Origin: Candidatus Saccharimonadota bacterium | GTDB taxonomy: Bacteria > Patescibacteriota > Saccharimonadia > Saccharimonadales > AWTP1-31 | Direction: 5' to 3' | Assembly (NCBI GenBank): GCA_003962975.1 | Contig: RXKC01000009.1 | Location: 9,578 to 73,577 of the forward strand | Length of the DNA: 64,000 nucleotides | Part shown: one piece after another, positions 1 to 64,000 of the stretch | Layout of the letters: each line of letters opens with the position of its first letter | Numbering within the stretch: the first letter of the stretch is position 1 | The notes under the pieces: generated by a model | What the model was told of the DNA's origin: nothing | Databases searched by the model: none | The model's input: the letters and a program-made list of their open reading frames with translations, nothing else | Program-made: the position numbers and the translations under genes

Positions 1-108
1 GTACTAGCCCAGTGCTGAGACGAGTGCAGTCCTTCGGCCGTTTTCCTGTGCATGAACTATCGAATCGCAAAGAATACGAAGACGACGGCGTTTAGCCAAA
101 CTCCAGTG

Positions 109-1170
109 TTACATCGATAGGTTCGGTTCGATCTCGAGAGAGTAGGGGTCAGCAGTTGGTTGACCTAGCTGCATTTTGAAACAGGCCAGGGTAGCGATCA
201 TGGCGCCGTTGTCGGTGCATAGTTTCATATCGGTATATTCAATAGGAATAAGCAGACGATCAGCTAGCTGGCGGCGAAGTTCGGGACTGGCAGCCACGCC
301 ACCACCGATGACAACACTCTTTGGACTGAATTCTTCAAAAGCCAATATGGTCTTATCAACGACGGTTTCGACTGCAATTCGCTGAAAGCTCGCTGCGACA
401 TCTGCTTTCTGAGCGTCTGCTAGCAGTTCTGTAAGCTTGAAACTAGGAAAATCGTGTGGTTTATCGCAAAGTTTCTGAACAGCTCTAAGAACAGCTGTTT
501 TGGGGCCAGAAAAGCTGTAATCATACTTGGCCGCTAATTTAGCCTTGGGGAATTCAAAGGCGTAGGGGTCACCGTCGACGGCAGCTTTAGTAATGCTTGG
601 ACCACCAGGGTAGGGTAGTCCAAGAATTTTAGCCACCTTATCAAAGGCCTCGCCAATAGCGTCGTCACCAGTTTGCCCGAGTAAGGTGTAATCAAAATGA
701 TCGCGGAATAAAACGAGCTGGCTGTGCCCACCACTGACAATAAGGGAAAGCAGGGGAAACACAGGTTGATTCTGAGGCAGCGCATAGCCAGGCAGGGCAG
801 TCTCAGTCAAAAAGTTAACATAGACATGAGCCTCAACGTGATTAATCGCGTACAGTGGCTTCTTTTTGGTTATTGCCAGGGTGCGTGCAGTCATAACGCC
901 AACTAATAAGCAGCCACCTAGACCTGCACCGTAGGTTACAGCAATAGCATCTATATCGTCCCAGCTACAGCTTGATTGCTCGAGGGCCTGCTCAATAACT
1001 GGGGTGATGGCTTCGATATGGCTGCGGGCAGCAATTTCTGGTACGACGCCACCGTATTGGACATGTAGATCCATACTGCTGGCGACCACGTTAGAAAGCA
1101 ATCGTTTGCCGTCTTCGACGACTGCGGCGGCAGTCTCATCACAACTTGTCTCGATACCGAGGATTTTCAC
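109..1170 (-). CDS. tsaD: tRNA N6-adenosine threonylcarbamoyltransferase TsaD
   Basis: 353-aa ORF. The N-terminus MKILGIETSCDETAAAVV and the blocks GVVPEIAARSH, IVSGGHSQL and IGGGVAAS match the TsaD/Kae1 signature. The start is GTG at 1168-1170. Confidence 0.95.
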   Translation of the reverse strand: MKILGIETSCDETAAAVVEDGKRLLSNVVASSMDLHVQYGGVVPEIAARSHIEAITPVIEQALEQSSCSWDDIDAIAVTYGAGLGGCLLVGVMTARTLAITKKKPLYAINHVEAHVYVNFLTETALPGYALPQNQPVFPLLSLIVSGGHSQLVLFRDHFDYTLLGQTGDDAIGEAFDKVAKILGLPYPGGPSITKAAVDGDPYAFEFPKAKLAAKYDYSFSGPKTAVLRAVQKLCDKPHDFPSFKLTELLADAQKADVAASFQRIAVETVVDKTILAFEEFSPKSVVIGGGVAASPELRRQLADRLLIPIEYTDMKLCTDNGAMIATLACFKMQLGQPTADPYSLEIEPNLSM

Positions 1171-1216
1171 CCTTAAAGTCTACTGTAAAGACTCCCTGAA
1201 ACAAAGCATAATAATA

Positions 1217-1245
1217 TTGACAAAAAGCACAAAATTTGCTAATAT
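1217..1245 (+). promoter_or_regulatory. Sigma-70-type promoter for the 709-aa ORF (TTGACA, 17-nt spacer, TGC-TAATAT)
   Basis: TTGACA at 1217-1222, a 17-nt spacer, then TAATAT at 1240-1245 preceded by TGc (extended -10). It belongs to a recurring AATATTGACA...TGCTAAT motif (see findings). Confidence 0.5.
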
Positions 1246-1318
1246 AGCATCATTGCGAAATAAACAACTTCGCTGCCAAAACAAAAAAGTCAAATAAGTT
1301 ATAAAGGATATAACAACC

Positions 1319-3448
1319 ATGAGTGAATCAATGCAACCAGGACCAACCAACGCACAAGCCGCCGTCGATGCTATTCGAGCCGGCGAACAACAGGCTTCTA
1401 TCGACCGTACTCGTGCAGCTGAATGGGTTGCCAGTGCTGACGAAGCTCTTGCAGCACAACGCGAAAATGCCGCACCTGCAGAGGTCGCAGCTAAGCTCCA
1501 TGAGCGCACACAGTCATTTGAAGACATGAACAACTACTTGGCAGAACGCCCTGAAGTTCCTGTAGGCAAAGCATACTGGAGCAACAAGACTCACTATGAA
1601 GATTCACACGAAGGCAGCATTGAAGATCGCTCACTGAACGATCTTATTAGTGACTGGGCAGGTGCTGAAGACAACAACGACCCAACTCGTGCTATGGATG
1701 TACAAGACGAGATCGAACGACGTCTGACATCTGAAGAGAACATGAGCGACGATCTTAAGATGAACATGCTTGATCGTATTATTTCTAAAAAAGACGCACT
1801 TCGCCAAAACCAGGACACTGCTGTAGAAAACAATGCTGAGAACAACGTTGCTGATTCACAGCCAGTTGGTGGCGGTTACGGCAAAAAGGGTGATGAAATT
1901 ATCCAAGACGGTGGCCAAGCTACTAATAAAAAGTCAGAGAGTGATGATCTATGGGATCGTCTAAACCAGATTCCTGATCTAGAAAAGCCTGACAAGAAGA
2001 AAGGTGACAAGCCTTTTAACGAAAAGACCTTCGAAGAGTTGGTTGACGACAATCCTGACATTGCTCGTGACCTTCTAGAAAATGGTACTGAAGGTGGTAA
2101 GAAGCCACTTGATAAGACTCAAAAAATGGATCAGGTTAACCCTGACTACGACGGCCCTGTTAAGCCAGGTCAAGAGGTTGAACTTTGGAAGAAGCCTGAA
2201 ATCGAGCAAGTTGATCCTGAGCTACAAGGCTTGCAGAACACTCTGAAGTTAGCTCGTGACGAGTATGTACGCATTAGCGCATACCGCCGTGGCAAACTAT
2301 TCAGCCGTAAGGAAAGCAAGAAAGACCTTGAAGCTGCTAAAAAAGCTTACGATGACGCTCATGATGCAATCGGTGCCTACACTGCTAAGCAGATGGAAGC
2401 ACAAGACATTGATGCTGACCAGATTCGCCTGAACGGTGCTGCTGGTGCAATCTTCGAAGACCTCACCACAACAAAAGCTATCATCAAGGCTCAAGAAGGT
2501 CTTGCTGAAGGCAAGCGTTTCAAAGGCTTCTACAACTTCTGGGCACGCCAGAACGGTAAGATAACGACTGCTAAGGGTATCCGTGGTGCGATCGTAAAAT
2601 CCGGTGTGATGAAAGTTCTTACTCTTCCTGCCGGTATCGTAGCCGGTGCTGCTGGCGCAGCTTTGCTTGGCCCAGTTGCTGGTGCTTTAGTTGGTGCTGG
2701 TATAGCTAAGGGTATTGCAAGCGGCCTTATGGGTGCGAACATTGCCAAGAATGCTAGCGAATCAGTTGCTCGTGCACAGGGCATGGATGCCTTCTATAAG
2801 AACGAGGCTCGTATCAATGATCTTGCTGCAAACGGTGCAGTGATCAGTGGTGCTGAAAGCTCTGCTGGTACTATGGAACAAACTCGTGATGACACGATCC
2901 GTAACCGTAAGCGTATGGGTAAGGCTGCACTTATTGGTGCCGCTGGTGGTGCCGCTGGTGCCTTCGTTGGTAACATTATCCAAGACCGTTTCTTTGACGG
3001 CGGTGGTAATGGCGGAAATGCTAAAGGTGGCAACTCTGGTGCAGAGAACACTGGCGGTAAGGGTGGCAAGCCTGACGTAGATCTTACTGAAAACCTTCCA
3101 GACGCTACTCCTCTTGGTACCGTTGGTGAAACCGGTGCCGGCGCTGCCGGAGCTGGCCCAGTCGAGCTATTCCCAACCGACTCACGTCTTCCATGGGAAC
3201 ACGTAAACGACCTACTTGGTAACCTTGGCGATACGCAAGGTGGCGCAAACTCTACTCCTGCAATCTTCGAACTTGTAGAGCGTGGTAAACAGTACGGCAT
3301 CAACTTTGTTGGCGAAGGCCGTGGAATCAAGAGCGTAACAGTAAACGGTCAAACCTTTACTGACAACGCACACATCAACTCTGCCTTTGACGAAACCCTA
3401 CGACGCGTCCTTCTTGACGAAGCTGCTAAAACAGCCACTACCGCTTAA
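1319..3448 (+). CDS. Hypothetical large membrane protein (709 aa) with an acidic helical N-terminal half, glycine-zipper TM segments, a Gly/Asn-rich linker and a small C-terminal domain
   Basis: A long uninterrupted ORF; antisense ORFs inside it are short and low-complexity. AAAGGA lies 12 nt upstream of the ATG. Hydrophobic Gly/Ala stretches include LPAGIVAGAAGAALLGPVAGALVGAGIAKGIASGLMG and AALIGAAGGAAGAFVGNII. I recognise no family. Confidence 0.7.
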   Translation: MSESMQPGPTNAQAAVDAIRAGEQQASIDRTRAAEWVASADEALAAQRENAAPAEVAAKLHERTQSFEDMNNYLAERPEVPVGKAYWSNKTHYEDSHEGSIEDRSLNDLISDWAGAEDNNDPTRAMDVQDEIERRLTSEENMSDDLKMNMLDRIISKKDALRQNQDTAVENNAENNVADSQPVGGGYGKKGDEIIQDGGQATNKKSESDDLWDRLNQIPDLEKPDKKKGDKPFNEKTFEELVDDNPDIARDLLENGTEGGKKPLDKTQKMDQVNPDYDGPVKPGQEVELWKKPEIEQVDPELQGLQNTLKLARDEYVRISAYRRGKLFSRKESKKDLEAAKKAYDDAHDAIGAYTAKQMEAQDIDADQIRLNGAAGAIFEDLTTTKAIIKAQEGLAEGKRFKGFYNFWARQNGKITTAKGIRGAIVKSGVMKVLTLPAGIVAGAAGAALLGPVAGALVGAGIAKGIASGLMGANIAKNASESVARAQGMDAFYKNEARINDLAANGAVISGAESSAGTMEQTRDDTIRNRKRMGKAALIGAAGGAAGAFVGNIIQDRFFDGGGNGGNAKGGNSGAENTGGKGGKPDVDLTENLPDATPLGTVGETGAGAAGAGPVELFPTDSRLPWEHVNDLLGNLGDTQGGANSTPAIFELVERGKQYGINFVGEGRGIKSVTVNGQTFTDNAHINSAFDETLRRVLLDEAAKTATTA

Positions 3449-3503
3449 TAAGCTAGTAGCGTAAAATACCAATAACAGTAAAAAACAAAAAAAGGAAAAC
3501 AAA

Positions 3504-3812
3504 ATGACATACAGCAAAGAACAACTCATCCAGGAACTTGGTCTTGAGGGCTTTGACCCTGCTAAGCAGGAAGAACTACTAAACATGTTCTACACCAGCT
3601 TGAATATGAAACTGCGCATGGCAGTTGCAGCCGAGATTCCTGAAGATAAGATTGCTGAACTTGATGCAGAAATTGCTAAAGGTGATGATGCAGTTTACGA
3701 CTGGATCGACGCTAATGTTCCACAAGCGGCTGAGGTTATCGAAAAAGAGACTCAGACGGCTGTAGAAGATCTAAAACGCCGAATAGCACCATTTATGCCT
3801 AAAGGCGAGTAA
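3504..3812 (+). CDS. Small acidic helical hypothetical protein (102 aa)
   Basis: ORF directly downstream of the 709-aa gene and followed by a strong terminator. The leader is A-rich (aaaaaacaaaaaaaggaaaacaaaATG). It may belong to a CPR-restricted DUF family, but that is unverified memory. Confidence 0.65.
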   Translation: MTYSKEQLIQELGLEGFDPAKQEELLNMFYTSLNMKLRMAVAAEIPEDKIAELDAEIAKGDDAVYDWIDANVPQAAEVIEKETQTAVEDLKRRIAPFMPKGE

Positions 3813-3836
3813 AACCGTCAACAGCATAGCGCATAG

Positions 3837-3863
3837 CGCCCCAGCATCGTCTGGGGCGTTTTT
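3837..3863 (+). terminator. Rho-independent terminator
   Basis: 8-bp GC-rich stem CGCCCCAG / CTGGGGCG (3837-3844 and 3851-3858), a 6-nt loop, then TTTTT. Confidence 0.8.
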
Positions 3864-3882
3864 GTACGTTATTATAAAAGGT

Positions 3883-5166
3883 ATGAATCCAAAACAGCTG
3901 GTGCGCCGCGTACTACCCACAAAGGCCATTACATTAGCCGAAGAATCGTACCGTAAGGGCCGTGTATATGCCCTGCAAGCCAAAGGTGGCTTTCCGGCTA
4001 AGGGCGCCCGAGTTATTGCCGTAACAGGCACGAATGGCAAGACCACCACGTGTCTGTATATAAATGAAATGCTCAAGAGTGCTGGTTACAAAACAGCCCT
4101 GTATACGACGGCAGTAACCGAAATGGCGGGCAAAACCTCGCCAAACACTTCTCACCGGACAGTGCCTTTAACGGCAGAGTTGGTAACGTTTTTTCAAACT
4201 GCTAAAACAAAACAGGTAGACTTTATCGTGCTAGAAACTACCAGTCAGGCGCTCGATCAGCACAAGCTGCTGGGCGTGCCTGTAGAAGTAGCTGTGATGA
4301 CTAACCTGACACAAGATCACCTTGATTACCATGGAACCATGGAAAAGTATGCTAGTGCCAAAGCCCGACTATTTAGCAGCTATATGCAGCCCAAAAAAGT
4401 TGTACTGAATCAGGATGATGACTGGTTTGAGTTTTTTAAAGAGCGAGCTGTCGGAGATGTTACGACCTATGGCCAGGACGCACACAGTCAGCTACAAATC
4501 AACAAGATCGCTACTACAAATATGGGCAGTCAAGTGACGGTGCAGTTTGACGGCCAGACCAGTACTTTCAAAACTTCATTAATTGGGCAATTCAATGCCT
4601 ACAACGCGGCTGCAGCCGTTTCGGCAGGACTAGCCGTCGGTTTGACACTAGAACAGGCCGCAGCCGGTGCAGGCAAGCTACAAACTGCACCGGGACGTAT
4701 GGAGCCAGTTGATGCTGGGCAAAACTTCGCAGTCCTTGTCGACTATGCTCATACCCCAGATGCTCTAGAGAATGCTCTCAAAACACTTCAGGATGTTACC
4801 AAAGGTAATGTCTTGCTGGTGTTCGGTGCGACGGGAGACCGTGATAAGGCCAAACGTCCAATCATGGGTAAGGTAGTCGCAAAGTACGCTGATAAGATCT
4901 TTCTGACAGACGACGAAACCTACACCGAAGATCCAGCTACGATTCGTAAAGAAGTTATGCAAGGTATTCTTGCAGGTAAGGGCGTCCAAAAAACTACAGA
5001 AGTTGGTGACAGGCGCGAGGCCATACAAGCAGCTTTTGCGGCCGCTAAAAAGGGCGATGCAGTGCTCTTGGCTGGCCTCGGACATCAGGACTACCGAGCA
5101 ATGGGCGGCGAAAAACAATCCTGGGACGAGCGACAGATAGCCCGCGAACTGTTACGTCATCACTAG
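3883..5166 (+). CDS. murE: Mur ligase, MurE-type (UDP-MurNAc-L-Ala-D-Glu : diamino acid ligase)
   Basis: P-loop VIAVTGTNGKTTT, plus DYAHTPDALENAL and GATGDRDKAKRP blocks typical of MurE. I moved the start from the track's TTG at 3862 to the ATG at 3883, which has AAAGG upstream. The DAP-specific DNPR motif is absent (see findings). Confidence 0.85.
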   Translation: MNPKQLVRRVLPTKAITLAEESYRKGRVYALQAKGGFPAKGARVIAVTGTNGKTTTCLYINEMLKSAGYKTALYTTAVTEMAGKTSPNTSHRTVPLTAELVTFFQTAKTKQVDFIVLETTSQALDQHKLLGVPVEVAVMTNLTQDHLDYHGTMEKYASAKARLFSSYMQPKKVVLNQDDDWFEFFKERAVGDVTTYGQDAHSQLQINKIATTNMGSQVTVQFDGQTSTFKTSLIGQFNAYNAAAAVSAGLAVGLTLEQAAAGAGKLQTAPGRMEPVDAGQNFAVLVDYAHTPDALENALKTLQDVTKGNVLLVFGATGDRDKAKRPIMGKVVAKYADKIFLTDDETYTEDPATIRKEVMQGILAGKGVQKTTEVGDRREAIQAAFAAAKKGDAVLLAGLGHQDYRAMGGEKQSWDERQIARELLRHH

Positions 5167-5197
5167 ACAATTCGAATACTTACTTATAAACACAATA

Positions 5198-5226
5198 TTG
5201 ACAAATTAGTTAATTTCTGCTAATGT
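5198..5226 (+). promoter_or_regulatory. Sigma-70-type promoter (TTGACA, 17-nt spacer, TGC-TAATGT)
   Basis: TTGACA at 5198-5203, a 17-nt spacer, then TAATGT at 5221-5226 preceded by TGc. Same AATATTGACAAA context as at 1217 and 31107. Confidence 0.5.
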
Positions 5227-5281
5227 TAAAGGTGTTAGTAATAGTGGCATAAGCCATAAAATAAACAAAGAAAACAAAAAC

Positions 5282-6055
5282 ATGTCAGTTGAAGCCGGTC
5301 CCTCACCCCATATGATGGCTCCTCCGCAAGAAGCGGCTAGCTTACCTGTGGCCATGCCTGCTGTAGAACAAGCGCTTTCAGCAAGTGATCGTCTATTTCT
5401 TGATCACCACGATACGGTAGCGCGAGATCTGTTAGGCCCAGATTATGATTTTGCTGTGCAATCTGGCCTGACTGACATGTTCTATCTGGACCCATCACGT
5501 AATGAGGATGGCTTACTACATACCTTAACTGGTGATGTACTGACCGGTGAGGGCGGCACCATACTGCCGGGTGGTTTTCATCACGAACCTTCTTCGAGAG
5601 ATGGCCAGACTTTTGTTGAACGTGATCACCTAGAAGGTCGCAATGCAAAATCAATGCGTGAATACCGTGAAGACCCATTCAGTCCATACTCGGCTCATGT
5701 AATTGTTGAAGGATTTCGTAAAACCAAAACCACGACAAATGCCGAAACAGGCGAGAGTACAGTGCATCCTGCGAAGAATGGCATGTATCCTAAGGAGTAC
5801 GACGCGCTGGCGGTTATGCAAACGGTGCGAAACGCATTAGCAAATCGTGATACATCTCGTGACTATATTGCGGGTGATACGATAATCACAGAAGGTTATG
5901 CGCCGATGTTAGATGGCCAGAGTCAGATGCGACTGAGAATGTGTCTTGACCAAGAGACAGGTAAAGTTATTTCTGCATACCCAATGGTGGCTCGTGGAAG
6001 CGACAAGATGAAGCTAGATGAAGACGCTATTGCTCGTCATCTTGGTCTAAAATAG
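5282..6055 (+). CDS. Hypothetical protein with an EndoU-like nuclease (RNase toxin) domain
   Basis: 257-aa ORF. It has ordered blocks GGTILPGGFHHEPS, HPAKNGMYPKEYDALAVMQTVRNAL and GKVISAYPMV. These resemble the bacterial EndoU toxin-domain blocks as I recall them (GGHH, then K-x-FP-x-x-W, then TAYP). No HMM search was run. Confidence 0.6.
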   Translation: MSVEAGPSPHMMAPPQEAASLPVAMPAVEQALSASDRLFLDHHDTVARDLLGPDYDFAVQSGLTDMFYLDPSRNEDGLLHTLTGDVLTGEGGTILPGGFHHEPSSRDGQTFVERDHLEGRNAKSMREYREDPFSPYSAHVIVEGFRKTKTTTNAETGESTVHPAKNGMYPKEYDALAVMQTVRNALANRDTSRDYIAGDTIITEGYAPMLDGQSQMRLRMCLDQETGKVISAYPMVARGSDKMKLDEDAIARHLGLK

Positions 6056-6093
6056 TATAGACATACTCACAACATTATTGTACTATACATTTA

Positions 6094-6357
6094 ATGAGCG
6101 ATCGCGGTGTTGTACCTGCATTGAGTGCAGAAACTGAAAGGTTATTTTGGGAAGTGAGCCAAGAGCTGGGTGCTGATGGTTGGCAGCCTCTTATTGCCTA
6201 TGCTCACACTGTTGAGGATGAAGGCCTCAGAGGCATAACGCTTGCTGTTAGTGAGATGCACCGTGTCACCATAGACGTGAATTTAGGTACTGTCGCAATC
6301 GCTGATCTAGCCTCTGGCTATGTGGGCACTATTCCATTGCCTTCAACAGATACATAA
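6094..6357 (+). CDS. Small acidic hypothetical protein (87 aa), candidate partner or immunity protein of the EndoU-like ORF
   Basis: The ORF starts 38 nt after the upstream stop. A -10-like TACTAT at 6081-6086 ends 7 nt before the ATG, a leaderless geometry. I recognise no family. Confidence 0.5.
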   Translation: MSDRGVVPALSAETERLFWEVSQELGADGWQPLIAYAHTVEDEGLRGITLAVSEMHRVTIDVNLGTVAIADLASGYVGTIPLPSTDT

Positions 6358-6359
6358 TA

Positions 6360-6388
6360 TTGACCATAAAGTATATTAGTTATATAAT
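6360..6388 (+). promoter_or_regulatory. Sigma-70-type promoter (TTGACC, 17-nt spacer, TATAAT) with near-leaderless geometry
   Basis: TTGACC at 6360-6365, a 17-nt spacer, then TATAAT at 6383-6388. The ATG at 6398 lies 9 nt after the -10 box. Confidence 0.55.
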
Positions 6389-6397
6389 ATATCAACA

Positions 6398-7027
6398 ATG
6401 ACAGATTTTGGTGAGGTTCGACACGATTCTGCCGATACGAGTACTACTTCTCGTCGATTTAATCTTGCCAACGATTCCATAGGCAGTCACGATTTCTGGA
6501 TAGAAGTTCCCACTGGAACACATCGATTCATATCGTTACCCGCACCAACAACACGACAGCGCCAGTTACGAAAACCACTTGAAGAAGATGGCCTTATCTT
6601 GGGTCATCGTCGTGCTTCTGAGGCTGCTGCAACAGAAACATACAGCATTCCAGCATCAGCACGTCCTCTGGCTTACGAAGCGCCAGTTACTCGGGAAGGA
6701 GCATATTCGTATACAGACGAAGAGCTTTTTCATGACCTCGGTGATCTACTGGGTAGCTTGAGTCACAAATATGGTGACGATCCACAAATGGTCGCAACGG
6801 ACGTAACTCGCGTGTTGGCCTTGGTTGATTTTGTGCAGCCAGGCGAACGACAGGTGTATTTTACTCCTGGTGTCGAGAGGCTACTTGTTCCACGCCCTCC
6901 AGAGGTCTCGGCAGAGGGGCAGTATGCTGAACAGTTAGAGACTGTTTTCTCAGGGCGTTTTGACGAAGTGGCAATATACTTTCGCATGGGCTTTGCTGAA
7001 GCAGCCGCAGCGGCTAGGGGGGAATAA
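6398..7027 (+). CDS. Hypothetical protein (209 aa)
   Basis: ORF with a consensus promoter upstream. Its stop overlaps the next start by 1 nt (TAATG), indicating translational coupling. No recognisable motifs. Confidence 0.6.
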   Translation: MTDFGEVRHDSADTSTTSRRFNLANDSIGSHDFWIEVPTGTHRFISLPAPTTRQRQLRKPLEEDGLILGHRRASEAAATETYSIPASARPLAYEAPVTREGAYSYTDEELFHDLGDLLGSLSHKYGDDPQMVATDVTRVLALVDFVQPGERQVYFTPGVERLLVPRPPEVSAEGQYAEQLETVFSGRFDEVAIYFRMGFAEAAAAARGE

Positions 7028-8088
7028 TGTCTAGTCTTGAGATCGAGATTCCGACCGAAGCAATTGGTATGTTGCCCATCGACCACGAGCAAGAGAGAAT
7101 ACGTGACTTCAGTCATGCGCTTAAAAGGCTGCAAGTAATTCGTCCTGCGGAAATCGATACTGATTTTACGGACGAAAGACCAGTACCTTTTGCCATAAAG
7201 CGATTCCTCGCTTTCGAACATGAAGACACCCTGACCTTTTATACTAATCCTGACGTGCTTGGAGCGCCCGTTGACAGGGTTCGCTTTTCACCAAGAATTT
7301 CTCGTGTTGGTAAGCAATCACGACATGGTGTCTTTTTCGGGGATTTGCAATTAGGCCCGGGGCTTCAGGTGCCGGTTGCAGTGAAGCCTCACCTGGATGA
7401 AGAAAGAGACAGTTGTCTCGATGAATATTTCAACACCTTGGCTATCACACAACTTGGGATGAGTACGTTAGTTGAACTTGGTTTCATTTATGGTGACCGC
7501 GAAGAAGATCCCGCATATAGCATTACTGTGCTGCAAGAAGGTTTGTCCACGCTCGACAGTGTCGACTGGTCTTCATTTTATCCTGACATTGAGGAGCATC
7601 CTGGCATGTTAGCGCTTTGGAAGGGAGCAGCATATCAGGCGGCCAAACTTCACGCTCCTGGCAACAGAAGCCATGGTGACCTCGCAGGCCGTAACGTCGG
7701 AGAAAAAGGCGGAGCTTTATCGGATCAAACAAGGGTCATCCTGCTCGATTGGGAGTCGGCAACTATTGGTGGACAGCCACCAAGAGACGCCGAAGTACGT
7801 TATTCCCATAGTCATAGCGACATTACCACCATCGTAGAATCGATGTGTCGCTCAACTGATGTTGATTTTCGGGCTGGTATTGGGGTATTTGCAGGTAAGT
7901 CTGGTGATTGGTGGCAGGGCTTCAGGGCAGTGTTCCTGGACAGCTATCTAGAACGACGCAGGCAAATTCTCGACCAAACCGCAGCTGATGCAGCAACCGT
8001 AAGAGATGTAAACGAAGAACTTGCAGAGCTCGAAAAATCACTTCAGCAAGATGTTGCCATGTATCAAGATCTAGCACTAGTCTCCTAA
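7027..8088 (+). CDS. Atypical kinase-fold protein (APH/choline-kinase-like phosphotransferase)
   Basis: VAVKP (beta3 Lys, 7381-7395), catalytic-loop-like HGDLAGRNV (7672-7698) and LLDWESA (7741-7761). The last resembles the IDFEYA/DFG-equivalent block of APH/ChoK-family kinases. Confidence 0.6.
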   Translation: MSSLEIEIPTEAIGMLPIDHEQERIRDFSHALKRLQVIRPAEIDTDFTDERPVPFAIKRFLAFEHEDTLTFYTNPDVLGAPVDRVRFSPRISRVGKQSRHGVFFGDLQLGPGLQVPVAVKPHLDEERDSCLDEYFNTLAITQLGMSTLVELGFIYGDREEDPAYSITVLQEGLSTLDSVDWSSFYPDIEEHPGMLALWKGAAYQAAKLHAPGNRSHGDLAGRNVGEKGGALSDQTRVILLDWESATIGGQPPRDAEVRYSHSHSDITTIVESMCRSTDVDFRAGIGVFAGKSGDWWQGFRAVFLDSYLERRRQILDQTAADAATVRDVNEELAELEKSLQQDVAMYQDLALVS

Positions 8089-8100
8089 TCAACAGAGCTA

Positions 8101-8130
8101 TTGACGACTATATTAGCACTCGGATATTAT
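8101..8130 (+). promoter_or_regulatory. groESL promoter (TTGACG, 18-nt spacer, TATTAT)
   Basis: TTGACG at 8101-8106 and TATTAT at 8125-8130. The -10 box lies inside the spacer of the first CIRCE operator. Confidence 0.5.
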
Positions 8131-8139
8131 GAGTGCTGA
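8113..8139. promoter_or_regulatory. CIRCE operator 1 (HrcA binding site)
   Basis: TTAGCACTC-ggatattat-GAGTGCTGA, against the consensus TTAGCACTC-N9-GAGTGCTAA (one mismatch). Confidence 0.9.
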
Positions 8140-8142
8140 AAG

Positions 8143-8169
8143 TTAGCACTCGGATATTCCCAGTGCTAA
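8143..8169. promoter_or_regulatory. CIRCE operator 2 (HrcA binding site)
   Basis: TTAGCACTC-ggatattcc-CAGTGCTAA, one mismatch to consensus, starting 3 nt after operator 1. Confidence 0.9.
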
Positions 8170-8200
8170 CGCTTATTTAGGTATTGAGGAAGGGGAAATT

Positions 8201-8464
8201 ATGAACATTCAACCAATGGCCGACTACATTGTGGTGCAAGCCGAAGAAGCCGTCAGCAAGACCGCCAGTGGACTTTATCTGCCAGGCAATGCCCAAGAAA
8301 AGCCAAAGACTGCCAAAGTTGTGGCAGTGGGTTCGGGTGTAGGCGAAGTCAAAGTGGGCGAACGCGTGATTTATAAAAATGAATACGAAGCGGTGAATGT
8401 AAAAGTAGGTAAAGAAGAATTTACCTTGGTGTACCGCGCTAATATTATCGCAACCGTTAAGTAG
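8201..8464 (+). CDS. groES: Co-chaperonin GroES
   Basis: 87 aa. The sequence MNIQPMADYIVV...ASGLYLP...KPKTAKVVAVG is canonical Cpn10. A strong SD (GAGGAAGGGG) lies upstream. Confidence 0.97.
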   Translation: MNIQPMADYIVVQAEEAVSKTASGLYLPGNAQEKPKTAKVVAVGSGVGEVKVGERVIYKNEYEAVNVKVGKEEFTLVYRANIIATVK

Positions 8465-8481
8465 GAGTCAGAGGAGTATAT

Positions 8482-10128
8482 ATGGCTAAGAAAGTTTTTT
8501 ATGATGATGACGCTCGTCGTCGCGTGCTAGGTGGAGCCCAAATTTTATATGATGCCGTAAAGACCACTATGGGTCCAAAAGGGCGAAACGTAGTCATCAG
8601 CAAAAGCTACGGTGGCGTAACTGTCACTCATGACGGTGTAACAGTAGCTAAGGGTGTGGACATTGCTGATGTCGACGATGAAACTTTGGGCTACAAAGTT
8701 GGCGCAGAGCTTATCAAGCAAGCTGCTAATAAGATGAACGATGTTGCCGGCGACGGTACAACCACAGTAACGGTACTCACCTATAATATTTTGAACGAAG
8801 CCAACAAGCTTATCGCTGCGGGCCACAACCCAATGCTTCTACGCAAAGGCCTAGAAGCCGCCGCCGCCGATGTGATCAAACAGCTTAACGGCATGGCAGA
8901 AGACATTAAAGGTAAGAAAAGCCGTGTGGCTGAAGTAGCCACCATTAGCGCTGGTGATGCCGAAATTGGTAACATGATCGCCGATATTATCGACAAAGTC
9001 GGCAAAGACGGTGTGGTGACTGTTGAAGAAGGCCAAGGCCTGTTGCTCGAAAGCGAAGTCGTAGAAGGTTTTACTATGGACCGCGGTTTCGTCAGTGCCT
9101 ACATGGTGACTGACACAACTCGTATGGAGGCTGTCTATGACAAGCCTGCCATTTTGGTTACTGACAAAAAGATCAGCTCTGTACAAGAATTCCTACCGGT
9201 GCTCGAAAAGCTTGCCCAAGCTGGCAAAAAAGACCTAGTTATCATTGCTGAAGATGTCGAAGGCGAGGCTCTCGGCACACTTATCCTGAACAAACTAAAA
9301 GGTGTCTTTAATACAGTAGCGGTAAAAGCACCAAGCTTTGGCGACAAACGAGCCGATCGTCTAGAAGATATTGCTATTCTGACCGGTGGACAGGTAATCA
9401 GTGAAGAGCAGGGCGGTAACTTCGAGGATGTCGAACTAGATATGCTTGGTAGTGCTCGTAAGGTTATTGTCACGAAAGACGAGACAACCATTATCGAGGG
9501 CGCTGGTAAAACAAGTGCAGTCAAAGCCCGCATTACGCAAATTAACGCACAGATCAAAGACTCTACTAGCGACTACGACCGAGATGACCGAGCTGCTCGA
9601 CGCGCTAGCCTCGAGGGTAAAGTGGCTGTCATTAAGGTTGGTGGTGCTACAGAGACCGAAATTGAAGAAAAGAAATTCCGTGTCGATGACGCGGTAGCTG
9701 CCACCAAGGCAGCACTAGACGAAGGTATCGTGCCTGGCGGTGGTGTGACACTTATAAATCTTGCCGGCCACATAAAAGTCACCGGACATGACTCGGCTGC
9801 AGCTGGCGCAACCTTGCTGCAGAATGCTCTTGAACAGCCATTTAAGATTTTGCTCAGCAATGCTGGCATTAACCCTGATGAGTGGTTGCCACAAGTTAAG
9901 AAAGCCAAGCTTGGCCAGGGTGTGAATGTAAACAACCCAGCTAAGCTCGTAGATCTAAAAGCAGCCGGTGTAGTTGACCCAGCTCGTGTTACTAAAGAAG
10001 CTATTCAAAACGCTGTCTCAATTGCCGGCACCAGCATGACCATGGGAGCACTAGTAGTTGATGTTCCTGAAAAAGAGGCTGCCGAAGCCGCCGGTGGTGG
10101 CATGCCAGGCGGCATGGGTATGATGTAA
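8482..10128 (+). CDS. groEL: Chaperonin GroEL
   Basis: 548 aa with AGDGTTTVTVL, GGVTLIN and a C-terminal GGMPGGMGMM tail. SD is AGAGGAG. Confidence 0.98.
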   Translation: MAKKVFYDDDARRRVLGGAQILYDAVKTTMGPKGRNVVISKSYGGVTVTHDGVTVAKGVDIADVDDETLGYKVGAELIKQAANKMNDVAGDGTTTVTVLTYNILNEANKLIAAGHNPMLLRKGLEAAAADVIKQLNGMAEDIKGKKSRVAEVATISAGDAEIGNMIADIIDKVGKDGVVTVEEGQGLLLESEVVEGFTMDRGFVSAYMVTDTTRMEAVYDKPAILVTDKKISSVQEFLPVLEKLAQAGKKDLVIIAEDVEGEALGTLILNKLKGVFNTVAVKAPSFGDKRADRLEDIAILTGGQVISEEQGGNFEDVELDMLGSARKVIVTKDETTIIEGAGKTSAVKARITQINAQIKDSTSDYDRDDRAARRASLEGKVAVIKVGGATETEIEEKKFRVDDAVAATKAALDEGIVPGGGVTLINLAGHIKVTGHDSAAAGATLLQNALEQPFKILLSNAGINPDEWLPQVKKAKLGQGVNVNNPAKLVDLKAAGVVDPARVTKEAIQNAVSIAGTSMTMGALVVDVPEKEAAEAAGGGMPGGMGMM

Positions 10129-10137
10129 GACGAACGC

Positions 10138-10158
10138 GGACCGGCTACAAGCCGGTCC
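10138..10158. terminator. Hairpin between convergent groEL and the 230-aa ORF (possible bidirectional terminator)
   Basis: 8-bp stem GGACCGGC / GCCGGTCC with a 5-nt loop. It has no clear U-tract and overlaps the last codons of the minus-strand ORF. Confidence 0.4.
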
Positions 10159-10837
10159 AGCCGTCTTCAGTTCGACGAGTAATTGCTCGAGAGAGGTGAT
10201 TCTCGAATACCTCATAAAAAGTGCTCACACTGACATCAATATCAGAGCTGACGCCTCGGTCGCGGTCAGCTGGATTAAAAATATCCTTAAATTGTTCTCG
10301 CACTAAGTAGTCAAAAAATCCTGCTACATCGGCCATGGCTGTTCCTTGAGATGCACTTAGAGATGCGTGGAGTTTTCTCCATGTTCCACGCCAGGCTGAT
10401 TCTTGCGCTTCCGCTAGATCATCAAAAAAATCACGACTGCGCTCAAGACTGGCAGCGCTATAGCCCTGCACGAAATTTACAAGCGTTGTTTCGCAGTCGT
10501 GCATAGCCCAGGCAGCCTCGGTGTATTCGGCCTCTGTAATGTCCGGATCTTCGTTCTTATCGGCTCGGCGAATTGTAGCTTTCATAAAATCACCGACGAA
10601 ACCTGAAGTGTCTACCATTTCACGAATCTCACCAACCATCTCGCCAAGCGTACTGTTGCGCAGAATAGCGTCAACCTGCGCAGCCTGGCGCTCGTACGCT
10701 TCATATGTCGAAACATGCGATGCGTATGTATCGCTGAGTGTCGTCAGGGCAAAATCAAGTTCAAAGGCGGCATCGGGGTGGTATAAGGAAGGGTCTATTT
10801 CGGGCACGAAAACTAGTATACAGCAAAAAGTAAGCAC
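10145..10837 (-). CDS. Hypothetical acidic protein (about 230 aa, start uncertain)
   Basis: Long ORF convergent with groEL. The track start is GTG and there is no ATG near the N-terminus. No recognised motifs. Confidence 0.5.
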   Translation of the reverse strand: MLTFCCILVFVPEIDPSLYHPDAAFELDFALTTLSDTYASHVSTYEAYERQAAQVDAILRNSTLGEMVGEIREMVDTSGFVGDFMKATIRRADKNEDPDITEAEYTEAAWAMHDCETTLVNFVQGYSAASLERSRDFFDDLAEAQESAWRGTWRKLHASLSASQGTAMADVAGFFDYLVREQFKDIFNPADRDRGVSSDIDVSVSTFYEVFENHLSRAITRRTEDGWTGL

Positions 10838-10907
10838 TAGCGTGATTTAATAGAATATTGCCTAATAATCTAAAATGTACTATTGTATAGCTAGTAAATG
10901 AGTTGGA

Positions 10908-11366
10908 GTGTCCATGAAGCTTTTTAATCGTAAGAAAACAAATTCGAATCTGCCACCAGAAGTACAAGCTTATTCACAGGCTGAGCGGCGTGAGCGTATG
11001 GGTATGGCCTGGCTCGTTGGGGGCATCTCCCTAGTTGTTACTGTGCTCGTAGTAGTTGGCCTCTTCTTTGGAGGACGTTGGGTATACCGCAAAGTAGCTC
11101 GTCAGGATAACAAGCCTACACCAGTGGTTACCGAGAACTCAAATAACGACACAAACAAGGACAAAAATGAGGGTGACCACTCTGATACAAACACTGGTGC
11201 AAATGATGCCGAAGGTGAGTCAGAGACTGAAACTCCGGCTACACCAGCCACTCCAGCGACACCTGCACAGCCAAACGGCGGAGCAAGCACTCCAACTCAA
11301 CAGCCTGCTACGGGTGATCAAGAAGTCGTTGAACTCCCAAGCACTGGCCCAAGCGAAGATCTGTAG
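10908..11366 (+). CDS. Hypothetical single-pass membrane protein with a disordered acidic/PAT-repeat ectodomain
   Basis: 152 aa with a basic N-terminus and a TM helix (WLVGGISLVVTVLVVVGLFFGG). A low-complexity tail contains TPATPATPATPA and ends ELPSTGPSEDL. SD-like GGAGTG lies upstream. Confidence 0.6.
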   Translation: MSMKLFNRKKTNSNLPPEVQAYSQAERRERMGMAWLVGGISLVVTVLVVVGLFFGGRWVYRKVARQDNKPTPVVTENSNNDTNKDKNEGDHSDTNTGANDAEGESETETPATPATPATPAQPNGGASTPTQQPATGDQEVVELPSTGPSEDL

Positions 11367-11384
11367 TTCTCTAATACTGAAAGC

Positions 11385-11411
11385 AAAACTCCCGGATTGA
11401 CCGGGAGTTTT
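11385..11411. terminator. Bidirectional Rho-independent terminator
   Basis: AAAACTCCCGG-attga-CCGGGAGTTTT is an 11-bp stem with an A-run on one side and a T-run on the other. It lies between convergent genes. Confidence 0.8.
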
Positions 11412-11432
11412 TAGTTTGCTGTGAAGTGTCGG

Positions 11433-12086
11433 CTAGGCTGCCGGTGGAGTTTGTTGCTTATTCTGAGTGAAGTAGTTAATTTCGTTCACAACATCGAGCA
11501 ACGCTTGAGCCTTAGCTTTCTCATCAGGAATAGCGTTGGCAGCGTCATACGCAGCCTGAATGAGACTCTGATCGTCGCTGGCTTGGATCATCATCATGGT
11601 TGTACGGAATTTTTCTTCCGGTGACTGGTCGAGCTGGCTCAGCAATGGCGATAAGCTTTGCAGGGCTTGTTGTTTTAGGGCAAGCAGGCCTGGGTCGGTT
11701 GATGAAGTATCAGATGAACTAGGCGCATCGGTTGCAGGGGATGACGCAGGGTCAATTGCCGGTAAACTGAGGTCAACTGCGGGTGTGGGTTCTGGTGCAA
11801 CTTCAGGAGCTGGATCAGATACTTCGCTTGTCGGTGCGACTACAGGATCAGGGTTAGGTAGGGTCGTTGTGTTAAAGCTGTCGGTGCTGCTCATGGCATC
11901 TACTGGTTCAATGGCTGGAGCTGTGAGGTCAGCGGTAGGAGCAACTGGCGCGGTTGAAGGTGCAGACACATCCATCGGAGGAGCAATCGCAGGGTCATTG
12001 ACTGGTGGTACTGCTGCAGTTACATCAACTGCAGGAGCAGCCGTGGTTGCAGCTACTGGTTGATTTTGATCATTCTGGTCGAACAT
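11433..12086 (-). CDS. Hypothetical Pro/Ala/Thr-rich protein with a helical C-terminal domain (217 aa)
   Basis: I trimmed the track ORF (to 12179) to the ATG at 12084-12086 (MFDQNDQ), which is preceded by GGGGTGGGA. The N-terminal two thirds is low-complexity (P, A, T, V, D). Confidence 0.6.
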   Translation of the reverse strand: MFDQNDQNQPVAATTAAPAVDVTAAVPPVNDPAIAPPMDVSAPSTAPVAPTADLTAPAIEPVDAMSSTDSFNTTTLPNPDPVVAPTSEVSDPAPEVAPEPTPAVDLSLPAIDPASSPATDAPSSSDTSSTDPGLLALKQQALQSLSPLLSQLDQSPEEKFRTTMMMIQASDDQSLIQAAYDAANAIPDEKAKAQALLDVVNEINYFTQNKQQTPPAA

Positions 12087-12197
12087 TCCCACCCCCGTTA
12101 GTATTATTTCCGTTACCTTCACTATACCATAAGCGTAAAGACCGCAAAACAGGAATAAATTGGTATCATAGAAACACAAACGCTAAGCGGAGGGTTT

Positions 12198-13244
12198 ATG
12201 CTAGACGATCTGAAATATATCCATGATAAGGATGCTGAGGATGCACTTGGCATTGCCGCCAAGCAGCCCGAACAGCTGTTACGAGATTTTGAAGTTAGTG
12301 ATTGGGCGCCCAAAGGACCGTTTCAGAATGTTGTCTATGCTGGTATGGGTGGCTCGGCGTTGGCTGCACTGCTAGGTACAGTCTGGCCAGGTTACACAGT
12401 TCCGTTTGAAGTATCGCGTGACTACCATATCCCCAGTTACGTTTCGAATAAGACACTTTTTATAGCCTGCAGCTACTCTGGTAACACCGAAGAAACCCTT
12501 TCAGCGTTGGCCGAAGCGGAAAAGGCGAAGGCTACTATTGTGATCATTGCTGGTGGTGGCAAGCTACAAGAGCGCGCTAAGAAAAAAGGTCACCACTTTG
12601 TGCTTCTACCCAAAGCGGCACAACCACGCTACGCAGTTTTCTATAACCTCAAAGCTAATTTGCAAGTTATGGCGAAGGCCGGAGTCTTGCGGGAAAAGGT
12701 TACTGAAAAAGAGCTAAAAGCAGCTGCAAAACACCTCGAAGATAGTACTAAAAACTTATTGCCCACAGTGCCAACAAAACAAAATCCTGCCAAACGGCTT
12801 GCCCAGGAAATAGCAGGCAAAAGTCTGGTTGTTTATGCTGGCTCTAGTCTGGCGCCGGCCGCATATAAATGGAAAATTAGTGCTAACGAAAATGCAAAAA
12901 ATGTTGCCTGGGCTGGCTATATACCAGAGTTTAATCACAACGAGTTTATTGGCTGGAGTTCACATCCGCACAACAAACCCTACGCAGTTGTAGATTTGCG
13001 TTCCAGCTTTGATCACCCTCGGGTTCAGCAGCGCTTTGAACTAAGTGCCAAGCTATTGTCTGGCAAACGACCGGAGCCGCACGTCATACAAGCCGAGGGT
13101 AAGACGCTGCTTGAACAACTATTATGGACAGTCCTTATGGGTGACTTTACGACCCTATATCTAGGGCTTTTGAACGGTTTGAACCCGGCTCCCGTAGAAC
13201 TGGTCGAAAGGCTCAAAAAAGAGCTTGGCCCTCATGACAACTAG
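12198..13244 (+). CDS. SIS-domain sugar isomerase, bifunctional phosphoglucose/phosphomannose isomerase type
   Basis: GMGGSALAA and CSYSGNTEET SIS motifs. The size and C-terminal region fit the archaeal/CPR-type PGI/PMI family. Confidence 0.75.
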   Translation: MLDDLKYIHDKDAEDALGIAAKQPEQLLRDFEVSDWAPKGPFQNVVYAGMGGSALAALLGTVWPGYTVPFEVSRDYHIPSYVSNKTLFIACSYSGNTEETLSALAEAEKAKATIVIIAGGGKLQERAKKKGHHFVLLPKAAQPRYAVFYNLKANLQVMAKAGVLREKVTEKELKAAAKHLEDSTKNLLPTVPTKQNPAKRLAQEIAGKSLVVYAGSSLAPAAYKWKISANENAKNVAWAGYIPEFNHNEFIGWSSHPHNKPYAVVDLRSSFDHPRVQQRFELSAKLLSGKRPEPHVIQAEGKTLLEQLLWTVLMGDFTTLYLGLLNGLNPAPVELVERLKKELGPHDN

Positions 13245-14004
13245 TTGGGCAGTAGTGACTGGTGCCAGTGGTGGAATTGGTGCGGCATTTGCGCAGCAAT
13301 TCGCAGCTAATGGCATAAACGTCGTGCTGGTTGCGCGCAATAGAAAACAACTCAATACCGTTGCGCAGAATCTACAAGAGCAGGGGGTTAAGACCGAGAT
13401 TTTTGTTGCAGATTTATCTGATCCGGGTCAACCCCAGAAGTTACACCAGTTCGTGCAAAGTAAAAAGATTACGCCTCTGTACCTGGTAAATAATGCAGGA
13501 TTTGGTGATTACGGCCTACTCACAAAAGCAGATCCACAGAAACTTCAAAACATGCTGCAGCTCAATGTTGCGGCGCTTACGAGCCTGGCTCATTACTTTG
13601 GAAAAGAGATGCAAAAGCGAAATAATGGCTATATCGTAAACGTGGCCAGCACAGCTGCTTTCTTTCCAGGCCCCTATATGGCGACTTATTATGCCAGTAA
13701 GTCCTATGTGCTCAGTCTGAGTGTGGCTTTGAATGAAGAACTACGCTCAAGCGGGGTGTCTGTTACGGCACTGTGTCCTGGACCAACCGAATCAAACTTT
13801 GCTGTTGCCGCTGCTGCAGAGCGTACTAATATATTTGCCGGCAAGCTGCCTAGCTCGGAATCTGTGGCTGCTTTTGGCTATAGGGCCATGTTGGCACGCC
13901 GTCCTGTTGCTGTGCACGGTTGGCGCAATCGGCTTGTAACAGCACTGGCAGGTTTGTTGCCGCGACCTCAGGCAGCCAAAATTGTCCGTCGTATCCAGGC
14001 ATAG
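13234..14004 (+). CDS. Short-chain dehydrogenase/reductase (SDR) family oxidoreductase
   Basis: TGASGGIG cofactor motif, NNAG, and the YxxxK catalytic motif (YYASK). The start may be 13225 or 13234; either overlaps the upstream stop. Confidence 0.88.
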   Translation: MTTSWAVVTGASGGIGAAFAQQFAANGINVVLVARNRKQLNTVAQNLQEQGVKTEIFVADLSDPGQPQKLHQFVQSKKITPLYLVNNAGFGDYGLLTKADPQKLQNMLQLNVAALTSLAHYFGKEMQKRNNGYIVNVASTAAFFPGPYMATYYASKSYVLSLSVALNEELRSSGVSVTALCPGPTESNFAVAAAAERTNIFAGKLPSSESVAAFGYRAMLARRPVAVHGWRNRLVTALAGLLPRPQAAKIVRRIQA

Positions 14005-14057
14005 TTCTGGCTTGGGTCGGCATAGTACAATATGCTGCAGAAGGACAGGTGCTATAA

Positions 14058-14795
14058 ATGAAACCTAGTGTTACGCAACAAGATATTACTGGACTGGGCA
14101 CAATTTTATGCGTGGGTGCGCACCCAGATGATGAGACTTTTATGGCAGGTGGCCTGCTGGCTGCAGCAGCAGCTAACGGGCAAACGGTTATATGTGTAAC
14201 GGCAACCAAAGGTGAGGCTGGCTCGCAAGATCCTGTTAAATACCCGGTTGAGCGCATGGGCGAGGTGCGTACCGAGGAACTCGCAGCTGCGCTAAAAATT
14301 CTTGGTGTGCAAGAGCATCACTGGCTCGGGTACCTAGACGGCGAATGCACGCAGGTTGATCCGGGTGAGGCTACTCTCCGCTTACAACAAATCATCGAAA
14401 AATATCAGCCGAACACTGTACTAACTTTTGGCTCAGATGGACTGACCGGACACCCCGATCATCAAGCAGTGTCTTCATGGGTAACGACTGCGTTAGGCCA
14501 AAGTGAACTATCTCCTGAACTCTTCTATGCTGTTCTGACAACTGATCAATATCAGAAGTACCTACAGACAATCCATACCAGTCTGAACTTCTTTTATAAC
14601 ATTAAGCAACCGCCAGTTTATGCCGACCAAGACTGCGGCATTCTATTTACTAGTAATGACCAGCAATGTGCCAAAAAACAAGCAGCTTTTGCTGCCATGC
14701 CGTCGCAGTACAGTGCTATGTTTGCAGCTTTTGATGAAAGCTTTCTGACCGAAGCTTTTCGGGTTGAGGCCTTTGTTCGGGCTGATTCTAAATAG
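14058..14795 (+). CDS. PIG-L/LmbE family N-acetylglucosaminyl deacetylase
   Basis: GAHPDDETF and HPDH zinc-binding motifs of the PIG-L family. Confidence 0.85.
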   Translation: MKPSVTQQDITGLGTILCVGAHPDDETFMAGGLLAAAAANGQTVICVTATKGEAGSQDPVKYPVERMGEVRTEELAAALKILGVQEHHWLGYLDGECTQVDPGEATLRLQQIIEKYQPNTVLTFGSDGLTGHPDHQAVSSWVTTALGQSELSPELFYAVLTTDQYQKYLQTIHTSLNFFYNIKQPPVYADQDCGILFTSNDQQCAKKQAAFAAMPSQYSAMFAAFDESFLTEAFRVEAFVRADSK

Positions 14796-15312
14796 GTTTG
14801 TCTTTAAAACCGAGCAGGTAGCCAAAATAACTGACGACAAAGTGTAGGCCCAAGAAGGTGACCACAACTACGGCATACTCAGCCAGGCTGAAGCGAATAA
14901 AAGGCAGGCTAAAGAGGATTGCCCCAACTACATAATCCAGCTGGTCAAACCCCAGCCATGCATTACCCGACGCAATACCACGCTGTCGCTTAAAGAAGCT
15001 CTCGATAGCATCGCCCAGGAGGGCACCAAAGCCAATGCTGCTGCCTATCAAGAAGTGTTCAATATCTGTGCCTGTGTCACCGCCAATATGGGGGAACAAA
15101 AGCCATGCACTGACGCCACCGATTAGAGTACCAAAGACTAGACCACGCCAGGTTTTGTTTTTACCCAGAGCTCGCTTGCCACGGACTGTGTTGCCAAAGT
15201 CTATCGGAGTTTTCCAACGATTAAGTAAGGGGATCTTATTGGCAATCGGCGGGGCGGCGTTTGCAAAACCGGCCGGCAAAAAGAACAGCAAAGCAAAAAG
15301 AAAGTGATTCAT
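14788..15312 (-). CDS. CarS-like (DUF46) CTP-dependent membrane cytidylyltransferase homologue
   Basis: 174 aa and polytopic. LPAGFANAAPPIANKIP...PIDFGNTVRGKRALGKNKTWRGLVFG matches my recollection of the CDP-archaeol synthase (CarS) family core. Its start overlaps the upstream gene by 4 nt (ATGA). Confidence 0.65.
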   Translation of the reverse strand: MNHFLFALLFFLPAGFANAAPPIANKIPLLNRWKTPIDFGNTVRGKRALGKNKTWRGLVFGTLIGGVSAWLLFPHIGGDTGTDIEHFLIGSSIGFGALLGDAIESFFKRQRGIASGNAWLGFDQLDYVVGAILFSLPFIRFSLAEYAVVVVTFLGLHFVVSYFGYLLGFKDKPI

Positions 15313-15971
15313 GATTTATGCTTCAGTTTAGCACGAAGCCGGTTAAGCTTGGGGTAGAGTAGGCTGGTCAGGGGTGGTCGAGCGGTAAGAATTCGAGCAG
15401 TTTCTAGAAGTGTTGCCAGATTTTTTTGGTTTGGTTTTTGGGCTATGGTTGTGAAGCTACTCCCTATACCTTTTATGCCATGAGCATCGCTACTGGCAGC
15501 GCCTGGCTTGTTGTGTAGTCGTGCCCACACGGCCGCTTTCGGGCCTTTGTTCTGGAACACGGCGCGGCCGTTATGCACCTCAACAATGTCTATGAGTGGA
15601 GCAATACTATCTAGTGCCTCTAGGGATATGCCCTTACGCACCGTTTCAAAAGGGTGGGGCACATAGACCAAGCCACCCTGTTTGGTGATTGCTTTGGCCG
15701 TAGCTTTGGCAGTCTGTCCTGGCATTACGCGGTCGGATAAAAACAGTCCGATTAACTCACCCTCACTGGTGGTAATTTCCTGACCAACAATAATGGCATC
15801 GCCATGTTCGCCGTGTAGCTGTTTGGCCATATCGATATGATCGTGGTCGGTAATAGCGATATAGTCCAGGGCTCCACTCGATAGTAGGTGAGCGTACTGC
15901 TTTGGTGAGATGCCTCCATCCGGAGAAGCGGTTGAATGGGTGTGCAGGTCAATTTTGTAGCCCTGACTCAT
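15309..15971 (-). CDS. PHP-domain metal-dependent phosphoesterase
   Basis: IDLHTHSTASPDG N-terminal PHP motif, then ITDHD, and SDAHG near the C-terminus. Confidence 0.85.
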   Translation of the reverse strand: MSQGYKIDLHTHSTASPDGGISPKQYAHLLSSGALDYIAITDHDHIDMAKQLHGEHGDAIIVGQEITTSEGELIGLFLSDRVMPGQTAKATAKAITKQGGLVYVPHPFETVRKGISLEALDSIAPLIDIVEVHNGRAVFQNKGPKAAVWARLHNKPGAASSDAHGIKGIGSSFTTIAQKPNQKNLATLLETARILTARPPLTSLLYPKLNRLRAKLKHKS

Positions 15972-15973
15972 TG

Positions 15974-16603
15974 CTACAGCCTTTGCATGATTGCACGCAT
16001 GCGACCAAGTGCCGTGAAGCTGCTAGTAATAGCAACCAACACTACAATCACGTCTAAGCGGCCTGCGAGTAGACCAATAAAGAATATAGTCATGCGTACG
16101 TCATAGGTCATAATGCCGGATCGAAACGACAAGTTGATTTTGTGGCCTTCAGTTTTGCGCGTAGTCACGACGGCTTCACCCCAGGCATTTACATAACTTA
16201 CAAGCATCGAGACGCCACAGGCGGCCACTGCCCACACGGCATAATAGGGCAGGTCATGAGCGATAAAGTAGTAGCTTGCCCCAACGTAGAGCATGGCTTC
16301 TTTCATGCGGTCAGTTATTGAATCAAGCAGCATTCCTCGAGGGCTACTGGTTTTTTGGATACGAGCAATTGCGCCGTCCAAGGCATCAAAAAGACCAAAT
16401 ACTAGCAGCAGTCCGGCCGCCCAGTACAGGCTGCCCTGCGCAACGAGGTAGGCAATAATGATATGCGTAAACAGACTGGTCAGGGTTATGGCATTTGGCG
16501 ACAAACGACCACCCGTTAGCCTGTTAAGTACGACGGCAAACTGACCAATCAGTGCCTTGCTAAAGTCACGAAAACTACTAATAAGTCGGGCCACTGGTTG
16601 CAT
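15974..16603 (-). CDS. CDP-alcohol phosphatidyltransferase family protein
   Basis: DALDGAIARIQKTSSPRGMLLDSITDRMKE fits D-G-x2-A-R-x8-G-x3-D-x3-D. The protein has multiple TM helices. Confidence 0.88.
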   Translation of the reverse strand: MQPVARLISSFRDFSKALIGQFAVVLNRLTGGRLSPNAITLTSLFTHIIIAYLVAQGSLYWAAGLLLVFGLFDALDGAIARIQKTSSPRGMLLDSITDRMKEAMLYVGASYYFIAHDLPYYAVWAVAACGVSMLVSYVNAWGEAVVTTRKTEGHKINLSFRSGIMTYDVRMTIFFIGLLAGRLDVIVVLVAITSSFTALGRMRAIMQRL

Positions 16604-16641
16604 TACTGCTAGTATACCCCATAAACAAGTATACTAATGCT

Positions 16642-17349
16642 ATGAAATCCAACCGGATTATCAGGTCGCTTGCCTTGGCAAGCTTGGTGAGTGTCGCTCT
16701 GTACGTTGCACGGGCTCTGACCTTTAGTAGTACAGAATTTTGGTACTTAAACTGGAATCTGCTCTTGGCTTGGGTGCCGCTCATTTTCTCATATATGCTG
16801 GTACGGCACTGCATTACCGGTTTCTGGGTCAGTACCAAAGGTATTCTTCTGACAATACTCTGGCTACTCTTTTTGCCGAATAGTTTTTACTTAGCGACTG
16901 ACTTTATCCATTTACAGCGAAGTACCAGTGAATCACTGTTGTTCGATATTGTGTTGCTACTCAGCTACACATTTAACGGTTTTATCGTTGGCTACCTCAG
17001 TGTTTATTCAGTACACCAGCTTTTGCTACGCAGAATGGCACGTAGAAAATCTCATTTGCTGGTAGCAGGGGTGTTTTTACTCTGTAGCTTTGCAATTTAT
17101 CTCGGGCGATACTTGCGATGGAATAGCTGGGATATCATTTTTAATCCGGCAGGAATCTTGTTTGATGTATCAGATCGGTTTCTTAACCCAGCTGATCATG
17201 AGCAAACTTTTTGGACCACAGCACTGTTCTTTGTACTAATCAGTTCTGTATATATGGTTTTGTGGTCACTCCTGCGAGAAGTGCAGCTTGCCAGTGTCTC
17301 AAAGGCAGTAAGGCAACCAGCGCTACCTCGGCGTGGCAGAACTCGCTAA
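16642..17349 (+). CDS. Polytopic membrane protein (DUF1361-like)
   Basis: 235 aa with about 6 TM helices. The WYLNWNLLLAWVPL block resembles DUF1361 as I remember it; unverified. Confidence 0.55.
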   Translation: MKSNRIIRSLALASLVSVALYVARALTFSSTEFWYLNWNLLLAWVPLIFSYMLVRHCITGFWVSTKGILLTILWLLFLPNSFYLATDFIHLQRSTSESLLFDIVLLLSYTFNGFIVGYLSVYSVHQLLLRRMARRKSHLLVAGVFLLCSFAIYLGRYLRWNSWDIIFNPAGILFDVSDRFLNPADHEQTFWTTALFFVLISSVYMVLWSLLREVQLASVSKAVRQPALPRRGRTR

Positions 17350-17392
17350 TCACCGGTAGTAAAATCACCCCTAACAGGGTAGAATAGCTTTC

Positions 17393-19063
17393 ATGGAACC
17401 AGTACAAACCCATCTGCAAAAGGTGGTTAAAGATCTCTTTGCCGTAGAGGTGGCCGTAGACTTGACGCGCCCTGACGCCGAATTTGGTGACTATGCCACC
17501 AATGTCGCGATGCAGTTGAGTAAGCAGCTTGGCAAAAACCCCCGTGAAGTTGCACAACAAATTGCCGATGCACTTAACACTGGTAAAGCTGACCTGGGCG
17601 AAGTCAGTATAGCTGGTCCAGGCTTTATTAATCTGCGACTGATAGACAAAGCAGTCATTGCTCATCTCAAAAAGGCGACTACATTGCCACAAACCTTGGC
17701 TGGCCAAACCAGCGTGGTTGAATACTCGGATCCTAATCCTTTTAAAGTACTGCACGTTGGCCACTTATATGACAGCGTGGTCGGGGAGTCGATTGCTCGT
17801 TTGCAAGAGGCTGCCGGAGCAAAAGTACACAGGGTAAACTTTGGTGGCGATGTTGGGCTGCATGTCGGTAAAACCATGTGGGCTGTACTGCAATACCTAG
17901 GCGGTGAAAACCCCGAGGAATTGTATGCGATTCCGCAAGATGAAAGAGCTGTATGGCTGAGTAACCGCTATGTTGAGGGCAGCAACGCCTATGAAGATAA
18001 CCAAGAAGCTCACGACGAAATTGTGTCACTGAACCAAAGAGTGTACCAGTTGCATGCCGACAACGATCACGGCAGTCCTTTTGCACAAATTTATTGGACA
18101 ACCAGACAGTGGAGCTACGAATACTTTGATGCCTTTTATGATCGTATTGGAACCAAATTTGAGAAGTACTACCCAGAGAGTATCACTGCACCAGTTGGTA
18201 TTGCGGCAGTTCGTGAACAGCTCAAGAATGGTGTCTTTAAGGAGTCTGACGGAGCTGTTGTATTCGACGGCGAAGCTGTTGGCTTGCATACACGCGTGTT
18301 CATTAACTCTGCAGGACTGCCAACCTACGAAGCCAAAGATATCGGTCTAGCGCTCTGCAAGTGGCAAGATTACCAGTTTGATCAAACAGTTATTATCACC
18401 GGCAATGACATCGTTGAATATATGAAGGTGATCTTAGCAGCACTTGGGCAGTTCCAACCCAAGCTTGCTGAAAGAACGACCCATATTACGCACGGCATGG
18501 TCAAAATGAGCGGTGGGGTAAAAATGAGTAGCCGAAAGGGCAATATCCTACGTGCTGTCGACGTGCTCGATATGACGACCGAAGCCTTTAAAGCGAGCGG
18601 ACGCGAGGCTAATGAATCGATTACCCAAGGTGCTATAAAGTACGCGTTCCTTAAAGCGCGTATTGGTGGCGATATACATTTTAATGTTGAAGAATCAGTC
18701 AGTATGGAAGGCAACAGTGGCCCATATCTTCAGTATGCTCACGCTCGTGCCCAGAGCATTTTGCACAAAACAAAAACTATACCAGCTCCAACTATCACCG
18801 AGCTGGTAGCCGGCGAGCGCGCTCTGGCAGTCAAACTAACAGAGTATGCAGATGTCGTTACTAAAGCTACGAAAGACCTGACACCTCACGTTATTTGTAC
18901 CTACCTGTATGAACTCACCCAAGAATTCAACCGTTTCTACGAAAAAAATCGTGTCATTGACGACGAGCGCGAAGCCGAACGACTGTACCTGGTAAAGAAG
19001 TATGCCACTATACTAAAAAAAGGCCTGCAACTTCTTGGTATTGATGCTCCTGGGCAAATGTAA
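17393..19063 (+). CDS. argS: Arginine--tRNA ligase
   Basis: 556 aa with PNPFKVLHVGHL (HIGH), MSSRKG (KMSK-like) and a C-terminal DALR anticodon-binding-like region. Confidence 0.95.
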   Translation: MEPVQTHLQKVVKDLFAVEVAVDLTRPDAEFGDYATNVAMQLSKQLGKNPREVAQQIADALNTGKADLGEVSIAGPGFINLRLIDKAVIAHLKKATTLPQTLAGQTSVVEYSDPNPFKVLHVGHLYDSVVGESIARLQEAAGAKVHRVNFGGDVGLHVGKTMWAVLQYLGGENPEELYAIPQDERAVWLSNRYVEGSNAYEDNQEAHDEIVSLNQRVYQLHADNDHGSPFAQIYWTTRQWSYEYFDAFYDRIGTKFEKYYPESITAPVGIAAVREQLKNGVFKESDGAVVFDGEAVGLHTRVFINSAGLPTYEAKDIGLALCKWQDYQFDQTVIITGNDIVEYMKVILAALGQFQPKLAERTTHITHGMVKMSGGVKMSSRKGNILRAVDVLDMTTEAFKASGREANESITQGAIKYAFLKARIGGDIHFNVEESVSMEGNSGPYLQYAHARAQSILHKTKTIPAPTITELVAGERALAVKLTEYADVVTKATKDLTPHVICTYLYELTQEFNRFYEKNRVIDDEREAERLYLVKKYATILKKGLQLLGIDAPGQM

Positions 19064-19077
19064 GGAACGGGTGGTAT

Positions 19078-19794
19078 ATGTCGTCAGTAATTCATGCCAT
19101 TCAGCAAAAGCTGAGAGATCAAGCAGATCCGGTTAAAGCTGATTTTTTCCCGCATTTTTTCAAGCTCGAGGAAGGTGACACCGATGAATTTTTGGGTGTT
19201 ACGGTGCCAAAACAGCGACAAATCGTAAAAGAATATTACAAGCAACTTACCCCAAAAGAAGTGCTCGAGTTGCTCCATTCCACTGTGCATGAAGAGCGGC
19301 TAACCGCCCTCATGATCTGGGTTACACAGTTCAAGCGAGGCAATGAAGACACAAGGGCAGAAATCTATGACCTGTACCTGCAAAATACCCAGTGGGTAAA
19401 CAACTGGGATCTTGTGGATACCAGTTGTCGAGATATCGTGGGCGCCTTTATCTTCGACAAAGATCAGACGATTCTTGATCAGCTCAGTACATCTAAGAAT
19501 ATGTGGGAACAGCGCATTGCCATGGTAAGCACCTGGTATTTTATTCGCGAAGGTCAATTCGGCTGGACGCTCAAGTTGGCTGAACACTATCTTGGACATA
19601 CGCATCACTACATTCATAAGGCAACCGGGTGGATGCTACGAGAAGTTGGCAAACGTGATAGGGCAGTGCTGCTAGATTTTCTCGATGAACATGCGGCAGA
19701 GATGCCCCGTACAGCGCTGCGATACGCCATAGAGCACCTTGATGAGGTGACACGTAGAAGCTATATGCACCAGCTACCAAAGCTTGCAAAATAG
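19078..19794 (+). CDS. DNA alkylation repair protein (AlkC/AlkD-like HEAT-repeat glycosylase family)
   Basis: 238 aa. ADPVKADFFPHFFK...FLGVTVPKQRQI and the WV..WDLVD block are typical of this family. Confidence 0.78.
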   Translation: MSSVIHAIQQKLRDQADPVKADFFPHFFKLEEGDTDEFLGVTVPKQRQIVKEYYKQLTPKEVLELLHSTVHEERLTALMIWVTQFKRGNEDTRAEIYDLYLQNTQWVNNWDLVDTSCRDIVGAFIFDKDQTILDQLSTSKNMWEQRIAMVSTWYFIREGQFGWTLKLAEHYLGHTHHYIHKATGWMLREVGKRDRAVLLDFLDEHAAEMPRTALRYAIEHLDEVTRRSYMHQLPKLAK

Positions 19795-19812
19795 CAATGC
19801 TTATGCTATAAT
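19784..19812 (+). promoter_or_regulatory. Consensus promoter (TTGCAA, 17-nt spacer, TGC-TATAAT) for a leaderless ORF
   Basis: TTGCAA at 19784-19789, a 17-nt spacer, then TATAAT at 19807-19812 preceded by TGc. The ATG at 19820 follows after 7 nt. Confidence 0.55.
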
Positions 19813-19819
19813 AATCTAC

Positions 19820-20125
19820 ATGACACATATACCTGGCGTCATTCCTCGAACAGCAGAAGTCCTTTTGCAAGAGTCGCATCCGATCGCTCTTGATATAGGG
19901 CCTATCCCTGCTGGTTTGCCGGAAGACCCTACTCAGTTTCGTTTTGCAGAACCAGAAGTCGCCACCGCACGCAAAGACGACAACAACATCCTGCGGCCAG
20001 ATACCATAGACCGGTGGCCAATCACCGGCAACGACAGATTTGAGCCAACAGTACGTGTTATGGGACGCTGTGCTAATTTGAGCTTAGTTTATCCTGTACC
20101 TCATCGTACACAGCAAAGACGCTAG
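19820..20125 (+). CDS. Hypothetical protein (101 aa), probably leaderless
   Basis: I trimmed the track ORF (19784) to the ATG at 19820 to fit the promoter geometry. No recognised motifs, so coding status is uncertain. Confidence 0.4.
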   Translation: MTHIPGVIPRTAEVLLQESHPIALDIGPIPAGLPEDPTQFRFAEPEVATARKDDNNILRPDTIDRWPITGNDRFEPTVRVMGRCANLSLVYPVPHRTQQRR

Positions 20126-20182
20126 CAAAACTACCCAGCTAATCTTCTCGGCGCGCTATAATAGCCGCATAAGGGGGAAGAT

Positions 20183-20590
20183 ATGAATATAAACTATCCA
20201 GCGTTGTATGGACTTACACTGGCGTTCTTTTTGCTGCTCGACGGTTTGTGGCTCGGTCTCATTGCCAAGAATTTATACGCAACCGAACTCAAGGGGCTGA
20301 TGACGAATAACGTCAAATGGGGTGCTGCAGTACTGTTTTATCTTCTCTTTGTTGCCGGGCTCATTTATTTCGTAATTGCGCCAACACTTAAGAGCGGTGC
20401 AATGAATCAGCTCATTATCGCAGGCGGGCTGTTTGGTCTGATCACGTATGCAACTTATGATCTTACAAACTATGCAACGCTAAAAGGGTTCTCGCTTAAG
20501 ATCGTCGTACTAGATATGATATGGGGTACATTCCTCAGTGGAGCAGTTGCAACGCTGGCTTATACCGCGTATAACAAACTTATCGGTTAA
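20183..20590 (+). CDS. DUF2177 family membrane protein
   Basis: 135 aa with 4 TM helices. LLLDGLWLGLIAKNLY and YATYDLTNYATLKGF...DMIWGTFLSG match the conserved DUF2177 blocks. SD is GGGGGAAG. Confidence 0.65.
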   Translation: MNINYPALYGLTLAFFLLLDGLWLGLIAKNLYATELKGLMTNNVKWGAAVLFYLLFVAGLIYFVIAPTLKSGAMNQLIIAGGLFGLITYATYDLTNYATLKGFSLKIVVLDMIWGTFLSGAVATLAYTAYNKLIG

Positions 20591-20613
20591 TTGAAAAGCT
20601 ATAAGGAGCTGCG

Positions 20614-20946
20614 ATGAACAAACAGCTTAAAGGGTTTATGAATTTTGTACGCGAGCAGGGCGTAGTCGGTCTAGCAGTCGGTCTAGCAATAGGTACACAA
20701 GCAGGTAAGGCAGTCGAAGCAATTGTAAAAGGGTTCATTAACCCAATTGTTAGCTTCGTTGTTGGTGACACCAAGGGTCTTGATGCTGCCACTTGGACGG
20801 TATACGAAAGTTCAAGTCGCGAGCTCGTCTTTGGCTGGGGTGGTATCGTTTCAGCGCTCATTACACTGCTGGCTGTGTCTGCGGTTATCTATTACGTAGT
20901 ACACGGTCTGCGCCTAGACAAAGCCGATCGAAAAAAAGACAAATAG
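20614..20946 (+). CDS. mscL: Large-conductance mechanosensitive channel MscL
   Basis: 110 aa. LKGFMNFVREQGVVGLAVGLAIGTQAGKAVEAIVKGFINP parallels the MscL N-terminus/TM1, and a second TM and basic tail follow. Confidence 0.8.
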   Translation: MNKQLKGFMNFVREQGVVGLAVGLAIGTQAGKAVEAIVKGFINPIVSFVVGDTKGLDAATWTVYESSSRELVFGWGGIVSALITLLAVSAVIYYVVHGLRLDKADRKKDK

Positions 20947-20986
20947 AACAGCAGACCCAATAATAACAGATTGAGTACATTGCTTT

Positions 20987-21006
20987 AATACCATAAATAT
21001 GGTATT
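20987..21006. repeat. Perfect 9-2-9 inverted repeat (AATACCATA-aa-TATGGTATT)
   Basis: It lies between the mscL stop and the start of the next gene. It could be a weak AT-rich terminator or an operator. Confidence 0.45.
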
Positions 21007-21014
21007 GTTTGTGA

Positions 21015-21923
21015 ATGAATAGGCTTTGTCCTGAGGTTGTTAGTCGACCTGTGGCGCCACGTTTTAAACGACGAGCTGCTGCTGTATTGCTGGCTGTCTC
21101 TATGACAGCTGCGGGAGCATGTGGCTCGGATACTCAGGTAGCCGAGGCAAAAAGTAGTACCCAAAGTTCCACTACGGATGCTCCTCGTAAAACAGAAGTA
21201 AAAGAAGTTATTGGGAATGATCTGGACAGCCTGGGTGACGCATTGTCGCGGCGGGTTGTGCGAGTCAGGTCAAGCGCGGGGAAGTGCACGGGTTTATTCG
21301 TTGCTATTGATGACGACAAAGACGTTCTTTTGACAGCGAGCCACTGTGATACAGACCAAAAGACCGGGCGGAAGACCACGTTTTTGAAGTATACCGAGCA
21401 GGATGGTAGTGTGAATTCGATCGGTTCTACTCGCTGGGTAACCGAGCCGCTCGAACAAGATGTCTTAGTGGCACAATTCTCGGGTGAGCGCAGCGCTGAC
21501 ATGACATGGTCCATGCCAGAAAAACCTGACGCCACTATGCCTAAAAAGGGCGCACAGTTTGTTGCTGCAACTTGGCCAACAAGTTCGACGCAGCCTATAG
21601 TCAGTAAATTCACTTTTTTGGGTGTGGACACCACCTTAACTGATGAACCAAAATTTGTGTTCTATGCCAACCCCGATAACTCTGATCCGAATGCTGAAAA
21701 GGCGTGCGGTATCGCAAGCAGCGGCTCGTATCTTACAAACGGCACACACTCAGCGGTTATGTCTGCAGCCTGGAGTTCAAGCCATCCCGACTGGGATATT
21801 GCCCGCCAGGGTGTTGAGGAGATGCTCAATACTACTCTCCCTGAGGATGTAACTCAAATATGCTACGGTGCAGAAGTTAATATCGATGAGATTTCAGTCT
21901 TTGCAGATGATTTAGCAGCCTGA
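21015..21923 (+). CDS. Predicted lipoprotein, trypsin-like (S1) serine peptidase fold with a variant Ser motif
   Basis: Signal plus lipobox-like LAVSMTAAGAC. LLTASHCD resembles the TAAHC His motif. CGIASSGSY sits where GDSGG would be. No other support. Confidence 0.5.
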   Translation: MNRLCPEVVSRPVAPRFKRRAAAVLLAVSMTAAGACGSDTQVAEAKSSTQSSTTDAPRKTEVKEVIGNDLDSLGDALSRRVVRVRSSAGKCTGLFVAIDDDKDVLLTASHCDTDQKTGRKTTFLKYTEQDGSVNSIGSTRWVTEPLEQDVLVAQFSGERSADMTWSMPEKPDATMPKKGAQFVAATWPTSSTQPIVSKFTFLGVDTTLTDEPKFVFYANPDNSDPNAEKACGIASSGSYLTNGTHSAVMSAAWSSSHPDWDIARQGVEEMLNTTLPEDVTQICYGAEVNIDEISVFADDLAA

Positions 21924-22042
21924 CACAATTCGGGCCGTACCTGATTCTGGTTGTGGTACACTAAGTTTCTAGAGGGGGAAACAAAAATAGCACTGTTTGG
22001 GCAAGCAGTGCCGGGGAAACATATCATATGGAGGGGTTTTAA

Positions 22043-22996
22043 GTGCAAGCAATAAACGGCGACTATACCGGTAAAGATATCCTTGCGACATCCCAATTTA
22101 CGACCCACGACATCGATATATTATTCGCTGAAGCTAATCGAATCCGTACTAAGATTGAGCGCGGTGAAGTGCTGACATCACTGCAAGGGCAGATCATCGC
22201 TAATTTATTCTACGAGCCGTCCACTAGGACGGCTTCTTCTTTTGTTGCTGCCGCACAACGTCTGGGCGGAGGCATTATTCCCATTAGTGATGTGCATTAT
22301 TCGTCTGTGAGTAAAGGCGAAAACTTGCCAGACACCGTACGAACACTTGAGCAATATGCCGACGTAATTATCTTGCGTCATAGCGAGCAAGGGCAGGCAG
22401 GCGTAGCTGCTGCAGCTGCGAAAAAGCCCATTATCAATGCTGGTGATGGTGCTGGCGAGCACCCTACACAAGCATTGCTTGATCTGTACACTATTTTGCG
22501 AGAATGTGGGCGTGTCCACGACCTCACGGTAACCATGGTGGGTGATCTCAAGTATGGTCGCACCGTCCATTCTTTAGTGCGGCTACTTGCAATGTACGGA
22601 GTAAAAATCAACTATGTTGCTCCAGATAGTTTACGCATGCCGCCACAGCTTGTGTACGAACTCGCCTCGCGTGGATTGCAGCAACACGAAACAACCGACC
22701 TCGAATCAGTTCTCGCTGACACAGATGTTTTGTATGTAACCAGAGTCCAGAAAGAACGTTTTAAGTCAGAAAAAGAATACTTAGCCGTAAAAGGCAGTTA
22801 TATTCTGACACCAGAAATAATGACTCGCGCATCCCGTTCTATGATTGTGATGCATCCATTACCACGGGTAGATGAGATAGATCCTGGGGTCGATAGCGAC
22901 CCGCGGGCTGTCTATTTTTGGCAAGTCGAGAATGGTTTGTACTTGCGAGCGGCTCTTTTGAGCCTAGTGCTCGGCAAAGCTGGCGCCCGGGCGTAA
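22043..22996 (+). CDS. pyrB: Aspartate carbamoyltransferase catalytic subunit
   Basis: GTG start with SD GGAGGGG. Motifs FYEPSTRTASSF, GEHPTQALLD and MHPLPR are present. Confidence 0.9.
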   Translation: MQAINGDYTGKDILATSQFTTHDIDILFAEANRIRTKIERGEVLTSLQGQIIANLFYEPSTRTASSFVAAAQRLGGGIIPISDVHYSSVSKGENLPDTVRTLEQYADVIILRHSEQGQAGVAAAAAKKPIINAGDGAGEHPTQALLDLYTILRECGRVHDLTVTMVGDLKYGRTVHSLVRLLAMYGVKINYVAPDSLRMPPQLVYELASRGLQQHETTDLESVLADTDVLYVTRVQKERFKSEKEYLAVKGSYILTPEIMTRASRSMIVMHPLPRVDEIDPGVDSDPRAVYFWQVENGLYLRAALLSLVLGKAGARA

Positions 22997-23005
22997 AATA
23001 GATCT

Positions 23006-23422
23006 ATGGCAAACAAGTCGTTGACGGAAGATGAATGGAAAAAGAAGCTGACGCCACAGCAGTTCCATGTACTGAGAGAAAAGGGCACAGAGCATCCCGG
23101 CAGTGGAGTATATCTAGATCATGATGAAGACGGTATGTATTCCTGTGCCGGTTGTGGCAACAAGCTTTTTAAAAGTGACTCAAAATACGAATCAACCTTA
23201 CCTGGACTGATCGGTTGGCCTAGTTTTTCGGAACTGGCAGATGATGCCAGCGTCAAACTTGTCGATGACAATGCACTAGGTATGCAGCGGACAGAAGTAA
23301 TTTGTGCTAAGTGCGGTGGTCATTTGGGGCACGTTTTTCCTGATCATACGTCGGATACCGGGCAGCATTACTGTATCAACTCAGTAGCACTGAACTTTAA
23401 GGCAGATAAAGAAACGACCTAG
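23006..23422 (+). CDS. msrB: Peptide-methionine (R)-S-oxide reductase MsrB
   Basis: CAGCGNKLF and RTEVICAKCGGHLGHVF are canonical MsrB zinc and catalytic motifs. Confidence 0.93.
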   Translation: MANKSLTEDEWKKKLTPQQFHVLREKGTEHPGSGVYLDHDEDGMYSCAGCGNKLFKSDSKYESTLPGLIGWPSFSELADDASVKLVDDNALGMQRTEVICAKCGGHLGHVFPDHTSDTGQHYCINSVALNFKADKETT

Positions 23423-23424
23423 CG

Positions 23425-23772
23425 CTAGTCGGAGTACTTTGAGCCCCAGGCTGCCATTTGCTTCAGAATAGGCAGTAGGTCATAGCCTTTTTCGGTCAGG
23501 GTATATTCGATACGTGGCGGAACTTCGGCAAACGATTTTTTGCTAACGACACCTTCTGCCTCTAGTTCGTCAAGGCGCTGCGATAAAGTGCGCGGGCTGA
23601 TACCGGGTAGGGACGCTTCAAAATCTTTAAATCGTTTTGGGCCGCCACTGAGGTCACGCAGAATAAGAGCAGTCCATTTGCTGCCCAGAATATTAGCCGC
23701 ACAGGCAATACAACCTTCGCGTGGTTCAATTTTCCGATTGGTAGCTTTAGCGATAGGGTTAGAAATTTTCAT
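23425..23772 (-). CDS. HxlR family winged-helix transcriptional regulator
   Basis: 115 aa. C..A.NILGSKWTALILRDL and the PPRIEYTLTEKG blocks are typical of HxlR. It is divergent from an FMN reductase gene. Confidence 0.88.
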   Translation of the reverse strand: MKISNPIAKATNRKIEPREGCIACAANILGSKWTALILRDLSGGPKRFKDFEASLPGISPRTLSQRLDELEAEGVVSKKSFAEVPPRIEYTLTEKGYDLLPILKQMAAWGSKYSD

Positions 23773-23783
23773 ACTTTACAAAA

Positions 23784-23824
23784 TATAGTATCGGGAGTTA
23801 TACTCAATACTACATAAAGTATAG
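23784..23824. promoter_or_regulatory. Candidate HxlR operator region with four AGTAT/ATACT half-sites
   Basis: AGTAT (23787), ATACT (23800), ATACT (23807) and AGTAT (23818) form two inverted pairs in the divergent intergenic region. Confidence 0.3.
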
Positions 23825-23847
23825 CATGGAATGCGAGGATAGTTTAC

Positions 23848-24429
23848 ATGAAATTACAAGTTATTATTGGTAGCACTCGGCCGGGTCGGCAATCAGATAA
23901 ATTAGCGCGATGGGTATCTACTCATGCGGCAGATATTGAAGGGGTAGAAGTGGAACTGGTTGACCTGGTTGATTATCCGCTGGCACTGTTCGATGAAGCG
24001 ATATCACCACAGTACAATCCGAATCGCTCACCCAGTGCGGCAGCTAAAAAATGGCTCGATAAGCTCAGTGAGGCTGATGCCTACGTACTGGTAACACCAG
24101 AGTATAACCGCTCAACATCAGGTGTCTTGAAGAATGCGCTTGATTACGTAGACTTCCAGATGAAAGACAAACCGGTCGGCATTGTAGCTCATGGTAGTAG
24201 TGGCGGTGGTCAAGCAGTCGGACATTTACGAGCGATTGTCACAGGAGTGCTAGCAGTCACAATTCCTCAAGCGGTTTACTTTGCACATAGAGTCAGTGAA
24301 GTTGTGAGCGAGAAGGGTGAAATAACCGAAGAGCTCGCTCAAAAACCAGGTGGTCCAAAAAGTGCCCTCGACGGCATGCTGGCAAGCCTCAAATGGTATA
24401 GCGACGCCCTGCAGTCCGCCAGAGATTGA
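23848..24429 (+). CDS. NAD(P)H-dependent FMN reductase family protein
   Basis: MKLQVIIGSTRPGRQS N-terminus and the TPEYNRS block. Confidence 0.85.
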   Translation: MKLQVIIGSTRPGRQSDKLARWVSTHAADIEGVEVELVDLVDYPLALFDEAISPQYNPNRSPSAAAKKWLDKLSEADAYVLVTPEYNRSTSGVLKNALDYVDFQMKDKPVGIVAHGSSGGGQAVGHLRAIVTGVLAVTIPQAVYFAHRVSEVVSEKGEITEELAQKPGGPKSALDGMLASLKWYSDALQSARD

Positions 24430-24460
24430 TAAAATCGGAGAGTAGTATATAGTATGTTTA

Positions 24461-24997
24461 ATGTTTCGGTATCGCATTAGAGCCCGTTTTGTTTCGATTC
24501 CTCCTCAAGAACGTGTGCATACTCCCGTCGTCGTAGAACAAGAACAGCCCAAGCCTGATTTTACCTTAGCCAACCGGCAGATAAGGGCAGGGCTGGCACT
24601 TTCAGAACGAGTACTTCGGGGCGAGCACACGCCGCAGCTGATTAGTCAGATACAGTTTGCAAACGCAGCCGGTTTATTTACGCACTTTGCTGATCGTGAC
24701 AATGAGCATGGGCTTTACTGGACAGCAGGCGACTATTTTGAAGCACATGGAGCCAGTCTGGGTCTGGTAGATAGTCGGGCAGCAATCTCTGTTATGAGTT
24801 CGGTTATGACTGCAGCAAGTGTTAGCAGAAATATTGTAAGCGAAGTGGATCTTATGTCGCCAGTGGCCCTAGCTCAATATGCGTATAACGAACTGCTACA
24901 AGCGGCAGTACAGCCAGTTGCGCTCCGTCCAGAAGTTACGGCTTGGCTGACGCAGCTGTGTGCACCAGAAGGACTTGGTTTACCCTCACATGAGTAA
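24461..24997 (+). CDS. Hypothetical protein (178 aa)
   Basis: ORF only; no recognised motifs. Confidence 0.45.
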   Translation: MFRYRIRARFVSIPPQERVHTPVVVEQEQPKPDFTLANRQIRAGLALSERVLRGEHTPQLISQIQFANAAGLFTHFADRDNEHGLYWTAGDYFEAHGASLGLVDSRAAISVMSSVMTAASVSRNIVSEVDLMSPVALAQYAYNELLQAAVQPVALRPEVTAWLTQLCAPEGLGLPSHE

Positions 24998-25016
24998 CAC
25001 TGGTACAATAGGCACT

Positions 25017-25565
25017 ATGCAAGACAAGAACGCTATACCCAGCAAGCTACTGTGGGTAGATTTAGAAATGACGGGCCTCGACGTGCCTAAAGACCGAATC
25101 ATCGAAGTTGCAGTGCTGGTCACAGACTTTAACTTCAGCGTGCTCGATAGCTACGAAGCGGTGATTCATCATGGTGACGAAGTGGTTAACAACATGAACC
25201 CTTGGGCTGCATCCCAGCATTCAGCCAGCGGCCTCACGGCCAAGGTACGAAGTAGTAAACTCACTGAAGAGCAGGTTATTGGTGAAGTTGTTGGCCTGAT
25301 AAAAGCTCAGTTTGGTGATGAACTAGCCATTTTAGCTGGTAATTCCATCTGGAATGATCGTAATTTTATTCGACACTGGTGGCCAGAAGTGGACCAGCTT
25401 TTGCACTATCGCATGCTTGATGTTAGTAGCTTTAAGGTGCTCATGCAGGGTCAGACTGGCTTTGTATTTGAAAAAGACAGCAGCCATCGAGCTCAAGACG
25501 ATATCCAGGCATCTATTGATGAGCTAAAAGCTTACCTGCAAAAGTTGAGCACCCATGGATCATAA
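25017..25565 (+). CDS. orn: Oligoribonuclease (DEDDh 3'-5' exoribonuclease)
   Basis: LLWVDLEMTGLD...IIEVA (Exo I), NSIWNDRNF (Exo II) and HRAQDDI (Exo III). I chose the start at 25017 by analogy to E. coli Orn length; 24990 and 24960 are alternatives. Confidence 0.87.
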   Translation: MQDKNAIPSKLLWVDLEMTGLDVPKDRIIEVAVLVTDFNFSVLDSYEAVIHHGDEVVNNMNPWAASQHSASGLTAKVRSSKLTEEQVIGEVVGLIKAQFGDELAILAGNSIWNDRNFIRHWWPEVDQLLHYRMLDVSSFKVLMQGQTGFVFEKDSSHRAQDDIQASIDELKAYLQKLSTHGS

Positions 25566-25917
25566 ACAAGTAGAAGAATATGTACTCAGCATGCCAAATG
25601 CTAAGCTGGACTATCCGTTTGGCGAGGATGTGGCGGTGTATAAAGTGCCGGTAAAAGACGACGACAAAATGTTCGCTTTGATACCAGAAAACACGACTCC
25701 TGTTCGCATTAGCTTGAAGTGTGACCCGGCCTTAGCAAAATTATTGCGCGAAAAATACATTACTGTCATGGAAGGCTACCACCTGAACAAAAAACATTGG
25801 AACACCATAGTCCTAAGCGGTGAGATCGAATGGGAAGAGATCCAAGGTTTTATTCGCCACAGCTATGACCTGGTGATTGGTGCCGACAACGCCTATCCAG
25901 AAATTATTAAGAAGTAA
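25555..25917 (+). CDS. MmcQ/YjbR family DNA-binding protein
   Basis: 120 aa. The LDYPFGEDVAVYKV...KMFALI pattern is typical of the YjbR family. It overlaps the orn stop. Confidence 0.72.
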   Translation: MDHKQVEEYVLSMPNAKLDYPFGEDVAVYKVPVKDDDKMFALIPENTTPVRISLKCDPALAKLLREKYITVMEGYHLNKKHWNTIVLSGEIEWEEIQGFIRHSYDLVIGADNAYPEIIKK

Positions 25918-25928
25918 TTTTTCGTTCG

Positions 25929-26579
25929 TTATTGCTGAGTTTGTTCACCCAGCAACAGGGTGGCGCCGTCGTAGGCTTCGGCCAGAATTTGTTTTTCACT
26001 CTGACTTTTACTAGTGTTGAATAATTTTTTTGCGGTGGCTTGATAGGTTTTGAGCTGAGCGCTCATGGTCTCTTTAAAGACTTCATCATAGGTGTTGTTG
26101 TCGGCTGCCGCGGCAAAATTTTTATCAGTGCTTTCTTTCTTTAACAAAGCCAGTTTTTTGTCATCTGCCTTTACTTTATATTTTTTCAGTAGGCCGAGCA
26201 CTTGCTCATGCGAGGATTGCACGGTGATGCTGGTGTTGGCAGCCAGCGTTTGCGTGGCCACGCCACGAGCGGCCGGCTCATTTTTACTCAGCCCAGCTGT
26301 GCGGATGATTTCTGCTTGTTGCTGAGCCATAACAAGTATTTCGCTACCCCTTTGCTTGTTGCCAGAAAATAGAGAACTCACCAGCATAAACAAAATGATT
26401 ACGACGACTAGACCACCAATACCAGCAAAAATAAGCCGTTTCTTCGAACCACCTCCACCGCTACTAACGCCACCTGAAAATAATGGTTTTTTCTGAGGCT
26501 CAGGGGTATTCATGAAAAAGTCATACTGACCAGGTTGTGGAGCTGGTGTTTGGGGTGCGGCCGGAGGTTGCTGATCCAT
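25929..26579 (-). CDS. Hypothetical single-pass membrane protein with a Pro/Gln-rich N-terminus
   Basis: 216 aa with a TM helix (LIFAGIGGLVVVIILFMLVSSLF). No family recognised. Confidence 0.55.
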   Translation of the reverse strand: MDQQPPAAPQTPAPQPGQYDFFMNTPEPQKKPLFSGGVSSGGGGSKKRLIFAGIGGLVVVIILFMLVSSLFSGNKQRGSEILVMAQQQAEIIRTAGLSKNEPAARGVATQTLAANTSITVQSSHEQVLGLLKKYKVKADDKKLALLKKESTDKNFAAAADNNTYDEVFKETMSAQLKTYQATAKKLFNTSKSQSEKQILAEAYDGATLLLGEQTQQ

Positions 26580-26661
26580 ATGCGTATTCTACCAGTAATA
26601 CGACCGCTCTCACTAGCCCCTTATGCTTTCAGGTTTAGCTTTTTCACTTTAGACTGTAGAT

Positions 26662-28428
26662 ATGGACGCGGTAGAGGAGATCAAGTCACGTTTAAGCATC
26701 GAAGATGTTGTTTCGCAGTACCTCGAGCTCAAACGATCCGGCCGCAACTTCAAGGCGCTGAGCCCTTTTAGCCAAGAGAAAACACCTAGTCTGATGATTA
26801 GCCCGGAAAAGCAGATATGGCATGACTTTAGTAGTGGTAAGGGTGGTGACATGTTTAGTTTTGTCATGGAAGTCGACGGTCTCGACTTCAAAGCTGCCCT
26901 CGACCTTTTGGCTCGTCAGGCCGGAGTTGATTTGTCACAGTTCCAGCGAAAAGGGGATGGCCAAGCAGCTAAATTGAAAGAGCAACTCTTTCAGGCCCTA
27001 GAAATGGCCACCAAGTACTACCAGGTGTGTCTGAGTCGTAGTTCCAGCACCATGACTTACGTTACCGAAAAACGTCAGTACTCCAAGCAAACCATAGCCA
27101 CCTTTCGGCTTGGGTATTCGCCAGAGCAGGGTGATGCCTTGGTGCAATTCTTGCTAAAAAAAGGCTTTACACAGGAAGTTATCCAAAAGGCTGGGCTTGG
27201 CACGCGCAGATATAAGGGCTTTGGAGATATGTTCCGGGGCAGGCTGATGGTGCCTCTGATGGATGCAACGGGTCGAGTGATTGGCTTTACGGCTCGAATA
27301 CTACGTGACGACCCAAATGCACCCAAATACATCAATACACCGCAGAGTCCGGTCTATGACAAAAGTCGTCATGTGTTTGGTCTGCATCTGGCCAAAGATG
27401 CCCTGCGCAAGCAGAACTACGCGGTGGTTGTAGAAGGCAACCTGGATGTTATTGCCAGCCACCAGGCTGGTGTGGCTAATGTGGTGGCTACAGCCGGCAC
27501 AGCTATGACCGAGCAGCACCTAAAAGCGCTGAGCCGATTCACAACTGATATTCGCATTGCCTTTGATCAAGATCAGGCCGGCTTGAAGGCAACTGAGCGT
27601 TCGATCCCAATCGCTAGCAAGGTTGGAGTCAGCCTGAGTATTATCACTGTGCCAGAGGGCAAAGACCCGGACGAATTGGTGAAAAAAGACCCAGCCGCAT
27701 GGCAAGCCGTGGTAGAAAAACCACAGTATGCGGTCGATTGGATCATCGACCGGTATAAGAATTTGCTGGATATAACCACCGCACAGGGAAAGCGTGCTTT
27801 TAGCGATCAAGTGCTTGCAACGCTCGAAGAGTTATCCGACAGTGTAGAAAAGGATCATTATGTACGCCAGGTCGCCGACTTACTCGGCGTCAGCCAAGAG
27901 GCGCTGCACCAAAAAAGTACTACATTTACCAAGAAAGTGGCTCCTAAGCGGCAAACTGTCCCGCAGCCACAACTCGATAAAGAGGCGCGGGACCAAACAC
28001 AGCTGCAAAATAAACTACTCGCTTTATGTCTCTTTTTGCCGAGCCTCAGAGGGTACTTGGACCCACTGACGACGGACATGTTTGCTGACCCGGCTGCCAA
28101 GAAACTTTTGCAAATCCTCAAGTCTCAGCCAGATTTTACGAGCGACCAGCTTGAGTCTACATCAGACAGCGCATTGCTGAGTTTGCAGGAATATGGTAAA
28201 ATTCTGTCATTAGTTTTTGATGAACTGTATAAGGATCTCGAGGTACTGGAACTTCGTTACGAAGCCGCTCGACTGCAAATCCGTAGAATAGAAACATATG
28301 TAAAAACCCAAAAAGCTCGTTTAAGCCGTGCCATGCAAACGGCTAGCGACACAGATATGGAGCGTTTGCTCGAAGCAGCAAAACGCCTCGATGTATTACT
28401 AAAAGCAACCAAGGAGACAAGTAAGTAA
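26662..28428 (+). CDS. dnaG: DNA primase DnaG
   Basis: N-terminal zinc-ribbon-homologous region, RNA polymerase core and Toprim ([17 protein letters not shown]). All Zn ligands are substituted (see findings). Confidence 0.93.
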
Positions 28429-29555
28429 TGCCCAAGAAGCCAGCCAAGAAAGAAGAAGCTCCTCTGAGTATTGAGGATCAAAAGAAAGAGCTCATCGCCA
28501 AAGCCAAAAAATCTGGCGAAGTTGATCAGCGAGATATCACTGCGATTTTTCCAGATACTCCAGAGAATATCGATGCACTGGATAGTCTGTATACCGAGCT
28601 AGCCGACAACAACATCAAGATCAATGCACCTGGCGATACCAATAACGGTACCGAATTTAGCGATGAGTGGAATGCCGAAGACAACGAAGAAATTGTTATC
28701 ACCGATCAAGTGTACCTAGATGATGTTGCTGATGACTCAGTTCGTTTGTACCTGCGTGAGATTGGTAAAATTCCACTCCTAAAGGCTGACGAAGAGTTAG
28801 CTCTAGCGCAGCGGGTTGTCGCAGGCGACAAGAAGGCCAAAGACGAAATGGCCGAAGCTAACATGCGTCTCGTGGTCAGTATCGCTAAGCGTTATGTAGG
28901 TCGTGGTCTCGATCTGCTCGATCTTATCCAAGAAGGTAACACCGGGCTACTTCGTGCAGTTGAAAAATTTGACCCAGATAAAGGCTTTAAGTTCTCGACC
29001 TATGCAACCTGGTGGATCCGGCAAGCCATTACGCGTGCTATTGCTGACCAGGCACGCACAATTCGTATTCCTGTGCACATGGTTGAGACCATCAACAAGC
29101 TACTGCGAACACAACGGCGCTTAACTCAAGAGCTCAACCGCGAACCGACCAATGACGAGATTGCCAAAGAAATGGAAATCGATGTCGAAAAAGTCGAACA
29201 CATCATGAAGATCAAGCAAGACATTAGCTCTCTTGATGCTAGCGTACGTGACGACGAAGAAGATTCAGTGCTCGGTGACTTTATTGAAGACGAAGACACC
29301 GTATCACCAGAAGAGTCTGCCACCGGCCAACTGTTGAAAGAGCACGTTAAAGACATGCTGGGCGCTCTGACCGAACGCGAACAGAAGATTCTTAAACTGC
29401 GTTTTGGTCTCGAGGACGGCAAGAGCCACACTCTCGAGGAAGTAGGGCAAGAGTTTAATGTCACCCGCGAACGTATCCGACAAATCGAAGCCAAAGCCTT
29501 GGCTAAGTTGCGCAAGCATAAAGATGCCCGCAAACTCCACGATTACATCAAATAG
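28428..29555 (+). CDS. rpoD: RNA polymerase sigma factor RpoD
   Basis: Regions 2-4 are canonical ([51 protein letters not shown]). The start overlaps the dnaG stop by 1 nt (TAATG). Confidence 0.96.
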
Positions 29556-29570
29556 AGCTAAGAGGATTCA

Positions 29571-30146
29571 ATGATACTTATTGGACTTGCAGGCACAAAT
29601 GGCAGCGGTAAAGACACTGTTGCGCATTTGCTTGCTGAAAAATATGGCTTTGTTTTTGCCGATGCCACGCAAATGCTCGGCGACGAGCTGACCAAACGTG
29701 GTCTGTCGCACGAGCGTCTCAACAAATCAGCACTTAGTGCCGAATGGCGCCGTGAACATGGCATGGGTGTCATTGTCGACAAAGGCCTCGAACTGTACAA
29801 AGCAGGTGATTACAAAGGGTTAATCGTTGGTAGTCTGCGTCACCCTGGCGAGGCTGATAGGATTCATGAACTCGGCGGCACAATGCTCTGGGTTGATGCT
29901 GATCCCAAAGTTCGCTATGAACGAATAACCAGTAATGACCGTGGCAGAATCGAAGATCAAAAGACCTTTGAAGAATTTCTAGCCGAACAAGAGCGCGAGA
30001 TGTCACCAGTTGGTGATGCGGCTACCCTCAATATTGGAGCAGTAAAAGAGCGAGCTGATATTACCTTGTACAACAATGGCAATAACATCGAGGCATTTAA
30101 GCGCGATGCCGAAAAAGCACTAGCGCAACTCCTTACGACCTCTTGA
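29571..30146 (+). CDS. P-loop nucleotide/nucleoside kinase-like protein
   Basis: MILIGLAGTNGSGKDT Walker A at the extreme N-terminus. Its size is similar to dNMP and dephospho-CoA kinases. Substrate unknown. Confidence 0.6.
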   Translation: MILIGLAGTNGSGKDTVAHLLAEKYGFVFADATQMLGDELTKRGLSHERLNKSALSAEWRREHGMGVIVDKGLELYKAGDYKGLIVGSLRHPGEADRIHELGGTMLWVDADPKVRYERITSNDRGRIEDQKTFEEFLAEQEREMSPVGDAATLNIGAVKERADITLYNNGNNIEAFKRDAEKALAQLLTTS

Positions 30147-30180
30147 ATTAAAGAGTAAAGTATTGTAAAGTAATCTCGAT

Positions 30181-31095
30181 ATGGCTGAACACGTAGAAGA
30201 TCTTTCCAACTTTTCTTTGCACACCTTTGATGCTGCCACTGTTGCTGGTGGCTTGCTGCCCGAAATGGCAGAAGTATTCGGTGTCGATTTTGATCCAGAA
30301 CATGCTGCCCAAAGCCTTACAGAGCTATCGGGTGCAATCGGCAAGAGTAAAGTCTTGCAAGATAACATTGGTCAAGTCCAGGAAGTACTAGGTACAGATC
30401 AAGATGGGCTTAGCATTGCAGCCGATTGGCTAGAGCGATCTGGTGTACAGAAGGCGCTTGATCGTAATCTGTGGACACCTGGCTCACAAACGCCTCGAGA
30501 CGTTGGAGCAATTGTCATGACTGATTCTATGGCCAACGGCCAAGATCGTACAACGGCTCTCTTGCAGCGCTGGGCAGAGCAAGGTCGCTCACGCGACGAG
30601 TTGCCTCGAGTATTCCTGGCTACTGGTAATCGTATTATGGACACCAAAACAGAGGTGACTAACGCCAGTGTTGAACAAATGTATGACGTGATGGGACGTT
30701 ACCCAACGGGGTACGAGTACGGCGAAAGTGTCGTGCGGCCAACACTCGTATCTGCCGGATACAAAGTTACAATCATTCCTTATGACACAGCAAACGGCTC
30801 AGAAGTAGCTGACCGATTTATTTCTGATTACCCAGCAATCTTTGGTGGCGAGATAGCCTTTGCCCGAGTCGCTAACAGCGGAGTTCAGCTAGCCGGACAG
30901 TTCCGTCGAGCAGTGCATGCGCGCGGCTGGAACTTTGATACAGCAGAGAACCCACAAGTATATATTCTTACCGATGAACAGCCAATCGCACGCAACGAAG
31001 AAGAACTGTCGCAAAGCCGCCGATTCCAGAATCCGCACACCGGTATTCGCCAAGCGGTCCAGACAGCGCGCAACCTTGCACTGATGACTCAATAA
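30181..31095 (+). CDS. Hypothetical protein (304 aa)
   Basis: ORF only; no recognised motifs. Confidence 0.55.
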   Translation: MAEHVEDLSNFSLHTFDAATVAGGLLPEMAEVFGVDFDPEHAAQSLTELSGAIGKSKVLQDNIGQVQEVLGTDQDGLSIAADWLERSGVQKALDRNLWTPGSQTPRDVGAIVMTDSMANGQDRTTALLQRWAEQGRSRDELPRVFLATGNRIMDTKTEVTNASVEQMYDVMGRYPTGYEYGESVVRPTLVSAGYKVTIIPYDTANGSEVADRFISDYPAIFGGEIAFARVANSGVQLAGQFRRAVHARGWNFDTAENPQVYILTDEQPIARNEEELSQSRRFQNPHTGIRQAVQTARNLALMTQ

Positions 31096-31106
31096 AGAGC
31101 ATAATA

Positions 31107-31135
31107 TTGACAAATAAGCATAAGCATGCTAATAT
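31107..31135 (+). promoter_or_regulatory. Sigma-70-type promoter (TTGACA, 17-nt spacer, TGC-TAATAT)
   Basis: TTGACA at 31107-31112, a 17-nt spacer, then TAATAT at 31130-31135. The ATAATATTGACAAA context is identical to that at 1211. Confidence 0.5.
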
Positions 31136-31174
31136 GTGGGTATTCAGTAAAAACAAAAATTAGGAATAAAACTC

Positions 31175-31696
31175 ATGGAATCAGCACCACGCCCAAGGAA
31201 CCGTCGTCGTACACTAGCAGGTGTTGCACTAGCGGGCACTACACTTCTGGCTGCTGCTACAGGCGCATTTATTACTGGATCAGATAAAGATTCCAGCCCA
31301 GTTGATGTTACAGTTACTGAGCAGCTTGATGGAACTACTCCTACGACTGAAGTAGACCAGGTTGCTCCTGTTGAGCTAGACATTCCAAGTCAACCTGATA
31401 CCGATGACACTACTGAGCCTCCACTAGTTGACGGTGAATCAACAACTACAGTGTTGCCTCCTACAGAAACAGATGTGCGTGTAAGTGATGAAGGTGCCGG
31501 TGCGCCTGTCACTACTGTTCAGCCACCAGTAGAAGATGTGCACCCAGTCCCTGACCTTACTTCTGGTGACGTCCAGCTTGGCCCTGGCGGCGCAGTCGAG
31601 GTAAATCCTGCTGCAGTACAGCCAGTTGGCGAACTAGCCCCTGGTCAAGTACAGCTTGGCCCTGGCGGTGTATCAGAGACTAATACCGGTCAATAA
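31175..31696 (+). CDS. Hypothetical exported or membrane-anchored Pro/Thr/Val-rich protein (173 aa)
   Basis: A basic N-terminus (PRNRRRTLAG) is followed by a hydrophobic helix and then a low-complexity acidic region. The C-terminus has two VQLGPGG repeats. Confidence 0.55.
   Translation: MESAPRPRNRRRTLAGVALAGTTLLAAATGAFITGSDKDSSPVDVTVTEQLDGTTPTTEVDQVAPVELDIPSQPDTDDTTEPPLVDGESTTTVLPPTETDVRVSDEGAGAPVTTVQPPVEDVHPVPDLTSGDVQLGPGGAVEVNPAAVQPVGELAPGQVQLGPGGVSETNTGQ
31574..31668 (+). repeat. 17-nt exact direct repeat inside a CDS (cagcttggccctggcgg, two copies)
   Basis: Copies at 31574-31590 and 31652-31668 each encode QLGPGG. Confidence 0.8.
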
Positions 31697-31740
31697 TTCT
31701 TATATAGCTCTGACCTTTCTGACAGCGTATACTTACAGGT

Positions 31741-34380
31741 ATGACGCAGCAGGGAGCCTCACCTACCAAACGCAAACGCCTGGTGGTTATTGACGGTAAA
31801 AGTGTTTTTTACCGTGGCTACTATGCCATGCCCGGGCTCAGTACTAAAGACGGCACACCTACGGGCGGTGTCTATGGCTTTGCCGTTATGGCGCTAGAAG
31901 TTGTGAAGCGCTTACAGCCAGATTACGTATGTGTAGCCTGGGATAAGCCAAAGACTAACATTCGGCGACGTCTCGAGCTATACCCGGCCTATAAGGCTGG
32001 TCGCAAACCAGCCCCAAAAGATTTTTATGACCAGATTCCACTGTTGCATGAGCTACTTGAAGCGTTTAATTGGCCACTGTACGAATTTGATGATTACGAA
32101 GCTGATGACATCATGGGCACATTGGCGGTGCAGGCAACTGCCCAAGATATTGAGACTATCCTTATAACTAGTGACATGGATATGCTGCAACTGATCGATT
32201 TGCACGTGAGCGTCTATGCTCTCAAAAAAGGACTCAGTAATATCGAGCTGTACCAGCCAGAAAGCTTCACCGAAAAGTATGGCTTGTTGCCACAGCAGTT
32301 CCTCGATCTTAAAGCTCTAAAAGGCGACAGCTCCGACAACATCCCCGGCGTGCCAGGCATTGGCGAGAAGGGGGCCATCGAGCTTTTGAAAGAACACCAC
32401 ACCCTGGACGGTGTATACGAGAATCTCGATCTCATCAAAGAAACAATGCGCAAAAAGCTCGAAGCCGGCAAAGACTCCGCCTACTTGAGCAAAAAAATTG
32501 CTGCCATTTGGACGGACGCACCCCTCAAGCTGGAACTGGACAAATTAGAAGTAAGCGCCTGCGAGCCACAAGATATTCGCGACGTTCTCGAAAAGCTTGA
32601 GTTCCGTAACCTTGCGCGCCAACTCCCTGAGTTTATGCACGTTGATGCAGTTGTCGAAGCGAAACAGGCCACGAAACAACTAAAACCAGGCAAGCTTGTA
32701 ACGATTGACGATAACAAAGACCTTGAAAAAGTTAGTATTCCAAAAAGCAAACAACTAATTATTCAGTCAGTATGTAGTGATGACCGCGACCGTGTACCCG
32801 AACAAATAACCTTAGGTTTTGATGACCAGACACTTGTGCTAGATCTGACCAAGCTCAAAGGCGACCTGGTAAAAAACTTTCTCAACTCCTGCTTCATGGC
32901 GCATTCTGGCGTTATTGGCTATGACCTCAAGGCTACGTTCCGCAGTCTCATTGCACTGGGCGTAAATCTGCCAGCTGTGCAGCACGACGTCTTAATTGGA
33001 AGCTTCATTATCAATAGCCTACGGCGAGAACAATCGCTCAGTGAGTTGGCAGCAGCAGATCTGGGTATTCACCTCGACGAAGGCATGAGCACACCAGCTG
33101 ACCAAGTGGCCGTCATTCGTGGCTTATACAAAGAACAAGCTGCCGAACTCAAGAAAATACCAAGCTTACTCAAACTAGCCACAGACATTGAATGGCAAAT
33201 TATTCCAGTACTGGCAGATATGGAGCAGACCGGAATTTTACTCGATACGCATTACCTCAGTCTCATGGCCGCGCAGGTTGAAGACATGATTAGTGACCTC
33301 GAGCAGCAAATTTATGGTTTTGCTGACCAAGAATTTAACATTAGCTCTCCAGCTCAACTGGCTGAAATACTCTTTACTAAACTCAAGTTGCCTACAGAGG
33401 GCATCAAGAAGGGTAAAACAGGCTATTCGACTGCTGCGACCGAGCTTGATAAGTTGCGTGACAAGCACCAAATCATCGACATGATTACACAGTACCGTGA
33501 AGTCACTAAACTTAAGAGCACCTATATTGATTCATTACCAAAACTTGTCGACAAAAATTCTAAACTGCACACTAATTTTGCACTGACGGTTGCGCAAACC
33601 GGGCGACTCAGCAGCAATGACCCTAATTTGCAGAATATTCCCGTTCGAACTGAACTAGGCAAACGCATCAGAACTGCGTTTGTAGCAGCAGAGGGTAACA
33701 CCTTAGTGAGCGCTGACTACAGCCAGTTTGAACTGCGATTGGCGGCAGTACTTGCTGATGATAAAGAAATGATCGATGCATTTAACCGTGGTATCGACAT
33801 TCACACCCTTACAGCTGCCCAGGTATATGGACGTGATCCAGAAGAAGTCACCAAAAATATGCGCCGTGATGCTAAGGTGGTGAACTTCGGCATTATGTAC
33901 GGGCTCAGTACACACGGTTTGGTGGCAGCAACTGGCATGGGGTATGACCAGGCCAAAACCTTTATCGATAAGTATTTCCAGACGCGGCCAAAACTCAAAG
34001 CCTATATCGAGACAGTTAAAGAACAGGCTAAAGAAGACGGTTACGTCGAGAATTTGCTTGGTCGCCGCCGTCCAACCCCAGATGTAAAATCGAGTAACTT
34101 CATGGTTCGCGAAGGTGCTATGCGGGCAGCAGTTAACATGCCATTCCAGGGCAGCGCTGCCGACATCATGAAGAAAGCGATGATTGATATCCAAGCCAAA
34201 CTGCAAGGCACCAAAGCCAAAATGCTCCTACAGATCCACGACAGTGTATTGGTAGAGTGTCCTGAAGACGATGCAAAAGAGATTGCTCAGTTGTTGAAAG
34301 ACACCATGGAAGCAGCCTACAAGCTGCCAGTTGAACTGACGGTAGAGACAGACATTGGTAAGAACTGGGGCGAAATTTAG
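31741..34380 (+). CDS. polA: DNA polymerase I
   Basis: 879 aa with a 5' nuclease domain and polymerase motifs A (DYSQFELRLAA), B (RRDAKVVNFGIMYG) and C (QIHDSVLVE). No recognisable Exo I DxE motif. Confidence 0.96.
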   Translation: MTQQGASPTKRKRLVVIDGKSVFYRGYYAMPGLSTKDGTPTGGVYGFAVMALEVVKRLQPDYVCVAWDKPKTNIRRRLELYPAYKAGRKPAPKDFYDQIPLLHELLEAFNWPLYEFDDYEADDIMGTLAVQATAQDIETILITSDMDMLQLIDLHVSVYALKKGLSNIELYQPESFTEKYGLLPQQFLDLKALKGDSSDNIPGVPGIGEKGAIELLKEHHTLDGVYENLDLIKETMRKKLEAGKDSAYLSKKIAAIWTDAPLKLELDKLEVSACEPQDIRDVLEKLEFRNLARQLPEFMHVDAVVEAKQATKQLKPGKLVTIDDNKDLEKVSIPKSKQLIIQSVCSDDRDRVPEQITLGFDDQTLVLDLTKLKGDLVKNFLNSCFMAHSGVIGYDLKATFRSLIALGVNLPAVQHDVLIGSFIINSLRREQSLSELAAADLGIHLDEGMSTPADQVAVIRGLYKEQAAELKKIPSLLKLATDIEWQIIPVLADMEQTGILLDTHYLSLMAAQVEDMISDLEQQIYGFADQEFNISSPAQLAEILFTKLKLPTEGIKKGKTGYSTAATELDKLRDKHQIIDMITQYREVTKLKSTYIDSLPKLVDKNSKLHTNFALTVAQTGRLSSNDPNLQNIPVRTELGKRIRTAFVAAEGNTLVSADYSQFELRLAAVLADDKEMIDAFNRGIDIHTLTAAQVYGRDPEEVTKNMRRDAKVVNFGIMYGLSTHGLVAATGMGYDQAKTFIDKYFQTRPKLKAYIETVKEQAKEDGYVENLLGRRRPTPDVKSSNFMVREGAMRAAVNMPFQGSAADIMKKAMIDIQAKLQGTKAKMLLQIHDSVLVECPEDDAKEIAQLLKDTMEAAYKLPVELTVETDIGKNWGEI

Positions 34381-34875
34381 GTGAAGCTGTATGTTGCGGG
34401 CAAGGTTTCCAAAGAATCGGTCTTTGGCACTCACCATTGGCGCGACGAATTTTGTGCCAAACTAGAGGAACTCTCTGGCATTACGCTAGAAAACATTGAT
34501 CCCACAAAGATTGAAGGCGATCAGGGCAACTACAAGCTGGTATTTGCTGAATGCTGCCGCATGATCAAGCAAGCAGACTGCATGATCGTGTATCTATCTG
34601 ACGATATCAGCATAGGTGGCAGCCAGGAAATCTTGATTGCTAAATACTTTAATAAGCCAGTCATAGGATTAGCTCCTTTGGGTGGTAAGTTTAATGGATC
34701 TACAAAACAATATTTTGGGCAGACTGTAGAAAACTATCAAGATCCATTCGTCTTTAGTACCTGTGATGTGGTGGTAACTACTGTCGAAGAAGCGGCTGAA
34801 ACGCTGAAAACCATTCCTACTATCCAGCCCAAAGGTATAGAGCTTATTGGTCAATCAGTTTCTGATACAAACTAG
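34381..34875 (+). CDS. Nucleoside 2-deoxyribosyltransferase-like superfamily protein (function unknown)
   Basis: The GTG start immediately follows the polA stop. KLYVAGK at the N-terminus and ADCMIVYLSDDISIGGSQEILIAKYFNKPVIGL resemble the NDT-like fold pattern. Weak call. Confidence 0.45.
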   Translation: MKLYVAGKVSKESVFGTHHWRDEFCAKLEELSGITLENIDPTKIEGDQGNYKLVFAECCRMIKQADCMIVYLSDDISIGGSQEILIAKYFNKPVIGLAPLGGKFNGSTKQYFGQTVENYQDPFVFSTCDVVVTTVEEAAETLKTIPTIQPKGIELIGQSVSDTN

Positions 34876-35653
34876 GGTTGTGTACACGCAAATAACTGGC
34901 GCCCGCCTTTGCGGCTATTTGGCCAGCTTTTTGGTTAGCGATCGGATCTGTCTTGTCACCTCCAAAGGCTTCAGCGATCATGCGCTTTTGAGAGTGCCCA
35001 ATGAGTACTTTGATCGTTGGCTCACGCACCGCCTGCGGGTCAAGTTTGTGCAGTAATTGTCGATCGGTAGCAAGGCTTCCAAATTCAAGAAGCTTTCGAT
35101 TGAGTTTAGAGGTTTTACCAAAGCCAATACCTGGGTCAAGAATGATATGATCAGGATTGACACCGGCCTGTATCATTTGGCGCCGTCGCTCTAAAAGTTC
35201 GCGCAGTACATCAGTTTCATCGTCCATGGTTGCATTCCCGTGTGCCCATGCAATACTGCCGTTGGCGGCCAAGGGCAGGTGACTGACAATACACATAACA
35301 GAATGAGCCACAGCGAGTTCAATCATGCGTGGATCATGGAACATGGTTACATCATTTATGATGATCTTTCCTGAGGCCAAAGCCTGTTCGGCAACTTCAG
35401 GACGGAAAGTATCAAGCGAGATGCGTCCTGGAGATTCATTGAGTAGGGTAGGTAGTACATCAGCAATGCTTTTCCATTCAGTTTCGACATCCCCTTGGCT
35501 TGCCCATGGGTTGGTAGCTTGGCCACCAATGTCGACCCAGTGTGCTCCATCTGCTAAGGCCTGGCGTGCTCGCTCGAGTGCTGAGCCACCAGGACGTGTA
35601 TCCGCATCGATACTCTCGGTGGTGGTATTAATAATGGCAATCAGCTGCAACAT
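34844..35653 (-). CDS. folP: Dihydropteroate synthase
   Basis: WVDIGGQATNP, SLDTFRPEVA, IINDV and ILDPGIGFGKT are canonical pterin-binding DHPS blocks. Confidence 0.9.
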   Translation of the reverse strand: MLQLIAIINTTTESIDADTRPGGSALERARQALADGAHWVDIGGQATNPWASQGDVETEWKSIADVLPTLLNESPGRISLDTFRPEVAEQALASGKIIINDVTMFHDPRMIELAVAHSVMCIVSHLPLAANGSIAWAHGNATMDDETDVLRELLERRRQMIQAGVNPDHIILDPGIGFGKTSKLNRKLLEFGSLATDRQLLHKLDPQAVREPTIKVLIGHSQKRMIAEAFGGDKTDPIANQKAGQIAAKAGASYLRVHNPSLYQKLIDQ

Positions 35654-35721
35654 ATTTATCTAGTATATGGGCGTTGTAAAAATAGAGCAAATGTGATATT
35701 GTATACGGGAAAAGGAGTAGT

Positions 35722-36300
35722 ATGACACCAAAGCGACAGTTTATTGTTTTCTTGCTGGCCGTAATCGGTTTTGTTTTGCTACTCATGCTTCTTTTTGGAC
35801 GAAGTCCAGCGTTCCGCAGCAACCGCTCTACTCAAGTCAAAAAGGAATTCACGCTGACCGAGTATGCCCAGCGTGATTCCAAGGTTGTGGCTATTATCGA
35901 CGGCCCTATTAACGGTGATGATAAGCACCGAGCTATTCGTTTCACAATCAGTCGCGGTACTCGACTTGCTGAGGTTGTACAGGGTTACGAAGGCACTGTT
36001 ATCAAACGACAAAGCCAGCCAAATAACCCCAATGCCTACAACGACTTTATGCACGCATTGCAAAAGACCGGCTTTGGTAAGGAACGCAAGACTGCCATCA
36101 AAAGCGAGCAGGGCATCTGTGCAACCGGTCGACGTTATGTCTTTGAGGTTTACGATAATAACGACCGTATTTCTCGTACCTGGACTGCCGGCTGTATCAA
36201 AGGAAACTCTATGGCAGAACCAAGCACGGTAACGAATCTCTTTAGTGCGCAAATCACAGACTACGGCAAATTTACATCCGGCGTCTGGACAGACTACTAG
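35722..36300 (+). CDS. Hypothetical N-terminally anchored protein (192 aa)
   Basis: SD is AAAGGAG. It has an N-terminal TM helix (FIVFLLAVIGFVLLLMLLF). No family recognised. Confidence 0.6.
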   Translation: MTPKRQFIVFLLAVIGFVLLLMLLFGRSPAFRSNRSTQVKKEFTLTEYAQRDSKVVAIIDGPINGDDKHRAIRFTISRGTRLAEVVQGYEGTVIKRQSQPNNPNAYNDFMHALQKTGFGKERKTAIKSEQGICATGRRYVFEVYDNNDRISRTWTAGCIKGNSMAEPSTVTNLFSAQITDYGKFTSGVWTDY

Positions 36301-36315
36301 TGGTACTATAGGTAC

Positions 36316-36891
36316 GTGATTCGTGCCATAATTTTTGATTGCTTTGGTGTTCTTACCAACGCTCCATGGAAAGAGTTTCTGGGCAGCCTACCAGCCGCTC
36401 AGCAACAACCCGCCAGCGACCTAAACCATGCTTTAGACAGTGGCTTTATCACGCTCAATGAATTCCTTCAGAAGATCGAAGAGCTTACCGGCATGAGCCC
36501 GCCACTCGTCGAGGAGATTATTAATCCTGGTCCAGAAAAGAACACGGTCTTGCTTGGTTATATAAAAACACTTGGCGATACATACAAAGTAGGGCTCCTT
36601 AGCAACGTGTCATCCAACTGGATTAGTGAAGTCCTGCTAAGCAAGCAAGAAGCCAATCTTTTTTCGGACATGGTGCTATCGCATGAAGTTGGCATGATCA
36701 AACCAAACCCAGAAATATACCAACTGGCTGCTCAAAGACTTGGTTGCGAGCCAGGTGAATGCGTCATGGTTGATGACTCAGAGGGCAATTGCCAAGGCGC
36801 TGAGGCAGTTGGCATGAAAGCAATAGTGTACAAAAATTTTGTTCAGTTTCAGCAAGAACTTTCACCCCTGTTATCCGACTCGAATAAGTAG
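36316..36891 (+). CDS. HAD-superfamily hydrolase (subfamily IA-like)
   Basis: GTG start. Motif I is IIFDCFGVL (Asp nucleophile, with the second Asp replaced as in haloacid-dehalogenase-type members). Motif II is LLSN and motif IV is VDDSEGN. Confidence 0.78.
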   Translation: MIRAIIFDCFGVLTNAPWKEFLGSLPAAQQQPASDLNHALDSGFITLNEFLQKIEELTGMSPPLVEEIINPGPEKNTVLLGYIKTLGDTYKVGLLSNVSSNWISEVLLSKQEANLFSDMVLSHEVGMIKPNPEIYQLAAQRLGCEPGECVMVDDSEGNCQGAEAVGMKAIVYKNFVQFQQELSPLLSDSNK

Positions 36892-37110
36892 CTTTTTAGT
36901 TGTTTTTAATGCGTTCTGAAGTTCAAAAATATGCAGTCGCAGCGTGCCGGCAAGTGCAGCGCCACGTACCGTAATAACAATTTGTTGCTTATTCATTGTG
37001 ACGTTTGCCTCAGACTGAAAACGCTTCTGAACGAACTCTTTAATGATCTTTATTTCAGTCGGTTGCCCATCATCACGGCGCTGTAAGATGTCCTTAAGTG
37101 ACTCACTCAT
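36871..37110 (-). CDS. Small hypothetical protein (79 aa), possibly DUF721/DciA-like
   Basis: I trimmed the track ORF (to 37212) to the ATG at 37108-37110 (MSESLKD), because the longer form would run through the fpg start region. QIVITVRGAALAGTLRLHIFELQNAL loosely resembles DUF721. Weak call. Confidence 0.35.
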   Translation of the reverse strand: MSESLKDILQRRDDGQPTEIKIIKEFVQKRFQSEANVTMNKQQIVITVRGAALAGTLRLHIFELQNALKTTKKLLIRVG

Positions 37111-37150
37111 GTGGCTACAGTGTATACTGGAACATGCTAAAGAGGAACAT

Positions 37151-38020
37151 ATGCCGGAGCTACCCGAAGTCGAAACAGTCCGTCTAGGACTGCAACGTTT
37201 ATTGCCAAGCAAGCGTATTGCTTCGGTGTGGTTCGATACTGAAAAGTCGTTTCCAAATGCAACGGCAGACGTCGAAAGTTTTCTGATTGGCGCTCAAATA
37301 ACCAATGTCGAGAGACGCGCCAAAGTTTTGATAATCAACCTAAGCACTGACTACTCACTGCTAGTGCACTTAAAAATGACTGGCCAGCTGGTGTTTGTGG
37401 GTAAAGAGCGTTTTGGGGCAGGCCACCCTAATGACTCGCTCATCAATCCATTACCAGACAAGTCGACACGGGTAAGTTTAGACTTGGGTGACGCAGTACT
37501 TTACTTTAATGATCAGCGAAAGTTCGGTTGGGTACGACTACTGCCAACTGTTGAAATACCCAATATAGATTTTATGAAAAAGCTCGGGCCTGAACCGCTG
37601 AGCTCAGACATCAATGCCAAATTATTTCATGAACGTTTAGCGCGGAGAGTTGGTACCACCATTAAAGCAGCCTTGCTTGATCAATCGGTTATTGCAGGCG
37701 TTGGCAATATTTATGCTGACGAAAGCTTGTGGGCGGCGCAGATTCACCCGGCCACGCGGGTACGAGACCTGTCCGAACAACAGACAAGTCTGCTGTTTAC
37801 TGAGCTTCAAGCGGTACTGCGACTGAGCATTGAAAAAGGTGGTTCCTCGGACCGAAACTATGTAAATGCCGAAGGCAAAAAGGGCAGTTACATTAGCTTC
37901 GCTAAAGTTTTTCGCCGTGAGGGACAGGCTTGCCCACGCTGTGGTTCAACCATCGAAAAAACTCGAGTGGCTGGTCGTGGAACCCATGTCTGTACAACCT
38001 GCCAAAAGGAGCCGGTATGA
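37151..38020 (+). CDS. mutM: Formamidopyrimidine-DNA glycosylase (Fpg/MutM)
   Basis: MPELPEVETV N-terminus with catalytic Pro2/Glu3, plus the C-terminal zinc finger CPRCGSTIEKTRVAGRGTHVCTTCQ. SD is AGAGGA. I trimmed the track start (37043). Confidence 0.93.
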   Translation: MPELPEVETVRLGLQRLLPSKRIASVWFDTEKSFPNATADVESFLIGAQITNVERRAKVLIINLSTDYSLLVHLKMTGQLVFVGKERFGAGHPNDSLINPLPDKSTRVSLDLGDAVLYFNDQRKFGWVRLLPTVEIPNIDFMKKLGPEPLSSDINAKLFHERLARRVGTTIKAALLDQSVIAGVGNIYADESLWAAQIHPATRVRDLSEQQTSLLFTELQAVLRLSIEKGGSSDRNYVNAEGKKGSYISFAKVFRREGQACPRCGSTIEKTRVAGRGTHVCTTCQKEPV

Positions 38021-38937
38021 TAACCACTCTGACGGGTACTAATGGCTTTCTACTCAGAGCGAAACTGCGTCAGTTGACTGACACATTCATTGCTCAGTAT
38101 GGCAACTTTGGTATGGAACGCTTTCCGGCAGGAGAAACTGACTACGAAAAATTACTCGATAGCGTTCAGGCTTTACCGTTTTTGGCCGAGAGGCGCTTGG
38201 TAATTATCGATACTCCTTCCGATAACAAGAAACTTGCCGAACACATTGAGAATTTTCTTGACGGAGTCAGTGATACGACCGACCTCGTACTAGTGGAAGC
38301 TAAGTTTGATAAGCGAAGCCAGTTGTATAAGGTACTTAAAAAACAGACGGATCTGCATGATTTTGTGCAGCTTGATAGTGCTCAGCTTCCACAGTGGCTG
38401 GCTAGCCAGGTGCAAGAGCAGGGCGGTGAAATTACTGCAGCCGCAGCACGGTACTTGATTGACCGAGTCGGCAGCGACCAGTTACGTTTGAGTAACGAGA
38501 TCGCCAAGCTAGTAGTCTATGCACCAAAAGTAACCAACGAATCAATTGATCTTCTGACAGCGCCAGCTCCACAGAGCACGATTTTTGAACTACTGGATGC
38601 AGCTTTCGCTGGCAACCAAAAACGAGTGCTACAACTCTACGATGAACAGCGACAACAAAAAGTTGAGCCCCAGGCCATATTGGCTCTGTTGGTATGGCAG
38701 CTTCATATACTAGCTGTGGTCAAGGCAGCTGCTGACACTCCTCCAGCGAAGATTGCCGAGGAAGCAAAACTTAATCCGTTTGTAGTGCGTAAAACAGCTG
38801 TGTTGGCTAGCCGAATGACGCTGCCGCAGCTAAAACAGGTTGTACATCGAGTATTAGAAGTTGATACACAATTAAAACAGCGTCCGATAAATGCTGATCA
38901 AGCTATACAGACGCTGTTACTGACTATTCAAGAGTAG
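38017..38937 (+). CDS. holA: DNA polymerase III delta subunit
   Basis: 306 aa. The ATGA overlap with the fpg stop, the overall length and the LRLSNEIAKL / LLDA blocks fit HolA. Sequence conservation is low. Confidence 0.75.
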   Translation: MITTLTGTNGFLLRAKLRQLTDTFIAQYGNFGMERFPAGETDYEKLLDSVQALPFLAERRLVIIDTPSDNKKLAEHIENFLDGVSDTTDLVLVEAKFDKRSQLYKVLKKQTDLHDFVQLDSAQLPQWLASQVQEQGGEITAAAARYLIDRVGSDQLRLSNEIAKLVVYAPKVTNESIDLLTAPAPQSTIFELLDAAFAGNQKRVLQLYDEQRQQKVEPQAILALLVWQLHILAVVKAAADTPPAKIAEEAKLNPFVVRKTAVLASRMTLPQLKQVVHRVLEVDTQLKQRPINADQAIQTLLLTIQE

Positions 38938-38950
38938 GGCGAATAGTTGA

Positions 38951-39319
38951 CTATTTTGAAGCAGGCTTTTTAGCTGCTGGCTTCTTTGCAGCTGGTTTTG
39001 CAGTTTTAGCTACGGCTTTTTTAGGAGCAGCTTTCTTAGCGGGTGCAGCCTTAGCTTTAGGAGCAGCGGTGCTCTTTACGCCAGCAGCTTTTGCAGCTGC
39101 AGCTAGTTGGCTTTTCTTGCGAGCAGCCTTGTTCTTGTGAATAACACCTTTTTTAACAGCTTGATCAATGGCGCTTTGTGCTTCACTGACGCTAGAGCTG
39201 GTCATACTTGCTTGGAAACTCTTTAGAGCAGAGCGAAGTGTGCGCTTGGTGCGAATGTTGCGAGCGGTTGCTTTGCTGGCAACTCGAACACGCTTTTTGG
39301 CTGATTTGATAATTGGCAT
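38951..39319 (-). CDS. rpsT: 30S ribosomal protein S20 with a Lys/Ala/Pro-rich C-terminal extension
   Basis: MPIIKSAKKRVRVASKATARNIRTKRTLRSALK is the canonical S20 N-terminus. SD is AAGGA. A tail of about 45 aa rich in A, K and P follows. Confidence 0.92.
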   Translation of the reverse strand: MPIIKSAKKRVRVASKATARNIRTKRTLRSALKSFQASMTSSSVSEAQSAIDQAVKKGVIHKNKAARKKSQLAAAAKAAGVKSTAAPKAKAAPAKKAAPKKAVAKTAKPAAKKPAAKKPASK

Positions 39320-39476
39320 GAACAAATATCCTTTAGTACATTAGTTTTTAGTGAATGTTCAAGGGTAAACTATACCAGATATAGTCTGCCTGGGCAAGAG
39401 GTGACACAATCCGCTAGACAGAAGACAGTGCTTATGGTATTTTTGTTTCATAGGTTAACTAAAACAAAAAACAAAC

Positions 39477-41390
39477 ATGGATCCAGCTACTCCGCTTCAG
39501 CCGTACTTACCACCTGCGAATGCAGGGCCTGCGCCATTGCCGCCAGCGCCGTTGCAACAGGCGCCACTAACACCTGCAGGGCAGCCCCCGCAATCAGGTT
39601 ACCCGCAACCACCCGCAGGCTACCCACCTGTAGGCACTGCTGTACAGCCAGCTAACGCTGGTTTTCAGCCGCCAATTACGCCAACATCGTATCCACCGTT
39701 ACCACCTGCATCTAATAACCCCTTGCCAAGTTCTTTCCCACCCGGCTTGCCACAGTCACCAGTAGGTAACAGCTTTGATCAGCCAGCACCAGATGGAGCG
39801 GCGCTCAATATCAAAGACGACCTCATAGAAAAGCTTCGTGGCGCCAATAATGTTTTGGTAACCGTCAGTAATAACCCAACGGTTGACCAGTTATCGGCTG
39901 CTATTGGACTAACGTTAGTTCTGAACAAGTTGGATAAGCATGCTACTGCTGTGTACAGTGGCCAGACTCCACCAGCAATCGAGTTCTTGCAACCAGACAA
40001 AACACTCGAAAAAAACACCGATAGTTTACGTGACTTCATTATTGCCCTCGACAAGGCGAAAGCAGACAAGCTGCGCTACAAGGTTGAGGATAAGTTTGTA
40101 AAGATCTTTATAACTCCGTATCACACCAGTCTGAGCGAGAACGATCTTGAGTTTAGTCAGGGTGACTTCAACGTCGATGTTGTAGTGGCCATTGGTGTGC
40201 ATAAGCGTGATGAGCTTGATGAAGCTATTACTGCGCACGGCCGAATTCTCCATGATGCAGTTACGGCCAGTGTGAACAATCAGCAAACATCTGACCTGGG
40301 CACATTAAATTGGTTCGAAGGAACGGCAAGTAGCCTATGTGAAATGGTTGTATCTCTTATTGAACCGCTCCAGGGTGATAAGGCGCTTCTCGACGAGCAG
40401 ATTGCTACGGCATTCCTGACCGGCGTGGTTGCCGAGACTGATCGCTTTAGTAACGAAAAGACCTCTCCACATACTATGAACATCGCGGCATTGCTCATGA
40501 AAGCTGGCGCCAACCAACAACTGGTATCTAGTAAGCTAGAAGCACCACAGGCTATTCCGAAAGATGGCGATGTTGATAAGAAAAAACTCGATGAGCTCGT
40601 TGCCGAGAAGGGTGGAACCCCACTGCCAACCGTCAGTAAAGACGGATCGCTCGCCATTGACCACAAGGCTGAAGAAAAGCCGGCAGCACCAGCCAAGACA
40701 TTGGCCGACCTAGAGCGCGAGAATAAATCGAAAGACGAGGACGAGGGCGAAGATGGCGATCTTGCCAAGATACACATCGATGACGAAGGACGAATTGTAA
40801 ACGCTGCAGAAAAAACAAAAGACAGCGGTCCTATTGCTGAGCAGCCACCACACACTTCAAACATGGTTATGCAGCCACCGACTCTCGGCGGTGACCTAAG
40901 CTCAGCCACCAAAGCTGAATCTACGTCAGTTGCGGCTGTAGATAGTCCAGCACAAGACACAACGTTGTCTCCTCATGGCAAAACCATCGAGCCTTTAACA
41001 GAGGCAGACAAAGGTCAGACACTCGCACAAATTGAAGAGACGGTGGGTAGCCCACATGTTGCCAGCGCAGATGCATTGAACTTGCCGCCAGTGCCAGATC
41101 AGACTGCCGCAGCACGGCAGGCTGTTGAGGCTGCCGCAAGCGCAGTTCCCGATAGGTTGGAGCCAATCGCAGCACTTAATGCTCAACCAGTTGATCTAAA
41201 GAAAGATCAGCCAGCACCGACTCCTGCGCCAGCACCTGCTCCTGTAGACGATCACGTGCCAACAAACGAAGAGATATTTCCGGCTCAGATAATTGGTCCT
41301 GATAAAGGGCTGCCGCCAGATCCAACGGCAGGGGCTGCTGATCCAAGTGCACCGCCGCCAGTACCACCTCCGCTGATGCCAACCTCATAG
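39477..41390 (+). CDS. Hypothetical protein with a Pro-rich N-terminus, a DHH/DHHA1-like core with degenerate catalytic motifs, and a long disordered acidic/Pro-rich C-terminus
   Basis: 637 aa. NNVLVTVSNNPTVDQLSAAIGL, DVVVAIGVHKRD and GVVAETDRFSNEKTS are collinear with NrnA-type DHH motifs I-IV, but most metal ligands are replaced. Confidence 0.6.
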   Translation: MDPATPLQPYLPPANAGPAPLPPAPLQQAPLTPAGQPPQSGYPQPPAGYPPVGTAVQPANAGFQPPITPTSYPPLPPASNNPLPSSFPPGLPQSPVGNSFDQPAPDGAALNIKDDLIEKLRGANNVLVTVSNNPTVDQLSAAIGLTLVLNKLDKHATAVYSGQTPPAIEFLQPDKTLEKNTDSLRDFIIALDKAKADKLRYKVEDKFVKIFITPYHTSLSENDLEFSQGDFNVDVVVAIGVHKRDELDEAITAHGRILHDAVTASVNNQQTSDLGTLNWFEGTASSLCEMVVSLIEPLQGDKALLDEQIATAFLTGVVAETDRFSNEKTSPHTMNIAALLMKAGANQQLVSSKLEAPQAIPKDGDVDKKKLDELVAEKGGTPLPTVSKDGSLAIDHKAEEKPAAPAKTLADLERENKSKDEDEGEDGDLAKIHIDDEGRIVNAAEKTKDSGPIAEQPPHTSNMVMQPPTLGGDLSSATKAESTSVAAVDSPAQDTTLSPHGKTIEPLTEADKGQTLAQIEETVGSPHVASADALNLPPVPDQTAAARQAVEAAASAVPDRLEPIAALNAQPVDLKKDQPAPTPAPAPAPVDDHVPTNEEIFPAQIIGPDKGLPPDPTAGAADPSAPPPVPPPLMPTS

Positions 41391-41435
41391 AGCCAATTAG
41401 TGACTCTGTTTGTAATCTGCTAATCTCTAGAACAT

Positions 41436-42110
41436 ATGGACGAAGTGTTGCTAATAGATAAGCCCAAAGACTGGACCAGCTTTGATGTCGTAGGCAAGAT
41501 TCGCTCACAGCTACGCACTCAAACAGGGCAAAAAGTAAAAGTTGGTCATGCGGGTACGCTTGATCCCCTAGCAACCGGTTTACTGATTGTGCTTATCGGT
41601 AAGGCTACAAAGCGGCAGGACTCCTTTATGAAGCAGGACAAGGTCTATGAAGTTAGCATGAAGCTAGGGCAGACCAGTACCACCGCAGATGCAGAGGGAG
41701 AGAAGACGGACATATCGGATGCGAGACCCACTGTTGCAGAGGTGCAGACGGCAGTTGGTCGGTTTGTGGGCACAATTTCTCAGGTTCCGCCGGCCTATTC
41801 GGCAATCAAGGTCAACGGACAGCGTGCATATAAGTTGGCACGAGCAGGCAAAGAAGTTGCTATCGAACCACGGACGGTGACTATCTACGAAATCATCGAT
41901 TTGCAGTACAACTATCCCCAGATAACCTTTACGACCAAGGTCTCAAGCGGAACCTATATTCGTAGTCTCGTGACAGATATCGGTGATGTGCTCGGCACGG
42001 GAGCATATATGAGTGATCTGCGACGAACGGCAATCGGAGAACATACTGTCCAGAACGCAGTTGCTCCGGAACTGGCAATAACAGAGGTAGCTATTCCGAG
42101 TGACAACTGA
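41436..42110 (+). CDS. truB: tRNA pseudouridine(55) synthase TruB
   Basis: IDKPKDWTSFDVV and the catalytic GHAGTLDPLATGLL block. Confidence 0.93.
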   Translation: MDEVLLIDKPKDWTSFDVVGKIRSQLRTQTGQKVKVGHAGTLDPLATGLLIVLIGKATKRQDSFMKQDKVYEVSMKLGQTSTTADAEGEKTDISDARPTVAEVQTAVGRFVGTISQVPPAYSAIKVNGQRAYKLARAGKEVAIEPRTVTIYEIIDLQYNYPQITFTTKVSSGTYIRSLVTDIGDVLGTGAYMSDLRRTAIGEHTVQNAVAPELAITEVAIPSDN

Positions 42111-42122
42111 TACCATGACGTA

Positions 42123-43787
42123 ATGGTTGTTTCTGTCGACATCGCCGAAAAATCTTTCGGCAACAACGTGCTGTACCAAGATTTACGTCTTGAAGTTCAA
42201 GACGGCGAAAAAATTGGGCTGATTGGCCGCAATGGTACCGGCAAGACCACACTGCTGCATATGATCACAGGTGAGGATACCGATTACGACGGTACCATAC
42301 AGATAAAAAGAGGCAACATTATCATCGGTAGCCGCCAAGAGCACCATGATTTTGAAGATACCCCCGTGCTGGAATATATACTGGCTGATTTGCCAGAGTA
42401 CACGCGCCACAAACACATCCTCGATACTTACCCAGAAAAAATGGGTACCAATAATCGAATGATGCATGAATACTCAGACTCACTAGAGAGATTTAGTCAG
42501 CTCGGCTATTTTGAGGTTGAAGCTGAAATCATCGAAGCTCTGCGTGCCTACCAGGTAGAAGAGGCTATGTCTACTGGCCCACTTAGGAACCTTAGTGGTG
42601 GCCAAAAACGCATGGTTGAGTTGGTAAAAGTGCAGCGTGCCCGGTCTCATTTAGCTCTTATTGACGAGCCAACTAACCACATGGACTATGTTGCCAAAAA
42701 GGCATTTTTAAAGTGGTTTAAGTCTGCCCGTGAAGCAGTGCTGGTGATTTCTCATGATCGTGATGTATTACAGGCTGTCGACCGCGTTATTGAGATTCGC
42801 GATGGCCAAGCCTTTAGCTTCCCGGGCAACTACGACGATTATTTACGAATTAATGCTGCCAAGATGAGCAGTGACGTTACGCAGTTTAGCTTGGTGCAAC
42901 GCCGCATTGCTAACCTCAAAGAAAACGTTATTCGCTTTCGTCGTCTCAAGGAAAGATCACGTGATCCAGGTACCATTCAGCGCTTCAAGTCGCTGGAACA
43001 GAAGGCCGTGGCCGAACTGGCTGAGCTCGAGAAAACAGATATGCCAACTTTTTGGATCGACCGCGAATCGGTAGGTGAACTGAACGAAAAAATGGGTGCA
43101 GCCTATGAAAAACACAAGGCCAAGAATATTAAGGTCGATGCAAGATCGGCTCAGTCAGAAAGTAACCGTTTACTTGTAGAGGTCCGTAAGCTCAGTCTTG
43201 GTTACGAGAGCCCACTATTCTCTGGTATTAGCCTTGATCTTCATGAAGGCGACAGGGTTCGTTTGCACGGCCGTAACGGAGCAGGTAAGTCGACTTTAGT
43301 TAGGACTATCATTGCCAAGATAGAAGAGACACCGGCCGAGGCAACTATATTTGCAGGTACTATCGCCTGCGAGCGAGAGTTAAAAATCGGTGTTTACGAG
43401 CAAGAAATCGATCCCTCTTACCTAAAACTTACTCTGGCGGCAGCTATTGAAAAAGCGTATATGGCTAAAGATGTGCCTATCAGTGACCAAAAGGTAAAAC
43501 AGTTACTCGGTGATTATCTATTCAACCCGGCAACAGATGGAGATGTGCCTATAAGTCGCCTCAGTGGAGGGCAAAAAGCCCGCTTCCAGCTTATTAATAT
43601 GCTGGCAGGTGACCCCCAGATACTAGTACTGGATGAACCGACCAATCACCTTGATCTCCCAAGTATCGAAGAACTAGAGAATGCACTCGAGACGTACCAT
43701 GGCGCGGTTATATACATTTCCCACGATAGTTACTTCGCACGTAACGTCGGCGGCAAAACCGTTGATATTGCAGCTAACACAGATTAA
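42123..43787 (+). CDS. ABC-F family ATPase (two ABC domains, no TM domain)
   Basis: Two Walker A motifs (GRNGTGKTT, GRNGAGKST), two signature motifs (LSGGQKRM, LSGGQKAR) and a charged inter-domain linker. Confidence 0.9.
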   Translation: MVVSVDIAEKSFGNNVLYQDLRLEVQDGEKIGLIGRNGTGKTTLLHMITGEDTDYDGTIQIKRGNIIIGSRQEHHDFEDTPVLEYILADLPEYTRHKHILDTYPEKMGTNNRMMHEYSDSLERFSQLGYFEVEAEIIEALRAYQVEEAMSTGPLRNLSGGQKRMVELVKVQRARSHLALIDEPTNHMDYVAKKAFLKWFKSAREAVLVISHDRDVLQAVDRVIEIRDGQAFSFPGNYDDYLRINAAKMSSDVTQFSLVQRRIANLKENVIRFRRLKERSRDPGTIQRFKSLEQKAVAELAELEKTDMPTFWIDRESVGELNEKMGAAYEKHKAKNIKVDARSAQSESNRLLVEVRKLSLGYESPLFSGISLDLHEGDRVRLHGRNGAGKSTLVRTIIAKIEETPAEATIFAGTIACERELKIGVYEQEIDPSYLKLTLAAAIEKAYMAKDVPISDQKVKQLLGDYLFNPATDGDVPISRLSGGQKARFQLINMLAGDPQILVLDEPTNHLDLPSIEELENALETYHGAVIYISHDSYFARNVGGKTVDIAANTD

Positions 43788-43798
43788 TTCCTAAGGGG

Positions 43799-43827
43799 TT
43801 GTATAAACCCGGTCTATCTGTTAAAAT
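43799..43827 (+). promoter_or_regulatory. rpsO promoter (TTGTAT, 17-nt spacer, TGt-TAAAAT)
   Basis: TTGTAT at 43799-43804, a 17-nt spacer, then an extended -10 TGtTAAAAT ending at 43827. Confidence 0.45.
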
Positions 43828-43873
43828 GGTGTCAACGCCATCAATCTCTTAACCATCTAATTAAAGGAACTGA

Positions 43874-44155
43874 ATGATTTCAACAGAGAAGAAGCAGAAA
43901 GTTATCGCTGACCTGCAAAAAGCTAAGAACGACAACGGCAGCAGTGCTGTACAGGTTGGTATCTTGACCGAACGTATCAAAGAGCTCACCGAGCACCTTA
44001 AGGTCAACAAAAAAGACTTTATGGCGCGCCGCGGACTACTACAGATGGTTGGCAAGCGCAAACGACACCTAAAGTACATCGCTGATCACGACAGTGCAGC
44101 CTACCTGGCTCTTATCAAGAAGCTTGGTATTCGACAATCAAAAGGTAATTCGTAA
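43874..44155 (+). CDS. rpsO: 30S ribosomal protein S15
   Basis: 93 aa. GSSAVQVGILTERIKELTEHLKVNKKDFMARRGLLQMVGKRKRHLKY is canonical S15. Confidence 0.96.
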   Translation: MISTEKKQKVIADLQKAKNDNGSSAVQVGILTERIKELTEHLKVNKKDFMARRGLLQMVGKRKRHLKYIADHDSAAYLALIKKLGIRQSKGNS

Positions 44156-44334
44156 GCAACTAATTTGCATAGACTAAACTGCCCCACACATACCCAAAAG
44201 GGGCAGGAGCTTGTGCACATTAACACTCCTTCGTCGTAGAGCTACAGATATACCACTGGCTGCCCAGCACAAGGGCCAAACGCGTATATTTGCTCCCTGC
44301 GACGAACGAGATAACAGAAGGGAACAAACCACAT
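44156..44334 (+). promoter_or_regulatory. Structured rpsO-pnp intergenic leader
   Basis: A 179-nt gap. It has a 7-bp hairpin CTGCCCC/GGGGCAG (44179-44206) without a U-tract, and a long-range 7-bp pairing TTCGTCG (44230-44236) with CGACGAA (44300-44306). Function is inferred from the E. coli rpsO-pnp precedent. Confidence 0.3.
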
Positions 44335-46461
44335 ATGTCGACAATCAACCCGCTTGGTAAAGACATTATTAAAGTAGAGACCGATTTTTGCGGTCAAACA
44401 CTCAGCCTCGAGGTAAACCGTGTCGGGTTTCGTACTACGGCTAGTGTTATCGTCCGTTATGGCGATACAGTTGTTCTAGGAACAGCCATGGTTGGCCAGA
44501 AGCCAGTACCAATGGACTACTTTCCTCTTAGCATTGATTACGAAGAAAAAATGTATGCCGCTGGCAAGATCAGCGGTAGCCGCTTTATTAAGCGCGAAGG
44601 CCGCCCGAGCGAGGACGCCATTCTTATTGGTCGTTTAATCGATCGTCCAATTCGACCACTGTGGCCAAAAGGCTACCGCCACGAAGTGCAAGGTGTTGCC
44701 ACCGTACTTTCTATGGATCCTAACTTCCGTCCAGACATGATCGCTATGATCGCGACAAGTGCTGCTCTTATGCTGACAGGTGCGCCATTCGAAGGTCCTG
44801 TAGCCGGTGTTCGCGTAGCTATTGTTGACGGCAAAATGAAAGCCTTTGCTACAGCCGCTCAATTAGAAGAAGGCTTGCTTGACCTCGTTGCCGCTGGTAC
44901 CGAAAACGCCATCATGATGGTAGAGGCTGGTGCCAACGAAGTTTCAGAAGCTCAAGTTATCGACGCTCTTAGCTTCGCACAAGAAGCTATTCAGCCGGCT
45001 ATTGCTCTACAAAAAGAGTTGGTCAAGAAAGTGGCTGTAGAACCTCAAGAATACGAGCTAAGCCTGCCAAGCGAAGATATCCAAGCCGAAGTCGACGCCT
45101 ATCTCAAAGACAAAATGGGCAAAAATATCCGTACAAACTATGCTGATCGTCACGCCAAAATGCACGTTATTCGCGAAGAGTTACTGGCTCACTTTGCTGA
45201 AAAGCTTGGTGACGACTATGAGGCAGTCAAGCGAGAGTACGAAGACGCTTTTGCTAGCGCAGCTAACAAAGATGTACGCAAGGGCATTATCGAAGAGAAT
45301 GCACGTCCTGACGGCCGCGAACTCACCGAAGTGCGCCCGCTTAGCCATGAAGTAGGCTTTTTACCGCGTGCTCATGGTTCAAGCCTGTTCACCCGAGGTA
45401 TGACACAGGGCATGAACATCGTGACCTTAGCGCCACTCAGCTACGCACAACTTATCGATACTATGGAGCGAGAGGGCGAGAAGCGCTATATGCATCACTT
45501 CAACGCTCCAGGTTATACAGTGGGCGAAATTAAGCGTTTGGGTAGTCCAGGGCGCCGCGAAATCGGTCACAGCGCGCTCGCTGAACGTGCATTGCTGCCA
45601 GTTATTCCAAGCGAAGCCGACTTTCCGTACACTATTCGAGCGGTAACAGAGATCATGAGTCAGCACGGCAGTACCAGTATGGCTGCCACCTGTTCAAGTA
45701 CTTTGGCACTTCTTAACGCTGGTGTACCGCTTGTCCGACCAGTCAGTGGTATCGCTATGGGCCTAGTGCTTGATGGTGATCGACCAATTATTCTCAGCGA
45801 CATTGCTGACGCTGAAGACTTTGCTGGTGATATGGACTTCAAGGTTACCGGAACAACCAAGGGTATTACCGCACTGCAGATGGATATGAAAGTACACGGC
45901 CTCGGCATTGATATCTTGGCTCAGGCACTTGAGCAAGGTAAAACTGGACGAGCATTTATTCTCGACAGCATGCTGCAGACTATCTCTGAGCCCGCTCAGA
46001 TGAGTCCATATGCACCACGTGTTGAATCGATTAGCATTAACCCTGACAAAATCCGCGAGGTCATTGGTAAGGGTGGTGAAGTCATCCAGAAGATTACTGG
46101 TGAAACTGGAGCCGAAATCGACATTAAAGACGATGGAACAATTATGATTGCCAGCCCAGACGGCGCCAGCATTCAGGCTGCTAAGGACTGGATCCAGAGC
46201 ATTGTGGCTGAGCCAGAAGTAGGCAAGATCTATAAAGACGTGCCAGTGGCCAGCGTGCTCGACTTTGGTGCCTTTGTCACTATCATGCCAGGTAAAGATG
46301 GCTTGGTGCACGTCAGTGAAATGTCAGAAGAGCGCGTTGCTAGTCCAAGCGATGTCGTTAAAGAAGGCGACAAAGTAACCGTTAAACTAGTAGCTATCGA
46401 CGACCGTGGCCGCCTGCAGCTCAGTATGAAAGCCGCTGCTCGCGAACTAGCTGGCAAGTAA
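44335..46461 (+). CDS. pnp: Polyribonucleotide nucleotidyltransferase (PNPase)
   Basis: Two RNase PH domains, a KH domain (IREVIGKGGEVIQKI) and an S1 domain (GAFVTIMPGKDGLVHVSE). I trimmed the track TTG start (44290) to the ATG at 44335. Confidence 0.96.
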   Translation: MSTINPLGKDIIKVETDFCGQTLSLEVNRVGFRTTASVIVRYGDTVVLGTAMVGQKPVPMDYFPLSIDYEEKMYAAGKISGSRFIKREGRPSEDAILIGRLIDRPIRPLWPKGYRHEVQGVATVLSMDPNFRPDMIAMIATSAALMLTGAPFEGPVAGVRVAIVDGKMKAFATAAQLEEGLLDLVAAGTENAIMMVEAGANEVSEAQVIDALSFAQEAIQPAIALQKELVKKVAVEPQEYELSLPSEDIQAEVDAYLKDKMGKNIRTNYADRHAKMHVIREELLAHFAEKLGDDYEAVKREYEDAFASAANKDVRKGIIEENARPDGRELTEVRPLSHEVGFLPRAHGSSLFTRGMTQGMNIVTLAPLSYAQLIDTMEREGEKRYMHHFNAPGYTVGEIKRLGSPGRREIGHSALAERALLPVIPSEADFPYTIRAVTEIMSQHGSTSMAATCSSTLALLNAGVPLVRPVSGIAMGLVLDGDRPIILSDIADAEDFAGDMDFKVTGTTKGITALQMDMKVHGLGIDILAQALEQGKTGRAFILDSMLQTISEPAQMSPYAPRVESISINPDKIREVIGKGGEVIQKITGETGAEIDIKDDGTIMIASPDGASIQAAKDWIQSIVAEPEVGKIYKDVPVASVLDFGAFVTIMPGKDGLVHVSEMSEERVASPSDVVKEGDKVTVKLVAIDDRGRLQLSMKAAARELAGK

Positions 46462-46481
46462 CAGTAAGAAAGGGGAGGGTT

Positions 46482-46676
46482 ATGGCACAGAGTAAAGCAA
46501 CCAAGAACGAACGTATCTTTAAAGCTGTACAGGGTGTGGCTGGCCTGACCCTGAGTTGGTTCCTATTTATTCGGGCTGTCGACACCGGCAGCCTGCAGCA
46601 ATATGGACTACTCATACTTATTTTGATCATTAGTGTTAACCGGTTATTTCGAGCAGCTGTTCCGAAGAAAAAATGA
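46482..46676 (+). CDS. Small hypothetical membrane protein (64 aa)
   Basis: A very strong SD (AAAGGGGAGGG) lies 5 nt upstream. It has two hydrophobic helices. Its stop overlaps the next start (ATGA). Confidence 0.55.
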   Translation: MAQSKATKNERIFKAVQGVAGLTLSWFLFIRAVDTGSLQQYGLLILILIISVNRLFRAAVPKKK

Positions 46677-47272
46677 GTACAGCCAGCACCCTTGACCAGA
46701 TTAAGGCAGATATTTTGAACAAAAATATTTGCCCAGAGCTGGCCAAGCAGGCGACTCAACTAGTCTTTGGTAGCGGTAATCCAAATGCAGACGTCGTCTT
46801 TATCGGCGAAGCACCAGGAAAGAACGAAGACCTAAAAGGCGAACCCTTTGTCGGTGCGTCTGGTAGGTTTCTCGACGAGATGCTGGCTAGTGTTGGCCTA
46901 GATCGCTCGGACATTTACATTACAAACATCGTGAAGTATCGGCCACCAAATAACCGTGACCCACTTCCCGTAGAAAAGCAGGCCTTTCTACCGTACTTGT
47001 ACGCTCAGCTGGCAGCAATTAAGCCCAAGGTCATCGTGACACTTGGGCGACACAGCACTAATTGCTTCTTGCCGGGTTTACAGATCAGTCAGATTCATGG
47101 TCAACCCAAACGTATACGAGTCAAGGTGCATGGTACCGAGCTAACATGGGTAATTTTACCGCTCTACCATCCAGCTGCCGCTCTATACAACGGCTCGATG
47201 CGCTCAACATTGCTTGATGACTTCGCATCGGTGCCGGCACTCATTTCAAATGATTACAAAATAACTCTCTAA
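46673..47272 (+). CDS. Uracil-DNA glycosylase superfamily protein (family 4-like)
   Basis: VVFIGEAPGKNEDLKGEPFVGASGRFLDEML is the family-4 motif A region, and HPAAALY lies near the C-terminus. The whole protein has only two Cys. Confidence 0.85.
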   Translation: MSTASTLDQIKADILNKNICPELAKQATQLVFGSGNPNADVVFIGEAPGKNEDLKGEPFVGASGRFLDEMLASVGLDRSDIYITNIVKYRPPNNRDPLPVEKQAFLPYLYAQLAAIKPKVIVTLGRHSTNCFLPGLQISQIHGQPKRIRVKVHGTELTWVILPLYHPAAALYNGSMRSTLLDDFASVPALISNDYKITL

Positions 47273-47291
47273 TATAAGAAAAAGGAGAAAA

Positions 47292-49457
47292 ATGAATCCA
47301 AATAACAATCAAACGGCCAACTCAAACGGCCAACAGGGCAATCGCCCTAAACCAAATAACCGTTCTGGTAATAAACCAGGCGGCAACGGACGTCCTAATA
47401 ATCGTGGGCGTGGACCAAAGCCAGCTGCTAACAATGCAGCACCAGCACCTACGGTCGGCCGCAGCGTATCACGTGGTGCGGCACTTCGAGCGCAAAAGCG
47501 CAACCAAGAAGATGCTATGCGCATCGCTAGCCAGCACCTAGACGCCAGCAGCAAGAACCAAAAAGTTCAACGAGCTAACTTCATCGATGACACACCTCGT
47601 CTAAAAATTGTTGGCTTGGGTGGCATGGACGGTGGTGGTTCTAAAAACACCATCCTCGTTGAATATATGAATGATGCGGTCATTATGGACTGTGGTAACG
47701 ACCTGGGTGTTGACCTGCCGGGTATTAACTACGGTATTGTCGATACTGCATACCTCGAAACCATTAAGCACAAGATTCGTGCCTATATCATCACCCATGG
47801 TCACCTCGACCACATCGGTGGTTTGCCGCATATTGTGCCTAAGTTTCCAGCACCAATTTACGGTAGTAAATTCACTATTGGTCGTGTTGAAGAAATTTTC
47901 CAGAACTTTGGCTTGCCAATGCCAGATGGCTTTGAGCTAAAGACAGTCATGATGAACGAAGACACTCATGAGCGTCTCAAGATCGGTAGCTTCTTTGTAG
48001 AGTTGGTGCGTGTTACGCACTCTATTCCAGGCAGCACCTGTATTGTGCTCGACTCACCGGTAGGGCGTCTCATCAACACTGGTGACTTCCGTTTTGACCC
48101 TAATCCACTTGACCACGAAAAGACGGACATGGATCGCCTGAAGCAGCTTGGTGACGAAGGTGTGCTCGCGCTACTTAGTGAGAGTACCACTACTGACCGC
48201 CCAGGTTGGACCCCGAGCGAAAGCACCATTGAACAAACAATTGTAGACATCATGGACAATGCGCCTGGACGTATCTTTGTCGGACTTTTCAGTACCAACA
48301 TGAACCGCGTACAGATGATCATTAACGCAGCCGTTCACCATGGCAAAAAAGTTGCTATCGACGGTCGCAGTATGGTGAGTACGCTTGAAATGGCTGTGCG
48401 CCACGGCTTTGTGCGCATTCCAAAGGGAACCTTTGTGCCAATCGCTTCTGCCTCAACTATGAACGACAAAGACCTTGTGGTGGTCTGTACCGGTTCGCAG
48501 GGTGAGCCTAGCTCAGCGCTGCAGCGCATGAGTACTGGCGATCACCGACACGTAAAGCTTAAAGAGCAAGACACTGTCATTTTCTCTAGCTCTCCAATCC
48601 CATATACCGGTAACGATGCCAAGATTCGTTCTATGGTAGACGACTTCATGAAGAAGGGTATTCACATCTTCCAGCATATTACTCGTGACGTAGATGAGCA
48701 CGGCCCGCTGCACGTTTCTGGTCATGCCAGCATCGATGAGTATGCCGAAATGATTAATATGACCAAGCCTAAGTTCTTTGTGCCGATCTACGGTGACTAC
48801 ACCGCTAAAAAGCGACACATCGACGTGGCTATCAATAATGGCATTCCACGCAAGAACACCATAAACGCCGATAACGGTGAAGTAATTGCGTTCACAAAAG
48901 ACACCATGGAGCCGGGTGGTACTGTGCCACACGGAACAGTACTGGTCGACCAAACCGGAGCTATTGTCAGCAACGTTGTGGTCAAAGACCGACTAATGCT
49001 CGCCGAAGAAGGCTTGGTAGCGGTTGTCCTCACTGTCGATAAACGCACCGGTGGTCTTGCCACTAGTCCGGATATTATCAGCCGTGGCTTTATCTACATG
49101 CGAGATAATGAAGAGCTGATGAATGCCTTTCGTGCCGAGCTTCGTCGAGCTGTCTCTCAGCGCTTCAAGCGTGTCGACCTAGATCGTTTCAAACAAGAGA
49201 TCCGCGAGCATGTCACGCACTTCCTATTCGAGCATACCCAGCGCAGCCCAATTGTTATTCCAGTAGTGAATGTTATTGGCGGTAAATCTGGTGATAAGAA
49301 CGGATCTAACGGCAATTCGAATGGTCACGGGGCAAAGAACGATAAGCAGTCAGAACAACCAGTGCAGCTTACGCCAGAACAAGAAGCTGAAGAGCTACAA
49401 AAGCGTTTCCAGCAAATGCGTGCCAAGCTGCTTAACCAGGATGCCCGAACTGACTAA
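47292..49457 (+). CDS. rnj: Ribonuclease J
   Basis: Metallo-beta-lactamase motif ITHGHLDHIGGLP, a beta-CASP region and HVSGHAS. There are N-terminal (about 75 aa, N/G/R/P-rich) and C-terminal low-complexity extensions. Confidence 0.92.
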   Translation: MNPNNNQTANSNGQQGNRPKPNNRSGNKPGGNGRPNNRGRGPKPAANNAAPAPTVGRSVSRGAALRAQKRNQEDAMRIASQHLDASSKNQKVQRANFIDDTPRLKIVGLGGMDGGGSKNTILVEYMNDAVIMDCGNDLGVDLPGINYGIVDTAYLETIKHKIRAYIITHGHLDHIGGLPHIVPKFPAPIYGSKFTIGRVEEIFQNFGLPMPDGFELKTVMMNEDTHERLKIGSFFVELVRVTHSIPGSTCIVLDSPVGRLINTGDFRFDPNPLDHEKTDMDRLKQLGDEGVLALLSESTTTDRPGWTPSESTIEQTIVDIMDNAPGRIFVGLFSTNMNRVQMIINAAVHHGKKVAIDGRSMVSTLEMAVRHGFVRIPKGTFVPIASASTMNDKDLVVVCTGSQGEPSSALQRMSTGDHRHVKLKEQDTVIFSSSPIPYTGNDAKIRSMVDDFMKKGIHIFQHITRDVDEHGPLHVSGHASIDEYAEMINMTKPKFFVPIYGDYTAKKRHIDVAINNGIPRKNTINADNGEVIAFTKDTMEPGGTVPHGTVLVDQTGAIVSNVVVKDRLMLAEEGLVAVVLTVDKRTGGLATSPDIISRGFIYMRDNEELMNAFRAELRRAVSQRFKRVDLDRFKQEIREHVTHFLFEHTQRSPIVIPVVNVIGGKSGDKNGSNGNSNGHGAKNDKQSEQPVQLTPEQEAEELQKRFQQMRAKLLNQDARTD

Positions 49458-49496
49458 GATAGCATTATTTAATAATTCATTGTATAATATCGCTCT

Positions 49497-50081
49497 ATGC
49501 CATCATCTAGGCCACATAATAACACCGGTAGCTTAGATAGACTTGCTGCCACGCACGAGATTTACCCCATTAACGACGCCATTGAAGCGTTGGTTGCCGA
49601 ACAGAGGCCACTGCTCAGTTTTTCACCAATGAGAGTGTGGGCCGTCCAGGGTGTAGAAACTGGCACGCTGTATAGTTTTCGTACGTGGAAGCAGCACGAT
49701 GAGGACGGTGGGGAGCCTTATGAAATGGGCGAGCTAGCCTTTTGGGGTCCATTTCAGAAAGTAGAAGGTACAGATAACACAATAAGGCGCCGCGTGGCTT
49801 GGGAAATAATCACTGGCACAGCGGCGGCTGAATTTTCGGGGCCACCTGAACTAGTGCGTGATGAGTACTTCATCTATGACAGCGAAGGTTATGAGTTGCC
49901 GCAGCCTGACTTATTGGGTACTTTCGAGCAGCCCGACAGCGAAGCATTACCAGGTATAGACGTGTCAGAAAGTTTGGCAGTTATCACTGGGTATCAAAAA
50001 GCCAAACTCGAGCATGTGAAGCTGATGCGCTCTGGGCTCGTCCTGGCTCATGACAGACCGCTCGTCTACAGCCAGAATTGA
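49497..50081 (+). CDS. Hypothetical protein (194 aa)
   Basis: ORF with TATAAT (49483-49488) 8 nt upstream of the ATG, a leaderless geometry. No recognised motifs. Confidence 0.5.
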   Translation: MPSSRPHNNTGSLDRLAATHEIYPINDAIEALVAEQRPLLSFSPMRVWAVQGVETGTLYSFRTWKQHDEDGGEPYEMGELAFWGPFQKVEGTDNTIRRRVAWEIITGTAAAEFSGPPELVRDEYFIYDSEGYELPQPDLLGTFEQPDSEALPGIDVSESLAVITGYQKAKLEHVKLMRSGLVLAHDRPLVYSQN

Positions 50082-50106
50082 CAATCGTTGTATTTTTTGC
50101 TATAAT
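50078..50106 (+). promoter_or_regulatory. Perfect consensus promoter (TTGACA, 17-nt spacer, TGC-TATAAT) driving a leaderless ORF
   Basis: TTGACA at 50078-50083, a 17-nt spacer, then TATAAT at 50101-50106 preceded by TGc. The ATG at 50113 follows after 6 nt. Confidence 0.65.
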
Positions 50107-50112
50107 ACTGTT

Positions 50113-50421
50113 ATGGAATCAGCCTTTTCTCACGACCCGACAGACGCAGATGAACCTCGACGGATAGGCGATATCTTACGTGTGACAACTGACATAACTG
50201 GAGCGGTTGACAAGGGTAGGGCAGCAGACGTAGCTGCACGAGATGCGGCCAGCGAACTAGCCGGCTTGCATGAACAAGTTGCTGAAGTTGCAGATGCCGA
50301 TCGTGCTGGTGTTGACCTTGACCCAGGAGCAGTCGACGAATTAAAAGAAGCGTATTTAGAGGCACTGTCAGAGACCCAGGTAGAAGGGTATAATCCTAGT
50401 CCACCACGGGCGAGTGAATGA
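50113..50421 (+). CDS. Hypothetical acidic protein (102 aa), probably leaderless
   Basis: I trimmed the track ORF (50050) to the ATG at 50113 to fit the promoter. Asp/Ala/Glu-rich, with no family recognised. Confidence 0.45.
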   Translation: MESAFSHDPTDADEPRRIGDILRVTTDITGAVDKGRAADVAARDAASELAGLHEQVAEVADADRAGVDLDPGAVDELKEAYLEALSETQVEGYNPSPPRASE

Positions 50422-50435
50422 TATAATAAAAGCTA

Positions 50436-52640
50436 ATGGCAAAAAAGAAAAAACAAACCAGAAAGAAAAAAGTAGAAGTAGTCCAAGAGAAGTCGCCATT
50501 TTGGCCACTGACCGGGGCAATTATTATGATCGTCGTGGCATTGTTCACGCTCCTTGGTAGTTTTAATACCGGCGGACCATTGCCAACTGGCTTATACGAC
50601 GCTGCCGCCTGGACGTTCGGTTGGGCAGCCATTTTAACTCCTTTTGCGCTGGTATACTTTGGTGTCCTGAAGTTCACGAGCGAGGATCATCAGATCCCAT
50701 TAGGAAAGTTAGTTAGTATGCTGCTAGGGCTTACCCTTACTGCTAGCTTGCTGCATGTACTCTTTGTAGAGAGAGACTCCTTGGGCACAGCTACTGGTGG
50801 CAATGGTGGGGCAGTCGGAGAACTTATTGGGGGCATTGTGTTGGGCGCTGTTGATGTAGTCCCAGCCGCCATTATGTTTATTGTCTTTGGCGTTCTATCG
50901 TTCTTTTTTGCGTTTGGTGTCTCACCACTTGCTCTTCTTAAATTAGCTAATATCTTCCAGGGCAAGGAGGCAGAAGGCGACACTGATCTAGGCGAGCTGA
51001 AGCGCCGCGCTAGCGAGAACTTCAAGCTTAATGAGGGTGTTCCAGTCGAGCATCATAATGGTGCTTCAGCTGCACGGGTTAGTTCACTGCGCAACACCGC
51101 TCAAAAGCTAGCTCCGAGCGAAGACCATAGTGCTTTGACCGTTGCGAGTGATCCGAATTGGCAGTTGCCATCCACTGCGCTACTCAGTCACAAGCAGGAC
51201 AAAGCTGACGCGGGTGATGTCGAAGGTAATGCTCGCATGATCCAAGAAACATTCGAGACATTTGGCATTAATGTCGAGATGGAAGGGGCAAACATTGGCC
51301 CAAGTGTCACTCAGTACACGCTTAAGCCACCAGCCGGCACAAAGCTAACAAAGATTACAGCATTAGAAAACAACATTTCACTCGATCTTGCTGCTACCAG
51401 TATTCGTATCGAAGCACCAATCCCAGGTAAGAAGCTGGTTGGTATTGAGGTGCCAAACATCAAGCCGGCTACTGTGCGTATGAGTGGCATTCTAGAGTCG
51501 AAGGAATGGACAGAAGAAAAAGCCAGCCCACTGGCATTTGCTATTGGTCGCGACATAGCCGGTAAGCCCATTATTAATGACTTGGCGCGCATGCCTCACC
51601 TGTTGGTTGCTGGTCAAACAGGCTCAGGTAAGTCAGTCATGATTAACACCATTCTCACGAGCTTGCTCTACAAGAATAGTCCCGCTGACCTTAAGTTAAT
51701 CCTGGTTGATCCAAAGCAAGTTGAGCTAAAGCCATATGACGATATTCCTCATTTGCTCACCCCAGTTATTACCGAGCCAGAAAAGTGTATTAGCGCACTT
51801 AAATGGACGGTAGCTGAAATGGAGCGACGCTATAAAACTCTCAGTGAAGAGCGCGTACGCAACATTGTTGAGTACAACAATAAAAAGCAAGAAGAAGGCA
51901 TGCCATATATCGTGGTCGTGATTGATGAGCTTGCCGATCTAATGATGATGGCCGCCCGCGATGTTGAGTCACTTATTGTGCGCATTGCTCAGAAAGCACG
52001 TGCTGTTGGTATTCACCTCGTGCTGGCAACACAGCGCCCAAGCGTCGATGTTATTACTGGTCTTATTAAGGCCAACGTACCAGCTCGTATTGCATTTACG
52101 ACCGCCAGCCAGATTGACTCTCGAACCATTATCGACCAGATGGGTGCAGAGAAACTACTTGGTAAGGGTGATATGTTGCTGCTTACTGCCAGCATGCCAA
52201 AGCCGGTTCGTGTACAGGGTGCCTTTATTGACGATGGTGAAACTAATAAGGTGACTGACTTTATTCGGGAACAGCGACCACCAAACTACGACAATGAAGT
52301 TGTGAGCCAGCCAGTGCAGTTGAACGGTCGAGGCGGTGTAGTAGCTGACGTAGATGCCGCTGACGAACCAATCTTCCGTCAAGCAGTAGAAGTAGTTATT
52401 GATGCCGGCAAAGCCAGTACCAGCTTACTACAGCGCAAGTTACGAATCGGTTACGGTAAGGCTGCACGTATGATTGAAAGCATGGAAGAACAGGGCATTG
52501 TCAGTCACGCTGATGGCTCCCGTCCACGAGAAGTTCTGGTACGCAGTATAGACGATGTATTTGGTGGTGGCGCAGCCGCTGCTGACGCCGATCAAGGTGA
52601 TGTCTACGATGACATTCCTGATGACAATAAGATTGCTTAG
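50436..52640 (+). CDS. ftsK: DNA translocase FtsK
   Basis: N-terminal TM helices, the motor domain with Walker A AGQTGSGKS and VVVIDELADLMM, and a C-terminal gamma winged helix (LLQRKLRIGYGKAARMIESMEEQGIV). Confidence 0.95.
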   Translation: MAKKKKQTRKKKVEVVQEKSPFWPLTGAIIMIVVALFTLLGSFNTGGPLPTGLYDAAAWTFGWAAILTPFALVYFGVLKFTSEDHQIPLGKLVSMLLGLTLTASLLHVLFVERDSLGTATGGNGGAVGELIGGIVLGAVDVVPAAIMFIVFGVLSFFFAFGVSPLALLKLANIFQGKEAEGDTDLGELKRRASENFKLNEGVPVEHHNGASAARVSSLRNTAQKLAPSEDHSALTVASDPNWQLPSTALLSHKQDKADAGDVEGNARMIQETFETFGINVEMEGANIGPSVTQYTLKPPAGTKLTKITALENNISLDLAATSIRIEAPIPGKKLVGIEVPNIKPATVRMSGILESKEWTEEKASPLAFAIGRDIAGKPIINDLARMPHLLVAGQTGSGKSVMINTILTSLLYKNSPADLKLILVDPKQVELKPYDDIPHLLTPVITEPEKCISALKWTVAEMERRYKTLSEERVRNIVEYNNKKQEEGMPYIVVVIDELADLMMMAARDVESLIVRIAQKARAVGIHLVLATQRPSVDVITGLIKANVPARIAFTTASQIDSRTIIDQMGAEKLLGKGDMLLLTASMPKPVRVQGAFIDDGETNKVTDFIREQRPPNYDNEVVSQPVQLNGRGGVVADVDAADEPIFRQAVEVVIDAGKASTSLLQRKLRIGYGKAARMIESMEEQGIVSHADGSRPREVLVRSIDDVFGGGAAAADADQGDVYDDIPDDNKIA

Positions 52641-52670
52641 CGCCCCTAATAGAGTTTTTGTGCTACCCTA

Positions 52671-53723
52671 GTGACGATGACTGTAGGAGTTGACGTACCC
52701 CAAACTGGTTTCGACGCGCTTTCGATTCAGCCTCAAGAGATGACACTGGGTTTGCAGCCAGAAGAGCAAGAGGCCTTCAGGCGCTATATTCTCATGCATA
52801 AAGTATTTGTTGGCGAGAGCGGCGCTCATCACTTACTTGGGCTTCACCCACAGCTTAGCGGTGGTGATGTACCAACATATTTGGTTGCCGGGGGGTGGGC
52901 GGCTGCCGAGGCGGCAGTTATATTGGGCGGCAATGATAAAGAGACTGGCGAACAGTTGCTAGGCATTGCTCAGGATGCCTGGTTACGGGCAATAGCACAC
53001 CAGAAGTGGATTAACATCCAAGAACGCCATCCGCTCGAAGACGCTGCGCTAGCGTACCGGACGGCAAACGACATAGCTTTCTTGCCAGTTTTTAGCGAAA
53101 TTATTCGTGGTGGGGTACAAAACCGTACGCTAGCTGCGGTGTTTGCTGATGTCCTTAATATTGCTCAGATGGCTGATGTGAATACCCAGCTGGCATTTAA
53201 GGAGGGCGACGTCAGAGTTGCGGGTGACCTACGTGGTTTTAGTTATGAGACTAATGGTTTGTTGGCCTACAATCGAAGACGCTCCGGTAAATGGATCGCA
53301 ATTCCGGCTCTTTCTCGTGCTGATAACGGTATCTATCACCCTGAGCAAACTCATGACCTGGTTGTAATTCGACAGCACCAAGGGGAGATTGTGAACGCCG
53401 TCCCTATAGAGGTGAAAGCAACAGCTACCAAACAGCAGAGACGTCGTTATCTCTCATTGCTTATACGATCAAAGCTGCACCTATCGTTGCCGGGCAGGCA
53501 CGAGCCCGGACAGGTGCTCGAAGCTATCACGGCAGATTATGAAGGTACCGCTACGAAAGAACAGCGAGCCATCGTCACAAAGGCATCAGAAACCATTTAT
53601 GACATGGTGGGAGATTATTTAAAGGGCCAGCCTCGACACGATGTAGCCAGCCCCCGCAGTGTAGTTCGTTTTCGCGACAAGCACTTAGTCACTCGCCGGT
53701 ATCCAGGATTACATACCGAATAG
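52671..53723 (+). CDS. Hypothetical protein (350 aa) with a possible PD-(D/E)xK nuclease-like motif in the C-terminal half
   Basis: GTG start (an ATG at 52677 is an alternative). THDLVVI-x13-PIEVKATATKQQ matches the D...(D/E)xK spacing. There is no other support. Confidence 0.5.
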   Translation: MTMTVGVDVPQTGFDALSIQPQEMTLGLQPEEQEAFRRYILMHKVFVGESGAHHLLGLHPQLSGGDVPTYLVAGGWAAAEAAVILGGNDKETGEQLLGIAQDAWLRAIAHQKWINIQERHPLEDAALAYRTANDIAFLPVFSEIIRGGVQNRTLAAVFADVLNIAQMADVNTQLAFKEGDVRVAGDLRGFSYETNGLLAYNRRRSGKWIAIPALSRADNGIYHPEQTHDLVVIRQHQGEIVNAVPIEVKATATKQQRRRYLSLLIRSKLHLSLPGRHEPGQVLEAITADYEGTATKEQRAIVTKASETIYDMVGDYLKGQPRHDVASPRSVVRFRDKHLVTRRYPGLHTE

Positions 53724-53741
53724 AGACCGCAGGTGATGTAG

Positions 53742-53770
53742 TTGCAATATAGGGGTGGATAGGCTATAAT
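53742..53770 (+). promoter_or_regulatory. rpsF operon promoter (TTGCAA, 17-nt spacer, TATAAT)
   Basis: TTGCAA at 53742-53747, a 17-nt spacer, then TATAAT at 53765-53770. Confidence 0.6.
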
Positions 53771-53840
53771 TACCCCTGTTACTAACTTTTGGCTTACATC
53801 CCCTTGTGAATGTAGGCTCTAACCAGAGAAAGGGAAGCAG

Positions 53841-54221
53841 ATGAACCAGTACGAAATTGCTGTATTGTATCACCCCGACCTAGAGGTCGATCTAAGCAAG
53901 GCAGAAGCCAAGGTGCAAAAGATCGTTACCGACAACGGCGGCACAGTGACTGCAACAGACAACTGGGGCAAGCGCAAGCTGGCCTACCCAGTTGCTAAGC
54001 AAGAATATGCTGTCTACGTATTCTATACAGTGGACATGCCAGGGGCCGGTGTTGCAAAGGTAGAATCTCTACTTAACATCACTGACGAAGTCATCCGTTT
54101 TCTGATCACACGCCCAGACCTTAAGGCTATTGCAAAAGCAGAAGCTGCTAAGGCTGAAAAGGCTGCTAAAGCAGCTGAACGTGGTGATCGTGAAGACGAC
54201 GACGAAAAAGACGAGGACTAA
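53841..54221 (+). CDS. rpsF: 30S ribosomal protein S6
   Basis: MNQYEIAVLYHPDL...WGKRKLAYP is canonical S6. It has an acidic C-terminal tail. SD is AAAGGGAAG. Confidence 0.95.
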   Translation: MNQYEIAVLYHPDLEVDLSKAEAKVQKIVTDNGGTVTATDNWGKRKLAYPVAKQEYAVYVFYTVDMPGAGVAKVESLLNITDEVIRFLITRPDLKAIAKAEAAKAEKAAKAAERGDREDDDEKDED

Positions 54222-54326
54222 AACGACGATTTGAACTGCTGCTGCTTGACACACTATGTCGCGCGGCAGTACGGTGGGAGTACATAAACTAATCGGACAT
54301 AGTTTCCGAACAAGGAGGGATGCCAC

Positions 54327-54800
54327 ATGGCACGTAGTTTTAACCAAGTAATACTTATGGGGAACCTAACTCGAGACCCTGAGCTAAGGCAAATTCCAAG
54401 CGGTCAAAGTGTTTGTAGCTTTAGTCTTGCACTTAACCGCAGCTACAAGGGCGGAGATGGTGAATGGCAAGAGGCTACCGACTACATTGATGTTGTCGCC
54501 TGGGGTCCACTCGGTGAACGAGTTGCCCAGTATGTCACCAAGGGTCGACCAGTTTTAGTTAACGGTCGCCTGCAAAGCCGCTCTTGGGAACAAGACGGTC
54601 AGAAGCGCAGCAAGGTAGAGGTCAACGCGCAAGACGTAACGTTCCTTGGTGGACGCGGTGAAGGTGAAGGTGGTGGAAATGGTGGATACTCAGCTGCACC
54701 AGCAACTGGCCCAGCCCCAAAGAAATCAAGCAAGAAAGATGATGTGGCTGTAGAAGATCTAGGTGATGAGCCTATCAATCTTGACGACATCCCATTTTAA
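54327..54800 (+). CDS. ssb: Single-stranded DNA-binding protein
   Basis: OB fold NQVILMGNLTRDPELR, a Gly-rich linker and the acidic C-terminal tip DDIPF. SD is AAGGAGGG. Confidence 0.95.
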   Translation: MARSFNQVILMGNLTRDPELRQIPSGQSVCSFSLALNRSYKGGDGEWQEATDYIDVVAWGPLGERVAQYVTKGRPVLVNGRLQSRSWEQDGQKRSKVEVNAQDVTFLGGRGEGEGGGNGGYSAAPATGPAPKKSSKKDDVAVEDLGDEPINLDDIPF

Positions 54801-54812
54801 TAAGGAATAACA

Positions 54813-55016
54813 ATGGCAAAGATATTTAAGAATCGAACCGATGTAGCCTTTTTTGACTACAAGGACTTCAAGACATTGCAACGATACGTAAACGTATACG
54901 GGCAAATCGAAACTCGCAAAAAGACTGGCCTCACAGAGAGCCAACAACGACACCTAAGTGTTGCTATCAAGCGAGCTCGCCACATTGCATTGCTACCATT
55001 CGTAGCAAACAACTAA
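54813..55016 (+). CDS. rpsR: 30S ribosomal protein S18
   Basis: FDYKDFKTLQRYVNVYGQIETRKKTGL...AIKRARHIALLPF is canonical S18. Confidence 0.95.
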   Translation: MAKIFKNRTDVAFFDYKDFKTLQRYVNVYGQIETRKKTGLTESQQRHLSVAIKRARHIALLPFVANN

Positions 55017-55039
55017 GTTTCTAGAACGGGCAGCGTGTT

Positions 55040-55456
55040 GTGATACACATGAACATAGCCATGGGTTTACTGCAGCAAGATGATGTATATTTGCTGCAGT
55101 TGCGAAATGGTAAAAAGCAGGCCGGTGGGCTTAATCTTATCGGTTGTTTTGGGGGCAAGATCGAACCTGGAGAGACAGCTCTGCAAGCTGCCTGTCGTGA
55201 AGTCACCGAAGAGTCAAGTTATGCGCCTACTACCCAACAAGCAGAGTTACTAGGTGAAGTAAATGTTAACTCAGACTGGAAAGACCAGACGATCACGGTA
55301 CATGCTACGGTGTACTTATTTCAAGTACCACCACAAACTAAAGTGACGGCGCATGAAGGCGAGCTTGTTACAATGTCTTTAGGCGAAATTCGCCGCAGTC
55401 TAGACAAATTTACACCGGGCACCAGAGCGTGCTTTGAGCAATTAGTGAAGGAGTAG
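55040..55456 (+). CDS. NUDIX hydrolase (MutT-like)
   Basis: Nudix box GGKIEPGETALQAACREVTEES. The start is uncertain: GTG at 55040, or ATG at 55049 or 55061. Confidence 0.8.
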   Translation: MIHMNIAMGLLQQDDVYLLQLRNGKKQAGGLNLIGCFGGKIEPGETALQAACREVTEESSYAPTTQQAELLGEVNVNSDWKDQTITVHATVYLFQVPPQTKVTAHEGELVTMSLGEIRRSLDKFTPGTRACFEQLVKE

Positions 55457-55461
55457 TCAAT

Positions 55462-55746
55462 ATGGATGACGTACGAAAAGCAGCTGAACACATACAGAAT
55501 AAGCTCCGAAGTGGGTATCTTGACGAGCCAGGACACCAGATTGCAAAGGCTCTGGTTGCAGAAGTTGAAAAGCTCTTATCAGAGATAAAGCAACAAAAAC
55601 ACCCCTTAAGTCTCGAGAATCGTGTAAAACAAATTATTAAGCATCTCGAATCACTAGTCGACGATATTGTTATGGATTTTCGTCACCGTGACGAGTTACT
55701 GCAACATTCAAACCGCATGCGCGACATGCTTCGCCAACTAGGATAA
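55462..55746 (+). CDS. Hypothetical helical protein (94 aa)
   Basis: ORF tightly packed between the NUDIX gene and efp. No family recognised. Confidence 0.5.
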   Translation: MDDVRKAAEHIQNKLRSGYLDEPGHQIAKALVAEVEKLLSEIKQQKHPLSLENRVKQIIKHLESLVDDIVMDFRHRDELLQHSNRMRDMLRQLG

Positions 55747-55756
55747 AGGAGTATTC

Positions 55757-56323
55757 ATGGCCCTAAGTATTACTGATCTAAAAAAAGGTACGATTTTTCA
55801 ACTAGAAGGCGTGCCATATCGGGTCGTTGAATATTCACAGAAAGTTATGGGTCGTGGTGGCTCAATTGTTAACGTTCGTATTAAAAGCCTCATTGATGGC
55901 AGTGTCTTGGCGAAGACATTTAAAGGTAACGAGCAAATTGATTACGCAGATGTAAGCAACCAAAACGTACAGTATCTGTACAACGACGGTAATACTTACT
56001 ACTTTATGAACGAAGATACCTACGAGCAATTCGAGGTGCCTGCAGATATATTGGGTGATCAGGGTGGTTACATGAAAGAGGGCGATAAAGCTCAAGCACA
56101 ACTGTTTGATGACCGAGTTATCAGTATTGATTTACCAAAAAATGTTCCCCTCAAAGTTACCTATACGGAAGACGTTGTTAAGGGCGACACCACGAGCAGT
56201 GTCTTAAAAAATGCCGAGCTTGAAACTGGTATTACTGTGAAGGTGCCAGCCTTTATTAAGCAAGGTGATCTTATTAGTGTCGATACTGCCACGGGTGCGT
56301 ACCGAGAACGCGTCAAAGACTAG
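55757..56323 (+). CDS. efp: Translation elongation factor P
   Basis: 188 aa with three beta-barrel domains. The N-terminal KOW-like domain is LKKGTIFQLEGVPYRVVEY, and the loop tip reads VMGRGGS (Arg at the modified position). Confidence 0.95.
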   Translation: MALSITDLKKGTIFQLEGVPYRVVEYSQKVMGRGGSIVNVRIKSLIDGSVLAKTFKGNEQIDYADVSNQNVQYLYNDGNTYYFMNEDTYEQFEVPADILGDQGGYMKEGDKAQAQLFDDRVISIDLPKNVPLKVTYTEDVVKGDTTSSVLKNAELETGITVKVPAFIKQGDLISVDTATGAYRERVKD

Positions 56324-56337
56324 TATTGTAAGTACGT

Positions 56338-57087
56338 ATGGACAAAAAGCGTCTCGATCAAGTGGTTACTCGTAGGCAACTGGTTGCTTCACGTAGTCAG
56401 GCTGAGAGTTTTATTAAGCTTGGTCAAGTTACCGTTAATGGCAAGGTAGTTACCAGAGCAGGCACGCTGGTCAGAGAAACTGACGAAATTATTCTGACAG
56501 CAGCAGAGCAGTATGTCTCGCGCGCTGGGCTAAAACTAGCCTCGGTAGCAGAAAAATTACAGCTAGACTTTAGAAGCAAAACAGTGCTCGACGTGGGCTC
56601 ATCGACAGGCGGTTTCACGGACTATGCTCTCAAGCACGGAGCTGCAAAGGTGATTGCCGTAGAACTAGGTAAAGACCAGCTGCATCCTAGCTTGCACGGT
56701 AATCCCCAGATTGAGCTACACGAACAAACTGATATTCGAACTTTTAGTACCACGCAAAAAATAGATCTTGTCGTAGCCGACGTATCATTCGTTAGTTTGC
56801 AGGCTATCCTACCTGCCGTAGCAAAGGTATGTCATTCTGGCACTCAGATTGTTGCTATGGTAAAGCCACAGTTCGAAGCTCGGGGAAGTAATGTAAAACA
56901 CCATGGGGTCATCAAGAACGAGAAAGTGCGCCGTGAGATTCTGCAGGACTTTGAGTTGTGGGCAAAGCAGACGTTTGTACTGCAAGACAAAGCTGACTCA
57001 GATGTGACTGGCTCAAAAGGCAACCGCGAACGCTTCTACTTACTAAAGGTTGCCACTAAATCACCTGGCCAGCACAGGCGGAAGTAA
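56338..57087 (+). CDS. tlyA: TlyA family rRNA (cytidine-2'-O)-methyltransferase
   Basis: An S4 domain (KRLDQVVTRRQLVASRSQAESFIKLGQVTVNG), the SAM motif DVGSSTGGFTD, and KPQFE. Confidence 0.88.
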   Translation: MDKKRLDQVVTRRQLVASRSQAESFIKLGQVTVNGKVVTRAGTLVRETDEIILTAAEQYVSRAGLKLASVAEKLQLDFRSKTVLDVGSSTGGFTDYALKHGAAKVIAVELGKDQLHPSLHGNPQIELHEQTDIRTFSTTQKIDLVVADVSFVSLQAILPAVAKVCHSGTQIVAMVKPQFEARGSNVKHHGVIKNEKVRREILQDFELWAKQTFVLQDKADSDVTGSKGNRERFYLLKVATKSPGQHRRK

Positions 57088-57101
57088 GTACAATTTAAGC
57101 T

Positions 57102-57758
57102 ATGTATTTCACTAATCGGGCAGAAGCTGGGCTTAAATTAAGTGCGCAGCTCCTAAAGTACAAAGGCAAAAAATGCACACTTGTAGCGCTATCAGACGGT
57201 GCTGTTATTGTGGCTACTCAAATTGCTCAGGCTCTTAATTGTCCCATTACGATGCTCATGGCTGAGCAAATTCATGCACCGGGCGAACCTGACGCAGTGG
57301 GGAGTATTAACCAAGACGGTGGCTATAGCCAAAACAGCTCTTATTCTCAGGGCCAGCACGATGAGTTCACTATGGAATATCATCACATGTTCGAACAGCA
57401 AAAGATGGAAAAATTGCGACAGATGCACCGCTTACTGGGCGATAATCAGGTGATTCGCAAGGATATGCTCAGGGGACACACGGTTATAATCGTGGCAGAC
57501 GGTCTTGGTAGCGTGGCTTCTATTGATGCTGCCATTCTCTTCTTAAAATCTACCAAGACAAAAGATCTTATTATCGCAACACCATTTGCAACGGTAAACG
57601 TGGTTGACCGTATGCATATTCTGGCAGATGACATCGTGTGTCTTAGTGTCGTGCAAAACTTCATGGGTATTAACCATTACTTTGAAGATAACAGTGTGCC
57701 GAGTCACGACGTTATTCTTAAAAGTATTCAAGAGATCGTTCGCGGCTGGAAGGTCTAG
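57102..57758 (+). CDS. Phosphoribosyltransferase-like protein (putative PRTase family, variant PRPP loop)
   Basis: The N-terminus FTNRAEAGLKLSAQL and the loop VIIVADGLGS (usually VDDG.ATG) fit this family. Confidence 0.62.
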   Translation: MYFTNRAEAGLKLSAQLLKYKGKKCTLVALSDGAVIVATQIAQALNCPITMLMAEQIHAPGEPDAVGSINQDGGYSQNSSYSQGQHDEFTMEYHHMFEQQKMEKLRQMHRLLGDNQVIRKDMLRGHTVIIVADGLGSVASIDAAILFLKSTKTKDLIIATPFATVNVVDRMHILADDIVCLSVVQNFMGINHYFEDNSVPSHDVILKSIQEIVRGWKV

Positions 57759-57764
57759 CAAGCT

Positions 57765-58841
57765 TTAGGTATTAAAGCGGAACTCGACAACATCATTGGG
57801 CTGCATAACATAGGTCTTGCCCTCGGTACGCACTTTGCCCGCAGCCTTAGCAGCTTGTTCTGAACCCGCTGCGATAAGGTCACTGTAGTCAATTATTTGC
57901 GCAGCAATAAAGCCACGTTCAAAGTCACCGTGAATAACACCGGCAGCCTGCGGAGCAGTGAAGCCTTGTTTGATTGTCCAGGCGCGAACTTCTTTATCGC
58001 CAGCCGTAAGGTAGCTTTGTAGGCCCAGAGTATCGTAGGCAGCATGAATTAATTGCACTAAGCCAGATTCAGTTTGACCGTAGCTTTCTAAAAGCTCAGT
58101 TCGGTCGCTTTCATCAAGTCCTCTCAGTTCGCTTTCTAACTTGGCACAAATAAATAGGGCAGAAGATGGAGTAACGAGGGCAGTCAAACTATCTTGTGCG
58201 GCTTTATCGGTCAGGGTAGCTTCGTCTACATTGAACACATAAATGACTGGCTTAGCGGTGATCAATTGCAGATCGGCGATATGTTCGGGATCTACGTCTA
58301 GCTGCGAGACTAACTTGCCCTCATCTAAGCCGGCTTTAATGACCTGGTAGGTGTCAAGGATTGGTTTGAGCTTTGGGTTAGCCCGAACTTCTTTCTCAAA
58401 TTTTGGCAGGCGTTTTTCAACGGTCTGGATATCGGCGAGTACAAGCTCAGTATTAATGACATCCATATCTTTCTTAGGATCATGTTGATCATCGACATGC
58501 TGAATATCATTGTCTTCAAAGGCACGCACCACATGCACAATGGCATTAGTACTGCGGATGTGGCTAAGGAATTGGTTGCCCAGGCCTTCACCCTGACTGG
58601 CTCCGGCTACCAGACCAGCGATATCTACAAAGGTAACCGTAGCTGGTTTAATGGGGGCTTTGTTATACAGGTCACTCAGTTTACCAAGTCGCTCGTCAGG
58701 CACCGGAACAATGCCAGTATTTGGCTCAATAGTTGCGAAAGGGTAATTTGCTGCCAAAACCTGTGCATCGGTAAGGGCGTTAAAAAGGGTAGACTTACCG
58801 ACATTCGGTAGGCCCACAATACCAATAGAAAGTGAACTCAT
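57765..58841 (-). CDS. ychF: Redox-regulated ATPase YchF (Obg-like)
   Basis: [24 protein letters not shown] and a C-terminal TGS-like [12 protein letters not shown]. Confidence 0.95.
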
Positions 58842-58923
58842 ACACAGTATTATAACAGAGGTGCCTTACTTGACCAAATTGCTTAAGCATGATAGTGTAT
58901 AGATTGAAAATAATAAAATAAAC

Positions 58924-59103
58924 ATGACCAACATAGATCCGTCATGCGAATCCCATAAACCGCCCAATCCCGTGCAAATTCGTGCAATGCAGGCACGATT
59001 TCCAGTTATTCCTGGAAGCCCTTCGGCGGCATGTTTGCAGGCAGTGAAAGATTTTATGGCCTACTTAGAGACCCGGGTACCGGAAGTTGCAGGGTTACCC
59101 TGA
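58924..59103 (+). CDS. Possible small ORF (59 aa) below the ORF-track threshold
   Basis: ATG at 58924 runs in frame to TGA at 59101-59103 (MTNIDPSCESHKPPNPVQIRAMQARFPVIPGSPSAACLQAVKDFMAYLETRVPEVAGLP). It sits in a 404-nt gap otherwise without features. No SD, so coding status is unproven. Confidence 0.3.
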   Translation: MTNIDPSCESHKPPNPVQIRAMQARFPVIPGSPSAACLQAVKDFMAYLETRVPEVAGLP

Positions 59104-59245
59104 GAGATTACATTGAGCGCGAATAGCCCCAATTATCTCTACCCGTTGCTGGTATGGTCAGTTTCAGTTCAAAGGGTTGTTGTGTTACGAGATAAGAGTA
59201 CCAAGCTTGAGACGTGACATGTGCATACTTTAACAGTAAGCACGT

Positions 59246-59980
59246 CTATAGATGTGTGATACCCTTGTGAGCTGCAGCCTCGCTCACTGCGGCGCTTGCC
59301 TGGAGAATGCCATCAGTGTTTTCTGGCAACCTCTCTACTGTAGATGCCAAGCCAGGGTGGAGGGAATCCAGCGCTTGCCTCATGATGCCAAATTGCTCAT
59401 GTCCTCCTAAAGAGCTTGTTGCAAGTAATGCTTCTGGGCTAATGCCTCTGTTCACTAATGCTAGTTTGCCGCTTGATGCGGCAACAAGACCCTGTGAAGT
59501 ATTCGGTGTGTCAGCGTCGTAGTATCGGTATGATCCCGGTATATGTAATCTTACGCCGGCTTTGCGTAATGTGAAGCTACTGGCCGGCTGCAGGCGTCCC
59601 TGAGTCTTCAGCCATTCTAGATACTTGTTTTCACCCAGTCCCGCCAGGAGTTCATTGTAATAAGGGTGATAGCTATCGTTTAACGACCCACCATGTGTTA
59701 GCTCATGAACAATAAGGCTGCCAGTTTTAGCATCTGTTTTTTCATGCCCAACTTCATGGCTAGCGTAAACGACTACATCTCCTGTCGATTTACGATATCC
59801 ACCTGCGACAGAAGCACCTTTATTGGTTTTTTGCTTTGCACGACCTGCGTCATGAGGTGACACGACGGTTACTTGATCTCTGCCTGAAGTCGTTAAGCCG
59901 AGGCCGTTGGTCACAAAAGCGTGAGCATCCGAAACGGTGTCGTTATATGCTGTGTTGTGAAGATCTGTTAGTTCTGGCAT
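59246..59980 (-). CDS. Hypothetical zincin-like protein with two HExxH motifs
   Basis: HEVGH and HELTH are 12 residues apart (59693-59758). The start is at 59980 (MPELTD) or 60013. No signal peptide is evident. Confidence 0.55.
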   Translation of the reverse strand: MPELTDLHNTAYNDTVSDAHAFVTNGLGLTTSGRDQVTVVSPHDAGRAKQKTNKGASVAGGYRKSTGDVVVYASHEVGHEKTDAKTGSLIVHELTHGGSLNDSYHPYYNELLAGLGENKYLEWLKTQGRLQPASSFTLRKAGVRLHIPGSYRYYDADTPNTSQGLVAASSGKLALVNRGISPEALLATSSLGGHEQFGIMRQALDSLHPGLASTVERLPENTDGILQASAAVSEAAAHKGITHL

Positions 59981-60217
59981 TTTTGTTTCTTTCGGGTGAC
60001 TTAATAATAGCATCTTATGTACTATTTGTCAAAGTTATACGATGTCGACTGCAGTTCCATTAACGTTTAATCGCACACTAATTACTGGCTATAATGGACC
60101 GTTCTACACGATAACCCTCGGAGTTTTCATTTGTAAACCGAGCAGTATGCGGTGGCTCGTGACAAATAACGCATCACGGTTGCCTTTACCTTTAAGCGTA
60201 AGTATAATCAAAATCAA

Positions 60218-61213
60218 ATGGAAGGTGACAATAAAACTGAGACAGTTGTTGTTTCTGCCAAGCGGCGGTTCAACCCATTTCGTCGCACAATTGGCGGAAA
60301 GCGCAGCAGTATAAATAAGAAGGCAGTATTTGCAGTAATAGTAGTTATTGTTCTAGCTAGCGGGGGCGCCATTGCTTGGAAAATACTGTCAGCTGAGAAA
60401 CCTGTCTTAGTCGTTGGAAAGACTAAGATTTTCAAAAAAGACTACGACGAACTTCGTACGCAGGCTAGCAGCAGACTGCTCAACGATGAGGCTGCCAAAT
60501 CACAAATTATCGAATCATATACAGTATTGGCTGCCGCCGAAAAGCTAGGCATAGACATTCCAGAAGCCGCAACTGAGATACCTTTGGGGCTTGTGACTAA
60601 GCCCTATGATCGCGATAAACTCGGACGATTACTTGCTCAGGGTGAATACGTGAGGCATTACGTCGCGAGTCGTGACCGCGATGGCTATGAGGGGTATGCG
60701 TTTTATTATCCATTCAGTCGAAACTTTTTAAGCTCAGAAGATAAATCAAAAGATCCAGACTTTAATAACCCTGACACGATAGAGAAAGACAGGAAACAAG
60801 CTCAATCAAAAGCTCAAGAGGCGCGCAAGAAACTAGAACAAGGGCAGACAACCCCACAAGATATCGTCAAGGCAATCAAAGCAGATACTAGTTTGGTGTA
60901 TGGTGCTGCAAGTAATAAATCGGGTCAGTTTAGAGTTGATACGTCGGCCTATCCACTCGAAACGTTAATTCCTGATGCTAGTCGAACGGTCGGCAAGTTT
61001 TTCGAAGAGCTAAAGGTTTTGAAAGAAGGGGGTATTATGCCCATACGAGATGACGTTCAGGCTTACACTGATATACAAACCGGTCAGTCAACGACAAGGA
61101 ACACTGCCTATTATTTTGTAATTAAAACGAAGAATCTAAAGGCAGATACCGAGTTTAAGGCCAAGTATGAAGCTGCCGTTAGAGCGGTAAAGGTGGTAGA
61201 TAATGTTAAGTAA
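60218..61213 (+). CDS. Hypothetical N-terminally membrane-anchored protein (331 aa), possibly chaperone/SurA-N-like
   Basis: TATAAT (60203-60208) lies 9 nt upstream of the ATG. It has a basic N-terminus and a TM helix (AVFAVIVVIVLASGGAIAW). Its 3' end overlaps the next gene by 11 nt. Confidence 0.6.
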   Translation: MEGDNKTETVVVSAKRRFNPFRRTIGGKRSSINKKAVFAVIVVIVLASGGAIAWKILSAEKPVLVVGKTKIFKKDYDELRTQASSRLLNDEAAKSQIIESYTVLAAAEKLGIDIPEAATEIPLGLVTKPYDRDKLGRLLAQGEYVRHYVASRDRDGYEGYAFYYPFSRNFLSSEDKSKDPDFNNPDTIEKDRKQAQSKAQEARKKLEQGQTTPQDIVKAIKADTSLVYGAASNKSGQFRVDTSAYPLETLIPDASRTVGKFFEELKVLKEGGIMPIRDDVQAYTDIQTGQSTTRNTAYYFVIKTKNLKADTEFKAKYEAAVRAVKVVDNVK

Positions 61214-63566
61214 GATTCGTAGCAGTACAGGCGCACTAGTTGCATCATTTATTTTTGCATTTTTGCTCTTTGCAATAGGCAATATTGTGCATAGTCCAGC
61301 AGTTGAGGCCGCAGATTGCAATCCAGGATTAATCAATAGTACTGCAGCTTACTATAACGTCGTCGTTCAGGTACGAATTGAAAATCCAGACGGCTCATTT
61401 AGGAAATGGTCCAATGATTTTACGATTAATGTTAGGTCAACGAACCCTGCGCCTTACGGTGCAAGCACTATTCCTGTTGATACAGCCGTTAACTGGGCGG
61501 GGAAACCAGGCTTCCCGAATGGCAACGCTAACTTTCGTGCTCAAGCAGGTGGTGAGGGGACGTTGCAGTGTCCTCAGCTTATCGGCGGAAACAGCACCAA
61601 GCTTGCATTTGGTAATAGTATTGACGGGTTCCCTTACTTAGCTTGCCAATGGGGCACATGGACTTTGGGTCAAGGTAAAGAACATGGTGTGGGCTTTACA
61701 TTCACTCCAGTTGGTATTGGTGATGCCGGAGCACCAGGTTATTGGCGAGCAGATCAAGCCTATGGACTTACAACTGCTGGGCAAGGCGGAGGTCTAATCG
61801 ACGTTAATAACGTGAACGACGATTTTACATTCACCTATCGTCTAACGCGGGACCCAGACAATCCACCACAGGGAAATCTTGAAGAGGCAAACTGTACTAA
61901 CGGGATTACTGGCTGGGCGCGTGATATAGACGCCCCTGGTGGAATAACCGACGTACATCTTTACTTCGATGATCCAAGCAATCCAAACCTAGGTATTAAC
62001 CTAGGGCCAACCAGTATCTATCGTCCTGATCCATCTCTCCAAGGAAACTTCGGGTTTAATATTGATGCGACAGACTCAAGAATTCCGGTGGATATATTCA
62101 GTTCTAGTCACACTGTCTATGCATATGTTATTGGTGTGGGTCCTGACTACGGTAATCCACAGCTCTCGAATAGCCCCAGAACTATTGGGCCATGTACCCC
62201 TAGGTCGTCCAATACATCATCATCACCAGGCGTAGATATTGGCGATGATGAGAACCCAACAACTGCCATATTTACTGGAAGTATCGATCAAGCGGATCCA
62301 AATTATTCAGTCAACGTTACACGAAAATTCTATATTATTCGGGCAAATGACCCAACTGGTGTGTCTCCTGTGACACTCAGTCCAGATCAAACGTTTGCCC
62401 AAACAGGACCTAACAGTGCGCTTAGTGTAGTAACTGTTACTGGTTTGCGCGGGGCTCCACATAACTTGGCAGTTGGTGATCAAGTTTGCACTAGCATCAC
62501 GATTGATCGACCGACGGTAACCATTGGATATAGGGGCGGTATTACTGTTCCCGCTAATAGCACACCAGATGTGCAGGTTGCATGTGAGCGCTTTGTGAAT
62601 AAGCCGTACGTAACTTCATTTGGCAGTGATCTCAAGGCAGGCGGTGGGGTAGGTACGTGTACGAATGCTCCGGCTCCAATAGCTACTTACCGTCGTGGTG
62701 CCCTAGGTTCCAATACGCAGCTGGCCGCTTTTGCGCTTGGTACTATACAGGGGATAACGTCGGCTCGATTCGCTGATTCAGCCGCCACGGCCAATCCAAC
62801 ACAAAATGGTCTGACCGCACAGAACTTCGGATCTTACGCTAGCTGTGCGCATGATTTCTACGGTGATAAAGAACCGAGTGCACCAAACTGGTCTACAGTG
62901 TACGTCAACGCAAGTCAGCAACCGATCATACCCGATACCACGACCCCGAACCCTAATGATGGGGATGTTGCAGAAGGAAAGTTCAATGCGACAGGTGGTA
63001 CTTCGCTGCCGGCAATGACTATTGCTCGTGGCCAGCAGATCTACATTTACGTGGATGGCGATGTATCAATAGGTGGGAACATCTCTATGGATACTGGTCC
63101 ATGGTCAGATCGTTCTGATATACCTGTTCTGTATGTTATTGCCAGTGGTAATATCGCTATTGCACCAGGTGTGACAAATATTGCCGGCGTATTTGTTGCT
63201 CAAGGAGTTCGAGCTTACATTAATACATGTTCAGTACTAACTCCTAAAGTGACCGCTCCACCGACGGCTCCTGCATCAGACGAGTACAAGCTCAACGCTG
63301 CCTCACTTACGGCCATGTATAATTCCTGCAATAGCCAGCTTATAGTAGATGGTGCTTTTGTTGCTAATAAAGTTATCTTAGGTCGTGCGAGTGGTTCACT
63401 CCGTGATAGTACCGCTACAGAAGATCCATTCGGTACCCCACAGGCTGCCGAGGTATTCCGATATAACCCTGGGGTCTACTTAGGTCGTTCCCCTCGACCA
63501 AATATCGAAGAAGAAACAACCGATAATGGATTCGAATCCATTACTAATCTACCACCCGTACTCTAG
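61203..63566 (+). CDS. Large secreted hypothetical protein (787 aa) immediately upstream of pilM
   Basis: Signal peptide with an AxA site (SPAVEA-AD) and several Cys pairs. An internal GWA-type domain lies at about 61872-62195, and a C-terminal segment has beta-helix-like periodicity (IYIYVDGDVSIGGNISM...IASGNIAIAPGVTNIAGVFVAQG). Confidence 0.7.
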   Translation: MLSKIRSSTGALVASFIFAFLLFAIGNIVHSPAVEAADCNPGLINSTAAYYNVVVQVRIENPDGSFRKWSNDFTINVRSTNPAPYGASTIPVDTAVNWAGKPGFPNGNANFRAQAGGEGTLQCPQLIGGNSTKLAFGNSIDGFPYLACQWGTWTLGQGKEHGVGFTFTPVGIGDAGAPGYWRADQAYGLTTAGQGGGLIDVNNVNDDFTFTYRLTRDPDNPPQGNLEEANCTNGITGWARDIDAPGGITDVHLYFDDPSNPNLGINLGPTSIYRPDPSLQGNFGFNIDATDSRIPVDIFSSSHTVYAYVIGVGPDYGNPQLSNSPRTIGPCTPRSSNTSSSPGVDIGDDENPTTAIFTGSIDQADPNYSVNVTRKFYIIRANDPTGVSPVTLSPDQTFAQTGPNSALSVVTVTGLRGAPHNLAVGDQVCTSITIDRPTVTIGYRGGITVPANSTPDVQVACERFVNKPYVTSFGSDLKAGGGVGTCTNAPAPIATYRRGALGSNTQLAAFALGTIQGITSARFADSAATANPTQNGLTAQNFGSYASCAHDFYGDKEPSAPNWSTVYVNASQQPIIPDTTTPNPNDGDVAEGKFNATGGTSLPAMTIARGQQIYIYVDGDVSIGGNISMDTGPWSDRSDIPVLYVIASGNIAIAPGVTNIAGVFVAQGVRAYINTCSVLTPKVTAPPTAPASDEYKLNAASLTAMYNSCNSQLIVDGAFVANKVILGRASGSLRDSTATEDPFGTPQAAEVFRYNPGVYLGRSPRPNIEEETTDNGFESITNLPPVL

Positions 63567-63626
63567 GTATTTTAATCAGGAAAACACTGTACGGTCTCAA
63601 GTAGCTTATGCTATACTTTGACCAAT

Positions 63627-64000
63627 ATGAGCATACTGAGTGGGGTATCTGAATTCTTTGGCCTCGACATCGGCACGACCGCTGTTCGTTTAGTTGAGCT
63701 ACATAACTCTGGGCGATCAAAAGCGCTTGTTAAGTATGCCTATGTGCCTCTAGACACCACTGTTGCAATGAGCGACTCTAAAGGTGATCAGCAAAAATTA
63801 GCACAGGCGATTAAAGACCTTGTAGAACAGTCGAAGGTGACTACAAAGAACGTTGCTGTTGGACTGCCATCACAGCGCGTATTCACCACAGTGGTTGATA
63901 TAGATCGCTTAGATGAAGGTGAAATCGCAAAAACAATTCAGTATCAGGCCGATTCGCTTATTCCGACACCAATTGCGGAATCTAAGTTAGACTGGGCAGT
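63627..64000 (+). CDS. pilM: Type IV pilus assembly ATPase-like protein PilM (5' partial, runs off the window)
   Basis: MSILSGVSEFFGLDIGTTAVRLVEL is the actin-like PilM N-terminal phosphate-1 motif. The frame stays open to the window end. TGcTATACT (63609-63617) lies 9 nt upstream of the ATG. Confidence 0.8.
   Translation, partial: MSILSGVSEFFGLDIGTTAVRLVELHNSGRSKALVKYAYVPLDTTVAMSDSKGDQQKLAQAIKDLVEQSKVTTKNVAVGLPSQRVFTTVVDIDRLDEGEIAKTIQYQADSLIPTPIAESKLDWA

Follow-up and report, generated by a model that had tools for sequence, protein, structure and literature searches.

The dnaG-rpoD locus and the domains of its primase

We analyzed a stretch of DNA of 64 kb, called here the window, and focused on dnaG, its overlapping neighbor rpoD, and the domains of the encoded primase. 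The features are as follows.

26650–26652, plus strand: in-frame TAG stop, four codons upstream of the dnaG ATG (read from the sequence)
26662–28428, plus strand: dnaG, complete housekeeping primase gene, 588 amino acids (ORF, TIGR01391, Pfam)
26668–26940, plus strand: ZBD (residues 3–93), predicted zinc-ribbon fold without zinc ligands (PF01807, 1D0Q match, AF2)
26761–26772, plus strand: knuckle 1, S34-P35-F36-S37 in place of C-P-F-H (2AU3 alignment)
26824–26835, plus strand: knuckle 2, D55-F56-S57-S58 in place of C-F-G-C (266 ligand-less versus 205 canonical ZBDs)
27019–27396, plus strand: N-terminal subdomain within the RNA-polymerase domain (RPD; residues 120–245; PF08275, E 2.6e-31)
27418–27684, plus strand: Toprim catalytic fold (residues 253–341; PF13155 and PF13662)
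27736–28425, plus strand: DnaB-binding subdomain (residues 359–413) and helical C-terminal helicase-interaction region (PF10410, E 1.6e-11)
28428–29555, plus strand: rpoD (sigma-70), Sigma70 regions 1.1–4, start overlapping the dnaG stop

The window DnaG matched the curated equivalog model TIGR01391 over residues 3–408 with a score of 387.5 bits (cutoff 283.6). The PKYxNTP and Arg residues of the RPD were invariant among homologs, and the acidic residues of the Toprim motifs E258-G-N-x-D262, D302-x-D304, and D335-P-D337 were invariant both in 82 and in 110 homologs. Comparison of the RPD model with DnaG RPD structures gave TMt values of 0.77–0.87, and the C-terminus was predicted by AF2 to be a helical bundle with a pLDDT of approximately 90. 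The stop codon of dnaG and the start codon of rpoD share one base, as TAATG, and the same gene order was found in the loci of the relatives checked (L081–L086). Among the ORFs surveyed in the 64-kb window, this was the only dnaG, and it is placed in a housekeeping locus. Scanning the window with Rfam and for tRNAs revealed nothing relevant. Judged by model match, core motifs, predicted DnaB-binding region, and gene context, the window protein is a full bacterial DnaG. The preliminary description had reported an intact RNAP core and Toprim and a coupling of dnaG to rpoD; both observations held, and Pfam added the DnaB-binding domain.

An assembly error or an alternative upstream start had also been raised as possible sources of the unusual N-terminus described below, and neither was borne out. 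Because an in-frame TAG lies upstream of the ATG, no N-terminal extension carrying a canonical motif is possible. The gene divergent from dnaG starts at 26579, and the alignments with 2AU3 and 1D0Q (phmmer against the PDB) begin already at DnaG residues 3–4. A 100% identical protein was present on four contigs from at least three independent runs (SRR6439736, SRR28640827, and SRR17347220), the same ligand-less state occurred in hundreds of homologs, and the 588-residue ORF is intact with all domains. These results leave a negligible chance that the observations stem from a pseudogene, from a wrongly called start, or from an error in sequencing or assembly.

Residues at the former zinc site and their conservation

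Bacterial DnaG has the CHC2 zinc site as one of its accepted hallmarks, and the ZBD is held responsible for the recognition of priming sites and the regulation of primer synthesis. In work attributed to Mendelman et al. in 1994 and Kusakabe et al. in 1999, zinc-cysteine mutants of the phage T7 primase reportedly lost template-directed synthesis.

In the window DnaG, residues 3–93 matched Pfam Zn_ribbon_DnaG (PF01807) with an E-value of 1.3e-26 (92.7 bits, cutoff 24.9), and the CHC2 ligand pattern of this family, Cys-x2-His ... Cys-x2-Cys, was absent. Searches against the PDB with phmmer matched residues 4–342 to Aquifex aeolicus DnaG 2AU3 (E 2e-60) and residues 3–95 to the Geobacillus stearothermophilus ZBD 1D0Q (E 3e-24). 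The residues of 2AU3 opposite the two knuckles read 'nyrtnCpfHpddtps...kqifkCfgCgvggd', and in the printed alignment the C/H/C/C ligand positions correspond to S34, S37, D55, and S58, encoded by AGC, AGC, GAC, and AGT, respectively. A fifth, coupled change, G57S, converts C-F-G-C into D-F-S-S. The protein has two Cys in total (C123 and C456), both beyond the ZBD, with none in residues 1–122. The Pfam match and the 2AU3 alignment thus confirmed the earlier proposal of a DnaG in which the ribbon scaffold is kept and all four ligands are swapped for Ser, Ser, Asp, and Ser. The span originally given for this change was exact, since the S34 codon begins at 26761 and the S58 codon ends at 26835.

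The ligands were absent in all 120 of the closest database homologs (59–100% identity), whose Saccharibacteria or Saccharimonadales names agree with the Saccharibacteria/CPR setting suggested in the preliminary description. As far as these homologs indicate, the ligand loss is fixed across the lineage of the window DnaG. Across 266 ligand-less ZBDs, S34 and D55 were each present in 100%, S57 in 99%, and S58 in 96%, while in 205 canonical ZBDs positions 55, 57, and 58 were C (100%), G (100%), and C (86%), respectively; only one intermediate was found in this comparison. Position 37 of the 266 ligand-less ZBDs was S in 57%, T in 23%, and G in 8%. In 312 ligand-less proteins, the same position was S in 153, T in 65, R in 44, N in 19, K in 4, Q in 3, G in 22, and A in 2. 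The set of proteins sampled is skewed by the use of ligand-less queries.

Pairwise identity was 83% in the ZBD, the most conserved part of DnaG, compared to 67–74% in the catalytic domains. The conservation of ZBD and RPD was 0.76/0.64 and 0.83/0.67 in ligand-less proteins versus 0.71/0.55 in Cys-bearing relatives, so that the ratio was equal. By these comparisons, the ZBD is still under strong purifying selection despite the ligand loss. The invariant catalytic motifs and the highly conserved ZBD also agree with the earlier view that the gene is not a pseudogene.

These values bear on the possibility that the ZBD is only a remnant, decaying and without function, while priming or its specificity comes from another factor or from a second primase. 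One parallel is metazoan Twinkle, a T7 gp4-like helicase whose primase half is degenerate: the zinc-coordinating cysteines of its ZBD-homologous region are likewise gone, and there the loss accompanies loss of primase activity (PMC5737085). A second primase could also lie elsewhere, as the genome was inspected over 64 kb only. However, Twinkle also lost the RPD catalytic residues and no longer primes, whereas the catalytic motifs of the window DnaG are invariant throughout the RPD and Toprim and its ZBD is the most constrained domain. The constraint on the ZBD relative to the core is unchanged compared to Cys-bearing relatives, and the dnaG-rpoD housekeeping position was retained in all lineages checked. 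A remnant is, on this evidence, highly improbable. As a separate observation, Twinkle structures were among the fold matches of the window DnaG model.

Predicted fold and a candidate metal-free ribbon

AF2 gave a confident ribbon only after diverse sequences, including 11 Cys-bearing ones that may bias the fold call, had been added to the alignment: with these 110 sequences, five strands were predicted (residues 24–26, 29–33, 42–47, 52–55, and 60–62) with a pLDDT of 86–93. Foldseek aligned this model with the ZBD 1D0Q over 96 columns, with a TM of 0.87 and an rmsd of 2.2 Å. With the 82 close ligand-less homologs only, residues 27–46 had a pLDDT of <50 and a helix was drawn at 48–57. The confident model from the 110 sequences is not treated as independent proof of the fold; the window ZBD is predicted to be compatible with a five-strand zinc-ribbon fold.

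From the conservation and the predicted fold, we consider it probable that this housekeeping DnaG, the only one seen in the 64 kb, has a functional ribbon fold that keeps template engagement and primer initiation with no zinc at the canonical site. A polar cluster stands in place of the Cys3His tetrahedral centre, with S34 and D55 first in each knuckle and S57-S58 in place of G-C. Ser34 and Asp55 would cap their own turns as ST- or Asx-turns, taking over the backbone NH...S bonds of the cysteines, and Asp55 would serve as an acceptor hub that ties both knuckles in place of the metal. Hydrogen bonds to this hub may come from Ser, Thr, or Asn at position 37 and from Ser57/58, a salt bridge may form with Arg or Lys at position 37, and F36, W53, and F56 may contribute hydrophobic packing. 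This model of caps and a hub fits the observed variation, because both knuckles begin with an invariant residue and nearly all of the proteins have a hydrogen-bond or salt-bridge donor (S, T, N, Q, K, or R) at position 37.

The preliminary description had offered two implications, a zinc-independent ribbon and an altered initiation specificity. The former is favored here, whereas the latter was not supported by the sequence: at the positions equivalent to the published specificity pair, many Cys-bearing CPR primases have the residues of the window DnaG (I52-W53, 'QIWH').

Two further explanations retain a metal. The metal may have been switched instead of lost, with a hard metal (Mg2+, Ca2+, or Mn2+) bound via the Asp55 carboxylate and the hydroxyls of Ser34, Ser57, and Ser58. 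The replacements are indeed all oxygen donors, conserved at 96–100% for S34, D55, S57, and S58, and every ligand-less family has one invariant acidic residue at a former ligand position. However, Ser hydroxyls are weak ligands, a lone carboxylate makes a poor site, and the Arg or Lys found at position 37 in 48 of the 312 proteins would repel a cation. With Gly at positions 57 and 58, most of the putative ligands are missing from a family of other Patescibacteria (pattern S-R-D-G-G) that is conserved to the same degree; this family is incompatible with a metal site, because only S34, D55, and an Arg are retained. We regard a hard-metal site as unlikely.

It is less likely still, and in our view very improbable, that zinc is held by relocated ligands such as H54, D55, E39, E49, or D63. 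High conservation of H54, E39, and D63 within the main family is in favor of this, but canonical Cys-bearing ZBDs conserve these residues just as strongly without using them as ligands. Residues 54 and 55 are strand neighbors and face opposite sides of the sheet. Because the ZBD has no Cys and H54 is Lys in other ligand-less families ('IWKD' and 'IYKD'), no alternative zinc site is apparent.

Returning to the metal-free ribbon, we propose that the substitution would have been fixed early in the Saccharimonadia-type lineage and then maintained by purifying selection, with similar solutions arising separately in other Patescibacteria. The most plausible driver, although not an established one, is relief from dependence on zinc or oxidizable thiols in a Cys-poor, reduced genome. 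Genome-wide avoidance of zinc or cysteine was not supported as the explanation: Cys is low (0.56%), but zinc motifs are intact elsewhere in the window, in MsrB (CAGC and CAKC), RNase J (HGHLDH), and PIG-L.

Recurrence in Patescibacteria and relation to known systems

Some DnaGs of other Patescibacteria are nearer to canonical proteins than to the window family, yet they carry S-x-D-S-S, S-R-D-G-G, or the intermediate S-x-C-S-S. P0479 (S-N-C-S-S) showed 54% identity to the canonical L054 compared to 37% to the window DnaG, and P0212 and P0150 were nearer to CHCC proteins in the ZBD as well as in the core. The S-R-D-G-G family branched apart as its own clade (bootstrap 91), whose sister is CHCC (bootstrap 80). 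The codon families of Ser also differ, being AGY in the window DnaG versus TCN in P0479 and P0221. NJ trees built from the catalytic core of this single gene had bootstrap values of <25% at their deep nodes, so that the number of losses is uncertain and monophyly of the main family is not claimed; the recurrence argument uses only shallow, well-supported groupings and pairwise identities. These results suggest that ligand loss was repeated and convergent among Patescibacteria. This apparent recurrence, the fixation in the lineage, and the coupled G57S change go beyond the preliminary description. In a more specific form of this reading, CPR bacteria would several times independently have made a metal-free ribbon with nearly the same code, namely Ser, a donor, Asp, and Ser/Gly at the knuckle and ligand 4, and the S-x-C-S-S intermediates would mark an ordered path on which Asp came last. 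We put this forward tentatively, with a confidence that falls a little short of even.

A GTDB genome scan was carried out with the Cys-containing pattern N[FLY]KGLCPFH. The matches listed were accordingly all canonical or three-ligand DnaGs (31–43% identity), including named canonical outgroups and Chloroflexota C-H-C-A proteins. The nearest Cys-bearing group is that of P0129 and relatives. Among these listed matches, the fourth ligand was Ala in Dehalococcoidia and Anaerolineae loci ('WHCFGAGTGGD'); C-H-C-S/G variants were also present among the DnaGs compared. The three-ligand variants (C-H-C-A/S/G) of Chloroflexota and some Patescibacteria are likewise cases of natural zinc-site erosion. 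Their three remaining ligands, together with water or a further residue, could still bind zinc, whereas the window DnaG keeps zero ligands.

Canonical DnaGs (E. coli, G. stearothermophilus 1D0Q, and A. aeolicus 2AU3) share with the window DnaG the arrangement of ZBD, RPD/Toprim, and helicase-binding C-terminus, the catalytic motifs, the dnaG-rpoD order, and the predicted five-strand ribbon (47% identity to 1D0Q over 96 columns). The window DnaG differs from them by C to S, H to S (S, T, and others in the family), C to D, and C to S at the ligands and by Gly to Ser in the knuckle, and in reviews the C/H/C/C set of DnaG is presented as highly conserved (PMC6163395, PMC8928506).

The cysteine-less (C-) paralogs of zinc-ribbon ribosomal proteins, for which Makarova et al. 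2001 is cited by its title, and DksA2 provide a precedent: essential proteins that bind nucleic acids can repeatedly lose zinc-ribbon or Cys4 sites and still keep fold and function, and the loss has been read as zinc sparing or altered redox behavior (PMC11672702). C- paralogs are usually extra, Zur-regulated copies that are on under zinc limitation beside a zinc-binding copy. In contrast, the ligand-free form is the only dnaG seen in the 64-kb window, in a housekeeping locus, and is fixed in the lineage. Two Cys are left in DksA2, compared to none in the window ZBD. A prior description of a ligand-less DnaG was not found in the searchable literature, although absence there is no proof of novelty.

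Because selection on the ZBD is strong and the replacement pattern is lineage-fixed and recurrent in CPR bacteria, the window DnaG points to a domain that works metal-free although it is thought to be zinc-dependent. If this is true, a broad Saccharibacteria/TM7 lineage, in which the only primase seen has no ligand left while its ZBD is the most constrained domain, would demonstrate that ZBD function has no intrinsic need for the metal. Apparent convergence on a single pattern makes the role of zinc in DnaG directly testable via a five-residue swap in either direction. If the convergent code is also true, it would represent a natural design rule by which a Cys3His centre is converted into an Asp-centred hub of hydrogen bonds or salt bridges in an essential replication enzyme, and zinc would prove dispensable for sequence-specific priming by DnaG. 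The protein would offer a natural template for the design of metal-free zinc ribbons, and it would call for caution with antibiotics that target primase or with compounds that eject zinc. For the bacteria themselves, the ligand-less ZBD would give a lineage marker for CPR replisomes and, if the convergent code is true, would imply that scarce zinc or the oxidation of thiols in an episymbiotic way of life has exerted lineage-wide selection on the replisome.

Zinc-ligand positions of the window DnaG

A phmmer search against PDB sequences aligned DnaG residues 4-342 with the Aquifex aeolicus DnaG structure 2AU3 and residues 3-95 with the Geobacillus stearothermophilus zinc-binding domain (ZBD) structure 1D0Q. 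The 2AU3 ligand columns C, H, C and C fell opposite S34, S37, D55 and S58, whose codons (AGC, AGC, GAC and AGT) span exactly 26761-26835, confirming the preliminary description in both the replacement of all four ligands and its position. C123 and C456 are the only cysteines in the whole protein. A longer N-terminus that might carry a canonical motif was excluded because an in-frame TAG lies four codons 5' of the start and a divergent gene begins 83 bp upstream. Three unrelated sequencing runs yielded the same protein, 100% alike, on a total of four contigs, ruling out an assembly error at the ligand codons. Alignment, codons, upstream stop and three-run identity together establish the ligand loss.

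Features of the dnaG gene and its product
26662-28428, + strand: dnaG ORF, 588 codons, enclosing the ligand-site stretch 26761-26835
DnaG residues 3-93: Zn_ribbon_DnaG (Pfam, E 1.3e-26)
DnaG residues 120-245: DNAG_N (Pfam)
DnaG residues 253-341: Toprim (Pfam)
DnaG residues 359-413: DnaB_bind (Pfam)

The Pfam architecture of DnaG is complete, and the protein scored 387.5 bits against the curated NCBIfam dnaG equivalog model (cutoff 283.6). The RNA-polymerase core and Toprim are intact, as had been described, and every catalytic acidic residue and the PKYxNTP motif are invariant in homologs. The window protein is a genuine DnaG that lacks one defining feature of the ZBD family, the metal ligands, and keeps all else.

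The dnaG stop and the sigma-70 gene start share bases (TAATG). The surroundings are ordinary chromosome, with genes for GroEL, ArgRS, Pol I, PNPase, RNase J, FtsK and TsaD and a GC content of 47.9%. Across the gene-dense 64-kb window, ARAGORN detected no tRNA genes and no Rfam family reached the gathering threshold. Three large ORFs had no Pfam match at E<=1e-5.

Large ORFs lacking a Pfam match
1319-3448, + strand: 709 aa, zero cysteines
39477-41390, + strand: 637 aa
61203-63566, + strand: 787 aa, 11 cysteines

Constraint, predicted fold and a proposed metal-free ribbon

Among 82 homologs, mean pairwise identity was highest of all DnaG domains in the ZBD (0.83), compared with 0.67 in the RNA-polymerase domain (RPD) N-subdomain, 0.74 in Toprim and 0.46-0.50 in the C-terminal parts. 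ZBD/RPD conservation was 0.76/0.64 in ligand-less proteins versus 0.71/0.55 in their closest Cys-bearing relatives, a ratio regarded as equal. These sequence comparisons indicate no relaxation of constraint on the ligand-less ZBD and so speak against a vestigial domain.

Given 82 close homologs, AF2 produced a good model of the catalytic core but left residues 27-46 below pLDDT 50. With 110 more diverse sequences the pLDDT of the ZBD rose to 86-93 and strands were placed at 24-26, 29-33, 42-47, 52-55 and 60-62; this alignment held 99 ligand-less and 11 canonical sequences, and the latter may have helped the ZBD fold. Foldseek matched the 110-sequence model to 1D0Q (TM 0.87, rmsd 2.2 A, 96 columns). 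The models are supportive, not decisive, for a ribbon fold compatible with this sequence.

Each knuckle has an invariant replacement, S34 or D55, at its first position. ST- and Asx-turns are built on Ser and Asp, whose side-chain oxygen accepts backbone NH bonds as the Cys sulfur does in a zinc knuckle. S34 and D55 would cap the knuckle turns, standing in for the Cys sulfur as NH acceptor. The second ligand positions vary, although 288 of 312 sequences have a donor at position 37 (S, T, N, Q, K or R). A cation might instead be held at the former zinc site; however, residue 37 is basic in the S-R-D-G-G and S-K-D-S-S types (residues 34, 37, 55, 57 and 58) and could pair directly with Asp55, which tells against a cation there and favours D55 as a hub joining both knuckles. 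H54 was rejected as a ligand that had moved, since canonical ZBDs carry it just as often and the other ligand-less families have Lys there. The preliminary description had also raised altered initiation specificity. The central strand ends in a pair linked to specificity (I58/F59 in G. stearothermophilus; PMC8928506), to which I52-W53 corresponds here, and since many canonical CPR primases share this pair, the sequence gives no sign of such a change.

Distribution and recurrence of the ligand-less state

The motif LSPFx.E..PS...[16 protein letters not shown] was present in 120/120 best hits from 5.8 billion proteins (59-100% identity), and those with names were Saccharibacteria, Saccharimonadales or Patescibacteria. 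Of 472 ZBDs collected by then, 266 were ligand-less, 205 canonical and 1 intermediate, proportions that are skewed by query choice and are not prevalences. The ligand-less ZBDs had S34 (100%), D55 (100%), S57 (99%) and S58 (96%), with position 37 variable; the canonical ones had C, H, C and G57, with C (86%) or A (10%) at the last ligand position. Five positions therefore take part in the switch (C-P-F-H...C-F-G-C to S-P-F-x...D-F-S-S).

Several related DnaGs were unusual. P0493 (584 aa, on a 179-kb contig) is labelled 'Bacillota bacterium' by its source, yet its S-S-D-S-S ZBD is of the Saccharimonadia type and almost matches that of the window protein; the MAG it comes from was probably mis-binned or mis-named. 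P0499 (972 aa) contains intein and homing-endonuclease Pfam domains, and P0149 (1240 aa) and P0151 (1358 aa) carry the primase core behind a 700-850-residue N-terminal extension. Among the matches listed, DnaGs of Chloroflexota MAGs (Dehalococcoidia, Anaerolineae) were consistently C-H-C-Ala, e.g. 'WHCFGAGTGGD', making this a second phylum without the fourth ligand. A few Patescibacteria DnaGs were C-H-C-S/G.

C-H-C-Ala loci
L006-L008, L010, L019, L021, L027, L029, L033, L034, L039, L040, L043, L045, L046: match regions ~3001-4500 in most

When 1.84 billion cluster representatives were searched exhaustively with HMMER, ~40 ligand-less clusters came within the top 150, with canonical clusters mixed among them from rank 11 on. 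The nearest canonical group (P0129, P0132, P0278, P0283 and others) showed 47-50% identity to ligand-less proteins, about as near as ligand-less subfamilies are to one another. Both states occur in syntenic relatives, because the window and the P0129 locus (L086) share the order YjbR, small reverse ORF, dnaG, rpoD and a 191-aa, kinase-like AAA_18 gene.

Synteny neighbours of dnaG-rpoD in the window
25555-25917
25929-26579
29571-30146

A neighbour-joining tree of the catalytic core united the main ligand-less family, the nearest canonical groups and P0134 in one clade (bootstrap 70-81%), with branch order inside it and at deeper nodes not fixed. Its well-supported shallow subclades were each uniform in ligand state.

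Searching from P0221, a divergent protein, brought out a second ligand-less family, S-R-D-G-G, of ~44 clusters (LSPFRxE.TPSF.VSPELQI[FY]KDFGGDK[SA]GD), one named Candidatus Parcubacteria bacterium. In the tree its members grouped as a clade (bootstrap 91) next to a canonical sister (80), apart from the Saccharimonadia-type clade.

Second family and intermediates
P0221, P0397-P0437; locus L085, 3001-4809: S-R-D-G-G family, dnaG also upstream of rpoD
P0134 (S,T,C,S,S) and P0479 (S-N-C-S-S); locus L084, 3001-4863: S-x-C-S-S intermediates

The two intermediates are unrelated, and the third cysteine is the sole ligand left in both. P0479 shares 54% identity with L054, a canonical DnaG from Patescibacteria, and only 37% with the window protein; once the five signature columns are dropped, ZBD identity is 79% to L054 versus 60% to the window protein. 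P0212 (S-N-D-S-S) and P0150 (S-K-D-S-S) are likewise nearer canonical proteins in ZBD and core. The replacing serines are encoded by AGC/AGT in the window protein, by TCC/TCC in P0479 and by TCA in P0221, and AGY and TCN are different single-step routes from TGY. The separate clade, the canonical-like proteins and the differing codons suggest, with moderate confidence and from a single gene analysed by distance methods, that replacement was repeated and convergent. The intermediates suggest that Cys55->Asp, which needs two nucleotide changes, was the last step of an ordered path.

Zinc use and the meaning of the loss

Reviews call the C/H/C/C set highly conserved in DnaG (PMC6163395, PMC8928506), and our literature search turned up no relevant account of a ligand-less DnaG from Saccharibacteria or CPR. 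The closest precedent in the primase superfamily is metazoan Twinkle, whose zinc cysteines are likewise gone; unlike Twinkle, which also lost catalytic residues and primase activity (PMC5737085), the window DnaG lost the ligands only. The ligand loss in DnaG is genuine, extends across the lineage and has apparently not been described before.

The 76 window ORFs are Cys-poor (0.56% of residues). Judging from retained motifs, zinc is not abandoned, and the genome still builds zinc sites.

Retained zinc-site motifs
23006-23422, + strand: MsrB, both zinc CxxC pairs kept (CAGC, CAKC)
47292-49457, + strand: RNase J, HGHLDH kept
14058-14795, + strand: PIG-L deacetylase, AHPDDE and HPDH kept

C- ribosomal proteins and DksA2 (PMC11672702) offer an analogy that makes zinc sparing, or doing without an oxidisable thiolate centre, a plausible driver of the loss.
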